Part shown: one piece after another, positions 1-64,000 of the stretch
How positions within the stretch are numbered: position 1 is the first letter of the stretch
Layout of the letters: each line of letters begins with the position of its first letter
DNA from: an uncultured Eubacteriales bacterium
GTDB lineage: Bacteria > Bacillota > Clostridia > Oscillospirales > Acutalibacteraceae
Direction of reading: 5' to 3'
Assembly: GCA_900315605.1 (NCBI GenBank)
Contig: OMZU01000003.1
Coordinates: forward strand, 12,057 to 76,056
Length of the DNA: 64,000 bases
The notes under the pieces: generated by a model
Seen by the model: the letters and a program-made list of their open reading frames with translations, nothing else
The model's database searches: none
What the model was told of the DNA's origin: nothing
Translations under genes and position numbers: made by a program

Positions 1-5
1 TCAAG

Positions 6-398
6 GTGCTTGAGGAAAGCAACCTTTCTACAATAGAGATTTCGGACGATACAGACAAGATCCGTCTGGAAAAGCCAAAGAACGTAACCACTCAGATCGC
101 GGAGCCTGCTGCGGATACAACCGTGTATTCTCCTGCCGCGTCGGTTTCTGTTCAGCCCACACCCGGCAAGAGCATCAACGCTCCTATCGTCGGCGTTTTC
201 TATGTTGCTCCCTCCCCCGACGCCGAGCCCTATGCTCCGGTCGGCAAAAGAGTCAAAAAAGGTGACATCGTGTGCATCATAGAAGCAATGAAGTGCATGA
301 ATGAGATCCAGGCAGAAGAGGACGGCGAGATCACAGAGGTGCTCGCAAACAACGGAGACCTTGTTGAATACAACCAGCCGTTGTTCAGAATCAAATAA
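6..398 (+). CDS. accB: Acetyl-CoA carboxylase biotin carboxyl carrier protein (true start probably before the window)
   Basis: EAMKCMNEI biotinylation motif, Ala/Pro-rich linker, first in acc cluster. Confidence 0.95.
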   Translation: MLEESNLSTIEISDDTDKIRLEKPKNVTTQIAEPAADTTVYSPAASVSVQPTPGKSINAPIVGVFYVAPSPDAEPYAPVGKRVKKGDIVCIIEAMKCMNEIQAEEDGEITEVLANNGDLVEYNQPLFRIK

Positions 399-413
399 TA
401 TTCGGAGAAAACT

Positions 414-839
414 ATGCTTAACAAAGAAGAAATCATGAAGATCCTGCCCCACCGCGACAATATGCTTTTGGTTGAAGAATCCGAGAGAGTTGACGAAAAC
501 ACCGCAAAGGGCAGATATACCGTTAAGGGTGACGAATTCTTTTTGCAGGGACATTTTCCGGGCAACCCCGTTGTTCCGGGAGTTATTCTCTGCGAAATGA
601 TGGGTCAGGCAAGCTGCTGTCTGCTTGCGGACAAGGTCAGCAACTGCACGCCGTATTTTACCAAAATGAACAACGTCAAGTTCAAAAGCCCGGTAAAGCC
701 GGGTGACACGCTTGAAAGCGTTTGCACGCTTACAAAAAGCCGCGGCGCGTTTTATTTTATCGACGCCAAGGGCTATGTTGACGGAAAGCTTTGCGTCAGC
801 GCGGAGCTGTCGTTCGCTCTTGTTGAAAACAAGGAATGA
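414..839 (+). CDS. fabZ: 3-hydroxyacyl-ACP dehydratase
   Basis: LPHR N-terminal motif, FFLQGHFPGNPVVPGVILCE. Confidence 0.95.
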   Translation: MLNKEEIMKILPHRDNMLLVEESERVDENTAKGRYTVKGDEFFLQGHFPGNPVVPGVILCEMMGQASCCLLADKVSNCTPYFTKMNNVKFKSPVKPGDTLESVCTLTKSRGAFYFIDAKGYVDGKLCVSAELSFALVENKE

Positions 840-924
840 CCCGAACCGGCGGCATTGACTTTTGGGGTGCCCCCTATAACAGAACAAAATTCCAATGCGC
901 TTTGGCGCAAAAGAGTGTGATAAT

Positions 925-2274
925 ATGTTTTCTAAAATTTTGATAGCCAACCGCGGAGAGATCGCAGTCAGGATAATCAGAGCCTGCCGCGAAATGGGGA
1001 TCTCAACGGTAGCGATTTATTCCGAGGCAGACAAAAACGCCATGCACGTTCAGCTCGCCGACGAAAGCTACTGCGTCGGCGGAAGCAGGGTGAGCGAAAG
1101 CTACCTTAACATCCCGGCGATCCTCACGGTTGCAGTTGAAAGCGGAGCCCAGGCGATCCACCCGGGCTATGGTTTGCTTTCGGAAAACGCAAAATTTGTT
1201 TCGCTGTGCGAGCAATGCAACATCAACTTTATCGGTCCCACCTCCGAGATGATCCGCAAGCTCGGCGACAAGGACAACGCGCGAAAAACAATGAGAGCCG
1301 CCGGCGTTCCGGTGACTCCCGGCTGCGATATAGTCGAAAATATCGAGGAAGCCAAGGCGGAGGCTGAAAAAATAGGTTTTCCGCTGCTTATCAAGGCGCG
1401 CGCGGGCGGCGGCGGAAAAGGGATCCGCAGAGTTGATTTTATAGAGCAGTTTGAAGAAGCGTTTTTGGCGGCTTCAAGCGAGGCAAAATCGGCGTTTGGC
1501 GACGGAGCCTGCTACCTTGAAAAATTCATTTTCCCGGTAAAGCACATTGAAATGCAGCTTCTCTGCGACAAATACGACAACATAATTTGTCTGGGCGAGA
1601 GAGAATGCTCGATCCAGCGCAAAAACCAGAAAATGATCGAGGAAAGCCCAAGCCCCGCGCTCGACGAAAAAACGCGCAAGCAAATGATGATCGCCGCAGT
1701 AAGAGCGGCAAAGGCTGTAAATTACATAAACGCCGGAACCGTTGAGTTTTTGCTCGACAACAACAGCAATTTTTACTTTATGGAAATGAACACAAGATTG
1801 CAGGTTGAGCACGGCGTGACCGAAATGGTGACCGGGCTTGACATAGTTCAGTGGCAGATCCGCATTGCAGCCGGCGCGATGCTCAGCCGCACCCAGGACA
1901 GCATTTTTACGCACGGCAATGTTATTGAATGCAGGATCAACGCCGAAAATCCCGACAAGGGCTACCGCCCAAGCTGCGGAAGGATCACGCGGCTTCACAC
2001 CCCCGGCGGCTCGTTCGTTCGCTTTGACACGGCGATATATCAGGATTATGTTGTTCCGCCGTATTACGACTCGATGATCGGCAAACTGATCGTTCAGGCA
2101 CGAAGCCGTGCCGAGGCTATCCGCAAGATGAAAATGGCTTTGTCCGAGCTGACGATCGACGGCATCGACATCAACCGCGACGTGCTTGCCGAGATCCTTT
2201 CGGACGAAAGGTTTGAAAGCGGAGAATATACAACCGATTTTATGTCGGATTTTGAAAAACGCAGAAATAACTGA
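925..2274 (+). CDS. accC: Acetyl-CoA carboxylase biotin carboxylase subunit
   Basis: KILIANRGEIAVR, GGGGKG, FMEMNTRLQVEH; ATG 925 preferred over 895. Confidence 0.97.
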   Translation: MFSKILIANRGEIAVRIIRACREMGISTVAIYSEADKNAMHVQLADESYCVGGSRVSESYLNIPAILTVAVESGAQAIHPGYGLLSENAKFVSLCEQCNINFIGPTSEMIRKLGDKDNARKTMRAAGVPVTPGCDIVENIEEAKAEAEKIGFPLLIKARAGGGGKGIRRVDFIEQFEEAFLAASSEAKSAFGDGACYLEKFIFPVKHIEMQLLCDKYDNIICLGERECSIQRKNQKMIEESPSPALDEKTRKQMMIAAVRAAKAVNYINAGTVEFLLDNNSNFYFMEMNTRLQVEHGVTEMVTGLDIVQWQIRIAAGAMLSRTQDSIFTHGNVIECRINAENPDKGYRPSCGRITRLHTPGGSFVRFDTAIYQDYVVPPYYDSMIGKLIVQARSRAEAIRKMKMALSELTIDGIDINRDVLAEILSDERFESGEYTTDFMSDFEKRRNN

Positions 2275-2292
2275 TTTTATTTTTAACATACT

Positions 2293-3150
2293 ATGGACTT
2301 ATTTTCTTTTGTAAAACCCAAAAATGAGCTTGAATCCAAGCCCGACGAAAAACAAAAGCCCTTTGTGCCCGAGGAAATGTGGGTCAAATGCCCAAGCTGC
2401 AATCAGATGCTTCTTACCACCGATTTGCAGGAAAACCTCTATGTCTGCACGCGCTGCAATCATCATTTTAGGATCAGCGCGCAAAAAAGGCTGGATATGC
2501 TTGCCGACAGCGGAAGCTTTGCGGAATTTGACGCGGAGATGAAAAGCAGAAATATACTGGACTTTCCCGGCTATGACAAAAAGCTTGAAAAGGCGGAGAA
2601 AAACGCCAACGAAAGCGTGACCTGCGGCGAATGTACGATAGGCGGTATAAAAACCGTGCTTTGCGTTATGAACGCCGACTTTATGATGGGCAGCATGGGC
2701 ACAGTCACCGGCGAAAAAATAACGCGCGCTTTTGAATACGCAACCGAAAACCGGCTTCCGGTCATTGTTTGCACCGTTTCGGGCGGAGCAAGAATGCAGG
2801 AGGGCATCTTGTCGCTCATGCAAATGGCAAAGACCTCCGGCGCAGTCAAAAGACACAGCGACGCAGGCTTGCTTTATATCACAGTTTTGACCGACCCGAC
2901 CACAGGCGGAGTCACGGCTTCGTTTGCAATGGAGGGCGACATCATCCTTGCCGAGCCTGACGCGCTCGTTGCGTTCGCAGGACCCAGGGTCATTGAGCAG
3001 ACTATCCGTCAAAAGCTTCCAAAGGACTTTCAAACCTCTGAATTCGTTATGCAAAAGGGCTTTATCGACGCGGTCGTTGATCGCGGAGCCTTGAAGGAAA
3101 CGCTTTCAAAGCTGCTTAAAATGCACGGATACAAGGAGGCGAAGCAATGA
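2293..3150 (+). CDS. accD: Acetyl-CoA carboxylase carboxyltransferase beta subunit
   Basis: WVKCPSC..CTRC zinc finger, [13 protein letters not shown]. Confidence 0.97.
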
Positions 3151-3959
3151 CGGCATATGAAAGAGTTATGGCGGCAAGAGATTCCAAAAAGCTGACTGCC
3201 GTTGATTATATCAGCCATATGTTCGGCGACAGCTTCTTTGAGCTGCACGGCGACAGAAGATACGAGGACGACAAGGCGATCGTCGCAGGGCTTGCAATGC
3301 TTTATGACACTCCGATCACCGTTATCGGAATTGAAAAGGGCAGAAACACCAAGGAGCGCGTGGAGCGCAATTTCGGTCAGGCTCACCCCGAGGGATACCG
3401 AAAAGCCCTAAGGCTGATGAAGCAGGCCGAAAAATTCCGCCGTCCTGTTCTGTGTCTGGTAGACACAAGCGGCGCGTTCTGCGGGATCGGCGCAGAAGAA
3501 AGAGGTCAGGGTCAGGCAATTGCCGAAAACCTGATGGAAATGATGACGCTGAAAACCCCTGTTCTCACGATCCTTATCGGAGAAGGCGGAAGCGGCGGCG
3601 CGCTCGCGCTTGCGGTAGCCGACGAGGTTTGGATGCTCGAAAACTCGGTTTATTCGGTAATTTCTCCCGAGGGCTGCGCTTCTATTCTTTGGAAAGACAG
3701 CTCAAAGGCACCCGAGGCGGCGGAGGCATTGAAGATGACCGCTCAGGATCTGTTCGGGCTCGGCGTGATCGAGCGTATCATTCGCCAGCCAAAGGCAGAC
3801 GACAAGGCGATGTTTGAGAGCTTAAAGCTGCTTGTGAGCAGGACCTTTGAGAAAAACCTGGCTATGACAAACGAAGAGCTGCTTGAGCACCGCTACGGCA
3901 GATTCAGAAAAATAGGGGCAAATCAGAATAATACCTTGAGCGACAAGGAAACAACATAA
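3147..3959 (+). CDS. accA: Acetyl-CoA carboxylase carboxyltransferase alpha subunit
   Basis: [24 protein letters not shown]; overlaps accD stop (ATGA). Confidence 0.96.
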
Positions 3960-4030
3960 TATTATAAACCAAGGGCAATTTCGCACGTTTATGCGGCATT
4001 GCCCTATAATCGGGCAAAGGTGAGGAAAGT

Positions 4031-4819
4031 ATGAAAAAAGTACTTGGCAACATTTTCAGGTTTTTGATGATAGCTATTTCCGCAGTCATGCTCGGCTGCT
4101 TTGTGGAAACGATGTTTTCAAACATGGTGAACATCGGAAATATAGTCGGCTGCGCGCTGTGCTTGTGGATCATTTGCGTTTGCATAAAGCCACTGCACCA
4201 AAAGATAAGAGATTCACTGAAAAAAACTAAATTTACGAGCTTTATTTACCGTTTTGTCAGCTTTTTATTCATTTTTCTTACGATCTACGGAGCGATCGTT
4301 ACCGGCGCAATGGTATACGCCGCGCTTCAGCCTCCGACACCGGGAGCGACCGCTTTGGTTTTGGGCGCGTATGTAAGGCCAAACGGCGAACCGTCCAACA
4401 TGCTCTACGGAAGGATCATGGCGGCTGAGGAATACCTGAACGAAAATCCCGACGCCGACGCCATTCTCACCGGCGGTCAGGGCGACAACGAGGTTATGAG
4501 CGAGGCGGATTGTATGTACCGCGTGCTGACCGAGGACGGTGTGTCCCCGGACAGGCTCTACAGAGAGGTGGAGGCGAACAATACCTTTAAGAACATTGTC
4601 AACTCAAAGCGAATCATCGAGGACAACGCGCTGGGCAATGATATTGCGATTTGCACCGACGGCTTTCATCAGCTCAGGGCAAGGCTTATCGCGTCTCAGA
4701 CCGGGATCAGCGGCAAGATCGGCGCGGTGAACGCCAAAACAAGGCTTTGGTACATTCCTACATATGCGGTTCGCGAATGGTTCGCCCTGCCCTATCAGCT
4801 TCTTGTACCCCAGCACTGA
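4031..4819 (+). CDS. YdcF/DUF218 (ElyC/SanA-like) membrane protein
   Basis: N-terminal TM helices, VLGA, ILTGGQG..E..SEA, NTFKNI, TDGFHQLRA, REW motifs. Confidence 0.85.
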   Translation: MKKVLGNIFRFLMIAISAVMLGCFVETMFSNMVNIGNIVGCALCLWIICVCIKPLHQKIRDSLKKTKFTSFIYRFVSFLFIFLTIYGAIVTGAMVYAALQPPTPGATALVLGAYVRPNGEPSNMLYGRIMAAEEYLNENPDADAILTGGQGDNEVMSEADCMYRVLTEDGVSPDRLYREVEANNTFKNIVNSKRIIEDNALGNDIAICTDGFHQLRARLIASQTGISGKIGAVNAKTRLWYIPTYAVREWFALPYQLLVPQH

Positions 4820-4830
4820 TCTTTTGGTTT

Positions 4831-4862
4831 AATGGACAATTGACAATGGAAAATTGACAATT
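4831..4862. repeat. Heptamer micro-repeat AAT(G/T)GA(C/A) x4.5
   Basis: aatggac aattgac aatggaa aattgac aatt. Confidence 0.75.
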
Positions 4863-4987
4863 TCGGTCGAGCAGACAGGTTTTGCTTTAAAAAAACGTTT
4901 CCGCCCGATTGTATCAATATTGCTATAGTTTTATTAAAACGCACCCATGTGTGCGACTTCGGTTAAGCACAGCATTACCTTAAGCAC

Positions 4988-5020
4988 AAAACCTCCTGTT
5001 CGTTTGAGCAGGAGGTTTTT
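4988..5020. terminator. Intrinsic terminator between convergent ydcF-like gene and ddh
   Basis: aaaacctcctg..caggaggttttt hairpin with A/T tails. Confidence 0.85.
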
Positions 5021-5046
5021 ATACTATTGGTTTGGTTTAATATATG

Positions 5047-6024
5047 TTACAGCAAATGCGCTCTGAGCTCCTCGCCTGATTTTGCGCTGAGATATGCAGG
5101 CGGAAGATCAAAGATCGTCTTTGCGCCGCTTGCGCCCTCGCTGTTGAGCCTTTGAGCCGCACGCGCACATGCGATCAGCACCGAACCGGTAAACTCGGGG
5201 TTTGAGTCGAGCTTTAGGCTGTACTCAATTACATGCTTGTTGCCGTCGCTGGTGCTGCCGGAATAGATCACCGAGCCGCCGTGGGGCAGTCCGCTGTGGT
5301 TCTGCTTCATTTCCTCGGCGGAAATAAAGTGAACGGTGGTGTCGTAGTCTGCAAAATAGTTAGGCATTGTCTTGATCTCGTTTTCGATCCGCGCCAAGTC
5401 CGCGCCCTCCTCGGCAACGACAAAGCACTCTCTTGTGTGCTTTTCGCGAGTTGAAAGAGTCGGGTCTGCTCCGCTTCTCACCTTGTCAAGAGCCTGCGGA
5501 ACAGGGATCGTGTACTGGCGGCAGTCGAGCACTCCCTCGATCCTTCTTACAGCGTCGGAATGACCCTGGCTCACGCCCTTGCCCCAGAAGGTGTAATCCT
5601 TTCCGTCGGGGAGAACGGCGGTTGCGTACAGTCTGCTGATCGAAAACATTCCGGGATCCCAGCCGCAGGAGATTATGCCGATTTTGCCTGCTTTTTTGGC
5701 TGCCGCGTCAACGTTTGCAAAATGCTCCGGCACCCTTGCGTGAGTGTCGAACGAATCGATCACGTTGTACATAGCGGCATACTTTGGGGTCATTTCGGGC
5801 AGGTCGGTCGCGCTTCCTCCGCAGATAACCAGCACGTCGATGTCTTCCTTGCCTGTGTCAAGCTCGGCAACGCTCTTGACCGGCACGCCCTCGGTGTTGA
5901 TCGTCATTGAACCGGGGTCGCGGCGCGTATACACCGCAACAAGCTCCATGTCGTCGTTCTTCTTAACAGCGGCTTCAACGCCTCTGCCCAGGTTGCCGTA
6001 GCCCAAAATTCCGATTTTTATCAT
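5047..6024 (-). CDS. ddh: Meso-diaminopimelate dehydrogenase
   Basis: IGILGYGNLG, DSFDTHA, GWDPGMFS, FWGKGVSQGHSDA, HTRECFVV. Confidence 0.96.
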   Translation of the reverse strand: MIKIGILGYGNLGRGVEAAVKKNDDMELVAVYTRRDPGSMTINTEGVPVKSVAELDTGKEDIDVLVICGGSATDLPEMTPKYAAMYNVIDSFDTHARVPEHFANVDAAAKKAGKIGIISCGWDPGMFSISRLYATAVLPDGKDYTFWGKGVSQGHSDAVRRIEGVLDCRQYTIPVPQALDKVRSGADPTLSTREKHTRECFVVAEEGADLARIENEIKTMPNYFADYDTTVHFISAEEMKQNHSGLPHGGSVIYSGSTSDGNKHVIEYSLKLDSNPEFTGSVLIACARAAQRLNSEGASGAKTIFDLPPAYLSAKSGEELRAHLL

Positions 6025-6061
6025 TTGCTTACCTCCATAGTTTATATGTGCTTATTTGATA

Positions 6062-6205
6062 TAGGCAATACCGCATAATTCTGGTGCGCGGATTGCGTAG
6101 TCAGATTTTTCGTCAGAATGTACAAATAATCAGTGTGCATACTGACGTATGGATACTGATAATATGCAAGCAAGGCGTGCGCCATGAATTGTGCGGTGTT
6201 GCCTA
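6062..6205. mobile_element. 144-bp MITE-like element (family A) with terminal inverted repeats and flanking TA
   Basis: TA-TAGGCAATACCGCATAATT at 6060-6080; reverse complement of 6187-6207 is TA-TAGGCAACACCGCACAATT (19/21). Confidence 0.65.
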
Positions 6206-6209
6206 TACA

Positions 6210-7052
6210 TTATTTTGCGATTTTCAGCGAAATGTCAAACGCCTTGACCGAATGGGTGATCGCGCCCATTGAGATTATGTCAACGCCGGTTTCGGCGATC
6301 GCACGGATCGTTTCGTCGGTGATCCCGCCGCTTGCTTCAAGGATCGCTCTGCCGTCGGTGATTTTTACGGCTTCCTTCATCATGTCTACGCTCATATTGT
6401 CGAGCATGATAACATCGACCCCGGCGTTTATCGCTTCGTTAAGCTCGTCAAGATTTCTGACCTCCAGCTCGATTTTCGTCATATGACCGAGCTTTGATTT
6501 CAGCTTTTTTACTGCGTTTGTGATCCCGCCGCCGGCGTCAACATGGTTGTCCTTGAGCATTGCCGCGTCGGAAAGATTGTAGCGGTGATTTCTGCCGCCG
6601 CCCACAGTCACGGCGTATTTTTGCAGGGGTCTCAGCCCCGGAAGGGTCTTTCGTGTGTCGGCGATCGTTGCGTTTGTGCCCTCAATAAGCTTTACCGCCT
6701 TGTTTGTGGCGGTGGCAACTCCGCTCATATGCTGTATCAGATTGAGCGCGGTGCGCTCGCCCTTGAGGATAGTCTTGGTTTTTCCGCTGATCTCGGCGAT
6801 TATGTCACCGTTTTTGAGCTCGTCGCCGTCGCGCTTGAAGATTTTTGCCTTAACGTCGCCGGGCTGCAAAACCTCAAAAACTCTGAGTGCAAGCTCAAGT
6901 CCGCAGAGGATTCCGTCGCTTTTTGCCAGAAATCTTGCGGTGTTCTCCTGGTCGTCGTCAATAAGATAGTCGGTCGCCGCGTCAAGGTAATTGATGTCCT
7001 CAAGCAGCGCGGTTTTGATTATATTGTCTGCATATATGCTGTTAAGCGTCAT
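6210..7052 (-). CDS. nadC: Quinolinate phosphoribosyltransferase
   Basis: DTRKT, GGGRNHRYNLSD, LKDNH, IELEV, MLDN, EASGG; GGAGG RBS before ATG 7052. Confidence 0.97.
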   Translation of the reverse strand: MTLNSIYADNIIKTALLEDINYLDAATDYLIDDDQENTARFLAKSDGILCGLELALRVFEVLQPGDVKAKIFKRDGDELKNGDIIAEISGKTKTILKGERTALNLIQHMSGVATATNKAVKLIEGTNATIADTRKTLPGLRPLQKYAVTVGGGRNHRYNLSDAAMLKDNHVDAGGGITNAVKKLKSKLGHMTKIELEVRNLDELNEAINAGVDVIMLDNMSVDMMKEAVKITDGRAILEASGGITDETIRAIAETGVDIISMGAITHSVKAFDISLKIAK

Positions 7053-8514
7053 TTTCGTCCTCCAATACTTCGTCAAAAATTATGCTTGCCACGATCGCTA
7101 TGCTTCTCGCTTCTATGAGGTCGGAGCTGATCTGGTAGCTCTTTGAAAAGAGCTCGGCAACGATCTCTTCGACCTTTTTTTGACTTTCGCGGTATTTTTC
7201 CGGCTTTGGGATTACAAAATACGCGTCCTGCAAAATCTCTCTGATCTGCGAACGGAAGCCCCTCGGCATTGGTTCTCCTTTGATCGGGCGGTGCGCAGGC
7301 TCGATACCCAGCGGCTTTCTGCCGTATTTTTTCAGCTTTGCGGTAATGCTTTCGGCTGCTGCGCGCGAGAAAACAAGAGCTTCGAGCAACGAATTGCTAG
7401 CCAGTCTGTTTGCGCCGTGAACTCCGGTATGCGAGCACTCTCCGGCAGCGTAAAGTCCCTCGACCGAGGTTTCGGCAAAAAGATTCACGTCGATTCCGCC
7501 CATAAGGTAGTGCTGACACGGGAAAACGGGGATCCTGTCCTTGGTGATGTCAACGCCCTCCTCAAGACATCTTGAATATATCATCGGGAAGCGTTCTCTG
7601 ATAAAGTCCGCAGGCTTGTGGGTTATGTCAAGATAAAATTTGTCGCTGCCTGTTTTGATCGATTCGCGGATTATCGCGTTTGAAACCACGTCTCGGGGTG
7701 CCAGCTCTCCGCGCTTGTCGTAGTCAAAGGCAAAGCGTTCGCCGTTGCAGTTGAGCAGGACCGCGCCCTCTCCCCTGACAGCCTCGCTTATCAAAAACCG
7801 TTCTCTGTCCTTGTCGGCGGCAAAGGCGGTCGGGTGGAACTGAACGCGCGAAAGGTGCCTGATCTTCGCGCCGAGCATGTGCGCAAAGGCGATCCCGTCG
7901 CCGGTTGCGATCGCAGAATTGGTGGTGTACTGATAGACTCTGCCTATTCCGCCCGTGGCAAGAATACAGAACGAGCTGCCGTAGTATTCGCTTTCGCCGT
8001 TCCTCAGAATACTCAGATAAAAGCCGCCGAGCGATTTGTGGATCGAATAAACCAGCGCGTTGTCAAGTATGGTCACGTTCTCGCGCTGCATAACGACCTC
8101 GATCAGCCTGTCAACGATCGCCTTGCCGGTGCTGTCGCGGTGGTGGACGATCCTGTGGCGGCTGTGGCCGGCTTCAAGGGTTTTGCAAAGCGTTCCGTCG
8201 GGATTTATGTCAAAGTCAACGCCAAGCTCCTTGATTTTCAAAACGTCAAGGGGACCCTCTCTGACAAGCTTTTCAACCGCAGAAAGCTTGTTTTTGTATT
8301 TGCCCGCAATCAGCGTGTCGTTGATATGGAGCTTGTAGCTGTCGTGGATAGTGTCGAGCACGCAGGCAACGCCGCCCTGGGCAAGCGCGCTGTTTGACAA
8401 GTCGAGCTCGCGCTTTGATACAAGCAAAACGCTTATATCGCTCGGAAAATTCAGTGCAGCATACAGACCTGCCGCTCCCGTGCCGACGATTATTACGTCA
8501 TATTTTTTTTTCAT
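7042..8514 (-). CDS. nadB: L-aspartate oxidase
   Basis: GTGAAG FAD motif, AQGGVA, EAGHSRHRI, QFHPT, LISEAVRGEG, HGANRLASNSLLE. Confidence 0.96.
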   Translation of the reverse strand: MKKKYDVIIVGTGAAGLYAALNFPSDISVLLVSKRELDLSNSALAQGGVACVLDTIHDSYKLHINDTLIAGKYKNKLSAVEKLVREGPLDVLKIKELGVDFDINPDGTLCKTLEAGHSRHRIVHHRDSTGKAIVDRLIEVVMQRENVTILDNALVYSIHKSLGGFYLSILRNGESEYYGSSFCILATGGIGRVYQYTTNSAIATGDGIAFAHMLGAKIRHLSRVQFHPTAFAADKDRERFLISEAVRGEGAVLLNCNGERFAFDYDKRGELAPRDVVSNAIIRESIKTGSDKFYLDITHKPADFIRERFPMIYSRCLEEGVDITKDRIPVFPCQHYLMGGIDVNLFAETSVEGLYAAGECSHTGVHGANRLASNSLLEALVFSRAAAESITAKLKKYGRKPLGIEPAHRPIKGEPMPRGFRSQIREILQDAYFVIPKPEKYRESQKKVEEIVAELFSKSYQISSDLIEARSIAIVASIIFDEVLEDENDA

Positions 8515-8623
8515 AATTTTTACTCCGGTTTTTTAAGCAAGGAATTTACAAATTATATATAATGTATTATACTACTAAATGGAAGAATAGTAAACAGAAA
8601 TTTATGATTTTGTGAGGAACAAA

Positions 8624-9874
8624 ATGGATTTAATCAGCAACGAAGTAAAAACAGACCGCGCCCTGCTTGTTAGCGTTGACACAGGAGAATACGACGCTCA
8701 GGCTTCGCTTGACGAGCTTTTTGAGCTGGTTGAGAGTGCCGGAGCAGAGCCTGCTTTCTCGGTCACGCAAAACCTGAACCGTCCGGAAACCGCGACCTTT
8801 GTGGGAACCGGAAAGCTTGCCGAGATCGCCGAGCTTTGCCGCGAGCAGGAGATCGACCTTATTGTTGCAGACAGCGAGCTGTCGCCGACCCAGATCAGAA
8901 ATATTGAAAAAGAAACCGACACAAGAGTGATCGACCGCACCACGCTAATCCTTGACATTTTTGCACAGCGTGCTCGTTCGCGCGAGGGCAAATTGCAGGT
9001 TGAGCTGGCTCAGCTAAAATATATGCTGCCCCGACTGACCGGAAAGGGAATTGAAATGTCAAGGCTGGGCGGCGGAATAGGAACAAGAGGACCCGGCGAA
9101 ACCAAGCTCGAAACCGACCGCAGACACATAAGGCGAAAAATGGAAACGCTCAAGGACGAGCTGAAGGAGCTTGAAAAGCACCGCGAGATGCTAAGGAAGC
9201 GCAGAGAAAAGGACGGCGTGATCACCTGCGCGATCGTCGGCTACACAAACGCCGGCAAGTCAACCTTGATGAACTATTTAACAAACGCAGGCGTGCTGGC
9301 TCAGGACAAGCTTTTTGCAACGCTCGACCCGACCTCGCACGCTCTAAAGCTTCCGAGCGGCATAACAGTTATGATGATAGATACGGTCGGTCTTGTGCGC
9401 CGGCTTCCGCACCATTTGGTCGAAGCGTTCCGCTCAACGCTTGAGGAGGCGGCGACCTCGGATATTATCATCAATCTTTGCGACGCTTCGAGCGAGGAAG
9501 CAAGGACCCACCTGAGCGTTACAAAGGATCTGCTCGATAGTCTGGGCTGCGGAGATACGCCGATCATAACGGTGCTCAACAAGTGCGACCTTTTGCAAAA
9601 CGACGTTATTGCTCAGGATTTTGGCTCCTGCATTAAAATAAGCGCGAAAACCGGCGAGGGGATCGACTTGCTCTTGCAGGCGATCGACGACAATCTGCCG
9701 CTAAGAATGAAGAGGGTCAAGCTTTTGGTGCCGTTTTCCGACGCCGGGATAATAAGCGAAATTCGCCAAAAGGCAACTTTGCTGAACGAGGAATACGTTG
9801 CCGAGGGGATCAGCGTTGAAGCGGTTGTGGACGAGATTTTGTACGCAAGGGTCGTTCAATGGGCGGTCGAATAA
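8624..9874 (+). CDS. hflX: Ribosome-splitting GTPase HflX
   Basis: LILDIFAQRA, GGGIGTRGPGETKLE, GYTNAGKS, DTVG, NKCD. Confidence 0.97.
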   Translation: MDLISNEVKTDRALLVSVDTGEYDAQASLDELFELVESAGAEPAFSVTQNLNRPETATFVGTGKLAEIAELCREQEIDLIVADSELSPTQIRNIEKETDTRVIDRTTLILDIFAQRARSREGKLQVELAQLKYMLPRLTGKGIEMSRLGGGIGTRGPGETKLETDRRHIRRKMETLKDELKELEKHREMLRKRREKDGVITCAIVGYTNAGKSTLMNYLTNAGVLAQDKLFATLDPTSHALKLPSGITVMMIDTVGLVRRLPHHLVEAFRSTLEEAATSDIIINLCDASSEEARTHLSVTKDLLDSLGCGDTPIITVLNKCDLLQNDVIAQDFGSCIKISAKTGEGIDLLLQAIDDNLPLRMKRVKLLVPFSDAGIISEIRQKATLLNEEYVAEGISVEAVVDEILYARVVQWAVE

Positions 9875-10001
9875 TGACAAGCTTTTAACAATGTGACAAT
9901 TTTTCGGTATTGTATTTTTGATTTTTGTTTGTTATAATACTATTTATGTAGGCTGCGTTGCACAGCTTGCGGCGTTGCCATATTATCTTTTATAAGAGGT
10001 T

Positions 10002-10673
10002 ATGAAAATGGAACAATTACTGGCAAAGAATCTTTTTGATTACAGCAAAACTATAGCAAAGCCATTGCTTGAGAGCATTGATTTTCCGTGGGAGGCTCTG
10101 CCAAAGATCAGCGAGTTTATTATTGAGCTCGGCAAGACCCTTGACCCCGAGGTTTTTGAGCAGAGAGGCGAAAATATTTGGGTTGCCAAGAGTGCTAAGG
10201 TTTTCCCCACCGCTTATCTGGGCGGTCCTCTGATTATCTGTGAGGACGCAGAGGTAAGGCACTGCGCGTTTATTCGCGGCTCGGCGATCGTCGGAAAGGG
10301 CGCGGTTGTAGGCAACTCTACCGAGCTGAAAAACTCGATCCTCTTTGACTGCGTTCAAACTCCGCACTACAACTACATAGGCGACAGCATTTTGGGCTAT
10401 AAGGCTCACACGGGTGCCGGAACGATCACATCTAACCTGAAAAGCGACAAGAGCCTTGTCACCGTTTTGTGCGACGGCGAAAAGCTGGACACCAACATCA
10501 AAAAATTCGGCGCGATGCTCGGCGACTATGTTGAGGTCGGCTGCAACAGCGTGCTGAATCCCGGCTCGGTCATCGGCAGAAACACCAGCATCTATCCGCT
10601 TTCGTTTGTAAGAGGATATGTTCCGGAGGACAGCATCTACAAGCGTCTGGGCGAGGTTGCCGAAAAGGTTTGA
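10002..10673 (+). CDS. Hexapeptide-repeat (LbH) acyltransferase resembling the GlmU C-terminal domain only
   Basis: VGNSTELKNS, PHYNYIGDSILG, GAGTITSN, GCNSVLNPG; no nucleotidyltransferase domain. Confidence 0.8.
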   Translation: MKMEQLLAKNLFDYSKTIAKPLLESIDFPWEALPKISEFIIELGKTLDPEVFEQRGENIWVAKSAKVFPTAYLGGPLIICEDAEVRHCAFIRGSAIVGKGAVVGNSTELKNSILFDCVQTPHYNYIGDSILGYKAHTGAGTITSNLKSDKSLVTVLCDGEKLDTNIKKFGAMLGDYVEVGCNSVLNPGSVIGRNTSIYPLSFVRGYVPEDSIYKRLGEVAEKV

Positions 10674-10696
10674 TTTTCACACAAATAAAATACCAT

Positions 10697-10736
10697 AAAA
10701 GAACACCGACCCCAAAAGCTGAGGTCGGTTTTCTTT
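10697..10736. terminator. Terminator hairpin, copy 1 of a direct repeat
   Basis: aaaagaacaccgacc ccaaaagctg a ggtcggttttcttt. Confidence 0.85.
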
Positions 10737-10753
10737 ATGTAATTTATTGTTTT

Positions 10754-11398
10754 TTATACGAAATCATCCGGATATGAACCGTTTAAAAGACTTTTCAGCC
10801 TTTCTGCTGTCCATATTTTTGTTGTTCGCACCTCCGGTTTTCCGTTTACTATGCTTAGAATCATGCTTTTCTCGGCTAGTGGGCTGTCTAATGAGTTGTC
10901 AAATACATACAGCTCGTCACAAATCTCAAACAGCTGAGGAAGTAAGCGCAACGCCCTTTTGTAACGATTTACTATCTTTTCAACAGGAACATCATGTCCG
11001 CCGTTAATTACACGCTTTTTCACTCGTTTTATGTTTATTGCCGGATCGTAAGTCAAAACATAAATACATATTATTTTGTACCCTTTTTCGCGAGCCTGTT
11101 TCAAAAAATCAATCTTTTCTGGCGTTGACATAACTGTCTCAAACGTAAAGCTTGTTCCTTTTGAAAGAAAATATTCTCGTGTTTTTGTCGCTATTTGAGC
11201 CGCTTCCAAAGCCTCGCAGCCCAATTCACGCTGAATCAAATCGGCGTTGATATATTCGCCGATCACCTTAATACCTGCGGTGATTGTGCTTTTACCGGAA
11301 CCGTTCGGACCGGCAAAAACCAGCATTGTAGGCACAACAGCGTTATCTGAGCTTTTTTTGGCTTCGTCCAGCTCTGTGTTCCTGCTATTTGATGACAT
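10754..11398 (-). CDS. Zeta-toxin-like P-loop ATPase/kinase (COG4185-like)
   Basis: FAGPNGSGKST Walker A, INAD, FETV, GGHDVP..I..RY motifs. Confidence 0.8.
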   Translation of the reverse strand: MSSNSRNTELDEAKKSSDNAVVPTMLVFAGPNGSGKSTITAGIKVIGEYINADLIQRELGCEALEAAQIATKTREYFLSKGTSFTFETVMSTPEKIDFLKQAREKGYKIICIYVLTYDPAINIKRVKKRVINGGHDVPVEKIVNRYKRALRLLPQLFEICDELYVFDNSLDSPLAEKSMILSIVNGKPEVRTTKIWTAERLKSLLNGSYPDDFV

Positions 11399-11402
11399 GA
11401 AA

Positions 11403-11702
11403 TTAACCTTTCGTATCTGTAAGCTTTATGTTGTTATAAGAGTCAATGTAAGCTGATTTAGGTAATTCGGCTTTTGTATCTGCTGATTTTATTGCATTTA
11501 ATACAGCCTTTTCCAATTCATCTTTGTCAAAAAACGCGGCATCCTGTTTTGGAACCGTTACATCAAACGGAAAACCTTTTTCTGCAATGAACCTGTTCAG
11601 AAAAATACTGACAGCATTACTGAGCGACAAGCCGATAGCGTTCGCTATTTCTTCTGCCTTTGCTTTTGATTCGTCATTGTATCGCACTGAAATAATTGCC
11701 AT
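11403..11702 (-). CDS. RelB/DinJ-family ribbon-helix-helix antitoxin
   Basis: ISVRYNDESK..AE.I...IGLSLS.AV.IFL..F....GFPF pattern. Confidence 0.85.
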   Translation of the reverse strand: MAIISVRYNDESKAKAEEIANAIGLSLSNAVSIFLNRFIAEKGFPFDVTVPKQDAAFFDKDELEKAVLNAIKSADTKAELPKSAYIDSYNNIKLTDTKG

Positions 11703-11743
11703 TATGGATCAACTCCTGTTTCATTTTTAACCTATTTCTTATA

Positions 11744-11773
11744 TATTGTAATACAATAATCATTATTTGTCAA
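11744..11773 (-). promoter_or_regulatory. Sigma-A promoter of the TA-like operon with overlapping palindromic operator
   Basis: TTGACA-17-TACAAT on minus strand; palindrome TATTGTA-A-TACAATA at 11744-11758. Confidence 0.8.
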
Positions 11774-11810
11774 CTGTTGCAATATAAATGCTTATTTTTA
11801 AGTGCAGCTA

Positions 11811-11852
11811 AAAAGAACACCGACCCCAAAAGCTGAGGTCGGTGTTCTTTTA
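11811..11852. terminator. Terminator hairpin downstream of adhE, copy 2 of the direct repeat
   Basis: 33 bp identical to 10697-10729, then 1 mismatch and 6 further matches. Confidence 0.88.
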
Positions 11853-11888
11853 TTATTAGAGGTCTATTTTTTTGAAATCAACGGTTAA

Positions 11889-14510
11889 TTATACCGATTC
11901 TCCGTTGTTTCCGTAGTATGCGTTAAGATACATCTGCTTGATTTCCTTCATGAGCGGATATCTTGGGTTTGCACCGGTACACTGGTCATCAAACGCCTGC
12001 TCGGTCATTTCATCAAGCGAATCGAGGAATACCTGCTCGTCAATGTCGTATTCCTTGATCGAGCTCTTTATGCCCACTCTCGCCTTGAGCTCGTTGATCG
12101 CCTTGATAAGGTTTTCAACGCTCTCCTTATCGTCCTTGCCGGCAAGACCGAGATATCTTGCGATCTCGGCGTAACGCTCCTGAGTATGCGGATGGTCATA
12201 CTGCGGGAAGGTGCCCATCTTTGCCGGAACCTCGGATGAATTGAAGCGGATGACCTGCTCGATCATGAGCGCGTTGGCAACGCCGTGTGCAATATGGTGG
12301 AACGCTCCGAGCTTGTGCGCCATTGAATGGCAAACTCCCAGGAACGCATTTGCAAACGCCATACCTGCCATTGTTGCCGCATGAGCAACCTTTTCACGCG
12401 CAAACGGCTCATTCATACCGTTGTCGTAGCAAGCCGGCAAATACTTGAAGATCACGTCAAGTGCCTTGAGCGCGAGACCGTCGGTAAAGTCGGTCGCGAG
12501 CATTGAAGCATAAGCCTCAAGCGCGTGGGTAACTGCGTCGATACCCGAAGCAGCCGTGAGTCCCTTTGGACCGCTCATCATATTGTCGGCGTCAACGATC
12601 GCCATATTAGGCATGAGCTCATAGTCCGCAAGCGGATATTTTACGCCTGTTTCCTGGTCGGTGATTACCGCGAACGGAGTTACCTCGGAGCCTGTTCCGG
12701 ATGAGGTCGGAATAGCAACGAAATATGCCTTTTCTCCCATTTTGGGGAAGGTATAGATTCTCTTGCGGATATCGGAGAAGCGCATCGCCATATCCATAAA
12801 ATCAACCTCGGGATGCTCATAGAGCACCCACATGATTTTTGCCGCGTCCATAGCGGAGCCGCCGCCCAGCGCGATGATAACGTCGGGCTCAAATTTTCTC
12901 ATAACCTCTGCGCCCTTTTGAGCGGAGAGAAGCGACGGGTCGGGTTCAACGTCGGCAAAGGTTGTGTGAACGATGCCCATTTCGTCGAGCTTGTCGGAAA
13001 TCGGCTTGGAGTAGCCGTTTTTATAAAGGAAGGAGTCTGTTACGATAAAGGCTCTCTTCTTGCCCATAACGTCCTTAAGCTCCTGAAGAGCAACAGGCAT
13101 ACAGCCCTTTTTGATATAAACCTTTTCAGGTGCTCTGAACCAAAGCATATTCTCTCTCCTTTCGGCAACGCTCTTTATATTAAGAAGGTGCTTTACTCCA
13201 ACGTTTTCACTTACCGAGTTGCCGCCCCATGAGCCGCAGCCAAGCGTAAGCGAAGGAGTTAGCTTAAAGTTATAGAGGTCGCCGATTCCGCCCTGAGAGG
13301 ACGGTGTATTCACGAGAATACGGCAGGTTTTCATTCTTGCGGCAAAGACGTCGATCTTGTCCTTTTGGTTGATCGCGTCAATATATATTGACGAGGTGTG
13401 GCCATAGCCGCCGTCGGCAACAAGCTGCTCCGCCTTGCCGAGTGCGTCCTCAAGGCTCTCTGCCTTATACATTGCAAGCACCGGAGAAAGCTTTTCGTGA
13501 GCAAATTCCTCGCTGATATCAACCGACTCGACCTCGCCGATAAGGATCTTGGTTTCCTCGGGAACCTTTACGCCGGCAAGAGCCGCGATAGTTACCGGAC
13601 GCTGACCAACGATCTTGGCGTTGAGCGCGCCGTTGATGATGATCGTCTTTCTTACCTTTTCTTTCTCGTCGTCGTTAAGGAAGTAGCAGCCGCGCGCCTT
13701 GAATTCCTTTTTGACCTTGGCATAAACCTTCTTTTCAATGATAACGCTCTGCTCGGAAGCGCAGATCATACCGTTGTCAAAGGTTTTTGAATGTATGATA
13801 GAGTTTACGGCAAGAAGAATATCCGCAGATTCGGTGATTATCGCCGGCGTGTTGCCTGCGCCAACGCCGAGTGCGGGCTTGCCGCTTGAATATGCAGCCT
13901 TTACCATTCCGGGGCCGCCGGTCGCAAGGATGCAGTCCGACTCCTGCATGAGCATATTTGTCAGCTCAAGCGAGGGAACGTCGATCCAGCGGATAATACC
14001 CTCGGGTGCGCCTGCCTTGACAGCAGCCTCAAGAACGACTCTTGCCGCCTCGATGGTGCTCTTCTTGGCGCGGGGGTGGGGGCTGATAATGATTCCGTTG
14101 CGGGTTTTAAGACAAAGAAGAGCCTTAAAAATCGCAGTAGAGGTTGGGTTTGTGGTTGGGATGACCGCAGCGATAACGCCGATAGGCTCGGCGATTTTTT
14201 TGATTCCAAAGACCTTGTCCTCTTCGACGACGCCGCAGGTTTTTACATCCTTGTATGTGTTGTAGATATACTCCGAGGCAAAGTGATTTTTGATTACCTT
14301 GTCCTCCGCAACGCCCATGCCTGTTTCCTCAACAGCCATCTTGGCAAGCGGAAGGCGCGCCTGGTTAGCCGCTGTTGCCGCCGCAAGAAAGATTTTGTCA
14401 ACCTGCTCTTGGGTATAGGTCGAAAATTTTCTTTGAGCCTCTCTCACCTCAGCGAGAGCAAGTTCAAAGCTTTCTGCGTTTTCAACAATAGGATACTCTT
14501 TATTGCTCAT
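11889..14510 (-). CDS. adhE: Bifunctional acetaldehyde-CoA/alcohol dehydrogenase
   Basis: PTTNPTST, ATGGPGMV, FDNGMICASEQ, LGGGSAMDAAK, GVCHSMAH; 873 aa. Confidence 0.98.
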   Translation of the reverse strand: MSNKEYPIVENAESFELALAEVREAQRKFSTYTQEQVDKIFLAAATAANQARLPLAKMAVEETGMGVAEDKVIKNHFASEYIYNTYKDVKTCGVVEEDKVFGIKKIAEPIGVIAAVIPTTNPTSTAIFKALLCLKTRNGIIISPHPRAKKSTIEAARVVLEAAVKAGAPEGIIRWIDVPSLELTNMLMQESDCILATGGPGMVKAAYSSGKPALGVGAGNTPAIITESADILLAVNSIIHSKTFDNGMICASEQSVIIEKKVYAKVKKEFKARGCYFLNDDEKEKVRKTIIINGALNAKIVGQRPVTIAALAGVKVPEETKILIGEVESVDISEEFAHEKLSPVLAMYKAESLEDALGKAEQLVADGGYGHTSSIYIDAINQKDKIDVFAARMKTCRILVNTPSSQGGIGDLYNFKLTPSLTLGCGSWGGNSVSENVGVKHLLNIKSVAERRENMLWFRAPEKVYIKKGCMPVALQELKDVMGKKRAFIVTDSFLYKNGYSKPISDKLDEMGIVHTTFADVEPDPSLLSAQKGAEVMRKFEPDVIIALGGGSAMDAAKIMWVLYEHPEVDFMDMAMRFSDIRKRIYTFPKMGEKAYFVAIPTSSGTGSEVTPFAVITDQETGVKYPLADYELMPNMAIVDADNMMSGPKGLTAASGIDAVTHALEAYASMLATDFTDGLALKALDVIFKYLPACYDNGMNEPFAREKVAHAATMAGMAFANAFLGVCHSMAHKLGAFHHIAHGVANALMIEQVIRFNSSEVPAKMGTFPQYDHPHTQERYAEIARYLGLAGKDDKESVENLIKAINELKARVGIKSSIKEYDIDEQVFLDSLDEMTEQAFDDQCTGANPRYPLMKEIKQMYLNAYYGNNGESV

Positions 14511-14618
14511 AGTTCTACCTCTTATCCTTTTATCCGTCCCTTCCGTGCAAGTCCGCGGTGCTTTTCGCGAGCCTGCACGGGATAGGTTTTGCTTTTCTAT
14601 ATATTATATAATTTTAAA

Positions 14619-15344
14619 TTAAACTTCTTCAAAGTCAAAGCCGTGCTGCTTTGCGTAGTTGATGCCGTAAGAGCCTGTGGGAGCTATTATCTTGATCTTG
14701 TTGGGGCAAGCGTTGAACGCGTTGTCGGCAATATTAGTTACCGAACCGGCGAGAGTTACCTCCTTAAGATTCTGGCACTCCGAGAAGGTGTACTGGTCGA
14801 TCGAAGTAAAGGTCGTGCTGTCAGGAATTTTAATGCTTGAGATTCCTGTGCCGGTAAATGCATAAACGCCGACAGACTCGATCGTTTCGGGGAACTCGAT
14901 AGCTTCGAGAGCCGGGCAGTTAAAGAATGCGTCCGCGCCGATTTTCTTTACCTTGTTTGACATTTTTACTGTTTTGAGCTCAGGGTTGCTTGCAAAGCAG
15001 TAGTCCTGGATCTCTGTTACTGTATCGGGGATTTCAACGCTCTTGAGCTTTTTTTGCTGGAACACGCTGTTGCCGATGACCGAAACGGTGTAGTTATTAA
15101 AGGTTTCGGGGATCTTGATGTCCTGAGCGTCGCCGTCGTATCTTGTGATCATCAGCTCGTTGTTGCTGAGTATAAAGTAGCCGAACTGGTCGTCCTTGAG
15201 ATCCGGCTCGGTTGTCGGAACCTCATAACCCGGCTGAACCTTTTTGTTTGATTTTGAATTGTCCGAGCAGCCGCAGCCTGCAAAAGCAAATGCTGTTGTT
15301 GCGCAGAGTGCGCACGCAAGAAGTGCGCAAAAGAATTTCTTCAT
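14619..15344 (-). CDS. BspA-like leucine-rich-repeat lipoprotein
   Basis: Signal peptide with FAGC lipobox, repeated IPDTVTEI..F / I...AF..C..L LRR_5 units. Confidence 0.85.
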   Translation of the reverse strand: MKKFFCALLACALCATTAFAFAGCGCSDNSKSNKKVQPGYEVPTTEPDLKDDQFGYFILSNNELMITRYDGDAQDIKIPETFNNYTVSVIGNSVFQQKKLKSVEIPDTVTEIQDYCFASNPELKTVKMSNKVKKIGADAFFNCPALEAIEFPETIESVGVYAFTGTGISSIKIPDSTTFTSIDQYTFSECQNLKEVTLAGSVTNIADNAFNACPNKIKIIAPTGSYGINYAKQHGFDFEEV

Positions 15345-15670
15345 TTTTTTGGATCCTTTCAAAAATGTTTTTGTCGATGAGCTCTTTCGACACATACTAT
15401 TTTATCATTGTTGTCAAAAGCTTGTCAATGGTTTTTGCACATTTAATTTCTTTTTTCGGGATTCATGACTATTATTCATAACGCCAAACAGGATCAAAAG
15501 TGCCGTCAAGACAAAAGTTACAGATACTTTATCGGACAAGGCTCAGAAATCACCGCGCGATTTTTTTAACAATTTGTAAATATTTTCCAAGTTATTATTC
15601 TTATTCGGAATCAAGACATGAAACAACCCTTAAAAATGCCTCAAAAATGAGTTTTCTTAAAAATTAGGGG

Positions 15671-15699
15671 TTGATTTTTGAAAACAAAGATGATATAAT
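15671..15699 (+). promoter_or_regulatory. Sigma-A promoter giving a ~190-nt 5' leader
   Basis: TTGATT-17-TATAAT; RBS GGAGG and ATG at 15896. Confidence 0.75.
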
Positions 15700-15895
15700 T
15701 GTTACAAATTTGTTATCAAACAGTTTTGCGCTTCACAGCATCAGCAGCTTGAATCATACCTGTTTGGTAATAAAAGTGCAAGCCAGAGCCGCTTTTATCA
15801 ATCGGGCGGACAGGCAACACAAACGTATAGTAAGCGCGACGCTGCGGCTAAACAGCCCACAGCGTTTATTATACCATACTTTGGAGGTAATAACA

Positions 15896-17464
15896 ATGCA
15901 GAGGTTTAAAAAGCTCACTGCAATGATTCTCAGCGTTTTGACTGTTTCGGGCACAGGCGTGTTTGGGGCTGCGACCCAGGCAAGCGCGTCGGGAACAGGC
16001 GCGGGACTCGCGGAGTGGGCACTCAACGCTTATTACAGCAACTGGGAGTACGTCTACGGCGGTTCAACTCCGGGCACTGTCGATTGTTCGGGTCTTATCT
16101 GGACCTACTGCGGCGGTGAGAGAGTGGACATGCTCGGTGCTTCCACAGAATCCGGCTCGGTTGGCGCGGGTATTCCGAGGGTTCACGGTCTCGGACTTTG
16201 GAGACCCGGTCACGTCGGCGTTTATATCGGCGACGGCATGGAGGTTGACGCAAGAGGCGACGAGTACGATATGTGCTACGAAAGCCTTTCATCCTCATAT
16301 ATGGGCTGGAACTGCTGGTTTAAGCATTCGGCTGTATCCTATGTCACCGAAGGCTGGGAGCAGTTTAACGGAGACTATTTCTACTATGAAAACGGCGAGT
16401 ACATTGTAGACACGTCGAGAACGATCGACGGAACGACCTACTACTTTGACTCTAAGGGACGTTCAAGCACAACTCCCTCCGACATGTCATCAACATCGTC
16501 GGACAGCAAGCAGGAAGAAAGCTATTCTTCAGATGATTCGGAGCCCGAGGAGGCTTCAACATCCAAGCCGTATGAGGTCTACAAAAACGGCTCGTCGGGC
16601 GAGGAAGTCAAGAACATCCAGAACCGCCTTGCAGAGCTTGGCTACTACAAGGGCGAGATCAGCGGCGATTTTGACGACGCAACAGAGGCAGCCTACAGAC
16701 AATTCCAGATGGCAGCAGGACTTCTTGTTGACGGGATCGCAGGCTCAGACAGAGAGGTTCTCTATTCCGGCGAGGCTCCTTACTACATAGAGGAAGAAAC
16801 CACAACGGAACCTGAAACATCTGAGGAAACAACCGTTCCCGAAGAAACCGAACCGGCAGTTGAAAGCATTGCAAAGCTCGGCGACGAAAGCGACACAGTA
16901 AAGGCGATCCAGGAGCAGCTTGCAAAGCTCGGCTACTTTGACATCGAGATCTCAGGCACTTTCGGCGAATACACAGAGCAGGCTATCAAAAACTTCCAGC
17001 TTGCCAACGGACTTTTGGTAACAGGTATTGTTGACGAAGAGACCTACAACGCACTCTTTGCTCAGACAGTAGAGACAAATCCTTATACCGAACCCGAAAC
17101 AGAGGAAGAAGCTACGGTTGACGTTCAGTCAGGTCCGTCACAGCTTCCGGCTTCGGTAACGGCTTCCGATTTGATCCTTTCAAACGAAACCAATCAGGGC
17201 TATTCGGACACAGCAACAGAAGTTGTAAGAAAGACAAACATCGTGACCGAAAAAGCACTTTCAAATTCATCTTCCGTGATCCCCTCCGTTGCTACAGCAA
17301 AGGTCAAGAGATCGGCAAATATTTGGATTTGGTTTGTGCTTGTTGCAGTTATTCTTTGCGCACTTTCGATTGTATTCTTTGTTCGCGACAAAAAGACAAC
17401 GCGCTATGAAAGATACAAAAAGAAAAAACACGCAGCAGCATCAAACCTTAATACAAGATGGTAA
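15896..17464 (+). CDS. Membrane-anchored cell-wall hydrolase: NlpC/P60-like domain, cell-wall-binding repeat, two PG-binding domains, C-terminal TM
   Basis: YVYGG..DCSGL..GHVGVYIG; GW...GDYFYY..G; two V..IQ.RL..LGY..G.F...T..A...FQ...GL..GI modules; hydrophobic stretch plus basic tail. Confidence 0.8.
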   Translation: MQRFKKLTAMILSVLTVSGTGVFGAATQASASGTGAGLAEWALNAYYSNWEYVYGGSTPGTVDCSGLIWTYCGGERVDMLGASTESGSVGAGIPRVHGLGLWRPGHVGVYIGDGMEVDARGDEYDMCYESLSSSYMGWNCWFKHSAVSYVTEGWEQFNGDYFYYENGEYIVDTSRTIDGTTYYFDSKGRSSTTPSDMSSTSSDSKQEESYSSDDSEPEEASTSKPYEVYKNGSSGEEVKNIQNRLAELGYYKGEISGDFDDATEAAYRQFQMAAGLLVDGIAGSDREVLYSGEAPYYIEEETTTEPETSEETTVPEETEPAVESIAKLGDESDTVKAIQEQLAKLGYFDIEISGTFGEYTEQAIKNFQLANGLLVTGIVDEETYNALFAQTVETNPYTEPETEEEATVDVQSGPSQLPASVTASDLILSNETNQGYSDTATEVVRKTNIVTEKALSNSSSVIPSVATAKVKRSANIWIWFVLVAVILCALSIVFFVRDKKTTRYERYKKKKHAAASNLNTRW

Positions 17465-17554
17465 TAAGTACCGTTTGGCACTCTTCCTCACCTTTGAAAA
17501 CCGATTATTGACCGGTAGACATCATCAACGGTGAGGCTAAAAAAAGAACATATC

Positions 17555-17597
17555 AAAAACCGTGCTTTTTGTATTACACAAAACAGCACGGTTTTTT
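17555..17597 (+). terminator. Intrinsic terminator after hydrolase gene
   Basis: aaaaaccgtgct...agcacggtttttt. Confidence 0.8.
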
Positions 17598-17733
17598 ATT
17601 CAAAGAATTAGATTGGTGATAATCCAAGCAACGGTTGCCCGAAAATACATTCATCTGAAAATAACGTTTTGGGGTAATCTTTTCTTGAATTTCCGCTTGT
17701 TTTCTGCCCGGCTTAAAACGTCAAAACTGCCTA

Positions 17734-17762
17734 TTGAGAATCCGACAGAATTATGATATAAT
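17734..17762 (+). promoter_or_regulatory. Sigma-A promoter of the R-M operon
   Basis: TTGAGA-17-TATAAT. Confidence 0.7.
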
Positions 17763-17815
17763 CATTAAAGACTTAAATTCAAAAGTGCCATTTAGGCAGA
17801 GGGAGGGAAAATGAG

Positions 17816-18457
17816 ATGGGAGATATTGCTATTAATACTGAAGCTTATAAAGCCATACTCGATTTGTCTGACAAATATGCAGCTGATTTAAAAAACCAAA
17901 TTGATTTGCGTACAGAAGAAATGAAGAGCGATGATAAATCTCATTATCTTATATATAAAGTACTTGGCGTTTCCGACAAAGAAGGCAACCTCATAGATTT
18001 GTATCAAAACAAAGGGCGTTTTCTTTACAAGTATGCAGGAGCGTTTTTAGAAGAAGCCGCGATGTATTGTATCAAATACAAGTATCCCGAAGCCGTTAAA
18101 TCAAAAATACCAAATACTGTCGGAGCCCGTCCAAAAACCTTTGAAATAGACTGTCTGGTCGGAGATAAAGCACTCGAAATAAAATGGCGTGACGCTACGA
18201 CAGACGGCGATCATATAACAAAGGAGCATACTCGTGTTAAGGTCATAAAAGAGAACGGATATATTCCGATAAGAGTGATGTTTTATTATCCTCAAAGGCT
18301 GCAAGCGCAAAAAATACAGGAAACCTTGGAAACGCTGTATAAGGGAATTGGCGGAAAATATTATTACGGCGACTATGCCTGGAATTATATAAAGGAATTT
18401 ACGGGGATCGATTTGCTCGAAATATTAAAGCAAATTGCAACCTCACGCAACATTTGA
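17816..18457 (+). CDS. Type II restriction endonuclease, ApaLI-like family
   Basis: HYLIY.VLG, YQNKGRFLYKYAG.FLE, FEID..EIKWRDATTDGDH PD-(D/E)xK core; next to an MTase; AT-rich. Confidence 0.8.
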   Translation: MGDIAINTEAYKAILDLSDKYAADLKNQIDLRTEEMKSDDKSHYLIYKVLGVSDKEGNLIDLYQNKGRFLYKYAGAFLEEAAMYCIKYKYPEAVKSKIPNTVGARPKTFEIDCLVGDKALEIKWRDATTDGDHITKEHTRVKVIKENGYIPIRVMFYYPQRLQAQKIQETLETLYKGIGGKYYYGDYAWNYIKEFTGIDLLEILKQIATSRNI

Positions 18458-19659
18458 TGATTTATAATTCAGATTGTCTTGAAGTAATGAAAGAGCTTGC
18501 AGATGCTTCTATTGATATGATATATCTTGACCCGCCGTTTTATTCCCAAAAAAAACATTCCTTAGCAAATTCAAAAGGAAAAAAATATGAATTTTCAGAT
18601 ATCTGGACATCTTTAAACCAGTATTTAGATTTTATGAGAGTTCGTATTACAGAAATGAAAAGAATACTGAAGCAAAACGGCAGTATCTTTCTTCACTGCG
18701 ATACATCAGCCTCACATTATTTGCGCATATTGCTTGATGATATTTTTGGTCAAAACAATTTCAGAAGTGAAATAATTTGGTCATATAAAAGATGGTCAAA
18801 TTCCAGAAAAGGGTTGTTGCCTGCACATCAAACTATTTTTTACTATACAAAAGGGAAAAGCTACAAATTCAACAGAATACTTCGTAATTATTCTGCAACA
18901 ACAAACATAGATCAAATTTTGCAGGAAAGAGAAAGAAATAAAACAGGAAAATCCGTTTACAAGCGCGACGAATTCGGCAAAATCGTTGCTGCCAAAGAAA
19001 AAAAGGGCGTACCGATTTCAGATGTTTGGGAAATACCGTTTCTGAATCCAAAAGCAAAAGAAAGAACAGGATATCCAACTCAAAAACCGATCGAATTGCT
19101 GGAAAGAATCATTAAAATCAGCACGGACGAGGGAGATTGTGTTTTAGATCCTTTTTGCGGAAGCGGAACAACTCTGGTAAGTGCCAAATTATTGGGTCGT
19201 AAATATATCGGAATCGACATAAACAAAGATGCTGTTGACATTTCGCAAAAAAGGCTTGAAGAACCCTACAAAACCAAGTCTGTTTTATTGCAGGTCGGAG
19301 AAGACGCATATAAAACCAAAACAGAAGAAGAGCTTTCAATTTTAAAGCAATTTGACTGTGAAATCGTTCAAAGGAACAAGGGCATTGACGCATTGTTAAG
19401 GAAGCACTACTTTAACCGTCCTGTTGCCGTAAAAATACAGCGAGCCCATGAATCTTTTTTTGAAGCTGTCAATTTACTGAATAATGCAAGTATAAAAAAG
19501 GGGTGCAGCTATGGAATATTGATCACATATGAAACAAAACGGAGCGATCAATACAGCATTCCTTCAAATATCATTATAATAAATCGTTACAGCGCACAAA
19601 TCGAAATGGAGTTGAAAGAAAGAGTGATAAGCGTAATCAAACAGGCAGCAAGCGAATAG
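18457..19659 (+). CDS. Beta-class amino (N4-C/N6-A) DNA methyltransferase with C-terminal extension
   Basis: YLDPPF motif IV before YPTQKP and DPFCGSGTT motif I; TGATG coupling to the REase. Confidence 0.92.
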   Translation: MIYNSDCLEVMKELADASIDMIYLDPPFYSQKKHSLANSKGKKYEFSDIWTSLNQYLDFMRVRITEMKRILKQNGSIFLHCDTSASHYLRILLDDIFGQNNFRSEIIWSYKRWSNSRKGLLPAHQTIFYYTKGKSYKFNRILRNYSATTNIDQILQERERNKTGKSVYKRDEFGKIVAAKEKKGVPISDVWEIPFLNPKAKERTGYPTQKPIELLERIIKISTDEGDCVLDPFCGSGTTLVSAKLLGRKYIGIDINKDAVDISQKRLEEPYKTKSVLLQVGEDAYKTKTEEELSILKQFDCEIVQRNKGIDALLRKHYFNRPVAVKIQRAHESFFEAVNLLNNASIKKGCSYGILITYETKRSDQYSIPSNIIIINRYSAQIEMELKERVISVIKQAASE

Positions 19660-19850
19660 ACCTTTCAAAGCTGCACTTATGAATGCATAAGAGTAATTAT
19701 GCTTCAACGTACCGTTCTTCACCGGCAACTGAGTAAATGCCGGTGGACACTACATATCTGCCCATCCAAACCATACCGATAAAAACAACTATAATAAACG
19801 GTAAGGGCAGGCAATTTCATGTTAATCAAAATAGATGTTTTCTACATAAT

Positions 19851-19885
19851 AAAAACGCCGGGCAAAAAGCCCGGCTTTGGTTTTA
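19851..19885. terminator. Terminator between R-M operon and convergent nucleotidyltransferase
   Basis: gccgggc aaaaa gcccggc hairpin with tails. Confidence 0.75.
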
Positions 19886-21040
19886 CATCTTTTTTACTAG
19901 GTTGATTTCGTTGATAAGGTTTTTTCTTCTTTTTGTTATGATGTCAAAGCCTCTGACAAAAACCAGAAACGGTCTTGCCGCCTTGTGCTTGTAGAAAAAC
20001 GGATAGGTTTTTCTGTAGAGCTCCGCCGGCGGAAACAGTCTGTACATTGCGTATTTCAGCTTTGAGCTGCCTTCCTTGTCACCGGAAATCTTTTTGAAAT
20101 TGTTTTCAATATACAGATCTTCCGTACCGTAAACGCCCGAAATAATCATCCTGTCAAGCAGGTCGGCTTCCTCTTGGGTTAGCTTGACCTGTCCGTTGAG
20201 CGCGCTTTCCGAAAACAGCTTAACGGAAAGCTTTCTCATGAGCTGTTCCTCGTCATAAACGCCGAGCTTTTTGAACTCGCCTTCTATATACGCAAAATCA
20301 ATATTGCTTTTGTTGATGCAGACGTACAGATCTACAAGCGTGCGCAGTCCCGTGCCGCTGTAACGGATGTGCTTTACGGCGTGAACCACAAAATACACAT
20401 AGAAATCATTATCATTAAAGCGATACTCGTACTCCTTGCCCTCTACCCTTTCGAGTCTGTCCTGCTTTACATTTTTGTAGTAATCGTACCATACCTCTTG
20501 CTTGTTATCAACAAGAGCCCTGTGCATTTCAAAGTTATATACAGGCTGCTTGAAATATATATCCTCGTCATTTCCGTTGAAATCCTCGGTTTTGTAGCCG
20601 TTGGCGTTCATCAAATCCCTGACAAGCTCCGCCTTTTCCGGATCAAAAAGCACGTCAACATCCGAGCAACGTCTCAGCAAAGGATTGGGATAATAGTTGC
20701 TGATAATATAGCCCTTTAGCGGCATGTGCCAGACTTTGTTGTTCTCCAAAAGCGCGAGAACGTTTTGGCGTTCGGCATTAAAGAGCATGTTTGTGCGAAT
20801 GGTCTGGTTTCTCTTTTCTTCCCAAGCACGAGCCTGAGCCTCCGAAAACAGCGAGCGGTCATTCAGCGCGCTGCCGAGAGCCTCGGCAATAACAGCAGCC
20901 AGGCTGTGCACCTCTGCCTGCTCCATAAGATCGTCTGCGTCAAGTCCGCTGAGCATTGCAGGATCGGCTTTCTTGCCGTTCATGGTGCAGCAGACCAGAT
21001 ACAAAATAAGGCTGTAGGTTTTTGATGAAATGTTCAGCAT
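19883..21040 (-). CDS. Uncharacterised nucleotidyltransferase (NTP_transf_5-like)
   Basis: MPLKG, YP...R.CSDVDVL, FEMHRAL, H..KH....GTGLR.LVD. Confidence 0.88.
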   Translation of the reverse strand: MLNISSKTYSLILYLVCCTMNGKKADPAMLSGLDADDLMEQAEVHSLAAVIAEALGSALNDRSLFSEAQARAWEEKRNQTIRTNMLFNAERQNVLALLENNKVWHMPLKGYIISNYYPNPLLRRCSDVDVLFDPEKAELVRDLMNANGYKTEDFNGNDEDIYFKQPVYNFEMHRALVDNKQEVWYDYYKNVKQDRLERVEGKEYEYRFNDNDFYVYFVVHAVKHIRYSGTGLRTLVDLYVCINKSNIDFAYIEGEFKKLGVYDEEQLMRKLSVKLFSESALNGQVKLTQEEADLLDRMIISGVYGTEDLYIENNFKKISGDKEGSSKLKYAMYRLFPPAELYRKTYPFFYKHKAARPFLVFVRGFDIITKRRKNLINEINLVKKM

Positions 21041-21060
21041 TTTTTATCCCTCAGATTGTT

Positions 21061-21095
21061 AAAGGGCAGCAATGAGTTTTTAGAGGTGCCCTTTA
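21061..21095. repeat. Solo end of family C element
   Basis: gtttttagaggtgccct at 21076-21092 is the exact reverse complement of 55135-55151. Confidence 0.7.
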
Positions 21096-21149
21096 GATTT
21101 TGGCACTCCGCAGGGAGCGAAGCTTGGCAAAGGCTGCATATGCTTGCCT

Positions 21150-21614
21150 TTACTTTCCGCGAAGCTTGTTTATCAGCTTGTGAATCGGAATCCAAATATA
21201 TTTTTTTACAAATATCCTTACAGGGGTCAAAAACATCCAGATACTGACATACCAAAGATAGCCCTTGTCCGTCACGCTGTGCCTTTTGCCCTTGTGAACA
21301 AACTCGGTCATAACGGCGATGACCTGATCTTCTTTGACGTCCGGCTCCTTTACAAGAAGGTTGTCGCCGAGAAAATCATAGCCGTTGTCCTTGACCTTGA
21401 TGATTCTGTGGAGAATATATTTGTGCTCGGGACCGACATACATTGCCACGTCGTATTTTTTGCATCTGGTGTTTTTATCCTTCTTTTTGAGGATGACCAT
21501 ATCCCTGCCCTGCTTGATAAGCGGCAGCATACTAACGCCCTGGTTGGCATAGGTCAGCTCGCCGTAGGTATCAAGATATTCTTCAAAGCTCATTTTGTTA
21601 GCTGTAGGATCCAT
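21150..21614 (-). CDS. S24/S26-family peptidase-like protein
   Basis: GVSMLPLI serine motif, ILHRII, GDN. Confidence 0.85.
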   Translation of the reverse strand: MDPTANKMSFEEYLDTYGELTYANQGVSMLPLIKQGRDMVILKKKDKNTRCKKYDVAMYVGPEHKYILHRIIKVKDNGYDFLGDNLLVKEPDVKEDQVIAVMTEFVHKGKRHSVTDKGYLWYVSIWMFLTPVRIFVKKYIWIPIHKLINKLRGK

Positions 21615-21619
21615 AATTA

Positions 21620-22363
21620 TCAGTCTTTCATTCCGTTATAAGCAATTCTCGCCGCGCTGCGCTTCATGTTGCAGCCCAGTTTATAAAAATCAACGTGTTT
21701 TGAGAGTGTGTTGAGAAGCTGCATAGTCTTTGCGATTTTCTGCGGACTGCTGCTGCGGTAGGTTTGCTTAAAGAGCACCGGAAGCATTTCTTCAAAGGAA
21801 ACCTTTTCAATGTGAGTTTCTTCGGCACGGCTGAGCGAGCAAATCGCCTTTAGCGGAAGGATTATATTCTCGCCGAGATTGTGCTTTCCGTTCCAGGGTG
21901 TTCCGCAGATCCTAACGCCGTCCTCGCGAATAATGATAAGCGGCTTGTCGTCGTTTACGGTAACGACCTTGTGGCCCATTTCGGGAAGCACCCTGCGCCA
22001 AAGCTCGCCGTGGGTAGATTTTCCCGTTCCACTGGGAGCGGTGAAAAGAAATGTCTGACCGTCAACCGCGATCGCGGAGCCGTGGAAGAGGATGGTGTCT
22101 CTGTCAAACATCGCTTCGGCGATTTGACGGTAAAGTGAAAGGGGCTCAAAATAATCGTCATCATACGTAACGAGCTTTTCACGCGGGATCTCGGTCGTCT
22201 CTTCGGCGCGAGTACGCTCGTAGTCGATATCCTCCTGAGTTACGGTGATCTCGATATCCGGTTCGGCGTCGGTCAAATAATCGCTGCAATAGTCTTTTGT
22301 ACTCTCGTGCAAGCAGGTGACGCCGATTGCTGTTTCGGCTATGTTAAAAGTGAATTTTACCAT
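21620..22363 (-). CDS. HprK-related P-loop kinase
   Basis: FHGSAIAVDG, FTAPSGTGKSTH, NDDKP, GTPWNGK. Confidence 0.8.
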   Translation of the reverse strand: MVKFTFNIAETAIGVTCLHESTKDYCSDYLTDAEPDIEITVTQEDIDYERTRAEETTEIPREKLVTYDDDYFEPLSLYRQIAEAMFDRDTILFHGSAIAVDGQTFLFTAPSGTGKSTHGELWRRVLPEMGHKVVTVNDDKPLIIIREDGVRICGTPWNGKHNLGENIILPLKAICSLSRAEETHIEKVSFEEMLPVLFKQTYRSSSPQKIAKTMQLLNTLSKHVDFYKLGCNMKRSAARIAYNGMKD

Positions 22364-22774
22364 ATAATAAACCTATCCTAAAAATATAAAATTTGCAAAA
22401 CGCATTTTTGCGCATTATCGTTATTTATTTTACATCTTTTGGGATGTCTTGTCAACCTTGACAGAAAAATGTTTTGAAGTTTTGTAACTCGTCAAACAAA
22501 TCGACGGTCAATACTCAAAAAGCTTTGTCAAAATGCACAAAGAAAACCTGCGGCAACTCCGTCCGCTTTGGGGCAAATTTTCGAGGCAATTGTGAGAATT
22601 GCATAATAAAGCATAGTGACTTTTGTAAAAATCACAGACTAAGCCCTTATAATTTCGTCTGAATTACCAAATTACGCCCCTGATTTTTTGTCATTTTTTC
22701 TACTGTACTAACCCCAACAATTATTGTATAATATAAACAGCATATCAATCTAAGTGCTAAAGGAGTTTTTAAAA

Positions 22775-23524
22775 ATGAAATTTGATAATGTACTTGCCGA
22801 AAGAAAAAACAAGGTGATCTACCGCGACGGAGATCTTGCGGCAAAGGTTTTTGACGAAAGCTTTCCAAAGTCGGACATTCTTAACGAGGCTCTTAACCAG
22901 GCGAGAGTTGAGGAAACAGGACTCAATATCCCCAAGGTTGAGGAGGTCACAAAGATCGACGGCAAATGGGCGATCATATCAACATATATCGAGGGCAAAA
23001 CCTTGAAGCAGCTTATGGACGAAAATCCCGACAAAATCGACGAATATCTTGAGCTGTTTGTAAACGTTCAGATCGAGATCCTCAGCAAAAAATCTCCTCT
23101 GCTCAACAAGCTCCACGACAAGATGAACCGCAAGATCAGCGAGACCGATCTTGACGCCACAACGCGCTATGACCTGCACACACGCCTTAACGGTATGCCC
23201 AAGCACACCAAGGTTTGTCACGGCGACTTTAACCCATCTAACATCATTATTGCCGAGGACGGCACCCCTTATGTGCTCGACTGGTCGCACGCAACTCAGG
23301 GCAACGGCGCGGCTGACGCGGCAAGAACATATCTTTTGTTCCGTCTGAAGAATGAGGACGAGATCGCCGAAAAGTATATGAAGCTCTTCTGCGCAAAAAC
23401 AGACACCGCGCGCCAGTATGTAAATCAGTGGCTGCCGATCGTTGCAGCTTCTCAGTCGGTAAAGGGCAACCCCGAGGAGCGCGAGTTCCTGCTCGGTTGG
23501 GTCGGCGTTTGCGATTATCAGTAA
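22775..23524 (+). CDS. APH/choline-kinase-like phosphotransferase, substrate unknown
   Basis: HGDFNPSNII Brenner motif, VLDW; AAGGAG RBS before ATG 22775. Confidence 0.85.
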   Translation: MKFDNVLAERKNKVIYRDGDLAAKVFDESFPKSDILNEALNQARVEETGLNIPKVEEVTKIDGKWAIISTYIEGKTLKQLMDENPDKIDEYLELFVNVQIEILSKKSPLLNKLHDKMNRKISETDLDATTRYDLHTRLNGMPKHTKVCHGDFNPSNIIIAEDGTPYVLDWSHATQGNGAADAARTYLLFRLKNEDEIAEKYMKLFCAKTDTARQYVNQWLPIVAASQSVKGNPEEREFLLGWVGVCDYQ

Positions 23525-23550
23525 TTTTTATTTTGTTATTTAAAAATAAT

Positions 23551-23592
23551 TGGCGGCTTGAAGTTCACATGAGCTTCAAGCCGCCGTTTTTT
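23551..23592 (+). terminator. Intrinsic terminator of phosphotransferase gene
   Basis: ggcggcttgaag...cttcaagccgcc followed by T run. Confidence 0.88.
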
Positions 23593-23620
23593 ACCGTTGT
23601 TCACCAAATAAGTATTTTAC

Positions 23621-23880
23621 TGAAGACTGAAAACTGAAAAACCGATAAATGAATAATGACGGTCGTGAAGACAGAATTAATCTATTATAAATGTTTGTTC
23701 CCGATAATATTTATATTAAATAAACAAAACATTACCAAAACACGTCGCAGGGGAAACCTGTTAAGGTGAAAATTTATTCATAAAATATAAATACAGTCGG
23801 GAAGAAAGGCTTCTTCTTAACAAAACCTTTCTTCCCGACATTCATTATTCATTTACCGGTTTTTCAGTTTTCAGTCTTCA
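23621..23880. mobile_element. 260-bp AT-rich element bounded by 39-bp inverted repeats (family B)
   Basis: 23621-23659 vs reverse complement of 23842-23880: 38/39 identical. Confidence 0.7.
23796..23839 (-). terminator. Long hairpin, likely terminator of pyk-aroK, inside the family B element
   Basis: gtcgggaagaaagg...cctttcttcccgac. Confidence 0.75.
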
Positions 23881-24376
23881 TTAATTCCCTAACTACCGCT
23901 TCGACCGTGCTTTCTATGCTTTGCTCGCCGCCCGGGACCTCAACGGTCAGGTCGGCGTATTTTTTGTAAAGCGGCAGACGGTTGTTATAAACGTCAAGCA
24001 GAGTTTCGTTTTGATTAAAAGTGATCCCGCGCGTGGTTATGTTTGTCACCCTGCGCTCGATTTCCTTGTAGGGAACGTCGATATACAAAATTTTGCCCAG
24101 CCTTGAAAGGTGAGCCATTGCCTTTTCGCTCAGCACCATTGAGCCGCCTGTGGCGACCACCATATGGTCGCAGTCAAGCGTTGAGCCGACTTGTTCTTCA
24201 AGCGAAAGAAAAAAGTCCAGTCCGTCCTCGCTCAGTATTTTTTGAAGCGGCTTTTCCGCTTTTCGGCTTATTATCAGGTCGGTGTCAACAAACGAATAGC
24301 CCAGCGATTTTGCAAGCAAAACCCCCACAGTGCTCTTGCCCGAGCCGGGCATACCTATTAAAATAACGTTGCTCAT
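23864..24376 (-). CDS. aroK: Shikimate kinase
   Basis: LIGMPGSGKSTVG, FVDTD, VVATGGS, R.PLY. Confidence 0.93.
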   Translation of the reverse strand: MSNVILIGMPGSGKSTVGVLLAKSLGYSFVDTDLIISRKAEKPLQKILSEDGLDFFLSLEEQVGSTLDCDHMVVATGGSMVLSEKAMAHLSRLGKILYIDVPYKEIERRVTNITTRGITFNQNETLLDVYNNRLPLYKKYADLTVEVPGGEQSIESTVEAVVRELMKTEN

Positions 24377-24377
24377 A

Positions 24378-25820
24378 TCACAAAATCCTTATGTTTAGCG
24401 AATCGGTGCTTGAGGTCGGGATCGTCTTGTTGCTCGAAAGCACCACGACCGTGTCGCCCTTTTTGACAAGACCTGTTTCCATCGCCTTTTCCATTGCCTG
24501 CTTTGTGATAGCGTCCGAGGTCAGCTTTTCTTCGCCGATCAGCGCAGTCACGCCCCAGTTGAAGCAAAGCTTGCGGCAGACTATCTGAGATGTTACGACC
24601 GCGATCACGGGAACCTCGGGGCGGTAATGAACCATGGCGCGTGCAACCTTGCCGGTCGCGCTTTCAACAATGATCGCCTTTGCTCCGACCTCGTCGGCTA
24701 TAATCTTGGCGGCGCGGCAAACGCTTCCGCGGATCACATTTGAATCCTTAAAGGAATGTTCGCTGATATATTGATGAAGAGCGGCAAATTCTCCGTTGTT
24801 CTCCGCCTCGGTGCAGATCGCGTCCAGAGCCTTGACGCTTTCGACCGGGTATTTTCCGGCGGCGGATTCTCCGGAGAGCATGACCGCGCTTGTTCCGTCA
24901 TAAACCGCGTTGGCAACGTCGCTTATCTCCGCTCTGGTGGGGCGGGGCGAGGTGGTCATGCTTTCGAGCATCTGCGTTGCGGTGATAACATATTTGCCCT
25001 TTGCGACCACCTTGCGGATAAGGGTCTTTTGGATTTCGGGCAGCTTTATGAATGGGATCTCAACGCCCATATCGCCTCGGGCAACCATGATCCCGTCGGC
25101 GCAGTCTATTATTTCGTCCATATCGTCAACGCCGCTCTGGTTCTCGATTTTGGCAATGATCTCAACATATTCAAACCCGATGCTGTCTATAAAATCTCTG
25201 AGCGTGCGCACGTCCTCGTGGTTTCTGACGAAGGAAGCCGCAACAACGTTTGCGCCGTGAGAAAGACCGAATTCAATATCCTTTCTGTCCTGTGCGCTTA
25301 CATAGGGCATGTTGATATGATAGCCGGGAATGTTGATGCTCTTGCGGTTTTTGAGCACGCCGCCCTTGTTGACGGTGCAGACTATGCTTTCGGGGGTGAC
25401 CTCCTTGACGATAAGCGAAATCATTCCGTCGTCAAGCAAAAGCTCTCGCCCGATGGCTGTTGCTCCCTCGGCATAAAAAAGAGAGATCAGCTTTGGATAA
25501 GATATGCCCACTCCGACCTCGTCGCCCTCGTCGCGCTCCTTAAAGAGAGTGAACTCGCCGCCGTCCTCAAGCGTGGTCGAGCCGTTTTTGAAGGTAGTCA
25601 CCCTAACCTCGGGACCCTTTGTATCGAGCATGATCGCTATGTTTTTTCCGCTCTCGCTAATAGCCTCGCGGATCGTGGCAAAAACCTTTTCAAGCGCGTC
25701 ATAGGTTCCGTGCGACATGTTGACCCTGGCAACGTTCATTCCGGCGTCAATCATTTTCAGCAGAGTTTCTTTTGTGCTGCAGGCAGGTCCTATGGTACAA
25801 ACGATCTTGGTTTTTCTCAT
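24378..25820 (-). CDS. pyk: Pyruvate kinase
   Basis: RKTKIVCTIGP, LDTKGPEVR, IIAKIEN, GIMVARGDMGVE, ATQMLESM, VMLSGESA. Confidence 0.98.
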   Translation of the reverse strand: MRKTKIVCTIGPACSTKETLLKMIDAGMNVARVNMSHGTYDALEKVFATIREAISESGKNIAIMLDTKGPEVRVTTFKNGSTTLEDGGEFTLFKERDEGDEVGVGISYPKLISLFYAEGATAIGRELLLDDGMISLIVKEVTPESIVCTVNKGGVLKNRKSINIPGYHINMPYVSAQDRKDIEFGLSHGANVVAASFVRNHEDVRTLRDFIDSIGFEYVEIIAKIENQSGVDDMDEIIDCADGIMVARGDMGVEIPFIKLPEIQKTLIRKVVAKGKYVITATQMLESMTTSPRPTRAEISDVANAVYDGTSAVMLSGESAAGKYPVESVKALDAICTEAENNGEFAALHQYISEHSFKDSNVIRGSVCRAAKIIADEVGAKAIIVESATGKVARAMVHYRPEVPVIAVVTSQIVCRKLCFNWGVTALIGEEKLTSDAITKQAMEKAMETGLVKKGDTVVVLSSNKTIPTSSTDSLNIRIL

Positions 25821-25872
25821 ATATTTCATTCCTTTCGACAGGTTCGTAGTCAATGATATACTATTATAGTTA

Positions 25873-25929
25873 TTATACAATATTTTTATTGTGATTTCAA
25901 TATTTCTATTGTGATTTCAATATTTTTAT
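25873..25929 (-). promoter_or_regulatory. pyk promoter TTGAAA-17-TATAAT embedded in a 20-bp tandem repeat
   Basis: caatattt(t/c)tattgtgattt at 25878 and 25898 plus partial third copy at 25918. Confidence 0.7.
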
Positions 25930-25944
25930 AAAAAACTACAGGCA

Positions 25945-25985
25945 AAAAATTGGCGGAGAGCTTTCGCCCTCTGCCGCTTTTGTTT
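25945..25985 (-). terminator. Terminator after CotH paralogue 2; shares core with 28659-28700
   Basis: ggcggagagctttcgccctctgcc hairpin. Confidence 0.7.
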
Positions 25986-25991
25986 AGCTTA

Positions 25992-28403
25992 TCATTCGTT
26001 TGTATTCCACGTATCCCAATAATAGTGTCCTTTTTTATCTATTATAAAATGATAGTGCCCATTTCCATCGACTTCATTCTTCAGAAAATATCCGGTCGCA
26101 TAGCGGTCAAGCGGAATATCTACAGTTTGCTCTCTTTGACCGTTGCTTATACCGCTGAAAATCACATGGTCTGCTTCGGCAGGCACAGTAAATTCATACT
26201 GTTCTTCACCGAGTCCGTTTGTTCCGACCTTTTTCATCATTCCGCCGGGCCAAGCGCACATCACATATCCGGCTCCGTTCCAGCAATGGCAGTAAACTTT
26301 GTTTGTATCCCAGTGCCGTGAATTGCTGAACAGAACTTTATATTCAGAGGAAAGCGGGTTACCTTGATTTACAGAAACTGTTTCTTGTTTTGGCTGTAAA
26401 CTCTCGGGAAAAGCAGCAAGATAATACTGAATATTTGTTGCGTCATTAACAGTAACATAGCCGTCACTGTCGTAGTCCGCAAGCCCGGACTGCTTAGAAT
26501 CAAAATCTACAAAGTTAGCCAAATACTTTTGGATCTCAGTCGCATCCCCGACGTCAATAGCATAGTTGCGATCAACATCTCCTGTTTTGAAAGGATAATA
26601 CTTGTAAAACTCATTTGACAGCCATGCCGCGCGATTATTCAGCCAATCCGCCGCATATTTGAATGCTCCCTCGAAAGAATCCGTATAATAGATTTCATCC
26701 TTTCCGCCGGATTCGGTGTACTCGCCTGTGTACTTGTTGAACTCCGATTTTTTCATGCGTATATTGTGGTTTGCTATCCAATCGCTGTTTATTTTTCTTG
26801 ACCAGCCGCTTGTGTAATTCATATACGCTGAATTTTTTACCAATTCAAGATATTTTTCGGAAGTATATATCTCCTTGTCCATATTTTTGTTTTTTGTATT
26901 ACCGGTAAAGTGATCTATTGCCGGAAGAAAGCTCTCGAACCATATCCTCGGAGCAGCAGCCATGATCTGATGATTTCGGCTGATTCGGTTCATAATATTG
27001 ATCGTATAGGTCGCGTTCATACTCTTGCCCTTGTATTTACACCACCAGCCGGTCGGAAGCGTATAGTCATTTACACCCATGTCTCCGAGGTCGTCCGCAA
27101 CACCCTTGGCGTTGCCCAGAGAATTGTCGTAATCCCAAACCGGCGAGCCGTAGAATTTATAATTGCCGTTCTCGTCCGGCTTGTATACAAAATACAGGCT
27201 CGACGTGCCCGAATCCCAGTTTTTGCCAAGCTCATTGATAAGATAAAGCTTTGTAATCGAATCCACGTCGGCGTACCGAGATATATCTCCGTTGTTTGTG
27301 GTCGCGGAGTAGAACTCATTGAATTTATCCCTTACGTAATTCTTGACCTGTTCGTATGCGGGGGTTTTACTAGCAGGCTCCGGCCACTTTATTGTGATCT
27401 TGAGATCGTCCTTGCATTTTACAAAGTAATCTTCACCCTCGGTCGCCTTGGAATCGACCTCGCAAAGGAACGGAAAATCCTCCTTGACCGTTTGTTTATC
27501 GGCATTAAGATAATCAGTATCTTTGCCAAAATCCGAAATCAGCTCGGAGCTGCCTACATCAACCTTTTGACACATCTGATACGAGCCCCAGTAGAAGCCG
27601 TTGCTGTAAAAATCAACGTAGCGCGAATCGGAAGAGTAAGGAATATCGACCGCGTCGGCAAGGTCATACAGGAAGCGGTTTCTCGAAAGCGAATCGTCCT
27701 GGTAATTTGCAAGCAGCGAATATTTTTTGCCCTCGCTCATTCCGCCGACAGAAACCTTTTCTTTATATGTAATGTTAAAGGATTTTTTTGTTACACCGTT
27801 CCAGGTCGAGTTGCCCCTGCCCTTGATTTTTTTGATCGAGGTGTTGTCGATCGTCCCGTCGGGGCTTACGATCGCGCCGTCCGCCTCTGCCGAGCGGCTC
27901 TTGTCCGCTGTTAGGTAATCCATAAGATAGGTTCCCACTCCGCTTGGGTTAGCCTCTACGTTTTTGTTGTTTATGTAGATCGCGGCTTCGGCGTTGGATC
28001 TCATAAATCTCAGGCTGTTATGCGTGCCGTCCACACTGACCTGAAAGCTGTCCGTCGTGTTATAGCTTACGGTTGCGGTTTGCTTTGGCGAGATCGTAAC
28101 TCCGTTCACAGAAACGTCGGTATTAAATGCGTTGTAGATATCGACCTGAGTATCGCTTGCCGAAGAGGGCAGGAAGAAGTACTTTGACTGATCGTTCAAA
28201 TTTTTTAAATCCGTGTCGTGAACGCTCTGCCATTTCTGCCATGCCTGGGTATCGTTCGAGCCGACGACCGCGTGAACGTACAGTGCTTCATCGGTTTTGA
28301 ACGAGGGGGCAGCGACTTTTTCCTGTGCTTCTTCGGCATAAACCGCCGGGACTGCTCCTGTCAGCATAATTACCGACAAGAGGATTGATAAAAGTTTTTT
28401 CAT
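25992..28403 (-). CDS. Secreted CotH-family kinase with type I dockerin and C-terminal CBM26-like starch-binding module
   Basis: Signal peptide; KIKGRGNSTW, LLANYQD.SL.RN, PVWDYDNSLG; GDVDRNYAIDVGDATEIQKYLA..ADYDSDGYVTVNDATNIQ; VLFSNS..W...YCHCW..AWPG..M. Confidence 0.88.
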   Translation of the reverse strand: MKKLLSILLSVIMLTGAVPAVYAEEAQEKVAAPSFKTDEALYVHAVVGSNDTQAWQKWQSVHDTDLKNLNDQSKYFFLPSSASDTQVDIYNAFNTDVSVNGVTISPKQTATVSYNTTDSFQVSVDGTHNSLRFMRSNAEAAIYINNKNVEANPSGVGTYLMDYLTADKSRSAEADGAIVSPDGTIDNTSIKKIKGRGNSTWNGVTKKSFNITYKEKVSVGGMSEGKKYSLLANYQDDSLSRNRFLYDLADAVDIPYSSDSRYVDFYSNGFYWGSYQMCQKVDVGSSELISDFGKDTDYLNADKQTVKEDFPFLCEVDSKATEGEDYFVKCKDDLKITIKWPEPASKTPAYEQVKNYVRDKFNEFYSATTNNGDISRYADVDSITKLYLINELGKNWDSGTSSLYFVYKPDENGNYKFYGSPVWDYDNSLGNAKGVADDLGDMGVNDYTLPTGWWCKYKGKSMNATYTINIMNRISRNHQIMAAAPRIWFESFLPAIDHFTGNTKNKNMDKEIYTSEKYLELVKNSAYMNYTSGWSRKINSDWIANHNIRMKKSEFNKYTGEYTESGGKDEIYYTDSFEGAFKYAADWLNNRAAWLSNEFYKYYPFKTGDVDRNYAIDVGDATEIQKYLANFVDFDSKQSGLADYDSDGYVTVNDATNIQYYLAAFPESLQPKQETVSVNQGNPLSSEYKVLFSNSRHWDTNKVYCHCWNGAGYVMCAWPGGMMKKVGTNGLGEEQYEFTVPAEADHVIFSGISNGQREQTVDIPLDRYATGYFLKNEVDGNGHYHFIIDKKGHYYWDTWNTNE

Positions 28404-28658
28404 GCTTGATTGCACCTCCATGAATAAAAATATAAATTTAAAATCTTCTTTTTGCAGATTTTTTATCCCGGATACTCCACAAAAATTTAGAAAAATAGTA
28501 TAACATCTTTATTCTTTTTATTCAAGAGTTATTTCAAATATATGCAATCATATTTGCTGAAAAAAAGTGCCGGTGGGCACTCTTGCCACACTTTCCAAGC
28601 TGCACTGATAACAAAATCCGTGTTCAAAGAAGGGGACACACAGCTTCCTATAAATCAA

Positions 28659-28700
28659 AAAACGGGGCAGAAAGCTTTCGCCCTCTGCCCCAAATTTTAT
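28659..28700 (-). terminator. Terminator after CotH paralogue 1
   Basis: ggggcagaaagctttcgccctctgcccc hairpin with A-run. Confidence 0.8.
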
Positions 28701-28759
28701 TGGTTTTTGATTATAACGCCAAAGGCTGTTTGCCGAAATTCAGTGTTAAGGTTTTGATA

Positions 28760-31090
28760 CTATTCTGGTGTAACTGTCCATGTTGCCCACAGATGACGTC
28801 CGGTTATCGGTTCGGTATCCTCAAGCGCGTAGTAGCCGGTTACTGTGCGATCGAGCGGTATATTTGCCGTTTGCTCTGCGTTGTTCGTGAAGATGACACG
28901 GTCAATACCTTCCGGTACCGGGAACTTGTACTGATCCTGATCATACTCGTTCTTTCCGACATATGTCATCGGAGAGCCGGGCCAGTTCACTATCGGGGTA
29001 CCGGTGTCGCTGTACCAGCAATAGCAGTAAATCGTTCCTTCCCAGCCCAGAGAATTTGTGAACAGAACGTTGTATTCTTCTTCAGGCACGTCTGTCGGAG
29101 GATCTGCCAGCTCAGCAAGAACAAGCTGGATAAGTGTTGCGTCGTTAATATTAACTACCTTGTCGCGGTTGTAGTCTGCAAGCTTGTATTGTTCAAAGTC
29201 AAGCGTTTCAAGATCTGCCAAATGCTTTTGGATCTCGGTAACGTCGCCGATGTCAAGTGTTCCGTTGCGGTTTACGTCGCCGGGTTCGTGCGATGGAACA
29301 TAGGAGCTGTAATACTGCTTTGACAGCCATGCAGCACGATAATTGAGCCAGTCGGCCGCATAATTGAACACGCCGGAGAAGGTGTTTGGATAATACTTGT
29401 TTTCGTATTCTGTGTATACGCCTGTGTAATCGTTGAACTCAGCCCTCTTGAGCATTGTGTGATCGGCTACCCAGCCGCTTGTTTTGATTGCCCAGCCGCT
29501 GGTGTAGTTCATGTTTGCGGAATCCTCGATCAAAGTAAGATAGTCGCTTGCCTGATAAAGCTCTTTGTTGATGGCTGCGCTCGGGACCTTGCCGGTGAAG
29601 TGATTTACCGCAGGAAGGAAGCACTCGAACCAAATTCTGGGTGAAGCTTCAATGATCTGTTCATTGCGGCAGATCCTGTTCATAACGTTGTTTGTGTAGT
29701 TTGAATTTCTGCTCTTGCCCTTGTATTTGCACCACCAGCCGGTCGGAAGAGTATAGTCGGTCACGCCCATGTTTGAAAGATCGCCGCCTACGCCGACTGC
29801 GTTGCCCAGCGAGTTGTCATAGTCCCATACAGGCGAGCCGAAGAATTTGTAGTTGCCGTCTGCGTCCTGCTTGTGAACAAGGTACATACTAGACGCACCG
29901 GAATCCCAGTTTTTGCCAAGCTCATTAATGAAATAAAGCTTTGTAAGAGAGTCAACATCGCCGTATTGTGAAATATCTCCGTTTTGGGTCGTTGTAGCAT
30001 AGAATCTGTTGAACCTGTCTCTTACGTAATTCTTGACCTCGTCGTAGCCGGGATCGCCAACCTCAAGCTCGGGAGCCTTGATCGTGATTTTGAGATTGTC
30101 GGAACAGGTCACAAAGTAATCCTCGCCCTCCTTTGCGCTGGCGTCAACCTCGCAAAGGAACGGGAAGTCCTCTTTAACAGTGTCGTCTGCGTTGAGGTAA
30201 TCGTCCTCGTCAAAGTCCGGAACAAGCTCCGAGCTGCCGACCTCGATCTTCTGGGTCATCTGATATGAGCCCCAGTAGAAGCCGTTGCTGTAAAAATCAA
30301 CATAGCGTGAATCGGAAGCATAGGGAATGTTTACCGCGTCGCCGAGATCATAGAGGATTCGGTTTCTTGAAAGAGAGTCATCCTGGAAATTTGCAAGGAT
30401 AGAATATTTCTTTCCCTTGGGCATTCCGCCGATAGAAACCTTGCTGTTATATGTGATGTTAAACGGCTTCTTCGAGACGTTGTTCCAGGTTGTGTTACCT
30501 CTGCCCTTGATTTTCTTGATAGCTGTGTTGTCTATCTTTCCGTCGGGGTCAACTATCGCGCCGTCAGCCTTTGCCGAGCGGCTCTTGTCAGCCGTGAGGT
30601 AGTCCATAAGATAGGTTCCCACTCCGCTTGCGTTGCCCTCGATGTTAGTATTGTTTATATAAATCGCAGCTTCGGCATGAGATTTCATAAATCTAAGGCT
30701 GTAATGTGTGCCGTTCACATTGACAGGATAGCTGTTTGTTGTGTTATAGCTTACGGTTGCGGTTTGCTTTGACGGGATGGCAACTCCGTTCACGGTTACG
30801 CCGGTATTAAAAGCGTTGTAGATATCGACCTGAGTATCGCTTGCCGAGGAAGGCAGGAAGAAATACTTTTCCTGATTATTAGCAACGTTAAAATCCATAT
30901 CGTGAACGCTCTGCCAAGCCTGCCAAGCCTGGGTATCATCAGAACCTACAACAGCGTGAACATACAGCGCGTTCACGGCGTTGAAGGAGGGAGCGGCTGT
31001 GGGATCCCCCTCTGCTGCCGCGGCGGGAAACGCCGGGATCACGCCAATCAGCATAATTGCCGAAAGAACGATTGATAATAGTTTTTTCAT
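28760..31090 (-). CDS. Secreted CotH-family kinase with dockerin and CBM26-like module (tandem paralogue)
   Basis: Same architecture: KIKGRGNTTW, SPVWDYDNSLG, GDVNRNGTLDIGDVTEIQKHLA..ADYNRDKVVNINDATLIQ, VLFTNSLGW...YCYCW..NWPG.PM. Confidence 0.88.
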   Translation of the reverse strand: MKKLLSIVLSAIMLIGVIPAFPAAAAEGDPTAAPSFNAVNALYVHAVVGSDDTQAWQAWQSVHDMDFNVANNQEKYFFLPSSASDTQVDIYNAFNTGVTVNGVAIPSKQTATVSYNTTNSYPVNVNGTHYSLRFMKSHAEAAIYINNTNIEGNASGVGTYLMDYLTADKSRSAKADGAIVDPDGKIDNTAIKKIKGRGNTTWNNVSKKPFNITYNSKVSIGGMPKGKKYSILANFQDDSLSRNRILYDLGDAVNIPYASDSRYVDFYSNGFYWGSYQMTQKIEVGSSELVPDFDEDDYLNADDTVKEDFPFLCEVDASAKEGEDYFVTCSDNLKITIKAPELEVGDPGYDEVKNYVRDRFNRFYATTTQNGDISQYGDVDSLTKLYFINELGKNWDSGASSMYLVHKQDADGNYKFFGSPVWDYDNSLGNAVGVGGDLSNMGVTDYTLPTGWWCKYKGKSRNSNYTNNVMNRICRNEQIIEASPRIWFECFLPAVNHFTGKVPSAAINKELYQASDYLTLIEDSANMNYTSGWAIKTSGWVADHTMLKRAEFNDYTGVYTEYENKYYPNTFSGVFNYAADWLNYRAAWLSKQYYSSYVPSHEPGDVNRNGTLDIGDVTEIQKHLADLETLDFEQYKLADYNRDKVVNINDATLIQLVLAELADPPTDVPEEEYNVLFTNSLGWEGTIYCYCWYSDTGTPIVNWPGSPMTYVGKNEYDQDQYKFPVPEGIDRVIFTNNAEQTANIPLDRTVTGYYALEDTEPITGRHLWATWTVTPE

Positions 31091-31337
31091 AATAATTGCA
31101 CCTCCGTTTTTTAAATAAAAATTCTGCAATAATCCACAAAAATATTATAACATTATTTTTGTTTTTATGCAAGAGATATTTCGTATTCGTACAAACTTTG
31201 CCTATAAATAAAAAATTTCTGGTTAAAAATAGCTTTTTTCACCGAAAATTCATATAGATTTCACTAAATATATCTTTATTTTTTTCTTTGGATTTGATAT
31301 AATAAAGCTGTAATATTTTTTGCAAAGGAAGTGGAGT

Positions 31338-32318
31338 ATGCAAAACAATAAAAAAACCGGCTTTCTCGCTGTAGCTCTCGCTTCGCTGATAGTCGCTTCA
31401 ACAGCAACAGCCAGCGTATTATCGGGATGCGGCGGAAACGAGGACACCGACGAAACCGTTGCGGTTACGGAAACCAGCGTGGTTTCAAGAGTTGTTGACG
31501 GAGTTTATACCGACGAATTCGGTAACATTCTTTCAACGACCCCGGACGGCAAAAAACAAGAGAACGCGGGGGGAACGGTAAGCCCCGAGGCTCTTAAAAA
31601 GGCTAAGGAAAACGACGAAAAAAGTAACGTCGATTCCAAAGCCGACAACAAGGATCCCGAAAAATCCGAAAACGACGAAAAGCAGGACAACGACAAAAAG
31701 TCGGACAGCAAATCAGAAAAATCCGAAAACGGAGGCGGCAGCAATAACGACGCCGCAGACTCCGACGACGGCAGAGGCATAACCGACATTAACCAGCAGA
31801 CCGCCGAGCAAAGAAAGGAATTTGAAGAAGCCAAGAAGAATATTGAGGAGCAAAAGCCAAACCGCGATAACGAAAAGATCGAAAGCTCCAAGGAACTGAT
31901 CCTTGACGGAAACAAGTACCAAATCGGCGACACCGTAACCTGCGTTTATACCCTCAGCGCACCCGAAAAGCTTCAGAACTTTCAGGGCGAGATCTCTTAT
32001 GACAACAGCAAGATCAACTGCGTAAGAGCATGGCTTGACGGAAGTGCCGCCTATGGCGGATTGCTTAACTACAAGCTTGACGGAAAGATCAAGTTTAACG
32101 GTGTTAATATCGGCTCGGGCTTTAAGTACAACAGCGAGGGCAACTTTATTATCGCTGTGTTTGAGGTCACTGATTCAGGCAAGGTTGACACAAGTCTTGA
32201 CTGGCAGGTAGTTACAGGCGTTTCCGGCGACAAGCTTGTTACAGACGGCAAGGCTGTTGACGGACTGACTGTTAACAAGAGCTACACCTACGGCGATACT
32301 AAATACGAGGACGAATAA
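31338..32318 (+). CDS. Lipoprotein with charged low-complexity linker and C-terminal cohesin-like domain
   Basis: LSGC lipobox; K/D/E/S/N-rich spacer; GDTVT.VY.L..Q..I.YD...G.IKFN..FEV..G pattern recalls Ruminococcus cohesins. Confidence 0.6.
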   Translation: MQNNKKTGFLAVALASLIVASTATASVLSGCGGNEDTDETVAVTETSVVSRVVDGVYTDEFGNILSTTPDGKKQENAGGTVSPEALKKAKENDEKSNVDSKADNKDPEKSENDEKQDNDKKSDSKSEKSENGGGSNNDAADSDDGRGITDINQQTAEQRKEFEEAKKNIEEQKPNRDNEKIESSKELILDGNKYQIGDTVTCVYTLSAPEKLQNFQGEISYDNSKINCVRAWLDGSAAYGGLLNYKLDGKIKFNGVNIGSGFKYNSEGNFIIAVFEVTDSGKVDTSLDWQVVTGVSGDKLVTDGKAVDGLTVNKSYTYGDTKYEDE

Positions 32319-32334
32319 TCTCTGATAATCATAA

Positions 32335-32373
32335 ACATCAACGCCGCATCGGACTTCGATGCGGCGTTGATGT
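32335..32373. terminator. Terminator between convergent genes
   Basis: catcaacgccgcatcg gactt cgatgcggcgttgatg 16-bp stem. Confidence 0.9.
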
Positions 32374-32393
32374 TTTATGCTAAACGAATTTGT

Positions 32394-33086
32394 CTACTGT
32401 TCCTCATTTTCTTCACGGCTTACATAATTATCAGATCTCATGCTGACCATGCTTGCCGCAGCGGTGGTGCTTGTGGCTTTGTTAAGATTGATCCACTGAT
32501 CCTTTTCCTCAGCCATGACGCGCTCGATCCTTACCAGGAAGATTTTTTCCTTTAGGTCGGCAATAGTCTCTGAGTTAAACGGCTTTGAGGAGTCACATTC
32601 TTCTTCAAATGTCTTTTTTAGCGAAGCGTAGCTGTAGTCGCCTGTACACGAGAGAAAAAGGCTGAGCTCTGTGTGCATTGTTTCGGCTGTGGTGCGGAAC
32701 TGAATCCATTTTTGCTGCACCTTAAAGAGGGTAAGCAGCGACGTGCAAATCGCCGTGAGCGCGGACAATATGCTGACGGTCAGCTTTACAACAAAATTTT
32801 CGGTAAAAGCGGAAAGCACCGTTACCGCCGTGGGCAAAACAATGGCTATGATGCTCAGGAGATAGAACATCTTTTTGCACTTTCTGGCACTTTGATGATA
32901 CCAGTACACCGACTGGATAAAGCGTTTTCTTGTGTATTCGTTTCTAAAGATGCATTCCCCATTTTCAAAAACCATATCATACAGCTTGCGAAAATCGCCG
33001 CTTTTTTCAAGGTCGTTTTGAAGATCCTCTTCGGTATATTCCTTGGGCGTCTTGGTCTTTTTGGCTTTTTTGTTCTCGTCTTTCAT
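32394..33086 (-). CDS. DUF4231 / SLATT-family two-TM protein
   Basis: W..Y..SA..K..F then two TM helices, W..FRTTAE....E...F....G.Y motif. Confidence 0.8.
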   Translation of the reverse strand: MKDENKKAKKTKTPKEYTEEDLQNDLEKSGDFRKLYDMVFENGECIFRNEYTRKRFIQSVYWYHQSARKCKKMFYLLSIIAIVLPTAVTVLSAFTENFVVKLTVSILSALTAICTSLLTLFKVQQKWIQFRTTAETMHTELSLFLSCTGDYSYASLKKTFEEECDSSKPFNSETIADLKEKIFLVRIERVMAEEKDQWINLNKATSTTAAASMVSMRSDNYVSREENEEQ

Positions 33087-33217
33087 TTTTCCACTCCCCT
33101 TATTTTTCTGTTTTTATGGTATCACAATTCGAGCTTTTTTGCAACAGTATCGAGCAACAACGAATAATTCGAGCCGCAGGACATATAATAATACCGAATA
33201 AACAACGGAGGGGTCAT

Positions 33218-33676
33218 ATGTCAAAACTAAAAATCTATATCCGCTCGATACTTATTCCCGTCGCGCTGGGAGCTGTGGTCGGCTTTTTGACCGCGGGCTC
33301 AATGGATTATCAAAGTCTGCAAAAGCCTGCCCTTGCACCGCCGGGGATCTTGTTTCCGATAGTCTGGTCAATACTCTATGTCCTGATGGGCATATCCTAT
33401 GGGATATTAACGGAAAAGGGTCTGCTTGAGCCAAAGCTTTCGGCTGTTTATTATATTCAGCTCGGAGTGAATCTTTTGTGGCCGATCTTATTCTTTACGC
33501 TTGAATGGAGACTGTTTGCGTTTGTCTGGATCCTACTGCTTGACGCGCTTGTTGCGGCTATGGTAGTTTTGTTTTACCGCAAAAACAAGCTTGCCGGACT
33601 TTTGCAGCTTCCGTATCTTGCATGGGTGCTGTTTGCAAGCTATTTGAATCTCGCTTTCTTTATTCTTAACGGCTGA
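33218..33676 (+). CDS. tspO: TspO/MBR-family membrane protein
   Basis: Y..L.KP..APPG..FP.VW..LY.LMG, QL..N..W...FF, LPYLAW..FASYLN. Confidence 0.92.
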   Translation: MSKLKIYIRSILIPVALGAVVGFLTAGSMDYQSLQKPALAPPGILFPIVWSILYVLMGISYGILTEKGLLEPKLSAVYYIQLGVNLLWPILFFTLEWRLFAFVWILLLDALVAAMVVLFYRKNKLAGLLQLPYLAWVLFASYLNLAFFILNG

Positions 33677-33681
33677 CGATC

Positions 33682-33762
33682 AAAGCCCGGCTGAAAGGCG
33701 ATTTGCCGATCAGTCGGGCTTATTGTTTAGGCAATACCGCATAATTTAGGTGTGCGGTGTTG
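33682..33762. terminator. Two hairpins between tspO and sortases; second is a collapsed family A copy
   Basis: aagcccggctga..tcagtcgggctt; taggcaataccgcataatt at 33728-33746 pairing with gtgcggtgttg. Confidence 0.75.
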
Positions 33763-33765
33763 TTT

Positions 33766-34569
33766 TTATTGTTTTTCGCAAATAACAAGGTATCGGTTAA
33801 ACAAGCCGTTTCCGGCAGGAACGCAGGTTATCAGAGTGAGAAGCTGGCGGTCTTTTTTGATATAGACATCCGTGCTGTTGTTAGGCAAAACCACCTTGGT
33901 TTCGATCACTTGGTAGTCGATCTGATCCCAGTAATTGGTTATTGTTACCGTGTCGCCGATCGAGAGGCCTCGCAGATTGTCAAAGAAGATCCTTCCGATA
34001 TAGCCTGTATGTCCGGCAATGGCGCAGTTGGTGTTTGTATCGTTGAGCGGAAGCGAGGTGCTTGCAAGATGCGCCGCGCCGTAGCTCATCATATAATCGT
34101 TCGCTCCCAAATAAACGGGCAGTCTCATTCCGATCGTAGGCGCGGAAATATAGCAGTACACGCCGTCGTAGATCCCGTAATCTGACAGGTCAAGCACAGC
34201 CTCGGAATAGTCCAGATCATAGACAGTGCCCTGACCCTTTTTCAGCCTATTGTTGTATGCCACGCTGTCGTTATAAAGCCGCTCCAAATCAATGGCAAAC
34301 ACGATTCTTTCTTCGGATATGCGCACGCCCTCTTCGTTGATCGGGTAGCCCTCTTCGTCTATATAGCCTTTTTCCCGGGCTTCTTCGGCTGTTTCAACAT
34401 CCTTGTAGGTCTCTACCGCAGATTCCTTTGACTTGTCGAACGTGTCGGATATCGATTCAGCCTGTAGCTTTCCGATATGATTTGAAACCGGAGGAAAAAG
34501 CAGAAAGCCCATGCCTGTCAAAAGCATTAATGACGCAATGATCGTAAGGATCTTTTTCCACATAATCAC
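33766..34569 (-). CDS. Class C sortase
   Basis: N-terminal TM with FPPVSN, GAAHL..TSLP, IAGH, LTLITC..R. Confidence 0.88.
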   Translation of the reverse strand: MIMWKKILTIIASLMLLTGMGFLLFPPVSNHIGKLQAESISDTFDKSKESAVETYKDVETAEEAREKGYIDEEGYPINEEGVRISEERIVFAIDLERLYNDSVAYNNRLKKGQGTVYDLDYSEAVLDLSDYGIYDGVYCYISAPTIGMRLPVYLGANDYMMSYGAAHLASTSLPLNDTNTNCAIAGHTGYIGRIFFDNLRGLSIGDTVTITNYWDQIDYQVIETKVVLPNNSTDVYIKKDRQLLTLITCVPAGNGLFNRYLVICEKQ

Positions 34570-35489
34570 ACCTCACCCTTGTCAAGCTCAGCCGATTGTT
34601 CCTTTGAAGCAACGTGTTTTCCTTTTTTGCGGCGTGAAACGATTATCAAAACAATAATCACAATAAGCAGTACAAATGAACCGAGAATGATTCCTATTGT
34701 TAGGTACGAAAGCTTGTAGCCAAAGAAGAACATTCCGTCGTTTCCGGCGTTCATAGTTACACCGGATGGCATATCATCGCCCTCGTCGGGTTCATATTCA
34801 ACTCTTTCTCCCCTGACAAGCAAACGGTGGGTGTTGATCGTATAGGGGGTGCAGGTCAGCAGCGTTACATAATCCTTGCCTTCGATCACGTGCAGATCCT
34901 GTGTTTCGGTGGGCAAAATGACCTTGATTTGATCCACCTGATATTTGAGCGTGCGGTTGAGGACATGAATATAAAATTCGTCGCCCTCCTCCATCTCTAC
35001 CAAATAGTCAAAAAAGGTCTCGGTTGGAAACGCACTGTGCGCAGAGATAACGCTGTGGGTGCTCGGACCGCCGATCGGAAGCGCGGTGTTTTCGAGGTGA
35101 CCGGCTCCCTTGGTCAAGATCTCGGTTGAGGTTCCGTGATATATCGGCAAAAAAACATTGATTTTCGGAATATCTATGTATCCAATCAAGCCCTTGTCGT
35201 TTGTGTTAAAGGTTTCCATATAACGCGCGCCGATTTTGGCGTAGCTTTCCTCGTCAAATGGGTCGGTGAGGATAACTGTGTTGAGCAGGCTCTGGTTGTA
35301 TTCCTCAGCCTCGGCGAACATAGCCTTGATATCCTCGGGATCTTCTTTTTTGGCGTCGTCAAAATAAGCTGCCGCGTGGCTGCGCATTTCAATATTGTTT
35401 GCAACCGAGCTTATGAGCGGATAGGTGAGGATCCCCAAACCAATAGTAAAAATCAGCAAAATTATAATAATAGGTATAGCTTTTTTCAT
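34566..35489 (-). CDS. Class C sortase with DPF lid and C-terminal TM
   Basis: YPLIS, LTDPF lid, GAGHLE.T.LP.GG.STHSVISAH, VTLLTCTPY.INTHRLLVRG. Confidence 0.93.
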   Translation of the reverse strand: MKKAIPIIIILLIFTIGLGILTYPLISSVANNIEMRSHAAAYFDDAKKEDPEDIKAMFAEAEEYNQSLLNTVILTDPFDEESYAKIGARYMETFNTNDKGLIGYIDIPKINVFLPIYHGTSTEILTKGAGHLENTALPIGGPSTHSVISAHSAFPTETFFDYLVEMEEGDEFYIHVLNRTLKYQVDQIKVILPTETQDLHVIEGKDYVTLLTCTPYTINTHRLLVRGERVEYEPDEGDDMPSGVTMNAGNDGMFFFGYKLSYLTIGIILGSFVLLIVIIVLIIVSRRKKGKHVASKEQSAELDKGEV

Positions 35490-35631
35490 TTTGGATTCCT
35501 TTTCGTTTAGCATTTGATAGTATTATACACCTAACCATACTATTTTTCAATGGTAATACAACAAAATATTATCTGCACAAAAAGGCTCCGAACCCACACC
35601 GGATCCGGAGCTGTTTTATGTTGTTTTATTA

Positions 35632-37284
35632 TCAGTTTGAAGCCGCCGCGGAGCTGCCTGAGCCGGAAGCCTTTGGCTCTGCGCCGTGGCTTACGATCAA
35701 GGTCACGTTTGTTCCGTATTCAACGGTATCGCCGGGCTGGTGCTGCTTGTAGCCGACTACTCTGCCCTCGGCGTATTTGTCGTTGTACTGATATTCAGGG
35801 GTCGCAAGCAAGCCGTTAGCACCGATATCCTGCGCAGCCTGTTCCAAAAGCTCGCCCTCAACATTCGGAAGCTCGCGCATCTGTGCGCCCTTGCTGATGG
35901 TCACGCTGATAAGGATATTGTCGTCCTGAGTAACCTTGGAGCCGCCTGCCGGACTTTGCGACATGATCTTGCCCTCGGCGTAGTCGTCGCTGTATTCGTC
36001 GGTGTAGGTGCGGTAAACGGTGATCGACTTGTCGTCCTCAACCTCTTTTTGAACCTCTTCAAAGGTCTTGCCCAAAAAGCTGGGGATCGTGGGTCCCGTC
36101 CATTCGGTGCTCTCGGTTGAGGGCTGGGTGTTTGAGTTTCCGCCGCCGAACATAGGCGCGAGCGGATTTTGCATCAGCCAAAATACTCCGGCAATGCCAA
36201 GCACCAAAACGGTGATAGCAGCAGAGATGATCACGATGGAAACGTGAGACATTCCGTTGCGCTGCTTTTTGTCTGCGTCGGAGCTGCTGAGATTCATGCT
36301 CGCGGTGCGCGAGATCTCGTCCTGGATAGCCTTTGCGGTATGAGCGACGGAAAGCTGTGACCTAAGCTCGTCAAAATCGGTGATCCTGTTCTCACGCTCG
36401 ACCTGCAAGCCGTTGGCAAGAGCGGAAACCACATGCGGAGGAAGCTTTTTGACAGTCGTTGTGCTCATAAGCAGGCGGCTGTCCTTTCTTCTTTCGGGCG
36501 CGCTCTTGGGAAGATGACCCGTCAAGGCATAGAAAAGCGTCGCGCTGAAGCCGTAGATATCAGTTATATCGTCGAGCGGAAAATTGTCGTCGTACTGCTC
36601 GGGAGCCGCTGCGCCGGAGAAAAGCTGAGACTTTAACACCGTGCCGCGCTTTCTTTCGTTTTCGGTGGCAAAGCCGGTGATCTTGATTTTGCCCGAGGAA
36701 GTGATATACATGTTCTTGGGCGCGATAGCATAGTGACCCACGCCGCGCTTGTGAAGAGCCTCAAGAGCCGAAATCACGGGCATAAACAGCGGTCGCGCGA
36801 TGTCCCATTCAAGGCTGCCGTTGCTGCGCTGAACATATTCCTCAAAGGGAATAAGGTCCTCGTCCTCCATGATAACATAGGCGGTGTTGTTCTCTTCAAA
36901 AATATTATTAACGTTTTGCAGAGCCGAAAGCTCGCGCAAATCGGAAAGGATCTTGTAATAGCTGAGAAATTCGTCCTTTTGCTTGTTGAACGCAAGACGA
37001 TCCTCGTAATTTACCTTTACCTCAACTGCGTCCTCTTCTCTGTTGAATAGACCCATTGGCAAATATTCGCAGACGATCACAACGTCGCCGGTCTGCTTGT
37101 CAAAGCCCAGATACCTTGTGCTTTCTCCGTTGGTATCAATTCCCGCGCCGACGATGTAGCGGTTCATCAGCACCGTGCCGTAGGGCAAAAACGGAGCCTG
37201 CTGCTTTTCTGAGTTATCAAAACCGCACGCAGGACAAACTGTGTTATTGCCGATCTCCTGCATACAACCCATGCATAATGCCAT
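35632..37284 (-). CDS. Zn-ribbon / Hanks-type pseudokinase / TM / 2x PASTA protein
   Basis: CMGCM..CPACG; kinase fold but VIVCEY (no Lys), HYAIAPKN (no Asp), ITGF (no DFG); PASTA repeats. Confidence 0.85.
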   Translation of the reverse strand: MALCMGCMQEIGNNTVCPACGFDNSEKQQAPFLPYGTVLMNRYIVGAGIDTNGESTRYLGFDKQTGDVVIVCEYLPMGLFNREEDAVEVKVNYEDRLAFNKQKDEFLSYYKILSDLRELSALQNVNNIFEENNTAYVIMEDEDLIPFEEYVQRSNGSLEWDIARPLFMPVISALEALHKRGVGHYAIAPKNMYITSSGKIKITGFATENERKRGTVLKSQLFSGAAAPEQYDDNFPLDDITDIYGFSATLFYALTGHLPKSAPERRKDSRLLMSTTTVKKLPPHVVSALANGLQVERENRITDFDELRSQLSVAHTAKAIQDEISRTASMNLSSSDADKKQRNGMSHVSIVIISAAITVLVLGIAGVFWLMQNPLAPMFGGGNSNTQPSTESTEWTGPTIPSFLGKTFEEVQKEVEDDKSITVYRTYTDEYSDDYAEGKIMSQSPAGGSKVTQDDNILISVTISKGAQMRELPNVEGELLEQAAQDIGANGLLATPEYQYNDKYAEGRVVGYKQHQPGDTVEYGTNVTLIVSHGAEPKASGSGSSAAASN

Positions 37285-37447
37285 TTCTATTCACTCCTAA
37301 CTCTCATTGTCCGACTATTCGATATGGGTACTTCAATTTTACTGAAAAGAATTATAACACACGTTTATATTTCTTTTCAAGATTTATAGCTGTCATTTTA
37401 ATTACAGTTTTGTTATTGTATATCTGCAATTTTGGCGTTGATTTATG

Positions 37448-37523
37448 TGGTGGAGATAACGGGGCTCGAACCCGTGACCTCTTGACTGCCAGTCAAGCAC
37501 TCTCCCAGCTGAGCTATACCCCC
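37448..37523 (-). tRNA. tRNA-Ala(GGC)
   Basis: 76-nt cloverleaf, CTTGA-CT-GGC-AG-TCAAG arm, G3:U70, encoded CCA. Confidence 0.97.
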
Positions 37524-37633
37524 ATATTTGGAACACATGTTTTTTTGAAGCACAAAATACAAATTATTTTTTTGTTAAAGAATTATTTGCTGTTTTTAGA
37601 AACTCGGATTTTAAGTATTGCGTTTCTGTCATT

Positions 37634-37665
37634 TTTCCGGCGAACCGAATTTGATCCGCCGGAAA
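37634..37665 (-). terminator. Terminator between the two tRNA genes
   Basis: tttccggcg...cgccggaaa hairpin. Confidence 0.75.
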
Positions 37666-37741
37666 TGGTGGAGATAACGGGGCTCGAACCCGTGACCTCT
37701 TGACTGCCAGTCAAGCACTCTCCCAGCTGAGCTATACCCCC
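37666..37741 (-). tRNA. tRNA-Ala(GGC), identical second copy
   Basis: Identical 76 nt to 37448-37523. Confidence 0.97.
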
Positions 37742-37759
37742 ATATCAAGCCGAACGCAA

Positions 37760-38392
37760 TCACAAAAAAGCGTCCGACATGTTAATAATCAGAACCGCAG
37801 AGCCGCGGTATATCCTGATTATGCTGTGGTTTTCGGAAAAAATATTTGAAACTCCCTGCGGCTTTTCGCTCGTAAGGCAGTATATCCCGTCGGAATATTT
37901 TGCGCCGAGATATTCGACCTCGACCTCGGGGCATCCAAAGGGAAACAGCGAAAATGTTCGACCCGTTAGTGAATCAAAGCTGTGTTCGCCCGGGGCAAGA
38001 TAAACGATCCTCTCTTTTTCGCTCAAAAGCTCTCCCCTGCCGCCCTTTGAGCTGATGTGGGCAAGCAGACAGAGATTTGCAAGGCTGTGGTCAAGCCTGC
38101 CGCCAACCGCGCCTAGTATCGTGATCTCATCATAGCCTCTCTCAAGCGCGAGCCCGACCGCGTGAGCGGTATCGGTATCGTCCTTTTCGGTGGGGAGAGT
38201 AACGATCTCGCAATCGTCGGGAAGCTCCCCCTTGCAGCTGTCAAAATCTCCGACGATCAAATTCGGACTTATTCCTGCGGCTTTTGCAAAGGAATAGCCC
38301 CTGTCGGCGCAGATGACAAAATCAGAATTGATTTTGCTTTTTATGAAGCTTACCGAGGCTTCGGGAGAGCCGGCTATTATAAAACAATGCAT
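37760..38392 (-). CDS. thiN: Thiamine diphosphokinase
   Basis: CADRG, GDFDS, EKDDTDT, GGRLDH..AN. Confidence 0.95.
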   Translation of the reverse strand: MHCFIIAGSPEASVSFIKSKINSDFVICADRGYSFAKAAGISPNLIVGDFDSCKGELPDDCEIVTLPTEKDDTDTAHAVGLALERGYDEITILGAVGGRLDHSLANLCLLAHISSKGGRGELLSEKERIVYLAPGEHSFDSLTGRTFSLFPFGCPEVEVEYLGAKYSDGIYCLTSEKPQGVSNIFSENHSIIRIYRGSAVLIINMSDAFL

Positions 38393-38420
38393 TTTACTCC
38401 TCTTTGGACGGCGGAACCGA

Positions 38421-39308
38421 TCAGTAGTTTTTTAGCTGCCAGGGCTTGATGTCCTTGACTTCATCATACATCGCGATGTAGCTTTTGTGGCGCGACGGCT
38501 CAATTTCGCCGTTTTTGAGGGCTTCGAGCACCGCGCAGCCCTTTTCGCAGGTGTGTGAGCAGGAAATGAACTGACATGAGCCGAGGTATTTTTCAAATTC
38601 CGGGAAGCAGTATTGCAGCTGAGTTTTGTCTATCATCTCATATCGCTGCAAGTCCACCGTTGAAAATCCCGGAGTGTCGGCAACATAGCAGCCGTCAAGC
38701 TCAAACAGCTCGACCACTCTTGTGGTGTGCCTGCCTCTGCCCAGCTTTTCGCTGATTTGTCCGGTGGCAAGCTCAAGCGTTGGAAACAGCGCGTTGAGCA
38801 GGGTCGATTTTCCAACGCCGCTGTTGCCGGTAAAGGCAGAGATTTTGCCCTTTAAAAACTCGCGCAGCTCCCGGGCTGACTCTCTGTCGTCGGGTGAGCA
38901 CTGAAAAACATCTATCCCGGCGTGGCGATAGATTTTTGCGACCTCGTCGCCGTTTTTCAGGTCGTTTTTGGACACGGCTACAACCGGCGTCATATCGTTG
39001 TTTACAGCCGCTGCCGTCATTTTGTCAATAACGGTCAGGTTTGGCTGAGGGTCAACGGTTGAACATACGATCACCAGCACGTCGATATTGGCGAGAGCCG
39101 GTCGCTTCAGTTTATTTTTTCGGGGCAGGATCTCTTCTATTGCGGCAAAGCCGTCGTCGGGAACTGTGATCTTCACTCTGTCTCCGACAACCGGAGAATT
39201 TCCGCTTTTGCGAAAGCTGCCCCTTGCCTTACATTCATAATCATCATATCCGCAGCGAACATAGTAGAAGCCGCCGATCGATTTCATAAGGATCCCCTGT
39301 TTCATCAC
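38421..39308 (-). CDS. rsgA: Small-subunit ribosome biogenesis GTPase
   Basis: SKND, GNSGVGKST, GRGRHTTR, DTPGF, C.F..C.H..E.GC. Confidence 0.96.
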   Translation of the reverse strand: MMKQGILMKSIGGFYYVRCGYDDYECKARGSFRKSGNSPVVGDRVKITVPDDGFAAIEEILPRKNKLKRPALANIDVLVIVCSTVDPQPNLTVIDKMTAAAVNNDMTPVVAVSKNDLKNGDEVAKIYRHAGIDVFQCSPDDRESARELREFLKGKISAFTGNSGVGKSTLLNALFPTLELATGQISEKLGRGRHTTRVVELFELDGCYVADTPGFSTVDLQRYEMIDKTQLQYCFPEFEKYLGSCQFISCSHTCEKGCAVLEALKNGEIEPSRHKSYIAMYDEVKDIKPWQLKNY

Positions 39309-41440
39309 TGGAGCACCTGGATGTTTTCATCCTCCGGCAAGACGATCTCTTCCTGGCCGCCCTGGGTTTCAGGTGCAGCAGTTGGAACGATTTCTTCGGT
39401 CACGGGCGCAGCCGTGGGCGTTTCAACAACAGGGTCGGTGACTACCTCGGGCGGTGCAGTGGTGGGAACATAATAATCATGGTTGATAGTGCTGGTTACG
39501 GAAGCCGAAGCAAAATCTACGGTGTATTCGCGGTAGATCCTGCCGTCGAGCTGGACGATAACGGATGATGTGCCCGAGCCCATGACCTCAAGGGTATAGG
39601 TCTTGTTATACATTGGAACAAGAGTTTTTGAGTTGGAGGAATCAAGCACGCCGTTGATGAATACCTCCATGTTGACGGACTCCTCAACATCCGGCGGAAG
39701 ATCAACAAAGATGTTCACCTTTCTTCTGTTGCCCTTACCGGAGCTGACGGTCAGGGTGACAACGGTTCCGGGATCGACCTTGCAGTAAGGAAGCGGCGAG
39801 GAGCTGATTACAACGTCCTTGTCCTCCTTGCTTTCGTCGTCATAGACGATCTCAAAGGTGAGGTCAACGTCGCCGAATGCATTCTGAGCCTCGTAAATGG
39901 ATTTTCCGAGATAGGAGGGAACTGTTACCTGCTCGGTTCTTTCGCCGTTTGCAACGTAAAGATAAACCGTTGAGCCGATCGTTGACTTTGCGCCCGCCTT
40001 GGGGAAGGAGTCGATCACATAGCCCTTTGGAGTTTTGGTGTTTTCAACATAAACCACCTCGGGCATAAGGCTCTTGTCCTTGAGTGCCTTTGAGGCTTCT
40101 TTTTCGGTGAAATTCTGAACAAACGGAACTGTCATTTCGGTGTCTGTTCCGTTTACCGTCAGGGTGATAGACGAGCCGGTTTTGACCTTCATTGAATTTG
40201 CAGCCGGCTCCTGTGCAAGAATGATTCCCATATCCTTGCTCTCGTCATAACGGCTGTTGATTTCAAAACGGAAATTGTTGGGATTATCCTCCTTGACCTC
40301 AACAAGCGTCTTTCCCACAAAATCGGGGACCTCAACATCCTTGCTCTGGGTCGAGGTGCAGCCTCTGACAAGCGCGAGGATGAAAAATATCAGACAAACT
40401 ATCAAACCGGCGATAAGCACGCCCTTTATGGCATAATAGACCGGCTTGTGCTCCTTTACGTAATCGTCGTCCTCAAAATCATCGTTGTATTTGCTGTCGG
40501 TGAGATCCTTTTTCTCAACCGTGCTTTTTTCGTTTTTGGCGTCCTTGATCGAACCGACGAATTTTGTCGGCTGATTATCCACAAAGGACTGACCGTAATC
40601 AAAAACAATGGAGGGATTGAGCCTGAAACGCTCGATATCGCTGAGCATTTCGGCGGCTGAGGCGTATCTGTCCTCGGGCTGCTTTTGCATTGCGCGCATG
40701 GTGATCTGCTCAAGACCGATGGGGATGCCCGGATTGATCTCGCGCGGACGCTTGGGAGTTGACTGAAGCTGCATCAGCGCGACCGAAACAGCACTTTCTC
40801 CGTCAAAGGGCAGTCTGCCGGTGAGCATTTCGTAGAGCATTACGCCAACGGAATAGATATCGGTTTTGCCGTCGGTCACGTCGCCCTTTGCCTGCTCGGG
40901 CGCGATGTAGTGAACCGAGCCTATTGCCTGCTCGGTCATTGTGCGCGTGGCTTTGTCCGAAAAGCGAGCGATACCAAAGTCTGTCACCTTTATTGAGCCG
41001 TCTTGGAGCAGCATGATGTTTTGCGGCTTGATGTCACGGTGAACGATCCCGCATTCGTGAGCGTGCTGCAACGCCTTGAGCACCTGGGTCGTCAGGTGAA
41101 GCGCGTCCTTCCACTCGATTATTCCCTGCTGGTCGATGTATTCCTTGAGGGTGATTCCGTCGATGTACTCCATAACGATGTACTGGATCATATCGCCGAA
41201 GCTCACGTCGTATACCTTTACGATATTTTGGTGCGAAAGCATTGCGATAGCCTTTGATTCGTTTTTGAAGCGACGGATAAATTCCTCGTTGTTAAGGTAT
41301 TCGTCCTTTAAGATTTTGATTGCGACCTCGCGGTCGTCGAGCGTGTCTGTACAGCGGTACACATTCGCCATGCCGCCCACGCCGATCAGTTCGTGGATCT
41401 CATAGCGACCGTCAAGTCTTTTGCCGATATATTTATCCAT
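39305..41440 (-). CDS. prkC: PASTA-domain Ser/Thr kinase PrkC/PknB
   Basis: GVGGMA, VAIK, HRDIKPQN, DFG, GSVHYIAPE, TM, 3 PASTA. Confidence 0.96.
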   Translation of the reverse strand: MDKYIGKRLDGRYEIHELIGVGGMANVYRCTDTLDDREVAIKILKDEYLNNEEFIRRFKNESKAIAMLSHQNIVKVYDVSFGDMIQYIVMEYIDGITLKEYIDQQGIIEWKDALHLTTQVLKALQHAHECGIVHRDIKPQNIMLLQDGSIKVTDFGIARFSDKATRTMTEQAIGSVHYIAPEQAKGDVTDGKTDIYSVGVMLYEMLTGRLPFDGESAVSVALMQLQSTPKRPREINPGIPIGLEQITMRAMQKQPEDRYASAAEMLSDIERFRLNPSIVFDYGQSFVDNQPTKFVGSIKDAKNEKSTVEKKDLTDSKYNDDFEDDDYVKEHKPVYYAIKGVLIAGLIVCLIFFILALVRGCTSTQSKDVEVPDFVGKTLVEVKEDNPNNFRFEINSRYDESKDMGIILAQEPAANSMKVKTGSSITLTVNGTDTEMTVPFVQNFTEKEASKALKDKSLMPEVVYVENTKTPKGYVIDSFPKAGAKSTIGSTVYLYVANGERTEQVTVPSYLGKSIYEAQNAFGDVDLTFEIVYDDESKEDKDVVISSSPLPYCKVDPGTVVTLTVSSGKGNRRKVNIFVDLPPDVEESVNMEVFINGVLDSSNSKTLVPMYNKTYTLEVMGSGTSSVIVQLDGRIYREYTVDFASASVTSTINHDYYVPTTAPPEVVTDPVVETPTAAPVTEEIVPTAAPETQGGQEEIVLPEDENIQVLQ

Positions 41441-41458
41441 AAGTGACGCTCTCCTTTA

Positions 41459-42184
41459 TCAGTAAATTACTGTTGCGGTGATATTATCCTGACCTCCGCC
41501 TTCCTTGGCACATTCGATCAGCCTGTTCATCAGACCGTCGCCGCGGTTTTCGTGGCAGATTTTCACCATATCGCCTGTGGTTACGCAATTGGAAAGTCCG
41601 TCCGTACAAATCAGCAGGACGTCTCCGTAGATAAAATTGGCTTCTATGTAATCAAGCCGTACCGAGGGCTTGATGCCCAGCGCACGGGTGATAAAATTCT
41701 TGTTGGGGTGATTTTGCGCCTGTTCATAGGTCAGCTCGCCTCTGCGAACCATTTCCTGAACAACGGAATGATCCTCGGTGAGCTGCTTTATCTTTCCGCC
41801 GCGGATCGCATAGGTTCGGCTGTCGCCCACATGCACGACATGGACCGTTGTGTCCTTTACAAAAACAAATTCGCAGGTCGTTCCCATTCCGGCAAGCTCC
41901 GCGTCCTTGGTTGAAAGCTCAAATATTTTCATGTTGGCGTTCACAACGATCTCGACCATCAGCTCGCCGATCTGATCCTTTGTCATGTCGTCCTTGTAGA
42001 GGTCGGTGATCTTTTCGCTGATGTACTCGACCGCGGTCGCGCTGGCGATATTTCCGCCGTTCGCGCCGCCCATCCCGTCGCAAACGACCGCCCATGCACA
42101 GCTTGGAGAAATAACTCCGAAGCGGCAGTCGTCCTGATTCTGGTTTCTGACAAGCCCTATATCGCTCTTGCTGAATACTTCCAA
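41459..42184 (-). CDS. stp: PP2C-type Ser/Thr phosphatase (Stp/PrpC)
   Basis: R..NQD, VCDGMGG, GMGTT, HVGDSR, DHS, CTDGL, GGQDNIT. Confidence 0.95.
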   Translation of the reverse strand: MEVFSKSDIGLVRNQNQDDCRFGVISPSCAWAVVCDGMGGANGGNIASATAVEYISEKITDLYKDDMTKDQIGELMVEIVVNANMKIFELSTKDAELAGMGTTCEFVFVKDTTVHVVHVGDSRTYAIRGGKIKQLTEDHSVVQEMVRRGELTYEQAQNHPNKNFITRALGIKPSVRLDYIEANFIYGDVLLICTDGLSNCVTTGDMVKICHENRGDGLMNRLIECAKEGGGQDNITATVIY

Positions 42185-42185
42185 G

Positions 42186-43220
42186 TTATTTACCTCCTTC
42201 GTTAGAATGTTTTCGCCTGAGCTGACCGCAGGAAGCGTTGATGTCGCTGCCCAGGGTCCGCCTTACGGTTGCCGTGATGTTTTTTTCGGCAAGTATATTT
42301 ATAAAAGATTTTTGTCTTTTTATATCGCTTTTTTTGTATCCGGTCCCCTCAACCGTGTTGACGGGGATCAAATTGACGTGACAGCCCATTCCGCTCAGCC
42401 TTTGCGCAAGCTCGCGCGCGTTGTCGTCGCTGTCGTTCACGCCGCTTATCATGGAATACTCAAACGTCACCCGTCTGCCTGTCGCACCAAAATAATCGCG
42501 GCACGCCTTTAGAAGCTCGTTCATCGGATAAGCGTTAGCGACCGGCATCGTTTTGCGCCTGATCTCGTCATTCGGCGCGTGAAGCGAGACTGCAAGGTTG
42601 ATTTGCAGCTTTTTTGCGGCAAGCTCATAGATTTTCGGAACGATGCCGCAGGTTGAAAGCGTGATGTGCCTTGCTCCGATGTTGAGTCCTTCCTCTGAGG
42701 ACGCAAGCTCAATAAACCTGAGCACGTTGTCAAAATTATCGAGCGGCTCGCCCATGCCCATCAGCACTACGTTTGAGATCCTTATGTTCAAATCCCTCTG
42801 CGCCGCCTCGATTTGAGCGAGCATTTCGGAAGCGGTGAGGTTTCGCGAAAAGCCGCTTTGACCCGTTGCGCAGAAGGTGCAGCCCATTTTGCAGCCAACC
42901 TGAGTTGATATGCAAATCGACCTGCCGTGGCGGTAGCTCATTACGACCGCCTCTACCCTTTCGCCGTCGTTGAAAGCAAAAAGGTACTTCACTGTTTTAT
43001 CATACCTCGACTCGAGCTTTTTTTCAATAGTTGCAACAGAAATGTAACATCTTGCTGTCAAAAATGTTTTCAAATCCGAGGGAATATTCCTCATTTCGTC
43101 AAAATCTGTTACACCCTTTGCAAGCCAGCCCCGGATTTGCGCCGCCCTGAACCGGGGAAATCCGTTTTGAGTTATAAACTCCGTAAGCTCGGAGGCGTTC
43201 ATTGATTTTATATCAATCAC
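42186..43220 (-). CDS. rlmN: Dual-specificity RNA methyltransferase (radical SAM)
   Basis: CISTQVGCKMGCTFC, MGMGEPL, SCGQL. Confidence 0.97.
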   Translation of the reverse strand: MIDIKSMNASELTEFITQNGFPRFRAAQIRGWLAKGVTDFDEMRNIPSDLKTFLTARCYISVATIEKKLESRYDKTVKYLFAFNDGERVEAVVMSYRHGRSICISTQVGCKMGCTFCATGQSGFSRNLTASEMLAQIEAAQRDLNIRISNVVLMGMGEPLDNFDNVLRFIELASSEEGLNIGARHITLSTCGIVPKIYELAAKKLQINLAVSLHAPNDEIRRKTMPVANAYPMNELLKACRDYFGATGRRVTFEYSMISGVNDSDDNARELAQRLSGMGCHVNLIPVNTVEGTGYKKSDIKRQKSFINILAEKNITATVRRTLGSDINASCGQLRRKHSNEGGK

Positions 43221-44556
43221 TGCGCCGCCCCCTTTGGAACGCCGCGATATAAAAACCGTCGGTGTTCGCCCTGTGCGGAGTCAGCGTGATTTCGTACTCC
43301 TGCTCGTCAAGGGCTCGTTCAACGCCTTTGGGAAGCTTTAGCGGCACGCCCTCAAAATCCGGGTGCTCCTCAAGAAATCTTCGCGCGTTTTCGTTGTTTT
43401 CCGCAGGATTCAGCGTGCAGGTGGAATAAACCAGCCTGCCGCCGTTTGCAAGATTTTTCGCGCTTTCACACAGGATCTTGTACTGCAAGTCCGGCAAGTC
43501 GCCGCTGATCAGATCGTCCTTGTAGCGGATCTCGGGCTTGCGCGATAGGATACCCAAGCCGCTGCACGGAACGTCGCAGAGGATCTTGTCTGCAAGCGGA
43601 AGCTGGACCAAGGGTGCGGCTCCGTCGCGCTTTACGGCGATCAGGTTCGTTATCCCAAGCCTTTGCGCGCCCGATCTTATGAGCCTTAGCTTGTGGTCGT
43701 AAAGGTCGCAGGAATAAACCTTTCCCCGGTTTTTCATTCTCTGTGCGGCTGTGAACGACTTGCCGCCCGGAGCGGAGCAGATATCCAGCATTATTTCGCC
43801 GGGCTTTGGGTCAAGAAGCTGAACGCAAAGCTGAGAGGAAGCGTCCTGAACATGAAACAGTCCGTTTTTGTATGCTCTCAGTCTTTCGATAGAGCCTGTG
43901 CCGAAAAGCATGACCGCGTCCTCGACAAAGCCGATTTTCTCCGCCTTTACTCCCTCCGCTTCCAGCTCGGATATCAAATCGTCCGAATTGGTTTTCAGCG
44001 TATTTACCCTGGCGCAAAGCCGGGGTCTGCCGCTGAGTGATTTCAAAAGCTCCTCTGTATCAGCCTCTCCGTAGGAATTTATCCAAAGCCGGGCGAGGTT
44101 TTCCGGAACAGAGTATTTTACCGAGAAATACCTGATCTTATCATTTTCGTCGGGCAGGGTGAACTTTTCCTCCGCCCTTGTTATTCCGCGCAGGATGCCG
44201 TTGATGAAGCCGGCGGATTTTTGAAGTCCGTGCTTTTTGGCAAGCTTTACGCTCTCGTTGACCGCCGCGCTTTCGGGAACCTTGTCCATAAACAAAAGCT
44301 GCAAGATCCCCATGCGAAGAATGATTTTGGTTTTTATTTCAATTTTTCTTAAAGGGATTTTGGAATACTGTCTTATTATATAATCCAGAGTGATCTTGCG
44401 TTCCAAAACGCCGTAAACCAGCGCAGAAGCGAACGCACTGTCAACTCCGTCAAGCCTTGCCTCACGGATAGCGTTGCTCAGGGCGATATTGGAATACGCC
44501 TTGTCCTGTTCAGTTTTCAGCAATACCTTCAAGGCAAGATTTCTCGGATTTGACAT
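43213..44556 (-). CDS. rsmB: 16S rRNA m5C967 methyltransferase
   Basis: NusB-like N-terminus, QDASS, DICSAPGGK, DVPCSGLG, YSTCT. Confidence 0.96.
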   Translation of the reverse strand: MSNPRNLALKVLLKTEQDKAYSNIALSNAIREARLDGVDSAFASALVYGVLERKITLDYIIRQYSKIPLRKIEIKTKIILRMGILQLLFMDKVPESAAVNESVKLAKKHGLQKSAGFINGILRGITRAEEKFTLPDENDKIRYFSVKYSVPENLARLWINSYGEADTEELLKSLSGRPRLCARVNTLKTNSDDLISELEAEGVKAEKIGFVEDAVMLFGTGSIERLRAYKNGLFHVQDASSQLCVQLLDPKPGEIMLDICSAPGGKSFTAAQRMKNRGKVYSCDLYDHKLRLIRSGAQRLGITNLIAVKRDGAAPLVQLPLADKILCDVPCSGLGILSRKPEIRYKDDLISGDLPDLQYKILCESAKNLANGGRLVYSTCTLNPAENNENARRFLEEHPDFEGVPLKLPKGVERALDEQEYEITLTPHRANTDGFYIAAFQRGRRSD

Positions 44557-44562
44557 TTTGAT

Positions 44563-45267
44563 TTAGTCCCTTCTTCTTCCTGCTATAAGCAAAAGTCTGA
44601 GAAGCTGCATGATCGCGGTGAGCGCGGAAGCAACATAGGTCATTGCCGCTGCCGTGAGCACACTCTTTGCTCCGTTGTATTCTTCTCCGTAAAGCAGCTC
44701 GCCGTTTTTGATGGTTTCAAGCGCGCGCTTTGAGGCGTTGAACTCGACCGGAAGCGTTGCGATTGTGAAAAGCACCGAAAACGAGTAAAGCAAAATTCCG
44801 GCGTAGAGCATGACATAGCCGATTTTTGCCGTGAAAAGTATTCCGAAAAGGATCAACAGCCAGCTTAGCTTTGAGCCGAGGTTTGCGGCAGGAAGGATCA
44901 TGCTGCGGATCTTGTTCGGCAGATAGTTCTGCGCGTGCTGGACCGCGTGGCCTGCCTCGTGAGCCGCAACTCCGACCGCGGCAACGGAATTGCTGGCATA
45001 AACCGAATCCGAAAGCCTGATAACGTTCGTTCGCGGATCAAAATGGTCGGTGAGCTTTCCCGAAACGCGCTCGATCCTAACGCCCGAAACACCGTTTTGT
45101 CTGAGCACAAATTCCGCAGCCTGTGCGCCTGTCATATTGCGTGAGTTGGTGATTTTTGAGTATTTTGAAAACGTAGTGGTGACCTTTGCCTGACAGATCA
45201 TCGAAATGATAATGCAGGGCAGGATAAAAACCAGATACGTCCAGTCAAAGCCATAAAAATATCCCAT
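44563..45267 (-). CDS. YugP-like membrane zinc metallopeptidase
   Basis: AAHEAGHAVQH, TLPVEFNASKRA, AAMTYVA. Confidence 0.92.
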   Translation of the reverse strand: MGYFYGFDWTYLVFILPCIIISMICQAKVTTTFSKYSKITNSRNMTGAQAAEFVLRQNGVSGVRIERVSGKLTDHFDPRTNVIRLSDSVYASNSVAAVGVAAHEAGHAVQHAQNYLPNKIRSMILPAANLGSKLSWLLILFGILFTAKIGYVMLYAGILLYSFSVLFTIATLPVEFNASKRALETIKNGELLYGEEYNGAKSVLTAAAMTYVASALTAIMQLLRLLLIAGRRRD

Positions 45268-45283
45268 ATTATTCTCCTGTTGT

Positions 45284-46201
45284 TCAGCTTATTGTATCGC
45301 CGATATTCAGCTTGTGACCCAGCAAAAACGCCTGAGCCGTCATTCGCTTTTTGCCCTCGGGCTGAAGCTCCTTTATCTCGACTGCCTTTTCTCCGCAGGC
45401 GATCACAAAAGGAGCAAGGCTCAGGATCTTGCCCGGTTCGCCGTTTTTGTCAACAACGGCTGTTGAATAAATCTTCATCTTTTTGCCGCCGATAACAGCG
45501 GTAGCGACCGGCCACGGATTAAGACCTCTTACAAGATCGTGTACCTCGTCCGCTGATTTTGAAAAGTCGATCGGACACATAGACTTGTCGATCTTGGAGG
45601 TATGCACCGCCTTGCTTTCGTCCTGCTTTTTCGGCACTACAGTTCCGTTTTCCAGCGCGTCGAGCGTGTTCAAAATCAGCTCTCCGCCCATTTGAGCAAG
45701 CCTGTCAAACAGCTCGCCCGAGGTTTCGTTTTCGCCGATCTCGGTTTCGGCAGTCAAAAGGATATCGCCGGTGTCAAGTCCTATATCCATCAGCATTGTC
45801 GTCAGTCCGGTCACCTTGTCGCCGTTGAGGACAGCCTGCTGTATCGGCGCGGCTCCTCTGTATTTTGGCAGAAGCGAGCCGTGGATATTCACACAGCCGT
45901 ATTTCGGAATTTCGAGCACCGACTGCGGCAAAATCTGTCCGTAAGCCGCCACCACGATCACGTCGGGCGCAAGCTCTTTTACAGCGTTCACCGCTTCCTC
46001 GCTTCTCATTGAAGCAGGCTGATAGACCTTGACTCCGTGCTTTTGCGCACAAACCTTTACGTCCGGCGGAGTCAAAATCATCTTTCTGCCCTTTGGCTTG
46101 TCGGGCTGAGTGAAAACCGCTGTCACCTCGTGCCGTGAGTTGATGAGCGTTTCAAGCGCGGGCACGGCAAAATCCGGCGTTCCCATATAAACAATTTTCA
46201 T
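45284..46201 (-). CDS. fmt: Methionyl-tRNA formyltransferase
   Basis: MGTPDFA, TQPD, NIHGSLLPKYRGAAPI. Confidence 0.97.
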   Translation of the reverse strand: MKIVYMGTPDFAVPALETLINSRHEVTAVFTQPDKPKGRKMILTPPDVKVCAQKHGVKVYQPASMRSEEAVNAVKELAPDVIVVAAYGQILPQSVLEIPKYGCVNIHGSLLPKYRGAAPIQQAVLNGDKVTGLTTMLMDIGLDTGDILLTAETEIGENETSGELFDRLAQMGGELILNTLDALENGTVVPKKQDESKAVHTSKIDKSMCPIDFSKSADEVHDLVRGLNPWPVATAVIGGKKMKIYSTAVVDKNGEPGKILSLAPFVIACGEKAVEIKELQPEGKKRMTAQAFLLGHKLNIGDTIS

Positions 46202-46207
46202 CTTGTT

Positions 46208-46687
46208 TTACTCCTGATTCATAGCTTCGATTTCTTTTGGCGTCAACATCCTCTCGACCTTTTGCTTGAAGATAATGCCGTTTAGATGGTCGATCTCATG
46301 ACAAAATGCCTTTGCCAAAAGCTCTCTGCCCTCGGTTTCAAATTCCTCGCCGTTTCTGTCCTGCGCTCTGACCTTGACGTAATCCGGCCGCTTGGTGATC
46401 CCCCATTCTCCGGGACACGAAAGGCAGCCCTCAACGCTCTTCTGCTCGCCGCTGAACGCGATTATGCGCGGATTGACCAGCTCGATAACGCCCTCGCCCA
46501 CGTCGATAACAACAACGCGCCTGAGCATTCCGACCTGGGGCGCCGCAAGGCCGACTCCGTTGTATTTATGCATTGTGTCCGCCATATCGTCGAGCAGCTC
46601 GGCCAGCTTTGCGTCAAATTTCTCAACAGGACGGCATTTTTTGGTGAGGACGCTGTCGCCCTCTTTTACAACATTTCTGATTGCCAT
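46208..46687 (-). CDS. def: Peptide deformylase
   Basis: GVGLAAPQVG, EGCLS, HEIDHLNG. Confidence 0.97.
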   Translation of the reverse strand: MAIRNVVKEGDSVLTKKCRPVEKFDAKLAELLDDMADTMHKYNGVGLAAPQVGMLRRVVVIDVGEGVIELVNPRIIAFSGEQKSVEGCLSCPGEWGITKRPDYVKVRAQDRNGEEFETEGRELLAKAFCHEIDHLNGIIFKQKVERMLTPKEIEAMNQE

Positions 46688-46701
46688 ATTATCCTTCCTT
46701 A

Positions 46702-49155
46702 TCAGCAAACCGGAGCGTTCATGTCGGCATAGGCGGTGACGGTGGAAAATTCCCTTTTGCCGCCGAACTCGATCAGCGTGTCCGAAAGCAGCCTTCTGAA
46801 CTCACGGTTGTTTTTGCATTTTATAATAAGCTTGTATCTGTATTTGTTGCTGACCCTGACAACAAGTGCGGGCGACGGTCCCAAAAGTCTGAGAGGAAGC
46901 TTGGGGTGATCCCGGCTTGCGCGCGCGGCAAATTCGCTGAGAAACTCGTTTGCGCCCTTTAGGGTCAGAGCCTGGTTTTCTCCGACAAAGCCCACAAGGC
47001 AGATGTCGGCAAACGGCGGATAGAGCATTGCCTCTCTGACACCGATCTCGGTGTTGAAAAAGGCGTTGTAATCCTGCTTTGCCGCCATTGAAATTATAAG
47101 ATTGTCGGGAGTGAAGGACTGGATCACAGCCAAGCCCTTGTCCTCTCCCCTGCCGCTGCGGCCGACGACCTGGGTAAGAAGCGAAAAGGAACGCTCATAG
47201 CTGCGGTAATCGTCGGCATACAGCATAAGATCTGTATTAAGCACGCCCACAAGCGTGACGTTTGGAAAGTCAAGTCCCTTTGCCACCATCTGCGTGCCAA
47301 CCAGTATATCGTACTCGCCGTTTGAAAAGGCGGTGATCATTTTTTCGTAGGACGACCTTGTTGAGGTCGCGTCCGTATCCATTCTCAATATCCTAGCCTC
47401 GGGAAAAAGCTCCGAGATATCCTTCTCCGCCTTTTGGGTCCCCGTTCCGCCAAAACGCAGAGCGTGGCTGTGGCAGGCAGGACACTCATTGACATAAGGA
47501 ACGGAATATCCGCAGTAATGACACATCAGGCGGTTGTTTCTGCTGTGATATGTCAGCGATATCGAGCAGTTGGGGCAGGTCAGCGGCTCTGAGCACATTG
47601 AGCAGGTCACAAAGGTGTTGTGCCCTCTGCGGTTAAGCAGGATTATGGACTGCTTGCCGTGCTCAAGGTTGTATTCGATGTTTTGCAGCAAAACCTCGGA
47701 AAATCCCGAGACGTTGCCGTTTTGCAGCTCAAGCCTCATATCGGCTGTGATGACCTCGGGCAAAACCGCCCTGCCGTAACGCCTGCTCAGGGTATTGAGC
47801 GAATATCTTCCCTTTTTGGCATAATAATAGGTCTCTATGCTCGGTGTTGCCGAACTGAGCACCAACAGCGCGTTGTGCTGAGCACAGCGATACATTGCGA
47901 TCTCCCTTGCATGATACCGCGGCGTGCTCTCGGACTTGTAGCTGTTTTCCTGCTCCTCGTCCATGATTATCAAGCCCACGTCCTCAAAGGGCGCAAAAAC
48001 CGCGCTGCGCGTTCCGATAACTATTTGAGCCAAGCCCTTTTTTACGCGCTTGTACTCGTCAAGCCGCTCGCCAAGCGAAAGCGCGCTGTGAAAAACTGCG
48101 ATCTTGTCGCCGAAGCGTCTTGAAAACTGCGAAACAAACTGCGGAGTGAGAGAGATCTCGGGCACCATGACTATTATGCCTCTGCCGTCGGAAATGATCC
48201 TCTCGATAAGCTTGATAAAAACGCTCGTCTTGCCTGAGCCGGTAACTCCGTAAAGCAGGCTGACGTGCGGCTTTTCGTCGCGGTACTCGCCAAAAAGGTT
48301 GTCGCAGGCGGTCTGCTGTTCGTCGGAAAGGGTCAGCGGCGAGAGCTTTTCGTCAGCCTCGCGCGAATCGATCCTGAACACCTCTTCGTCGTAAAAATAC
48401 ACCAGTCCCTTTTTCCTCAGTCCTTCGATGACCGACGCCGAAGCTCCGGTAAAGTAGCGGATGTCCTTGATCGACGCCGCGCCCGACATCAAAATCAGCT
48501 CAAATATCTCGCGCTGTCTGTCGGTGAGCTTTTCGGAAAAATTCTCCGCCCCCACAACGGGAGCAACCATTTTTGCGACCGCGTCGCCTATCCTGCGAAA
48601 CGCCTCGTCGGATTTGTAAAGCAGCCCCTCCGAGACCATGCTTTCCAAAAGCTCGTCGGTTTCTAGCCCGAAATCGTCAAGCAGCTTTTCGCGCCTGACC
48701 GCCTTGCGCCTTGAGAGCAGGTAGTTATATATCCTCAGCCTGTCGCCCTCAAGCTCCAAGTCGGCTTCTGTTTCGGTTCTTGCCGCTCCGTAGACCGTGG
48801 TCACCTTGTAGTTTATACCGGCAGGCAGCATGGTCTTTGCCGCGTCATACAGCGTGCAAAAGCAGTGCTCCTTCATAAACCGCGCAACGTCGATCATGTC
48901 CGGCGACAAAACCGGCTCGCTGTCGAGAACCGCCGCGATGCTTTTAAGCCTGTCGGCATTTTCAACGCTTTTTGCGCTTTTGATCTCAGTAACTATCGCC
49001 TGGCGTTTTTTGTTGCCTCTGCCAAACGGCACAAGCACCCTTACGCCGGCGACACAGGTGTTTGAGAGGTGGGGCGGAACAAGATAGCTGAACTCTGTGT
49101 CAAAGGAATAAACGGCTTTTTCAACCGCGACCCTCGCAACAGGCTCAGAGCTCAT
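46702..49155 (-). CDS. priA: Primosomal protein N'
   Basis: GVTGSGKT, PEISLT, DEEQE, two CxxC pairs, GTQMVAKGLDF, QVVGRSGR. Confidence 0.97.
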   Translation of the reverse strand: MSSEPVARVAVEKAVYSFDTEFSYLVPPHLSNTCVAGVRVLVPFGRGNKKRQAIVTEIKSAKSVENADRLKSIAAVLDSEPVLSPDMIDVARFMKEHCFCTLYDAAKTMLPAGINYKVTTVYGAARTETEADLELEGDRLRIYNYLLSRRKAVRREKLLDDFGLETDELLESMVSEGLLYKSDEAFRRIGDAVAKMVAPVVGAENFSEKLTDRQREIFELILMSGAASIKDIRYFTGASASVIEGLRKKGLVYFYDEEVFRIDSREADEKLSPLTLSDEQQTACDNLFGEYRDEKPHVSLLYGVTGSGKTSVFIKLIERIISDGRGIIVMVPEISLTPQFVSQFSRRFGDKIAVFHSALSLGERLDEYKRVKKGLAQIVIGTRSAVFAPFEDVGLIIMDEEQENSYKSESTPRYHAREIAMYRCAQHNALLVLSSATPSIETYYYAKKGRYSLNTLSRRYGRAVLPEVITADMRLELQNGNVSGFSEVLLQNIEYNLEHGKQSIILLNRRGHNTFVTCSMCSEPLTCPNCSISLTYHSRNNRLMCHYCGYSVPYVNECPACHSHALRFGGTGTQKAEKDISELFPEARILRMDTDATSTRSSYEKMITAFSNGEYDILVGTQMVAKGLDFPNVTLVGVLNTDLMLYADDYRSYERSFSLLTQVVGRSGRGEDKGLAVIQSFTPDNLIISMAAKQDYNAFFNTEIGVREAMLYPPFADICLVGFVGENQALTLKGANEFLSEFAARASRDHPKLPLRLLGPSPALVVRVSNKYRYKLIIKCKNNREFRRLLSDTLIEFGGKREFSTVTAYADMNAPVC

Positions 49156-49351
49156 CTTCGTCCGGCTCAATAAGATTGATCTCGTGATTTTTGATTTCGT
49201 CAATTGCAAGCAAAACCGGCTTGTCGGCGGTCACGATCTCCTCGTCAACAAAGGTCTGAGTGATCTGTCTCGCTCTTTTTGACACGCCTACAACCAGCGC
49301 GTACTTGCTCTGCTTTCCCTTGAATAATTCGTCTACGTCTACTCTGTGCAT
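49145..49351 (-). CDS. rpoZ: RNA polymerase omega subunit
   Basis: SKYALVVGVSKRARQI, KPV..AI.EI; follows gmk. Confidence 0.9.
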   Translation of the reverse strand: MHRVDVDELFKGKQSKYALVVGVSKRARQITQTFVDEEIVTADKPVLLAIDEIKNHEINLIEPDEDEL

Positions 49352-49390
49352 AACAATTCTCCTTGCTGCGCCAAACGCGCGTTAAATTTG

Positions 49391-49969
49391 TCAGCGATTT
49401 TCGCTTCTTTCTCTTTTGAGAATATCCATGATCTCGTCAACCGCTTTTTCAAGCTCGGCGTTGACAACGTTGTATTTATATCTGTCCTTGTATTTGATCT
49501 CTTCCTCAGCCTGCTCCAGACGCTTTTTTATTGTTTCGGCGTCCTCGGTGCCGCGTTTGTTGAGTCTGTGCTCAAGCACCTCCATCGAGGGGGGAAGAAT
49601 GAAGATCGAAAGGATGTCGGGGTACTTTTCAAGGATCTGAACTCCGCCCTGGACCTCGATCTCCAAAAATACGTCGTAGCCCTCGTCGAGCAACTCAAAG
49701 ACCTGCTTTTTGGGCGTTCCGTAATAGTTGTCGCAGTATTTGGCATATTCAAGATAACCGTCCTGCGCGATTTGTCTTTCAAATTCCTCGACGCTGACAA
49801 AGTTGTACTGAACTCCGTCAACCTCGCCTTCTCTGGGAGCTCTTGTGGTGTTTGAAACCGAAAGCCTCAGGTTGTCGTCGCGCTTCATAAGCTCGGCAAG
49901 TATCGTACCCTTGCCCACTCCCGACGAGCCTGTGTACAAAATCAGCGTTCCCTGTCTTTTACTGTTCAT
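49391..49969 (-). CDS. gmk: Guanylate kinase
   Basis: [29 protein letters not shown]. Confidence 0.97.
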
Positions 49970-50216
49970 CCTTATCCTCCACGCTTTCTTCTGTTCTGTT
50001 CTGGATCGCCTCGCAGGAAATCGCCGACAAAACAACATGGTTGCTGTCGGTGATCATCACCGCCTTGCACCTTCGTCCGCAGGTCGCGTCGATCAGCAGT
50101 CCCTTGGACTTTGCCTCCTGAACGATTCGCTTGACCGGAGCGGCGTCGGGCGCGACAACGGCAATAAGCTTGTCAAGGCTGACAAGATTTCCGAATCCTA
50201 TGTTAATAAGCTTCAT
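49959..50216 (-). CDS. remA: DUF370 / RemA-family protein
   Basis: [25 protein letters not shown]; yicC-remA-gmk synteny. Confidence 0.9.
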
Positions 50217-50225
50217 GAACTCACC

Positions 50226-51110
50226 TTACTCAATATTCTGGACCTGCTCGCGGATCTTTTCGATCTCGCTTTTGATCTCAACCACCTTGTGAGCAAGCTC
50301 CGCGTCCTGTACCTTTGAGCCGATCGTGTTTGCCTCGCGGTTCATTTCCTGGATAATAAAATCGATTTTTCTGCCCACCGGCTCGTTGTATTCCAAGAAT
50401 TTTTCGAGCTGTTCAAGGTGGCTGCGCAGCCTTACGGTTTCTTCGGCAACGGCGACCTTGTCGGCAAACACCGCGACCTCGGTAAGAATCCTCTGCTCGT
50501 CGATCTCAACGCTCATGCCCTCAAGGGTCTGGTTGATCCTGTCAAGCAGTCTTTGCTCGTATTCCTTAACGGTCTGCGGCGAACGCTCTTCGATCTCGGC
50601 AACTATATCAAGGATCCTTGCGGCTCTGCTGAGAATGTCCGCCTTCATTTTTTCGCCCTCGACCTCTCTCATGGCAACAAAGGAGTCCAGCGCGGTCTGA
50701 GCGGCGCAAAGCACGTCGGCGGTGATTTTTTCTTCGTCCTCAGGTGCCTTGTGAACGGTATAAACGTCCGGAAAGCGCGACAGCGAGCAAACAGTCACGT
50801 CGTTTTCGATCCCGTAGGTATCGCTGATTTCTTTCATCGCGCTGATATATCCCGAAACAAGCTGATGGTTCACGGTGACCTCGGCAGGGGTGTCCTCCGC
50901 CGCGCCGATAGTTACAAACATATCGATTTTGCCTCTTGATACCCTTGAACCGACAAAGCTTTTCAGCTTGTCGTCAACAAAGCCGTAGCCCCTGGGAGTA
51001 CGGCAGGAAAACTCAAAATAGCGGTGATTAACACTCTTGATCTCAACTGTGATCTCTCTGCCGCCCAACTCCGCGTCACAGCGACCGAAGCCGGTCATTG
51101 ACCTTATCAT
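50226..51110 (-). CDS. YicC/YloC-family endoribonuclease
   Basis: SMTGFGR, EIKSVNHR, EE..RL..H, GRKIDF..QEMNRE.NTIGSK. Confidence 0.93.
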   Translation of the reverse strand: MIRSMTGFGRCDAELGGREITVEIKSVNHRYFEFSCRTPRGYGFVDDKLKSFVGSRVSRGKIDMFVTIGAAEDTPAEVTVNHQLVSGYISAMKEISDTYGIENDVTVCSLSRFPDVYTVHKAPEDEEKITADVLCAAQTALDSFVAMREVEGEKMKADILSRAARILDIVAEIEERSPQTVKEYEQRLLDRINQTLEGMSVEIDEQRILTEVAVFADKVAVAEETVRLRSHLEQLEKFLEYNEPVGRKIDFIIQEMNREANTIGSKVQDAELAHKVVEIKSEIEKIREQVQNIE

Positions 51111-51328
51111 TCAATTCATCCTTTCGTCTGTTTTTATATCAAAAATCTGTTGTATTTGCGTTTATAAAGTATTATATCACTATTATAATTATATTTCAAT
51201 GGAGTTATTACAAAATTGTAATATTTAATTCTTCAACTTTCATATACCAAAACAGTTGATTTATCCGCAAAAAAGTAGTATTATATAAGGCGATACAATT
51301 TCAAATTCTCCCAAGGAGGTATTTTAAC

Positions 51329-52465
51329 TTGGACGATAACAAGGAAATATTAAATCAAAACACCCAAAACGCCGAAGCTGCCGTTGAGCAGGCAGCCGAA
51401 AATGCCGCCGGCGCCGCAGAAGCTGCTGCGGAAAGCGTTGAAAATGCAGCCGAGAATGCTGCTGAGGCCGTAGCGGAGGGCGCAGAAAATGCTGCAAATG
51501 CCGTAACGGAAGGCGTTGAGAATGTCGCTCAGACCGCTTCTTCTCTCACGGATTCGCTTGAAGGAGCCGCTTCGCAAATCGCTCCCGAGGCTCCGAAAAA
51601 AAAGAAAAGGCTGATCCAGACCCCGGTTATAATCGCCTTTGCGCTTGTTTGTGCGGTCGCACTCGGATTTTTGGTTTTCAAGCTCTTCTTCAACAATGAT
51701 GTTGCTGGAACCTGGGTTTATAAATATCCCCAGCCCACCCAAGAAGAAATGATGGGACTTGAATCCACGATAGACGAAGCCGACAGAGATTATGTTGACT
51801 ACTACTTTGATTTCCAGACCACAGCCGCCGAAATGCAGGAGGGCTCCTCAATTGAGGGCGCGAAGGTCGCCAAGGTCACGATCGGTACTCTCACCTACGA
51901 GGGCTACTACCTGACCTCTGCTACCGAGGAAGGCTCAACTCTGACCGTAACGGTGCCAAACGTTATGTCGGGCTCGTTCGACTATGAGCTTTCGGGCAAT
52001 ATGTTCACCGGCAGAGAGCTGAAGCTTATCAGCCCCTATGCAGACCAGACCCAGGGCGGCGAAGGCGAGTTCATCTTTAAGTCAGCGACCTACAGCGTTC
52101 CAAAGCTTGAGCGCGAGGGCGAGTTCAAGACCGACGACAAGCTCTTTGGCAAGTGGGTATATGACGACGGAACCAATATCCTCACCTATGATTTCAAGGA
52201 GGACGGTTCGGCGCACTACACCGAGAAGATCTCTTCAAACTCAATGTACGGCGAGCCTATGCTTTCAAAAATCAGTCTTGACGCACTTTACACCTGCGAG
52301 GACGGAAACTTTACGCTTTTCTATTACTACAATGACCTCTACATTACAGGCAAGGCAAATGAGATGGCGGCGGTTTATTCGTTCGACGGCGACAAGCTGC
52401 TTATCAACGGACTTGAATTTGTAAGAGAGGGCGCGTCAACCGCCGACTCGGCAAAGCAATCATAA
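51329..52465 (+). CDS. Single-pass membrane protein: Ala/Glu/Asn-rich N-terminus, TM, two GxW beta-rich extracellular domains
   Basis: TTG start with AGGAGG RBS; AENAA repeats; VAGTWV and LFGKWV domain starts. Confidence 0.7.
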   Translation: MDDNKEILNQNTQNAEAAVEQAAENAAGAAEAAAESVENAAENAAEAVAEGAENAANAVTEGVENVAQTASSLTDSLEGAASQIAPEAPKKKKRLIQTPVIIAFALVCAVALGFLVFKLFFNNDVAGTWVYKYPQPTQEEMMGLESTIDEADRDYVDYYFDFQTTAAEMQEGSSIEGAKVAKVTIGTLTYEGYYLTSATEEGSTLTVTVPNVMSGSFDYELSGNMFTGRELKLISPYADQTQGGEGEFIFKSATYSVPKLEREGEFKTDDKLFGKWVYDDGTNILTYDFKEDGSAHYTEKISSNSMYGEPMLSKISLDALYTCEDGNFTLFYYYNDLYITGKANEMAAVYSFDGDKLLINGLEFVREGASTADSAKQS

Positions 52466-52477
52466 ACGAATAGTTTC

Positions 52478-52509
52478 AGGCAACAGCACAGCCCGTGCTG
52501 TTGCCTTTT
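52478..52509 (+). terminator. Intrinsic terminator
   Basis: aggcaacagcac agccc gtgctgttgcct then T run. Confidence 0.85.
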
Positions 52510-52529
52510 GTGTTTTTAGGGAGATTTCT

Positions 52530-53906
52530 GTGACTAGTAATCACTCACATCGGTTCACAATTGCATTGCTCTCGGCAGCAGTTATCGCGGCGGCTTTTTT
52601 AGTAAAGCCCTGCCTTTTTGCGGCTGATTCCGCCGAAAAGGATATCTCCGAAGCACTTGCAGAATGTCACAGGGTGTATCCGCTCAGCGGCTCAAGGGGC
52701 GGTTTCCTTTACGGCTACACCGCAAACACGCTCTATTCCGCCCAGCTTTTGCCCGACGAAGCCTTGACATACGTTACCGTCAGCGGCATAATCCGCGCCG
52801 TGAGCCACAGCGGAGACTGCGCCTACGCGCTTTATGACAGCTCATCTTCTCAGCGCGATTCGTGCGTGCTGAAGCTGAACATCGAAAGCGGCGAATATGA
52901 AAGCTTTTCCGTCGGCAAGCTCGGCAGTGCCGACAAGACCTCCTTTGCGGTCAGCGACGACGAAGCATTTGTTATCAAAACCGACGATATCTATGCCTAC
53001 GTTCAAAGCTTCCGGCTCGGTGGAAATGAGCTTCACAAATATAAATTCAATTCAAATTTAAGCAGGCTGTTTCAGGACGGCAGCAATGTTTTTGCCCTGC
53101 TTTATACAGGCGAGCTGTACCAAATCGGCAACGGAAGCTCGCAATATGTCGCGCGGCTTGAAACCGACAGCACGCCGTTCAATGCCGGAGACGGATATAT
53201 CGTCACCGACAAGCATGAGCTGGTTTCGCTTTATGACGGGAGCACGGAATATATGATGAGTGCAAAGCCAAAGCTAACGACCGCCTCGGAATATGGGCTG
53301 ATAACGCACAGCGGCAGCTCGGTAAAATGCGGCAGCCGCGAGGTTTTGCGCTGCTCAAGCCCTGCCTATGTTTTATCCTGCAAGAATCTTTGCGCTGCTG
53401 TTTATTCCGATTTCAGCTACGACATCACAAAGCTGAATACCGAAAATGATAACGCTAAACCTGACAAATCACCGGCAGAAAGCAACCGCAGCCTCCGCAA
53501 CAACAGCGTCGGTCAAAGTGATGACGACGAAATCTCGCTCACCATTCCCTATACGATACGCAACAGAACGATCTGCGATGTTGAATCCTCGCTGAGCGTT
53601 TCGGAATTTTTCTCGCGCTTTGACAAAAAACCCGAGCTATACAACGCAGACGGCGCGCGAATTTACAACGGAAACATCAAAACAGGATACACCATCAGAT
53701 ACAACGACGCTTTATACGAAATCGCGGTAAAGGGAGACTTGAACTGCGACGGCAAATTAAAGGACAACGACGTTAGCGCGCTCATGCTCCATTTAGCCGG
53801 CAAAAAGCCCCTGACCGGCGCGAGCCTGATCGCCGCAGACTATAACCTCGACAGCCGGGTCAGCAACGCCGATCTGGTGCTTATGGCAAAGGCAGCAGAA
53901 AAATAG
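52530..53906 (+). CDS. Secreted protein with C-terminal type I dockerin
   Basis: N-terminal hydrophobic signal; KGDLNCDGKL...D..ADYNLDSRVSNADLVLM. Confidence 0.8.
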   Translation: MTSNHSHRFTIALLSAAVIAAAFLVKPCLFAADSAEKDISEALAECHRVYPLSGSRGGFLYGYTANTLYSAQLLPDEALTYVTVSGIIRAVSHSGDCAYALYDSSSSQRDSCVLKLNIESGEYESFSVGKLGSADKTSFAVSDDEAFVIKTDDIYAYVQSFRLGGNELHKYKFNSNLSRLFQDGSNVFALLYTGELYQIGNGSSQYVARLETDSTPFNAGDGYIVTDKHELVSLYDGSTEYMMSAKPKLTTASEYGLITHSGSSVKCGSREVLRCSSPAYVLSCKNLCAAVYSDFSYDITKLNTENDNAKPDKSPAESNRSLRNNSVGQSDDDEISLTIPYTIRNRTICDVESSLSVSEFFSRFDKKPELYNADGARIYNGNIKTGYTIRYNDALYEIAVKGDLNCDGKLKDNDVSALMLHLAGKKPLTGASLIAADYNLDSRVSNADLVLMAKAAEK

Positions 53907-53915
53907 TATTAGTAC

Positions 53916-53948
53916 AAAAAACCTCGCACCGATGCAGTGCGAGGTTTT
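53916..53948. terminator. Terminator at end of Dlt-like operon
   Basis: aaaacctcgcac..gtgcgaggtttt. Confidence 0.85.
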
Positions 53949-53954
53949 GTTTTA

Positions 53955-55118
53955 TCATTTTATATACGCTTCGATCTTCTTGATTTGGTCATCGCTTTCG
54001 CCGATTTCTTTGTTTTTGCCCTGCTTTATCATGTCAACGTTGTAATCGTAGTACGCCTCGTAATATTTAACCGATTCGTCCCACTCAGCCTTTTGCTTGT
54101 CGGTCAGATCTGCGGCTGTGATGCCGTAGTTTTCCATCATGTACTCGCAAAGGTACTCGGTGAATTTCTTTTGACCGTAAACGTTAAGGTGATCCAGATT
54201 GTAAAAATCATTCTGCAAATCAAGCGGAAGCTTTGAGCAGTCGCGCTCAAGATCAAGATATTCAACACCGTATTCTTCAAGAATTTTTCTTGTGTAGTTG
54301 TTGCGGTAATATCTTTCGAGCGTGGTTTTGTCAACGATATGCGGAAAACGTGTAAACACAACGTTGTCGATGTTTTCCTCCTTGAGCCAGTCAAGCAGCT
54401 CGCGCAGGTATTTTTCGCAGTTTTCGCTGATCTCGCTGGTCTTGGTCAGCGTGGGCAGCTCGTCGTTATAGATTTTGTTATTGGTGGTAAAAACCTGGGT
54501 CTTGTTCTTCGCGCCCTTTAGCAGAGAATAGCCCCTGAATTGACTGTCGATAGTGCCCTTTGACCAGTGCAGCCATTTTGGCCAGTCGTTCCAAATATTG
54601 TGGTATTTTACGATCGGATTGTAATACTCAAAGATCTCTCCGTATTCGTCGATCGTTGCAATGCCCGAATCAATATATGTATTTATACCCTCGACCTTGA
54701 TCTCATCAAGCGGAGTATTGTCATAATAGTTTCTGAAATTTGCGTCGTTGTCAAGCTGAACGTCGCTTCCGTATATAACGCCGTTGAGCTCGCACAAAAT
54801 CAGCTTTGGATGCTGATTTTTGATCGCATTTTGGATCTGAGCCTTGTAATTGAGGATCGTGCTGGACTGAGAAGCAAGCGGATAGCTTGTGATGCCGTAT
54901 TTTTCATAGGCATAGCAAGAAGAGAAATCCGCGTAGGTCTCGCTTGCACCAACAATAACAACGTCGAGCGAATCCTTGTCCTCAAGATAAAAGCCCTTTA
55001 CGCGCTGGCGGTTGTGGTCGGTGTGGGCAAGAACAAATTCCTGCAAAACACCCACGGCAATCAAAATCGCCAGCAAGAGCGAAAGAATCTTGACGGTGCG
55101 AATAAGATATTTTTTCAT
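53955..55118 (-). CDS. SGNH/DltD-like extracytoplasmic acyltransferase partner
   Basis: N-terminal TM, VVIVGASE serine motif, C-terminal FYNLDHLN..G His motif; follows MBOAT. Confidence 0.75.
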   Translation of the reverse strand: MKKYLIRTVKILSLLLAILIAVGVLQEFVLAHTDHNRQRVKGFYLEDKDSLDVVIVGASETYADFSSCYAYEKYGITSYPLASQSSTILNYKAQIQNAIKNQHPKLILCELNGVIYGSDVQLDNDANFRNYYDNTPLDEIKVEGINTYIDSGIATIDEYGEIFEYYNPIVKYHNIWNDWPKWLHWSKGTIDSQFRGYSLLKGAKNKTQVFTTNNKIYNDELPTLTKTSEISENCEKYLRELLDWLKEENIDNVVFTRFPHIVDKTTLERYYRNNYTRKILEEYGVEYLDLERDCSKLPLDLQNDFYNLDHLNVYGQKKFTEYLCEYMMENYGITAADLTDKQKAEWDESVKYYEAYYDYNVDMIKQGKNKEIGESDDQIKKIEAYIK

Positions 55119-55135
55119 TACGAAGGTTCTCCTTA

Positions 55136-55297
55136 GGGCACCTCTAAAAACCTTTTGTTGTTCAGAGGTGCGGATATTTTACAGTAGATTTGCGTCAAAA
55201 CGACGAAGTCATACCGGCGTATAACGAGGAGCTTTGGCGGCAAATATGCTGTAAAAGATTTGTGACTATGGGTAGCAATAGGTTTTTAGCGGTGACC
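55136..55297. mobile_element. 162-bp MITE-like element (family C) flanked by TA, inside the Dlt-like operon
   Basis: TA-GGGCACCTCTAAAAACCT vs reverse-complement TA-GGTCACCGCTAAAAACCT (16/18); second inner IR at ~55177-55258. Confidence 0.65.
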
Positions 55298-56919
55298 TAA
55301 AATTGCATGTAAACAAAGTCGGCGGCGTCAAAGCCCGAGCCGTATACGCCGAACACAACCAAAGCCATAAAGCCGATAAAAATCGCCAGCCATCTGACAG
55401 CAAACGGCTTTGTATCCAGCATTGTGCGGATATCGGTTTTTGGGTTGCGCTCCTGGATAACGCTGATTATAAATATCATCACCGCTCCCATTAGGATAAG
55501 CAGATATTCCTTTTTGCCCAGTCCCAGCTCGCTGATTTGGGACCAGCCGACAGAAAAGCTCTGGTTGGTAAAGAACAGCCAAAACGTGCGCATTGCCTGG
55601 GTGAACGTGGGCGCAACGTCAAACACGTAGCCGACGAGAACAACAACAAAGGTCCTCAAAATTCGGTACAGCACAAAAAGTCCGCTTTCGGGATCAATAT
55701 TGATCTTCTCCTGCATTCTGTCAAACAGAGGCTTCATCAAAACCGAAAGCATGATGATACCGCCGTTCCAAACGCCGAAGCCCACGTATTTCCAGCTTGC
55801 GCCATGCCAAACGCCCACGGTGAAGAATACGATGAACGAAGCTATGCTTGTGGGAAGCACCTTGGCGATATGCGTTCCGGCATTGGTCGCGCCGAATTTT
55901 GTGCCCTTGATTTTTTTGCTGATGTTGAGAAACAGAGACGACATTGCAAGCGGATAGAAAAGGTAATTCTTGAACCAGTTACCCAGCGAAATATGCCAGC
56001 GTCTCCAGTATTCGTTGATATCCTTTGAAAAGTACGGGCGTCTGAAATTCTCCATCATATCTATGCCGAAGATCTGAGCCACACCGCGCGAGATGTCGAT
56101 GCCGCCCGAAAAATCGGCGTAGAGCTGCAAGGCGTAGAGCAAGACCGTAAAGGTGAGCGTTGTTCCGCCAAAGGAGCCGTAGTCGCCGGTGACGGAATTG
56201 ATCGCAATGACCGCGCGGTCGGCAATTATCATCTTTTTGATCATGCCCCACATTATCAGCATAAGTCCGTGCTTAAAGCGTGTAAAATCAAAGTCGTGCG
56301 GCTCAAAAAGCTGGTGAGCCAGATCGTCGTAGATCCCGATAGGTCCCTGGATGATCTGGGGGAAAAACGATACGAACAGCGCGAATTTGAGCGGATTTCT
56401 CTGCGCCGGGGTTTTTTCGCGGTACACGTCCACAATATATCCCATTGACTGGAAGGTATAGAACGAGATTCCCAGCGGCAGGATCAGCTTTAGCGTTGGC
56501 GCAGAAAAGCCGATGCCAAATGAACCGAAAACATCGTTCAGGCTTCCTGCAAAGAAGTTGTAGTATTTTAAAAACGCAAGGATGCCGAAATTAAGCACCA
56601 GACACAGAGCCATTACCAGGCGTTTTCTGTGCTTGATCTTTTCTTTGAATCTCTTTTTTTCATCGCGGCTCCACTCAGCCTTATTTTCCTTGAGCTTTGC
56701 CTTCGATCGGGTCGAAATCTTTTCGATCCATAATGCGATCAGATATGTGCTGCAGGTCGTGAATAAAATATAGCCTGCGTATTTGTAGCTTGCGAACATA
56801 TAGAACACATAGCTCGCAACCAAAAGCACAAACCACTTGTGTTTTTTGATCGGAAACAAAAAATACACGATCATTGTTGCCGCAACAAAAAACAAAAAGT
56901 TTAATGATGTATAACTCAC
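55297..56919 (-). CDS. MBOAT O-acyltransferase (DltB/AlgI-like)
   Basis: LPLGISFYTFQ, FFPQIIQGPI, YADFSG, ENF.RPY, WRRWHISL, GVWHG; GTG start with GGAG RBS. Confidence 0.95.
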   Translation of the reverse strand: MSYTSLNFLFFVAATMIVYFLFPIKKHKWFVLLVASYVFYMFASYKYAGYILFTTCSTYLIALWIEKISTRSKAKLKENKAEWSRDEKKRFKEKIKHRKRLVMALCLVLNFGILAFLKYYNFFAGSLNDVFGSFGIGFSAPTLKLILPLGISFYTFQSMGYIVDVYREKTPAQRNPLKFALFVSFFPQIIQGPIGIYDDLAHQLFEPHDFDFTRFKHGLMLIMWGMIKKMIIADRAVIAINSVTGDYGSFGGTTLTFTVLLYALQLYADFSGGIDISRGVAQIFGIDMMENFRRPYFSKDINEYWRRWHISLGNWFKNYLFYPLAMSSLFLNISKKIKGTKFGATNAGTHIAKVLPTSIASFIVFFTVGVWHGASWKYVGFGVWNGGIIMLSVLMKPLFDRMQEKINIDPESGLFVLYRILRTFVVVLVGYVFDVAPTFTQAMRTFWLFFTNQSFSVGWSQISELGLGKKEYLLILMGAVMIFIISVIQERNPKTDIRTMLDTKPFAVRWLAIFIGFMALVVFGVYGSGFDAADFVYMQF

Positions 56920-57045
56920 GTTTATTTCTCCCAAAGTCGTCTGTTGCCGATAGTTTTTGTACCAAAACAGATATCAGCGACAGAATATAGCGCAATAATA
57001 GAATCAGGTGTGCAAAATCGCACAGAGGGGTATCTAACTGTTGCC

Positions 57046-58233
57046 TTAAACGATTTCATACGGCGTATTAAATACGTCCGCACGCAAAAGCTTTCTTACT
57101 AATTTCAGACCGTCCTTTTCGGAATACATCCAAATCGAAGGAAGCTCGCGGCTGAGGAATACAGCCATGCCCTCCATTGAGGAATACGCGCCGGTCCTGC
57201 AAAAAACAAGAACGTCGCCGATCTCAAGCGAATCAAACTCGGCGTCGCGCGCCAGAATGTCGTTTGTTGTGCAGAGGCTTCCGCAGAGAGTCCATTTTTC
57301 GGTCTTGCTCTCCTTGCACTCGTCGGATTTGATATGCTCGATGACCGGGATCTGCATTCCCTGGATCTGACCGTCGTATTTAAGGTGATTCATTCCGCCG
57401 TCAACGATAGCATAGTTGATCCCGGCGTTGGTCTTTACGTCCATCACCTTTGTGAAATAATATCCGCAGGGTGCGGCGAAGAATCTTCCCATTTCAACGG
57501 TAAGCTCATATTTTTCGGCAACCGCTCTTACCTTGTCGGAGATCGCGGCAAGCCTTTCTTCCTCGGAGCTGTCGGCGTCCGCCTTAAAGTAGTCCACCGC
57601 AAGGCCTGTGCCGTATTCGATCCTTTTGATTTCAAGCCCGGTTTCTTCCTTTACCCTGTCGGCAAAGGCAGAGATGAAATCAAGCTCCTTTTCGATCGCG
57701 GCAGGCTTTCTCTTCTGGGTTCCGGTAAAGAAATGCAGACCGACGATATCTATTCCCTCATACTCGTCGCGGTGCGAAATCAAATCGAGCGCGTCTTTTT
57801 CATCCATACCGAACTGGCTTCCGCCCGTTACCCTTACCAGCACGGGAACCTTGATCCCGCGCTTGACCGCGCTGTTGTTGATTAGCTCGGCGTGAAGCCA
57901 GCTCTCGGCGGTAAAGGTTCCAACCTTGTCGTCCATTGCGCGCTCAACATCCTCGGGGGTTTTGTTCACGCCCGAAAAAATGATCGTCGCCGGATCTGCG
58001 CCTGTTTTTTCGCAGACGGTCAGCTCTCCGGGGCTGCAAACCTCGATCTTGTCAAAAACCTCGGGCAAGCATCCCAGCAAAAACGGATTTGCCTTGATTG
58101 AAAAGCACAGTCCGGTTTTTTCGCCGAAATATTTTTTTACAAGCCTTGCTCGCTGTTCAAACTCGTCCACGCTGAAAACATAGGACGGTGTGTCGGTTTC
58201 TTTGAGAAGCTGTATCAATTGTGTTTTATTCAT
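57046..58233 (-). CDS. PLP-dependent fold-type III (DAP/Orn/Arg family) decarboxylase, divergent
   Basis: FSIKANP PLP lysine, CSPGE, EMGRFF, VDGGMNH, GSLC..NDIL, GAYS. Confidence 0.85.
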   Translation of the reverse strand: MNKTQLIQLLKETDTPSYVFSVDEFEQRARLVKKYFGEKTGLCFSIKANPFLLGCLPEVFDKIEVCSPGELTVCEKTGADPATIIFSGVNKTPEDVERAMDDKVGTFTAESWLHAELINNSAVKRGIKVPVLVRVTGGSQFGMDEKDALDLISHRDEYEGIDIVGLHFFTGTQKRKPAAIEKELDFISAFADRVKEETGLEIKRIEYGTGLAVDYFKADADSSEEERLAAISDKVRAVAEKYELTVEMGRFFAAPCGYYFTKVMDVKTNAGINYAIVDGGMNHLKYDGQIQGMQIPVIEHIKSDECKESKTEKWTLCGSLCTTNDILARDAEFDSLEIGDVLVFCRTGAYSSMEGMAVFLSRELPSIWMYSEKDGLKLVRKLLRADVFNTPYEIV

Positions 58234-58254
58234 ATATATCACCGTATATAACGC

Positions 58255-58283
58255 AGGCAACACCGCTTGATTTGGGTATGCGC
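58255..58283. repeat. Degenerate family A end
   Basis: aggcaacaccgcttgatttgggtatgcgc, 23/29 to 33729-33757. Confidence 0.5.
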
Positions 58284-58317
58284 CCCGATTTGCGCAGAGC
58301 TGCCCGCAGTAAATTCA

Positions 58318-58352
58318 AGACAAAAGCTTCCTTACCAAAAAGAAAGCTTTTG
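58318..58352 (-). terminator. Hairpin between ACP and decarboxylase genes
   Basis: gacaaaagctt...aagcttttgtc 11-bp stem. Confidence 0.7.
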
Positions 58353-58390
58353 TCATTTTGAAAATTATCAGATTTGTGTTTAAGCCCGGA

Positions 58391-58618
58391 TCATTCGTCC
58401 TGAAGCTGCTCGATAAGAGCCATCATAGCCTTTGCTGAATTAAAGTTATCGGGAACCAGATTGTTAGGCTTGATTTCGATGTCAAAGGCGTCGTTAAGCT
58501 CGCCGACAAGAGCAACGATATCAAACGAATCAAGGATTCCGTCTGTGATCAAAGCCGTTTCATTTTCAAAGTCAACGTCCGGTCTTAATTCGCCCAGGAT
58601 CTCAAGTAATTCTTCCAT
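58391..58618 (-). CDS. Acyl/aminoacyl carrier protein (DltC-like)
   Basis: 75 aa, acidic, GILDSF phosphopantetheine serine, NF.S motif. Confidence 0.92.
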   Translation of the reverse strand: MEELLEILGELRPDVDFENETALITDGILDSFDIVALVGELNDAFDIEIKPNNLVPDNFNSAKAMMALIEQLQDE

Positions 58619-58722
58619 TGATTTTACCTCTTTTCTTTTGTATATTGCGGCTGTTGATAAAGCCGTCTTTATTCAAAGCGCGCCGTATTTTCGGCACGGT
58701 TTTTGACCTTGTTAAATCGCCC

Positions 58723-60231
58723 TTATTTAAAATATGATTTAAGGGTCTGCATATCGGTCTTGCCGTTCGGCAGGGTGGGCAGAGCCTCAAGGTTGATAAG
58801 CTTTCTGGGCGACATAAAGCCCGGAAGCACCTTGCGGAAGTGGATGACGATATCCTTTGAGGTCGCCTCTCCGGTATAGAACAGATAGAGCTGCTCCTTT
58901 TCTTTGTAATATAGCGAGCAGCAGTCAAGAACTCCCTCAACCTGCTTTGCAGTTTCTTCGATCTCGCCGAGCTCGATCCTGTGACCCATGTGCTTGATCT
59001 GACGATCCTTTCTTCCGTGGAATTCAAGTATACCGTCGGGATCAAAGCTGCCCAGGTCTCCGGTTTTGTAAATCAGCTCACGATAGTTTTGATTGAGCGG
59101 ATTTTGAATAAAGCTCTCGGCGGTCTTTTCGGGGTTTCCGTAATAGCCCAGCGCGAGGATAGGACCGCTTACGCAGATCTCGCCGATCTCGCCCGGCTTT
59201 GTGGCGGTCCCGTCCTCGTTAAGAAGCGTGACCGTATAGTTTTCATAGGGCTCGCCGATTGGCAGAACAGTGTCGTCGTCAACCTGCTCGTTCACAATAT
59301 AGTAGGTGCAGGAGGCAGTCGCCTCGGTGGGACCGTACTGATTCACATAAAGCACATCGGGAAGATTCTGCTGCCAGATCTTCAGGTATTTGCAGGGCAT
59401 TACCGAGCCCGAGAAGCAAAGCTTTTTGAGATATTCGGGCTTGACCGTATCAAACGCGCCCAGCTTTGCCGGAAGCTCAACGCCGGCAACGCTCCAGCAA
59501 AGAGCGGTTACTTTGTTTTTATTCAGCGTATCAAAAAGCTGAGTAGGCATTGCGAACTCATTTTTTGGGATGATAACAGTTGACGCACCGGTTTTGATCG
59601 GGAAATAAATATCTCTTACCGCTGCAATATAATCAAGCGGCGACTGGCTGCCGAAAACGTCGGTCTCGTCAACCGAGAGCACCTTGCTCACCGCGTCGAT
59701 ATAACACATCAGCGAATGGTGAGAGGTGATTACTCCCTTTGGAACTCCTGTTGAGCCGGAGGTGAAAATAACATACAGCGGCGAAAGCTCGTTGAGACCC
59801 TTTTGAGCCTTTGACAAAACAGCCTCGTCCGCAGGAGTATTGAGGATATCCTCCATAACGATCACAGTGCCGTCAAAATCAAGAGCGTTTGCGATATCAA
59901 GGTGTTCTTTGTCAACAAGCATATAGTCAGACTTTATGACGCCGATGATTTGGTTGAGCCTTGTTTGAGGCATAGTCGCGTCCATCGGAGCGTAGAAGCA
60001 GCCTGCTCTGACGATCCCCAAAAAACAGGCAGGGGTCAGCGCATGTCTGCCCGACATAACTATTACCGGACTTTTTGCCGGAACAACACCGGCAAGGTAG
60101 GTGCCGATCGATTTTGTAAGCTTGTTGAATTCACCAAAGCTCAGGCTTTGAGAGCTGTCTGTAAAGATGGTTTTGTCGGGGAATTTTTCCGCCGTGCTGT
60201 CAAGCCAGCATAATACCGATGTGTTAATAAT
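58723..60231 (-). CDS. Stand-alone adenylation enzyme (DltA-like); start probably ATT at 60231 or 60228
   Basis: YVIFTSGSTGVPKG, NQYGPTE, YKTGDL, GRKDRQIK..G.RIELGEIE, NGKTD. Confidence 0.9.
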   Translation of the reverse strand: MINTSVLCWLDSTAEKFPDKTIFTDSSQSLSFGEFNKLTKSIGTYLAGVVPAKSPVIVMSGRHALTPACFLGIVRAGCFYAPMDATMPQTRLNQIIGVIKSDYMLVDKEHLDIANALDFDGTVIVMEDILNTPADEAVLSKAQKGLNELSPLYVIFTSGSTGVPKGVITSHHSLMCYIDAVSKVLSVDETDVFGSQSPLDYIAAVRDIYFPIKTGASTVIIPKNEFAMPTQLFDTLNKNKVTALCWSVAGVELPAKLGAFDTVKPEYLKKLCFSGSVMPCKYLKIWQQNLPDVLYVNQYGPTEATASCTYYIVNEQVDDDTVLPIGEPYENYTVTLLNEDGTATKPGEIGEICVSGPILALGYYGNPEKTAESFIQNPLNQNYRELIYKTGDLGSFDPDGILEFHGRKDRQIKHMGHRIELGEIEETAKQVEGVLDCCSLYYKEKEQLYLFYTGEATSKDIVIHFRKVLPGFMSPRKLINLEALPTLPNGKTDMQTLKSYFK

Positions 60232-60277
60232 GATCGCCTCCGTATTCCATTCCCTAGAAACGCGTAGAATTATATAT

Positions 60278-60306
60278 ATTTTATACTTTTTATTCAGAAT
60301 AGTCAA
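60278..60306 (-). promoter_or_regulatory. Sigma-A promoter of the Dlt-like operon
   Basis: TTGACT-17-TAAAAT on minus strand. Confidence 0.75.
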
Positions 60307-60409
60307 GGTTTGAAGCAAAATACTTTTGATTTGCAGCTGTTTATATTGCCAAAAAGCGGTATTTTTGTTGATTTTTATTCAAATTCACTGTGAATATTCA
60401 AAAAAAACA

Positions 60410-60480
60410 AAAAACGCGGAAGCGATCGCAGGGTCATCAGCCAAAAAACAACGGCTGATCCCCTGCGGCTTTCCGCGCCG
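60410..60480 (-). terminator. Long hairpin after purL / zinc-ribbon gene
   Basis: cgcggaa..gcaggg..atcagcc / ggctgat..ccctgc..ttccgcg. Confidence 0.75.
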
Positions 60481-60503
60481 ATTATTATTGTATGTTAATC
60501 AAA

Positions 60504-61121
60504 TCAACAAATTGCGTCATAAATTTTGTCAATAAGCTTTGCTATAAGATCAAACTTGCCAATAATTGGAAGCTCCGCCCTTTTGCCTGTTGCGGCGTTT
60601 ACAATTCCGATGATCGCGAGCACGAGGAAGAAAATTGAAGCCAAGCCCAAAATAACCCCCACAAGGCTTACAAACGGATGCTGACGGTAGCCGAACCATG
60701 TCAGCTCAGGTCTGAAAATAGAGTTCAGGATCGCCATGAGAACAGCCTGCACAATTGCATAGGCAAGGGAAGCGGCACAAAGAGTTGCTCCCTGGCGAAC
60801 ATGAAAACGAGTGTACTCCGAATGCTTTGCCGCAAACAGCGGGATCAGGAATAACAAGCTCAAATAGGACAGCCATGCTATGCCCTTGTTTTTCTGAACA
60901 TCGGCGTCGTCCGAGAGGATCTCGGGCTGGACCGGCTGCTGATTATAACCGTTCTGCTGAGGGTCGGAATACTGCTGTGCGCCGGAATACTGCTGAGGTC
61001 CGCCGTACTGCTGTTCGTTTTGCTGTGCCGAAGCTACGTTATCATTCACGGATGTTCCGCATTTATCGCAAAACATTGCGTCGTCGGAAATTTGATTACC
61101 GCAATTTTTACAAAATGCCAT
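60504..61121 (-). CDS. Zinc-ribbon plus DUF4870-like membrane protein
   Basis: FCKNCG..FCDKCG, Q-rich linker, K.IAWLSY, FHVRQG, AATG..ELPIIG. Confidence 0.85.
   Translation of the reverse strand: MAFCKNCGNQISDDAMFCDKCGTSVNDNVASAQQNEQQYGGPQQYSGAQQYSDPQQNGYNQQPVQPEILSDDADVQKNKGIAWLSYLSLLFLIPLFAAKHSEYTRFHVRQGATLCAASLAYAIVQAVLMAILNSIFRPELTWFGYRQHPFVSLVGVILGLASIFFLVLAIIGIVNAATGKRAELPIIGKFDLIAKLIDKIYDAIC
60924..61013 (-). repeat. In-frame 18-bp tandem repeat x5
   Basis: Encodes QQYGGP QQYSGA QQYSDP QQNGYN QQPVQP. Confidence 0.85.
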
Positions 61122-61135
61122 GGTTGATATCCCCC

Positions 61136-64000
61136 TTATTTAAAATATTTTACGCCGCTCTCAAAGATTTTTTGATCCTTTTCAAACGGAACATTTTTAT
61201 ACAGATTTTCGCCCTTTCTTTCGCTGTGACCCATCTTTCCGAGGATCCTTCCGTCGGGCGAGGTGATGCCCTCGATCGCGCATACCGAGCCGTTGAGGTT
61301 GAACTCAATGCTCTCGCCCGGCTTGCCGCTGAGGTCTACATACTGAGTGGCGATCTGACCGTTTTGGGCAAGGCGTTTAACGGTTTCGGTATCCGCCATA
61401 AACCTGCCCTCGCCGTGAGAAACCGGAACCGCGAAAACGTCGCCGGCGTTCACGCCCGAGAACCACGGCGACTTGACCGAGGTAACTCTTGTGTACGCCA
61501 TATGCGAAATATGTCTGCCCACGGTGTTAAAGGTCAGGGTCGGGTCGGTTTCGCTCAGCTCGCGGATCTCGCCGTAGGGAACAAGTCCGAGCTTGATCAG
61601 AGCCTGGAAGCCGTTGCAGATTCCGAGCATAAGACCGTCGCGGTTTTTGAGCAGGTCGCTGACTGCCTCGGCGATCCTGGGATTGCGGAAGGTCGTTGCA
61701 ATAAACTTGCCCGAGCCGTCGGGCTCGTCGCCGCCCGAGAAGCCGCCCGGAAGCATTATCATCTGAGAGGTCTTTATGATGCTCTCCATCTTGTCGATCG
61801 TCTCCTCGATCCCCTGCTGGGTGAGGTTTTTAACGATCAGCATTTCGACCTCCGCGCCTGCCTTTTCAAAGGCTCTTGCGGTGTCTACCTCGCAGTTTGT
61901 GCCGGGGAACACCGGGATGAATACCTTTGGCTTTGCGACCTTGATCGCCGGTGAAGAAGTGTTTCTCTCGGTGAACAGCGGAGCGTCAACCTCGATCTCG
62001 GGGCACTCAGCCTGAGTCGGGAACACCTTTTCAAGCGGAGCTGTCCATGCTTCGAGGATCTTGTCAAGCGCGACGCCTGCGCCGCCCATTGTGATTTTGC
62101 CGTCGTCGGTAACGGTACCGAGGTCATAGCTCAATACGCTCTCGTCAAGCTGCGCTCCCTCGGCAAGCTCGATCACAAGTGAGCCCGAAAGCGGAGCAAA
62201 GAGCTCGGTGTTGCTCAGCTCCTTTGTAAAGCTGAAGCCAAAGCCGTTGCCGAAGCAAGCCTTGCAAACGCTTGCCGCCGCGCCGCCCTCCTTGACAACG
62301 GAAGCGGAAAGAATCTTTCCTTCGTTTGCAAGTGCGAATACCGCAGCGTACATCGCCTTGAGCTTATCCCAGTCGGGGGTGAGGGCTTCTTTGTTTTCGG
62401 GAACCGGAACATAGATGATCTTGGAGCCCGGCTTTTTAAATTCAGCCGAAATCGTTTTGGAAGCCTTGGTCATAGCGACCGCAAAGCTTACGAGTGTGGG
62501 CGGAACGTCGATATCCTCAAACGTTCCCGACATGCTGTCCTTGCCGCCGATTGACGGAAGTCCGAGCTTGAGCTGAGCCTGCATTGCGCCCAAAAGTGCT
62601 GCGGCAGGCTTGCCCCAGCGCGAGGGAACGTCCTTCAGTCTTTCAAAATACTCCTGGAAGGTGAGCCTTGCTGTCAGCGGATCAGCGCCGATAGCAAGCA
62701 ACTTTGAGAGGCTTTCTACCACAGCGTAAGCCGAGCCGTGGAACGGGCTCCAGCGCGAAACGCCGGGGATAAAGCCGTAGCTCATTGCGGTGGCGTCGTC
62801 GGTCTCGCCCTTTTCGAGCGGAAGCTTTGCCGCCATTGCCTCCTGAGGAGTTAGCTGGGTCTTGCCGCCGAACGGCATGATTACCGTTGCCGCGCCGATC
62901 GAGGAGTCGAATCTTTCTGCAAGACCGATCTGAGAGCAAACCTCAAGTCTGCCCATATTTTTAACGATAGCGTCCTCAAAGCCGAGACCATCAAGGCAGT
63001 CGGGGCATTTTTCGCGGTAGCAGTCCTCCGCCTTTGGAGCGGTGATGTACGCCTTTGCCTCCTGAGTGACGCCGTTTGTGTTCAGAAATTCGCGGCTCAA
63101 ATCAACTATCTTGTCGCCGCGCCAGTTCATTGTCAGGCGCGGGCTCTCGGTAACTACCGCAACAGCAGTTGCCTCAAGGTTTTCCTTTTGCGCCTCTGCA
63201 ATGAATTTTTCAACATCATTTTTATCGAGAACGACAGCCATTCTCTCCTGGCTCTCCGAGATAGCAAGCTCGGTTCCGTCGAGGCCGTCGTATTTTTTTG
63301 TGACCTTGTCAAGCTCAACCGTCAGTCCGTCCGCAAGCTCGCCGATGGCAACGCAAACGCCGCCTGCACCAAAGTCGTTGCATCTCTTTATGAGCTTTGC
63401 GACCTCGGGATTTCTGAACAAACGCTGGATCTTGCGCTCTGTGGGCGGATTACCCTTTTGAACCTCCGCGCCGCAGGTTTCGATCGAGCTTTCGGTGTGC
63501 GCCTTTGACGAGCCTGTTGCGCCGCCGCAGCCGTCGCGGCCTGTTCTGCCGCCCAAAAGCACGATAACATCGTCGGGAGCCGGAACCTCGCGGATCACGT
63601 TCTCCTTGGGAGAAGCTCCGATCACCGCGCCGATCTCCATACGCTTTGCAACATAGCCCTGATCGTAAAGCTCAACGACCTGACCTGTGGCAAGACCGAT
63701 CTGGTTGCCGTAGGAGCTGTAGCCGTTTGCCGCTCCGGTGGTGATTTTTCTTGACGGAAGCTTGCCGTGCATCGTGTCCTTAAAGGGGATCGTCGGGTCG
63801 CCCGAGCCGGTCACGCGCATAGCCTGATATACATAAGCTCTGCCCGAAAGCGGATCGCGGATCGCACCGCCCAGGCAGGTTGCCGCGCCGCCGAAGGGCT
63901 CGATCTCGGTCGGGTGGTTGTGGGTCTCGTTTTTGAACTGAACCAGCCATTTTTCGGTCTTGCCGTCGATCGTGACCGGAACCTCGATCGAACAGGCGTT
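61136..64000 (-). CDS. purL: Phosphoribosylformylglycinamidine synthase, large fused type; 5' end outside the window
   Basis: ETHNHPT/GGAAT..GGAIRD at window end, CNDFGAGG, GGKDSMSG, FPGTNCE, GGFSGGD, GICNGFQ, GKMGHSER. Confidence 0.97.
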   Translation of the reverse strand, partial: NACSIEVPVTIDGKTEKWLVQFKNETHNHPTEIEPFGGAATCLGGAIRDPLSGRAYVYQAMRVTGSGDPTIPFKDTMHGKLPSRKITTGAANGYSSYGNQIGLATGQVVELYDQGYVAKRMEIGAVIGASPKENVIREVPAPDDVIVLLGGRTGRDGCGGATGSSKAHTESSIETCGAEVQKGNPPTERKIQRLFRNPEVAKLIKRCNDFGAGGVCVAIGELADGLTVELDKVTKKYDGLDGTELAISESQERMAVVLDKNDVEKFIAEAQKENLEATAVAVVTESPRLTMNWRGDKIVDLSREFLNTNGVTQEAKAYITAPKAEDCYREKCPDCLDGLGFEDAIVKNMGRLEVCSQIGLAERFDSSIGAATVIMPFGGKTQLTPQEAMAAKLPLEKGETDDATAMSYGFIPGVSRWSPFHGSAYAVVESLSKLLAIGADPLTARLTFQEYFERLKDVPSRWGKPAAALLGAMQAQLKLGLPSIGGKDSMSGTFEDIDVPPTLVSFAVAMTKASKTISAEFKKPGSKIIYVPVPENKEALTPDWDKLKAMYAAVFALANEGKILSASVVKEGGAAASVCKACFGNGFGFSFTKELSNTELFAPLSGSLVIELAEGAQLDESVLSYDLGTVTDDGKITMGGAGVALDKILEAWTAPLEKVFPTQAECPEIEVDAPLFTERNTSSPAIKVAKPKVFIPVFPGTNCEVDTARAFEKAGAEVEMLIVKNLTQQGIEETIDKMESIIKTSQMIMLPGGFSGGDEPDGSGKFIATTFRNPRIAEAVSDLLKNRDGLMLGICNGFQALIKLGLVPYGEIRELSETDPTLTFNTVGRHISHMAYTRVTSVKSPWFSGVNAGDVFAVPVSHGEGRFMADTETVKRLAQNGQIATQYVDLSGKPGESIEFNLNGSVCAIEGITSPDGRILGKMGHSERKGENLYKNVPFEKDQKIFESGVKYFK

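Follow-up and report, generated by a model that had tools for sequence, protein, structure and literature searches.

How can a bacterium use three peptide-tailoring enzymes that are encoded together in one operon, with neither a substrate nor an adapter protein encoded beside them? This question is raised by a locus in the Ruminococcus genome of an uncultured Eubacteriales bacterium (assembly GCA_900315605.1), which was analysed within a 64,000-nucleotide stretch of contig OMZU01000003.1, hereafter called the window. In the original prediction the locus was taken for a stand-alone system that cleaves, phosphorylates and nucleotidylates or glycosylates peptides or surface proteins in trans.

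Comparable enzymes are known from two types of peptide clusters. HprK-like kinases and PF14907 enzymes tailor the lasso peptides paeninodin and pseudomycoidin (PMC6993621, PMC7533575). Clusters for linear polyphosphorylated peptides (LPP), with the gene order lppA-K-B-S-D-N, were shown experimentally in Paenibacillus alginolyticus DSM5050 (Popov et al., Nat Commun 2026, PMC13381572); the family dates only from 2026, when it was delimited on the basis of about 126 clusters, mostly belonging to Bacilli (PMC13381572). In this system, LppK polyphosphorylates Ser3 of the core peptide, the peptidase LppS (S29/H68/D93) removes the leader and requires LppB, LppS by itself giving no cleavage, and no activity of LppN was seen in the heterologous system used (PMC13381572).

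Organisation of the operon and its enzymes

Three co-oriented open reading frames on the minus strand of the window, designated K, S and N in their order, make up a single operon that has a promoter and a terminator of its own. The gaps between them, 5 nt for K-S and 109 nt for S-N, agree with the close spacing described at the outset. The top promoter-like site of the region is a sigma-70-type promoter (TTGACA, 17 nt, TAAAAT; 22427..22455, minus strand) with 11 of 12 consensus matches, and an intrinsic terminator with a stem of seven G-C pairs, a loop of 5 nt and a T run (19857..19875, minus strand) begins 8 nt past the stop codon of N. The S-N spacer (21041..21149, minus strand, 109 nt) occupies the place where complete cassettes of relatives have an ABC exporter gene.

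Neither PqqD nor a cyclase nor a precursor-like ORF was found within or adjoining the operon by small-ORF listings and a precursor HMM. Among all small ORFs of the S-N gap and of the 390-nt leader there is no local precursor. A motif regular expression and the precursor HMM, applied to all stop-to-stop frames of the genome, also gave no precursor on the contig of the window. The original remark that precursor, RRE (PqqD) and cyclase are missing locally has thus been borne out by these listings and by the genome-wide HMM search. Rfam models revealed no riboswitch or leader RNA, the sole matches being two distant tRNAs.

The first gene (21620..22363, minus strand, 247 aa) encodes a P-loop kinase of the HprK/PEPCK fold, belonging to the ScmC family and similar to LppK, as indicated by PF27840 homologues, motifs and fold. 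Its invariant motifs are H94-G-S96, the P-loop S111-G-T-G-K115-S-T-H118 and N137-D-D-K-P141. A sequence search against the PDB gave no match; the resemblance came from a fold search with the AF2 model (pLDDT 94.5), in which PEPCK and HprK/P were the best PDB matches (E about 2e-5 to 4e-5). The family is large, with >6,000 members at E <= 1e-5, and homologues of K carry the precomputed Pfam annotation PF27840 'ScmC', which recalls the SynChlorMet systems (ScmC/ScmD/ScmE/ScmF, TIGR04248-04251). However, K is only weakly related to the ScmC and HprK models of NCBIfam and lies far under the TIGR04249 cut-off (17.8 bits against 125), a radical SAM/SPASM gene is absent from both the operon and the window, and neither a peptidase nor a PF14907 partner has been described for SynChlorMet. 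Two other paralogues of K in the same genome, with 36% and 30% identity, are both solitary, and the K of the window alone adjoins S and N.

The second gene (21150..21614, minus strand, 154 aa) encodes a soluble homologue of archaeal-type signal peptidases (S26B, SipW/Sec11-like), a putative leader peptidase similar to LppS. It carries G26-x-S28-M-x-P31 and H69-R70, exactly as had been described; S28, H69-R70, G83-D84 and E90 are invariant across 34 homologues. The H-R pair had been regarded as an anomaly in comparison with the K-R of signal peptidases, and this view should be abandoned: as judged from the aligned motifs, H-R in place of K-R is the normal signature of archaeal/ER-type (SipW/Sec11) signal peptidases with a Ser-His-acid triad. 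Among the NCBIfam models, that of archaeal signal peptidase I matches S best, although S scores below its cut-off and misses every other NCBIfam cut-off as well. The family profile aligns with SpsB and SEC11A/C across the catalytic motifs, and the AF2 model (pLDDT 94.4) matched the folds of SpsB, LexA and SEC11. With Bacillus subtilis SipW, archaeal signal peptidase I and Sec11/SEC11A the protein shares its fold, G-x-S-M-x-P, H-R and G-D-N-x4-acid. Unlike housekeeping signal peptidases, it has no N-terminal membrane anchor in the model, which has one short helix at the N-terminus and two helices at the C-terminus, and its gene context is of the RiPP type rather than that of secretion. The positions of S28/H69/E90 correspond to S29/H68/D93 of LppS when mapped by eye on Supplementary Data 1 of PMC13381572. 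In LppS, the N-terminal helix docks the sheet formed by RRE and leader (PMC13381572), and the sequence of this helix is conserved in S as in RRE-linked homologues.

The third gene (19883..21040, minus strand, 385 aa) encodes a nucleotidyltransferase of PF14907 (NTP_transf_5; E = 8e-42), similar to LppN and PsmN. It keeps every residue that is at least 90% conserved among 39 cassette homologues, namely K109-G110, D127-x-D129, E171-x-H173, H220, H224, G229-x-G231-x-R233 and D237. The idea that the three proteins are a cleaving, phosphorylating and nucleotidyl-type tailoring trio related to the accessory enzymes of paeninodin-type lasso clusters can be retained.

Complete cassettes in Clostridia and derivation of the operon

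About 80 related loci were found in rumen and gut Clostridia. In this set of 82 loci, for which K was the only query, about 65 have S as a neighbour and about 45 have N, so that the three genes co-occur across taxa far above chance, as the original prediction implied. The cassette order is precursor(s) A, K, PqqD adapter B, S, ABC exporter D and N. K, PqqD and S are adjacent in 55 of the 87 K rows, and an ABC gene is present in 39 loci; in complete cassettes this gene, of the ABC_membrane+ABC_tran type and 560-620 aa in product length, sits between S and N. The layouts vary from K-PqqD-S-ABC-N (locus L009) to five tandem precursors followed by PqqD-N-K-S (locus L010). S::N fusion proteins also exist, and in eight loci a radical SAM gene is placed between precursor and K. 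Macrolactam cyclases and B2 peptidases are absent from the recurrent gene families of the 82 loci. When a complete cassette of R. flavefaciens was compared with NCBIfam, every member fell below the curated cut-offs.

Members of the precursor family were matched in 37 of the 82 loci, up to six in tandem. In an alignment of 53 matches, D is present in all 53, I in 52, S in 51, F in 48 and Y in 47. The conserved leader block ends in ...F-[ED]-x-E-D-[VI]-I-T-T-S, with the conserved Ser at the leader/core border, and is followed by short (median 12 aa), acidic tails ending in many different residues.

The gene order of these clostridial cassettes (precursor, K, RRE, S, MsbA-like ABC, N) is the same as in LPP clusters. 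Precursors of both groups have a Y...F-E-x leader block, a conserved Ser soon after it and then a hypervariable tail, but the Y-F spacing is 10 in Clostridia and 13 in LPP, and the E-D-[VI]-I-T-T block before Ser is an extra clostridial feature. The LPP leader pattern is YxxP...F-E-T..S. The clostridial RRE profile matched the lasso B1 protein TbiB1 at 5e-7 and 9x8z_B, presumed to be the LppB chain, at 0.023. According to the published network, a Ruminococcus peptidase of the S type belongs to SSN cluster 9 and the studied LPP clade is cluster 1 (PMC13381572). Because the RRE profile fits lasso B1 better than the presumed LppB chain, the clostridial clade looks like a sister or a more distant relative of the studied LPP clade, and its chemistry may differ. 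A search of the PDB with the precursor profile for an LppA leader chain gave no match, and a literature search on leader motif strings gave no relevant paper.

The window shares with LPP clusters a Ser/His/acid SpI-like leader peptidase, an adjacent HprK-like kinase and a PF14907 NTP transferase, and like them it has no macrolactam cyclase or B2 peptidase gene. However, it is devoid of lppA, lppB (a discrete RRE/PqqD) and lppD (an MsbA-like ABC exporter). With lasso systems of the paeninodin/pseudomycoidin type (PadeK, PsmN), the window has in common the pair of kinase and PF14907 enzyme, and the related cassettes also have PqqD RREs and [Y/W]xxP leaders. In contrast, lasso systems use a cyclase and a B2 cysteine protease, neither of which is linked to PqqD, K, S or N in the genome studied, whereas S is a serine SpI-like enzyme; the lasso kinase targets a C-terminal Ser, and the conserved Ser of clostridial cassettes sits at the leader/core border.

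The same trimmed K-S-N operon occurs in a second lineage (locus L137), its K being 82% identical to that of the window. The upstream regions of both operons have identical promoter hexamers and spacing, and the S-N gap of L137, 87 nt, is short and non-coding like that of the window. The neighbours differ, an ApaLI-type restriction-modification pair lying beside the window operon and an ECF-riboflavin S component beside the L137 copy. A role in anti-phage defence was considered and rejected: the three proteins have no PADLOC match at E <= 0.01, and the restriction-modification pair is missing beside the L137 copy.

Between window and L137, dN/dS is 0.106 for K, 0.121 for S and 0.148 for N at dS about 1.2, which means that the operon is under selection and is not decaying. 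On the K tree the two copies form a pair with 100% support and a stem of 0.38, nested among K-B-S loci; this position among complete cassettes implies that B and D were lost. Judging by this nesting, the window operon is a trimmed copy of a complete cassette, not a free-standing new system. Hence, the initial conception of a stand-alone system acting in trans stands in so far as precursor and RRE are not encoded locally, but its autonomy has to be given up, since the operon is a trimmed form of the cassette published as LPP in 2026.

Precursors and adapters elsewhere in the genome

Three ORFs of the LPP-like precursor family were found in the same genome, on contigs C29 (C29:40999-41166), C86 (C86:20933-21109) and C87 (C87:52907-53038). 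They have Y-E-R or Y-T-K at the place where most relatives have Y-x-x-P; therefore, their binding to an RRE may differ. The search for PqqD in the rest of the genome, suggested earlier, revealed four small PqqD genes, none of them in the operon (C60, C29 twice and C31), with 41-61% identity of the products to cassette RREs. An LppD-type exporter was not found with the cassette-exporter HMM, the best ABC protein of the genome reaching 275 bits versus 707-975 bits for true members.

In our opinion, it is moderately probable that the operon is a reduced LPP-type RiPP maturation module, maintained by selection and likely acting in trans on distant LPP-like precursors. It would descend from a complete clostridial cassette that lost its RRE and exporter genes, and it has no precursor gene of its own. 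By analogy with LPP enzymes, K would phosphorylate, probably repeatedly, the near-invariant Ser closing the ...F-[ED]-x-E-D-[VI]-I-T-T-S block, S would cut off the leader by means of its Ser28/His69/Glu90 centre, and N may attach another group to the peptide once it is phosphorylated. The three precursors on C29, C86 and C87 are candidate substrates, and one of the four small PqqD proteins is a candidate adapter. Like this chemistry, including the phospho-acceptor Ser and the cleavage site, the action in trans is predicted; it is the likeliest reading because substrate and adapter are not encoded locally and precursor and PqqD genes are present at other loci of the genome. Since LppS alone gives no cleavage, an operon devoid of an RRE would work only if an RRE supplied in trans fits it. 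A broader form of this reading, held more tentatively, is that K, S and N constitute a 'hub' tailoring module that serves several scattered precursors, either through a borrowed unlinked PqqD or independently of any adapter.

It is rather unlikely that the three enzymes are independent of both RRE and LPP-type precursors and modify another, unlinked peptide or protein. K, S and N have the same catalytic and family-conserved residues as their cassette homologues, the N-terminal helix of S, corresponding to the part of LppS that docks RRE and leader, is conserved in sequence, and no alternative candidate substrate is linked to either copy of the operon, whose neighbours differ. Surface proteins, proposed earlier as substrates, likewise found no supporting evidence. 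At the same time, two diverged copies, both without RRE, precursor and exporter, are under strong selection, and the long shared stem on the K tree would fit a functional shift; moreover, kinases of the PadeK/ThcoK type, which modify lasso precursors, do so without B1.

Another explanation starts from cassettes without K, which are common in the genus, although the full layout (precursor, B, S::N and membrane protein) is present only in other genomes of the genus. In the genome studied, the C86 precursor adjoins an S::N fusion and the C29 precursor adjoins a membrane protein and a PqqD gene, both being parts of a K-less set. The operon might give only the kinase step that is missing from such cassettes, its own S and N being redundant spares, and indeed no other K of the genome adjoins S and N. 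Nevertheless, we regard this as improbable: purifying selection acts on S and N just as on K, so that they are not dispensable spares, and K-less cassettes seem self-sufficient, as two genomes of the genus with this layout and precursor genes have no K at E <= 1e-10. It follows from the same data that the C86 and C29 precursors may not need the kinase of the window.

It is very improbable that the operon is a decaying, functionless remnant of a complete cassette, even though it lacks three of the six core cassette genes, among them the one for the RRE on which the published peptidase depends. The frames are intact, the conserved catalytic residues are kept, the promoter is close to consensus and the terminator is strong; dN/dS of 0.11-0.15 applies to all three genes, and layout and promoter are preserved in the second lineage.

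Finally, the supposition that K, S and N tailor the product of a paeninodin-type lasso cluster elsewhere in the genome is hardly credible, for although such clusters employ the same two enzyme types and lasso PqqD models give the highest scores (below cut-off) for the PqqD proteins of the genome, Transglut_core3 (B2) has no match in this 98% complete genome, the three AsnB (Asn_synthase) homologues are encoded on contigs C71, C59 and C18, which have no PqqD, K, S, N or precursor, and the related cassettes lack a cyclase, so that no complete lasso cluster accounts for the operon.

Significance for clostridial peptide clusters

LPP-like cassettes of rumen and gut Clostridia form a far larger and more varied set than that covered by the 2026 survey, which concerned mainly Bacilli. 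Their variety includes a leader consensus of their own, up to six tandem precursors, fusions of peptidase and transferase, additions of radical SAM genes and kinase-less forms. The operon considered here shows that selection can maintain an enzyme core from which the adapter needed by the published peptidase is missing.

Without action in trans, the operon is just another orphan fragment of a known pathway. If it does act in trans, the assumption of co-localisation, used in mining genomes for modified-peptide clusters, fails here, and if the module serves as a hub, this Ruminococcus genome contains a fully dispersed RiPP pathway that is invisible to cluster-based genome mining. As a small, well-sampled genome of a starch-degrading Ruminococcus, it would be tractable for probing the role of a phosphopeptide.

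The three-gene operon and its products

Three co-oriented ORFs on the minus strand of the window encode an HprK-like kinase, K (21620-22363, 247 aa), a signal-peptidase-like protease, S (21150-21614, 154 aa), and a nucleotidyltransferase, N (19883-21040, 385 aa), with gaps of 5 nt between K and S and 109 nt between S and N. The region's best promoter-like site (TTGACA, 17 nt, TAAAAT; 22455-22427, minus strand) and a terminator hairpin of seven GC pairs and a T run after the last stop codon (19875-19857, minus strand) enclose these genes, which therefore form a self-contained operon. Neither a PqqD gene nor a cyclase was found in it, and none of the small ORFs listed in its leader and in the S-N gap is credible, so the original prediction described the operon correctly.

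The operon is surrounded by housekeeping genes, with aroK and pyruvate kinase to one side. Directly downstream, genes for a restriction endonuclease resembling ApaLI (PF09499, 4e-96) and for a DNA methylase of N6/N4 type (17816-19659, plus strand) occupy a stretch of 37% GC, versus about 47% around it. Since L137, a metagenome contig carrying a second K-S-N operon, has an ECF-riboflavin S component at this place, the pair seems to have been inserted separately. An APH/RIO-like phosphotransferase of 256 aa, transcribed divergently from the operon (22754-23524, plus strand), has its best match, below cut-off, in the TIGR02172 paralogous family and a weak similarity to PD-T4-6 kinase; no tie between it and the operon was found, and the L137 contig ends before the corresponding position.

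In NCBIfam, K resembles ScmC and HprK-related kinases only faintly. The recent Pfam family PF27840 (ScmC) is assigned to its 6,381 database relatives, and K retains the invariant H-G-S, the P-loop S-G-T-G-K-S-T-H and N-D-D-K-P. The best solved-structure matches of its model (pLDDT 94.5) are PEP carboxykinases and HPr kinase/phosphorylases, which supports the label of HprK-like kinase at fold level. Among family models, S scores best, though below cut-off, against that of archaeal signal peptidase I. Over the catalytic motifs the profile of its family can be aligned with SpsB of S. aureus and with human SEC11A/C, its model (pLDDT 94.4) matches SpsB, LexA and SEC11, and G26, S28, M29, P31, H69, R70, G83, D84 and E90 are invariant across 34 homologues. 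By these motifs, profile and model matches, HR in place of the KR of signal peptidases, noted at first as an exception, is what enzymes of the SipW/Sec11/archaeal branch normally carry; that branch has Ser-His plus an acid, not Ser-Lys. N belongs to PF14907 (NTP_transf_5; 8e-42) and retains all residues at least 90% conserved across 39 cassette homologues, including K109-G110, D127-x-D129 and E171, whose layout is that expected of a polymerase-beta-type nucleotidyltransferase centre and whose catalytic role is predicted.

Related cassettes and the published LPP pathway

A K alignment, scanned against one genome per species, gave at least 593 loci. Eighty were studied, nearly all from rumen and gut Oscillospiraceae, Lachnospiraceae, Erysipelotrichaceae and their allies; partner genes were detected with HMMs made for this analysis, and gene calls in these loci are our own ORF calls. 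The cassette order is very regular: K, a PqqD gene for the peptide-binding adapter (RRE), S, an ABC exporter of 560-620 aa and N. Alternative forms are the rearranged PqqD-N-K-S and S::N fusion proteins; examples of such fusions come from Erysipelotrichaceae (L097, L103) and from other species of the window's genus (L141, L154). Of 82 loci, 37 have small ORFs of a single family, one to six in tandem, upstream of the cassette and in its orientation; both PqqD and the short ORFs, which the neighbourhood survey was meant to find, thus recur with K, S and N. In a comparison of a complete Ruminococcus flavefaciens cassette with NCBIfam, no member was recognised at any cut-off.

The consensus of these putative precursors, from 53 aligned matches, is M-K-E-K-Y-E-x-P-E-M-E-[IV]-[VI]-x-F-[ED]-x-E-D-[VI]-I-T-T-S-G, with Y (47), F (48), D (all 53), I (52) and S (51) conserved, followed by a hypervariable Gly/Asp/Glu/Pro-rich tail (median 12 residues). 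At its start, the leader shows a weak likeness to the model of paeninodin lasso leaders. A radical SAM gene stands between precursor and K in 8 of 82 loci, for example a 453-aa protein (PF04055, Fer4_12) at L027:8640-10001. Complete K-PqqD-S cassettes were also seen on contigs assigned by binning to Bacteroidota or Synergistota (L062, L064, L076, L101, L102, L067); they nest among Bacillota on the K tree, the "Alistipes" locus L064 adjoining a Ruminococcus locus, and represent either horizontal transfer or mis-binned contigs.

Starting from an archaeal-type signal peptidase in Bacilli, Popov et al. (Nat Commun 2026, PMC13381572) described linear polyphosphorylated peptides (LPP), with the precursor motif Y-x-x-P-x-V-L-x-H-Q-x-I-x-F-E-T-x-x-S and no cyclase. 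In the lppA-K-B-S-D-N cluster of P. alginolyticus (precursor, kinase, RRE, peptidase, exporter, NTP transferase), studied in B. subtilis, LppK adds up to four phosphates to core Ser3, LppS (S29, H68, D93) cuts off the leader after F-E-T, requiring LppB and preferring phosphorylated substrate, and LppN had no detectable activity (PMC13381572). The clostridial cassette has the same gene set and order, and S28/H69/E90 of the window's S stand, by eye against Supplementary Data 1 of that paper, at the positions of the LppS triad. However, the Tyr-to-Phe leader spacing is 10 in clostridial precursors versus 13 in published LPP, and, unlike the latter, they carry an extra conserved E-D-[VI]-I-T-T block ahead of Ser. 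With the clostridial RRE profile, lasso TbiB1 (5e-7) and TfuB1 outscore 9x90_B (3e-4), a chain of a 2026 entry matching the paeninodin-type RRE sequence of PMC13381572, and 9x8z_B (0.023), which we take to be LppB. In the similarity network of that paper, a Ruminococcus peptidase of this type belongs to cluster 9, whereas the studied cluster is number 1 (PMC13381572). For these reasons the clostridial clade is called LPP-like; it is the same kind of system, in what looks like a separate and much larger branch beyond the scope of the paper. As such systems have been known since May 2026, the co-occurrence that seemed surprising at first is now explained.

A trimmed operon and a scattered pathway

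The nearest K relative outside the species (82% identity) is that of L137, where the layout is also K-S-N without PqqD or ABC genes, the promoter hexamers are identical and the downstream gene differs. At a dS of about 1.2 between the two operons, the dN/dS ratios of K, S and N are 0.106, 0.121 and 0.148, respectively. The next relative (54%) stands in a complete precursor-K-PqqD-S-ABC arrangement. A likelihood tree was made from 87 K proteins and rooted with two distant K paralogues of the window's own genome; in it the pair has 100% SH-aLRT support and lies inside a group of K-PqqD-S loci, the support of the enclosing node, 88, not being decisive. The simplest history is that a complete cassette lost its RRE and exporter genes and that the remainder was then long retained.

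The own assembly (2.42 Mb, 93 contigs, 98% complete), which also encodes CBM26 starch-binding proteins, contains four small PqqD genes, detected in the proposed search of the rest of the genome, their products being 41-61% identical to cassette RREs, and no LppD-type exporter. One PqqD gene lies immediately 5' of another S gene (contig C60), one comes after a precursor and an uncharacterised membrane protein (C29) and one adjoins a paralogous membrane protein (C31). Precursor-family ORFs occur at C29:40999-41166, C86:20933-21109 (58 aa) and C87:52907-53038. The C86 precursor is directly followed by a 485-aa S::N fusion of S peptidase and PF14907 transferase (joint span C86:20933-22856, L013:6934-8857), which is Rosetta-stone support for S and N working together; a DegT-type aminotransferase adjoins this locus. 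A third N lies on C53.

The two solitary K paralogues are 36% and 30% identical to the window's K. Next to the former (C85:18613-19401) lies the gene for the RNA polymerase beta subunit, and S, N and PqqD are absent from its surroundings. In most species of the genus the best K match has a comparable identity (33-42%), so this paralogue may be a conserved stand-alone family member with another role. The membrane proteins (C29:40206-40832, L014:7207-7833; C31:273-1091, L019:273-1091) are polytopic, 28% identical (E = 6e-10), and have no Pfam or NCBIfam match. Members of their family are found repeatedly next to precursor and PqqD genes in those cassettes of the genus that lack the kinase (L141-L159), and the family may be a stand-in for the missing ABC exporter.

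Of 60 further species sampled in the genus, 57 have K-family proteins, and many of these have complete K-PqqD-S arrangements. The strict DNA-level pattern F-[ED]-x-E-D-[VI]-I-x-x-S gave 27 sites in 16 of 61 genomes, versus one in the reversed control, most of them on K-less contigs. Among about 20 sites examined, those with a detectable partner gene belonged to a kinase-less cassette, whole or partial, made up of precursor, PqqD, membrane protein and either S::N or separate S and N genes; the others had no partner gene nearby. Two genomes with such precursors have no K at E <= 1e-10. One precursor subgroup (L014:8000-8167, L142, L147, L150, L159) has the conserved C-terminus P-G-(S/T)-W-F and always adjoins the polytopic membrane protein; a second, M-N-K-E-T-Y-E-R-L-x-M-D-V-T, has varied ends, and both read Y-E-R versus Y-x-x-P in other Clostridia. 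Genes of the pathway are as a rule dispersed in this genus, and modules of it lost, which makes action in trans plausible; equally, the scattered precursors may not need the window's kinase.

Preferred reading and alternatives

In our opinion, the operon is very probably a selected, reduced LPP-like module that arose through gene loss. Its action in trans is proposed tentatively, and the reading as a whole, a reduced module acting in trans, is the best available and is favoured with modest confidence. By analogy with the Paenibacillus work, K would place phosphate on the conserved Ser at the junction of leader and core, S would cut the leader away once an unlinked PqqD protein presents it, N would extend the phosphate, and products would leave the cell, if at all, by a non-orthologous route; conservation points to the candidate phospho-acceptor and cleavage site.

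An adapter-independent system acting on another substrate would suit the absence of PqqD from both K-S-N operons; since K, S and N keep the residues conserved in cassette homologues and neither operon has another candidate substrate linked to it, it is considered rather unlikely. That the operon donates its kinase to kinase-less cassettes agrees with the frequency of such cassettes in the genus and is improbable: purifying selection acts on S and N as on K, and two genomes with precursors have no K at E <= 1e-10. A dead remnant, which the missing genes might suggest, is very improbable at the dN/dS ratios found. Lasso tailoring is hardly credible: the own genome, in its 98% complete assembly, has no Transglut_core3 protein, and its three AsnB homologues lie on contigs without any gene of interest.

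Beyond PMC13381572, the analysis adds how large and varied the clostridial branch is, a K-S-N operon devoid of RRE, precursor and exporter genes under purifying selection, and a pathway scattered across the genomes of a genus.

Follow-up and report, generated by a model that had tools for sequence, protein, structure and literature searches.

Paired secreted CotH kinase-like proteins with dockerin and CBM26-like modules beside a Sca4-type cohesin gene

Proteins combining CotH with a dockerin have been described in cellulosomes, where structural or regulatory kinase roles have been proposed for them. The only CotH activity demonstrated so far is Ser/Thr protein phosphorylation of Ser-rich repeats. 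The resistant-starch breakdown carried out by the Ruminococcus bromii group feeds much of the gut butyrate economy. The R. bromii amylosome has been inventoried in detail, and in the searchable library we found no literature linking CotH to the amylosome, starch, or CBM26.

Here we describe two adjacent genes, A and B, in a 64,000-nucleotide stretch of DNA analyzed as a whole (the window). The host is a starch-degrading rumen/gut Ruminococcus of the R. bromii group. Based on predicted domains and folds, A and B may be CotH-family phosphotransferases of the amylosome that are secreted, catalytically competent, and active on protein, a plausible reading to which we commit only tentatively.

The duplicated genes and their regulatory sequences

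The original prediction described two paralogues, each with a signal peptide, a CotH domain, and a type I dockerin. Both are indeed present as minus-strand open reading frames (Table 1), the domains are supported by Pfam, and the proteins are 63% identical across their full length. Both N-termini read MKKLLSI..., after which a hydrophobic core precedes an A-x-A-like cleavage site (based on reading of the sequence). In gene A, the first ATG of the maximal open reading frame is at 28421, but because this overlaps the GGAGG, the likely start is at 28403. Nothing was matched when A and B were searched against NCBIfam.

The pair is a promoter-to-terminator tandem duplication. As had been predicted, the regulatory cores are duplicated along with the coding regions: the promoter cores of A and B have ∼40 of 47 bases in common, the RBS (GGAGGTGCAAT) is identical, and the terminators have an identical 17-nt core (GGCAGAGGGCGAAAGCT).

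Both promoters appear to be sigma-A-like, with an extended −10 element, and together with the signal peptides they argue for vegetative, extracellular action of A and B. This weighs against the idea that A and B are sporulation products that would organize the surface of the spore, as CotH does in Bacillus, and perhaps attach spores to starch, an idea we regard as very unlikely. It is the case that R. bromii sporulates, that the founding family member is a spore-coat kinase, and that the orthologous gene is located 0.7–2.3 kb from the spoIIAA-spoIIAB-sigF operon in R. bromii (locus L077) and in a distant relative (L080). However, the orientation relative to spoIIA varies among lineages, the operon is not adjacent to A and B in the window, and the tail comprising the dockerin and CBM26 is shared with vegetative amylases. 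Further, A and B carry a signal peptide and a dockerin, whereas Bacillus CotH is not known to have either.

Table 1. Location of features of the CotH gene pair and the divergent neighbor (window coordinates)
Feature	Position	Strand	Description
Intrinsic terminator of A	25943-25977	(-)	core as in B terminator
Gene A	25992-28403	(-)	secreted N-domain + CotH kinase-like + dockerin + divergent CBM26; 803 aa from MKKLL
CBM26 of A	about 26049-26354	(-)	YCHCW...AWPG
Dockerin of A	26409-26582	(-)	Ca loops DVDRNYAIDVGD and DYDSDGYVTVND
CotH kinase fold of A	26604-27836	(-)	equivalent of B residues 190-600
Kinase residues of A			D397, D424, D426 (equivalents of B D396, D423, D425)
N-domain of A	about 27954-28301	(-)	equivalent of B N-domain
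RBS of A	28415-28419	(-)	GGAGG
Promoter-like site of A	28497-28525	(-)	TTGAAT, 17 nt, TG-TATACT
Intrinsic terminator of B	28655-28692	(-)	13-bp stem + T run
Gene B	28760-31090	(-)	secreted N-domain + CotH kinase-like + dockerin + CBM26; 776 aa
CBM26 of B	28778-29068	(-)	YCYCW...NWPG
Dockerin of B	29117-29284	(-)	Ca loops DVNRNGTLDIGD and DYNRDKVVNIND
CotH kinase fold of B	29291-30523	(-)	residues 190-600; Pfam, Foldseek to 5jd9, motifs, alignments
Kinase motifs of B			KGRGN (195), KKPF (207), NWD with D396, WDYD with D423 and D425
N-domain of B	30641-31003	(-)	residues 30-150; beta-sandwich; AF2 pLDDT >90 here
RBS of B	31101-31105	(-)	GGAGG
Promoter-like site of B	31144-31172	(-)	TTGCAT, 17 nt, TG-TATAAT
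Sca4-type neighbor	31338-32318	(+)	lipobox-bearing signal peptide (VLSG|C); charged stalk of low complexity, ∼155 aa; cohesin at the C-terminus

The CotH fold and its catalytic residues

Pfam matches CotH (PF08757) at 79 bits in A and 66.9 bits in B (cut-off 23.8), although the match spans only profile positions 1–221 of 322. The AF2 model has a pLDDT of 82.4, with both catalytic loops at pLDDT <50. Its best PDB match by Foldseek is B. cereus CotH (5jd9/5jda; E 2.5e-8, TM (target) 0.68), and sequence identity to the Bacillus CotH structure is only 12%–13%.

D228 and D251 of B. subtilis CotH are cited as catalytic in PMC7821199, and they stand for the catalytic Asp and the metal-binding Asp of the family. 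Through bridging alignments, these residues map to D396/D423 in B and D397/D424 in A. The route was the 5jd9 alignment, in which the 23-residue spacing is the same, and then a further alignment (A2). The sequence link to 5jd9 was made via a short paralogue (L001), with a second link provided by the fold; 5jd9 was not reached by direct phmmer of A, or by the profile of alignment A1, against the PDB.

The original prediction that the kinase motifs look intact agrees with the alignments. The D396/D423 positions (B numbering) are invariant in 34 homologues and ≥90% conserved in 41 diverse representatives. Across the latter set, with overall identities of 29%–48% (17% for one row), the KGRGN, KKxF, NxD, and PxWDxD motifs are invariant or nearly so. 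Five residues past the catalytic Asp, A and B have Ser where B. cereus has Asn, in a region aligned with modest confidence. The C-lobes of A and B also contain an insertion of ∼60 residues relative to short paralogues, and this insert alone had no significant match in Pfam.

It might be asked if the CotH fold is instead a noncatalytic structural or adhesive part that binds a protein, host, or plant ligand, with the dockerin and CBM26 adding starch adherence. The poorly modeled loops (pLDDT <50) and the replacement of Asn by Ser are consistent with this, as are the ligand binding proposed for the CotH invasins of Mucorales, the suggestion of structural as well as regulatory roles in cellulosomes, and the fact that many amylosome dockerin proteins are binders only. 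Yet a pure scaffold needs none of the catalytic-site motifs that are near-invariant in the 41 divergent representatives, and fungal cellulosomal CotH proteins reportedly hydrolyze ATP. Overall, we consider this explanation improbable.

Dockerins, starch-binding modules, and the N-domain

The genome encodes a large amylosome-type system, with ∼65 dockerin ORFs, 46 CBM26 modules, and several cohesins. Having a signal peptide, a CotH domain, and a dockerin, in a genome with cohesin scaffoldins, A and B belong with the CotH-dockerin proteins. Dockerin_1 (PF00404) is matched by Pfam at 23.8 bits in A and 27.7 bits in B (cut-off 22.9), both Ca-binding loops (D-x-[DN]-x-[DN]-...-D) are intact in each, and Foldseek comparison with known dockerins gave TM (target) values of 0.8–0.9. 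We asked whether the CotH proteins have a dockerin type of their own, which would support a dedicated cohesin partner, and rejected this: the A and B dockerins have 50%–59% identity to ordinary dockerins encoded elsewhere in the genome, compared with 54% between the two and a median of 45% across all pairs. Given that they form no private clade, the case for dedicated pairing with Sca4 comes from synteny alone.

A CBM26-like C-terminus had been predicted for both proteins. For B this is borne out by Pfam (CBM26, PF16738; 41.6 bits, cut-off 28.1). For A, the Pfam search found no CBM26 match at E ≤ 0.1, so in that protein the assignment is below the Pfam threshold and is supported by a 48-bit alignment of the C-terminus with the CBM26 at the C-terminal end of R. 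bromii Amy10; a 97%-identical homologue of A has a precomputed PF16738 match. The binding residues of RbCBM26 comprise an aromatic platform (Y53/Y55 and W63). In comparison (by eye) with Amy10, the corresponding positions read Y-x-Y...W(PG) in B and Y-x-H...W(PG) in A.

The dockerin-CBM26 tail is the cassette found in R. bromii Amy10 (E 1.4e-38) and Amy16. This tail, the size of the amylosome system, and the cohesin gene next door together give good support to the predicted targeting to the enzyme complex and to starch. The starch link appears stronger than originally suggested, because the CotH subfamily has repeatedly been fused to alpha-glucan binders.

The N-domain, which lies upstream of the CotH domain in every architecture inspected, is specific to this CotH subfamily. 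A search of 1.84 billion proteins yielded only 78 representative matches, and a CotH match accompanies the N-domain in 39 of the 41 long ones. Searched alone against Pfam, the N-domain had no significant match (Glyco_hydro_2_N, at E 0.0034, was below the cut-off and was not used). The combined N-domain and CotH module occurs in 61/61 genomes searched of the genus. Among 39 diverse representatives, it is accompanied by CBM26 in 17, X25 in four, and an AMPK1_CBM/CBM48-like module in four, and no other carbohydrate-binding family was found in this set. The binders may be N-terminal, C-terminal, or in arrays (3×CBM26-X25-CBM48), and they also occur in dockerin-less proteins. One relative, of 1825 aa, follows a baseplate module and was considered as a phage tail fiber. 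We rejected this because, on another contig, the orthologue is followed by the same genes with no phage present, indicating that the prophage is an insertion.

Typically, the polysaccharide bound by a CBM is also the substrate of the attached enzyme, and fusion of the CotH subfamily to alpha-glucan binders only, in varied arrangements, favors an extracellular alpha-glucan kinase. In this case, the CotH domain would move phosphate from ATP to glucose at the granule surface, loosening the crystalline packing for amylases. The presence of the family throughout the genomes searched of a resistant-starch specialist genus also fits, as does the existence of sugar kinases with a protein-kinase-like fold, such as POMK, maltokinase, and APH. 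The Fam20B xylosylkinase is another example (PMC5865150). However, no sugar-phosphorylating CotH is known, and extracellular ATP is scarce. In addition, CBM26 is present in just 11 of 63 orthologues of the genus (most lack any CBM, the R. bromii type among them), and in this genome, with 46 copies, it is frequently appended for adhesion. We view a glucan kinase as possible, if unlikely. It is rather doubtful that the N-domain and CotH subfamily as a whole is a starch kinase, tethered via CBM26/X25/CBM48 and the amylosome, that opens resistant starch to amylases. The analogy to glucan water dikinase drawn in the original prediction survives as functional logic but not as a relationship of sequence or fold: Pfam detected none of the GWD-type domains (PPDK-like, CBM45, CBM20) in A or B, and by Foldseek the fold is that of CotH.

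The cohesin neighbor, the proposed role, and known systems

The gene divergent from the CotH pair encodes a protein with a single cohesin, which has profile matches to PDB cohesins. Foldseek of its AF2 model returned 32 cohesin matches, the top one being the R. bromii Sca5 cohesin (7urp, E 6.5e-7). The head-to-head CotH/Sca4-type arrangement is conserved within the genus of R. bromii, with a divergent CotH/cohesin gene pair at 32/56 species-level loci. The neighbor has 33% overall identity to its homologue at locus L013, and by collinearity it is the orthologue of R. bromii Sca4 (L2-63_00829; 320 aa, equal 2444-bp spacing to pyk, and aroK next). This assignment was made by comparing the R. bromii locus (L077) with L2-63 locus-tag coordinates, and it led us to reject the neighbor as an undescribed scaffoldin. 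From the same collinearity, we infer that the R. bromii CotH orthologue is L2-63_00830, which is absent from the published Doc1-27 list.

In the literature Sca4 is presumed to be cell-free, whereas the Sca4-type proteins here have a lipobox. In 27 orthologues with a recognized lipobox, the stalk is of low complexity, with a median of 24% Ser and 33% Ser+Thr. In the window's species, the stalk is only 10% Ser (15/155) and is rich in Glu, Lys, and Asp.

We suggest that, after export, the kinase would attach to cohesins through its dockerin. The partner that first suggests itself is the Sca4-type protein encoded alongside, which is predicted to be lipid-anchored, with general scaffoldins also possible, and CBM26 would keep the complex on starch. 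With ATP/Mg2+, the kinase would then phosphorylate surface proteins or amylosome proteins at Ser/Thr residues of low-complexity regions. A candidate first substrate is the neighbor's own Ser-rich stalk, and its phosphorylation would parallel the situation for the divergent cotG/cotH genes of B. subtilis, in which the CotH kinase adds multiple phosphates to the Ser-rich repeats found in CotG and CotB. At the starch surface, the modification would affect how charged or extended the complex is, or how fast it is turned over.

In favor of the protein-kinase proposal are the Pfam CotH match, the fold match, the conserved aspartates, the dockerin and cohesin, the divergent pairing, and the Ser-rich stalk. 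Counting against it are the need for extracellular ATP, the partial Pfam coverage (221/322), the loops with pLDDT <50, the Ser in place of Asn, and the 10% Ser content of the stalk in this species. On balance, protein is favored over glucan as the substrate, the first being a reasonable but tentative choice and the second unlikely.

What is new here is the Sca4-type pairing, the likely identity of L2-63_00830, the genus-wide N-domain and CotH module, and the fusions to alpha-glucan binders. If the orthologue assignment is right, a kinase that is genus-wide (in all genomes searched) and located beside Sca4 has been missed by the published dockerin list. If the proteins are active, extracellular phosphorylation would be a control layer of a polysaccharide-degrading complex, with a bearing on the cellulosomal CotH proteins. 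Were starch the substrate, the kinase would offer a new enzymatic means of loosening crystalline starch, with relevance to nutrition and starch processing. A glucan kinase would be the first sugar-directed CotH, and would do in microbes what the unrelated glucan, water dikinase does in plants. Through A and B, kinases in such complexes become testable on starch, with the Sca4 stalk and starch granules as candidate substrates.

A and B resemble the cellulosomal CotH-dockerin proteins (C. thermocellum CseP/Cthe_0044 and Cthe_0239, and those of A. cellulolyticus and anaerobic fungi) in being secreted and in combining CotH with a dockerin alongside cohesin scaffoldins. They differ in that the complex is an amylosome, in the addition of CBM26 and a family-specific N-terminal beta-sandwich, in the pairing of the locus with a cohesin gene, and in the repeated fusion of the subfamily to alpha-glucan binders. 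With the Bacillus CotH Ser/Thr kinase they share the fold and, by alignment, two catalytic aspartates, and like Bacillus cotH/cotG, the locus is divergent from an adjoining gene for a Ser-rich low-complexity protein. Unlike Bacillus CotH, A and B are secreted and have a dockerin, CBM26, and an extra N-domain. Plant GWD is a PPDK-type phosphohistidine dikinase with CBM45 or CBM20, and GWD/PWD have only the proposed logic in common with A and B: a starch-binding module combined with an ATP-dependent phosphotransferase. Within the R. bromii amylosome, Amy10 and Amy16 have the same dockerin-CBM26 tail as A and B, but the catalytic module there is GH13, whereas in A and B it is a kinase fold.

A duplicated CotH-dockerin transcription unit

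The assembly under study (2.42 Mb in 93 contigs) encodes four CotH proteins, every one with a dockerin, alongside approximately 65 dockerin ORFs, 46 CBM26 modules, and several cohesins, among them a 1964-aa multi-cohesin protein. Its relatives are named Ruminococcus sp. and include strains YE282, a rumen R. bromii (PMC5814915), and JE7B6; their sources are mostly ruminants, horse, rabbit, and chicken.

Two of the CotH genes, A and B, are neighbors in the same orientation and encode proteins of 803 and 776 aa that are 63% identical end to end. The original prediction of a tandem secreted pair with dockerins is borne out: Sec signal peptides can be read at both N-termini, and both proteins exceed the Pfam cut-offs for CotH (79 and 66.9 bits, cut-off 23.8, the alignment spanning profile positions 1–221 of 322) and Dockerin_1 (23.8 and 27.7 bits, cut-off 22.9). 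The likely start of B is the ATG at 31090 (MKKLL...), 10 nt after a GGAGG; the first ATG of A overlaps its GGAGG, so that translation would begin at the corresponding MKKLL, position 28403. The expected CBM26-like C-terminus is found by Pfam in B only (41.6 bits); A aligns in this region, at 48 bits, to the CBM26 at the C-terminus of R. bromii Amy10. Because the family profile matches the dockerin-CBM26 tails of Amy10 (E 1.4e-38) and Amy16 (E 3.5e-36), this tail is a cassette of amylosome amylases (the amylosome being the R. bromii dockerin/cohesin enzyme complex). The dockerins are ordinary members of the genome's set. A shares 97% identity with its closest homolog (P0002) across residues 1–600 and only 86% overall; thus, compared with the kinase part, the tail has a much higher rate of evolution or exchange.

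The duplication took in the whole transcription unit, with promoter, RBS, and terminator cores duplicated as had been noted. The sigma-70-like promoters with extended -10 (A, TTGAAT-17-TG-TATACT; B, TTGCAT-17-TG-TATAAT) align at ~40 of 47 bases, the RBS GGAGGTGCAAT is the same in both, and each gene has a hairpin terminator with an identical 17-nt core. In a tree of the N-terminal and CotH domains, the A clade is sister to the B clade (support 100/100), with stem lengths of 0.26 for A and 0.055 for B. Orthologs of both copies occur in a sister species, "uncultured Ruminococcus sp. Sheep_1_mag_57", one matching B at 85%, the other A-like and located at an adjoining contig end.

Features and their coordinates (window positions unless a contig, locus, or genome is named)
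Feature	Coordinates	Strand	Remark
ORF A	25992-28421	minus	ORF call
A segment compared with P0002	25992-26600		tail
ORF B	28760-31129	minus	ORF call
Sca4-type cohesin gene	31338-32318	plus	lipobox VLSGC
DUF4231/SLATT-like two-TM protein	32394-33086	minus	72 bits; right after cohesin gene
Two adjacent sortase genes	33766-35513		1.5 kb from cohesin gene
ApaLI-like restriction endonuclease, N6/N4 DNA methylase	17816-19659		lowest-GC part of window (0.37)
Another dockerin-bearing ORF	52425-53903		493 aa; N-terminal part otherwise without assignment
Short CotH-dockerin paralog L001	C82:22785-24257		490 aa
Short CotH-dockerin paralog L002	C80:1269-2933		about 505 aa
Further cohesin gene	C82:19247-19585		
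R. bromii CotH-dockerin ortholog (P0115 contig)	L077:1273-3261		662 aa
Other Sca4-type predicted lipoproteins	L077:63-1025; L059:1835-2770		lipoboxes VMSGC, LMSGC
spoIIAA-spoIIAB-sigF near CotH gene, R. bromii	L077:5537-6925		
spoIIAA-spoIIAB-sigF near CotH gene, distant relative	L080:4962-6347		orientation differs
Prophage baseplate module and CotH protein	L078:1-7489; L078:8001-13478		CotH-X25/CBM48-Flg_new, 1825 aa
sca4, R. bromii L2-63	886358-887320	reverse	L2-63_00829, 320 aa
pyk, R. bromii L2-63	889764-891206		_00831, 480 aa

Kinase motifs and a starch-linked subfamily

For the AF2 model of B (pLDDT 82.4), the only strong PDB match apart from dockerins is B. cereus CotH (5jd9; E 2.5e-8, TM 0.68). 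Catalytic residues were mapped by alignment, not superposition. D228Q and D251A inactivate B. subtilis CotH (PMC7821199), and the spacing of these residues equals the 23 residues from N-F-D to P-W-D-Y-D in the genome's short CotH paralog aligned to 5jd9. Aligning short and long paralogs places the motifs on N-W-D396 and P-V-W-D423-Y-D425 of B, and on D397, D424, and D426 of A. The Asp motifs, KGRGN, KKxF, and DDSLSRNR are invariant in 34 homologs, and the motifs are at least 90% conserved among 41 representatives of ~30%–48% overall identity; by alignment, the kinase motifs that had looked intact are so. A noncatalytic role is quite unlikely given this conservation. Two catalytic-site loops are modeled at pLDDT <50, and the residue at +5 from the catalytic Asp is Ser vs. 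Asn in B. cereus. The two short paralogs match the full CotH profile and lack both the CBM26 and the N-domain described next; one lies ~4 kb from a further cohesin gene.

Residues 30–150 of B form a confident beta-sandwich (the N-domain), which alone retrieved only 78 hits from 1.84 billion representative proteins. It precedes the CotH domain in all architectures inspected, and 39 of 41 long representatives also gave a CotH hit. Their other Pfam domains are CBM26 (17), Dockerin_1 (14), Flg_new (10), X25_BaPul_like (4), AMPK1_CBM (4), and CBM_48 (2), with no cellulose-, xylan-, or chitin-binding family among them. Dockerin-bearing arrangements include CBM26-N-CotH-Doc, 3xCBM26-N-CotH-Doc, and N-CotH-Doc-CBM26(x2)-X25; one without dockerin is N-CotH-3xCBM26-X25-CBM48-Flg_new. 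The long form occurs in all 61 genomes searched of the R. bromii genus, often as tandem pairs, and a C-terminal CBM26 at only 11 of 63 loci. This CBM pattern and the existence of sugar kinases with a kinase-like fold (e.g., Fam20B; PMC5865150) lend real support to the idea that the CotH domain phosphorylates alpha-glucan itself; such activity is without precedent within CotH, and we consider it unlikely.

In locus L078, the gene for the 1825-aa CotH protein comes immediately after the baseplate module of a prophage. Its ortholog in locus L080 is followed by the same genes (GDSL lipase, DUF4358) without any phage nearby, which suggests that the prophage inserted beside the L078 gene.

The divergent Sca4-type cohesin gene

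The gene divergent from B encodes a signal peptide with lipobox (cleavage before Cys), a stalk of 155 aa in which Glu, Lys, Asp, Asn, and Ser abound, and a 135-aa C-terminal domain that Pfam did not match and that is a cohesin by profile and model. A profile of its homologs matches PDB cohesins (7urp at 1e-7; also 1tyj, 2y3n, and 7uvg), and a structure search with its AF2 model (pLDDT 83) gives 32 cohesin structures at E<=0.001, the top one being the second Sca5 cohesin of R. bromii. Cohesin and long CotH genes lie within ~1 kb on one contig in >20 of 61 genomes, and head-to-head at 32 of the 56 species-level loci with enough upstream flank, counts that are not independent because the genomes are kin.

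The contig of the most abundant ortholog cluster (P0115, 8054 members) carries cohesin (320 aa, minus), CotH-Doc (662 aa, plus), pyk (480 aa), and aroK (169 aa), then sigF, spoIIAB, and spoIIAA on the opposite strand. R. bromii L2-63 has sca4, pyk, aroL (_00832, 169 aa), and spoIIAB (_00834). This collinearity, with an equal 2444 bp from cohesin gene to pyk, identifies the neighbor as a Sca4 ortholog. By the same collinearity, L2-63_00830 should be the R. bromii CotH-Doc gene; ATCC 27255 and YE282 have genes annotated "CotH protein" at the corresponding position. In the P0115 ortholog, the dockerin is canonical and contains both Ca-binding loops. Among the entries of the Doc1–27 list, none is tagged L2-63_00830, and the R. 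bromii protein appears to be missing from that published list.

Among 46 domain hits, 27 Sca4-type orthologs have a recognized x-x-G-C lipobox, with stalks whose medians are 129 aa in length, 24% for Ser, and 33% for Ser+Thr. Sca4-type proteins are therefore predicted to be membrane lipoproteins; in published work, Sca4 is presumed cell-free. Because Coh4 bound most dockerins tested (Ze et al.) and those of A and B are ordinary, docking to Sca4 is plausible and need not be exclusive.

Possible substrates and known CotH proteins

A and B combine an export signal, a kinase fold with conserved catalytic motifs, a dockerin, and a CBM26, that of A by alignment. Their genome supplies cohesin partners, pairing with sca4 is conserved, and their subfamily is tied to alpha-glucan binders. 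The dockerin would dock to a cohesin, the CBM26 would tether the protein to starch, and the CotH domain would catalyze phosphotransfer. We tentatively favor a protein substrate, short of an even chance, because the only activity shown for CotH is on protein, on Ser-rich repeats (those of CotB and CotG, cotG being the divergent neighbor of cotH). A concrete candidate for this substrate is the stalk of Sca4, which is Ser-rich.

In R. bromii, as in a distant relative, the spoIIAA-spoIIAB-sigF operon is found near the CotH gene, in differing orientations; in the window, the operon is not adjacent to A and B. This proximity probably reflects ancestral gene order rather than coregulation. A spore-specific role is very improbable, as the signal peptide, dockerin, amylase-type tail, and sigma-A-like promoters all speak against it.

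Our literature search found no paper connecting CotH with the amylosome, starch, or CBM26, or treating the R. bromii CotH gene as a dockerin protein. Homologs are already in databases as "CotH kinase family protein [Ruminococcus sp.]", and CotH-dockerin proteins are already known from cellulosomes; these share with A and B the combination of CotH and dockerin.
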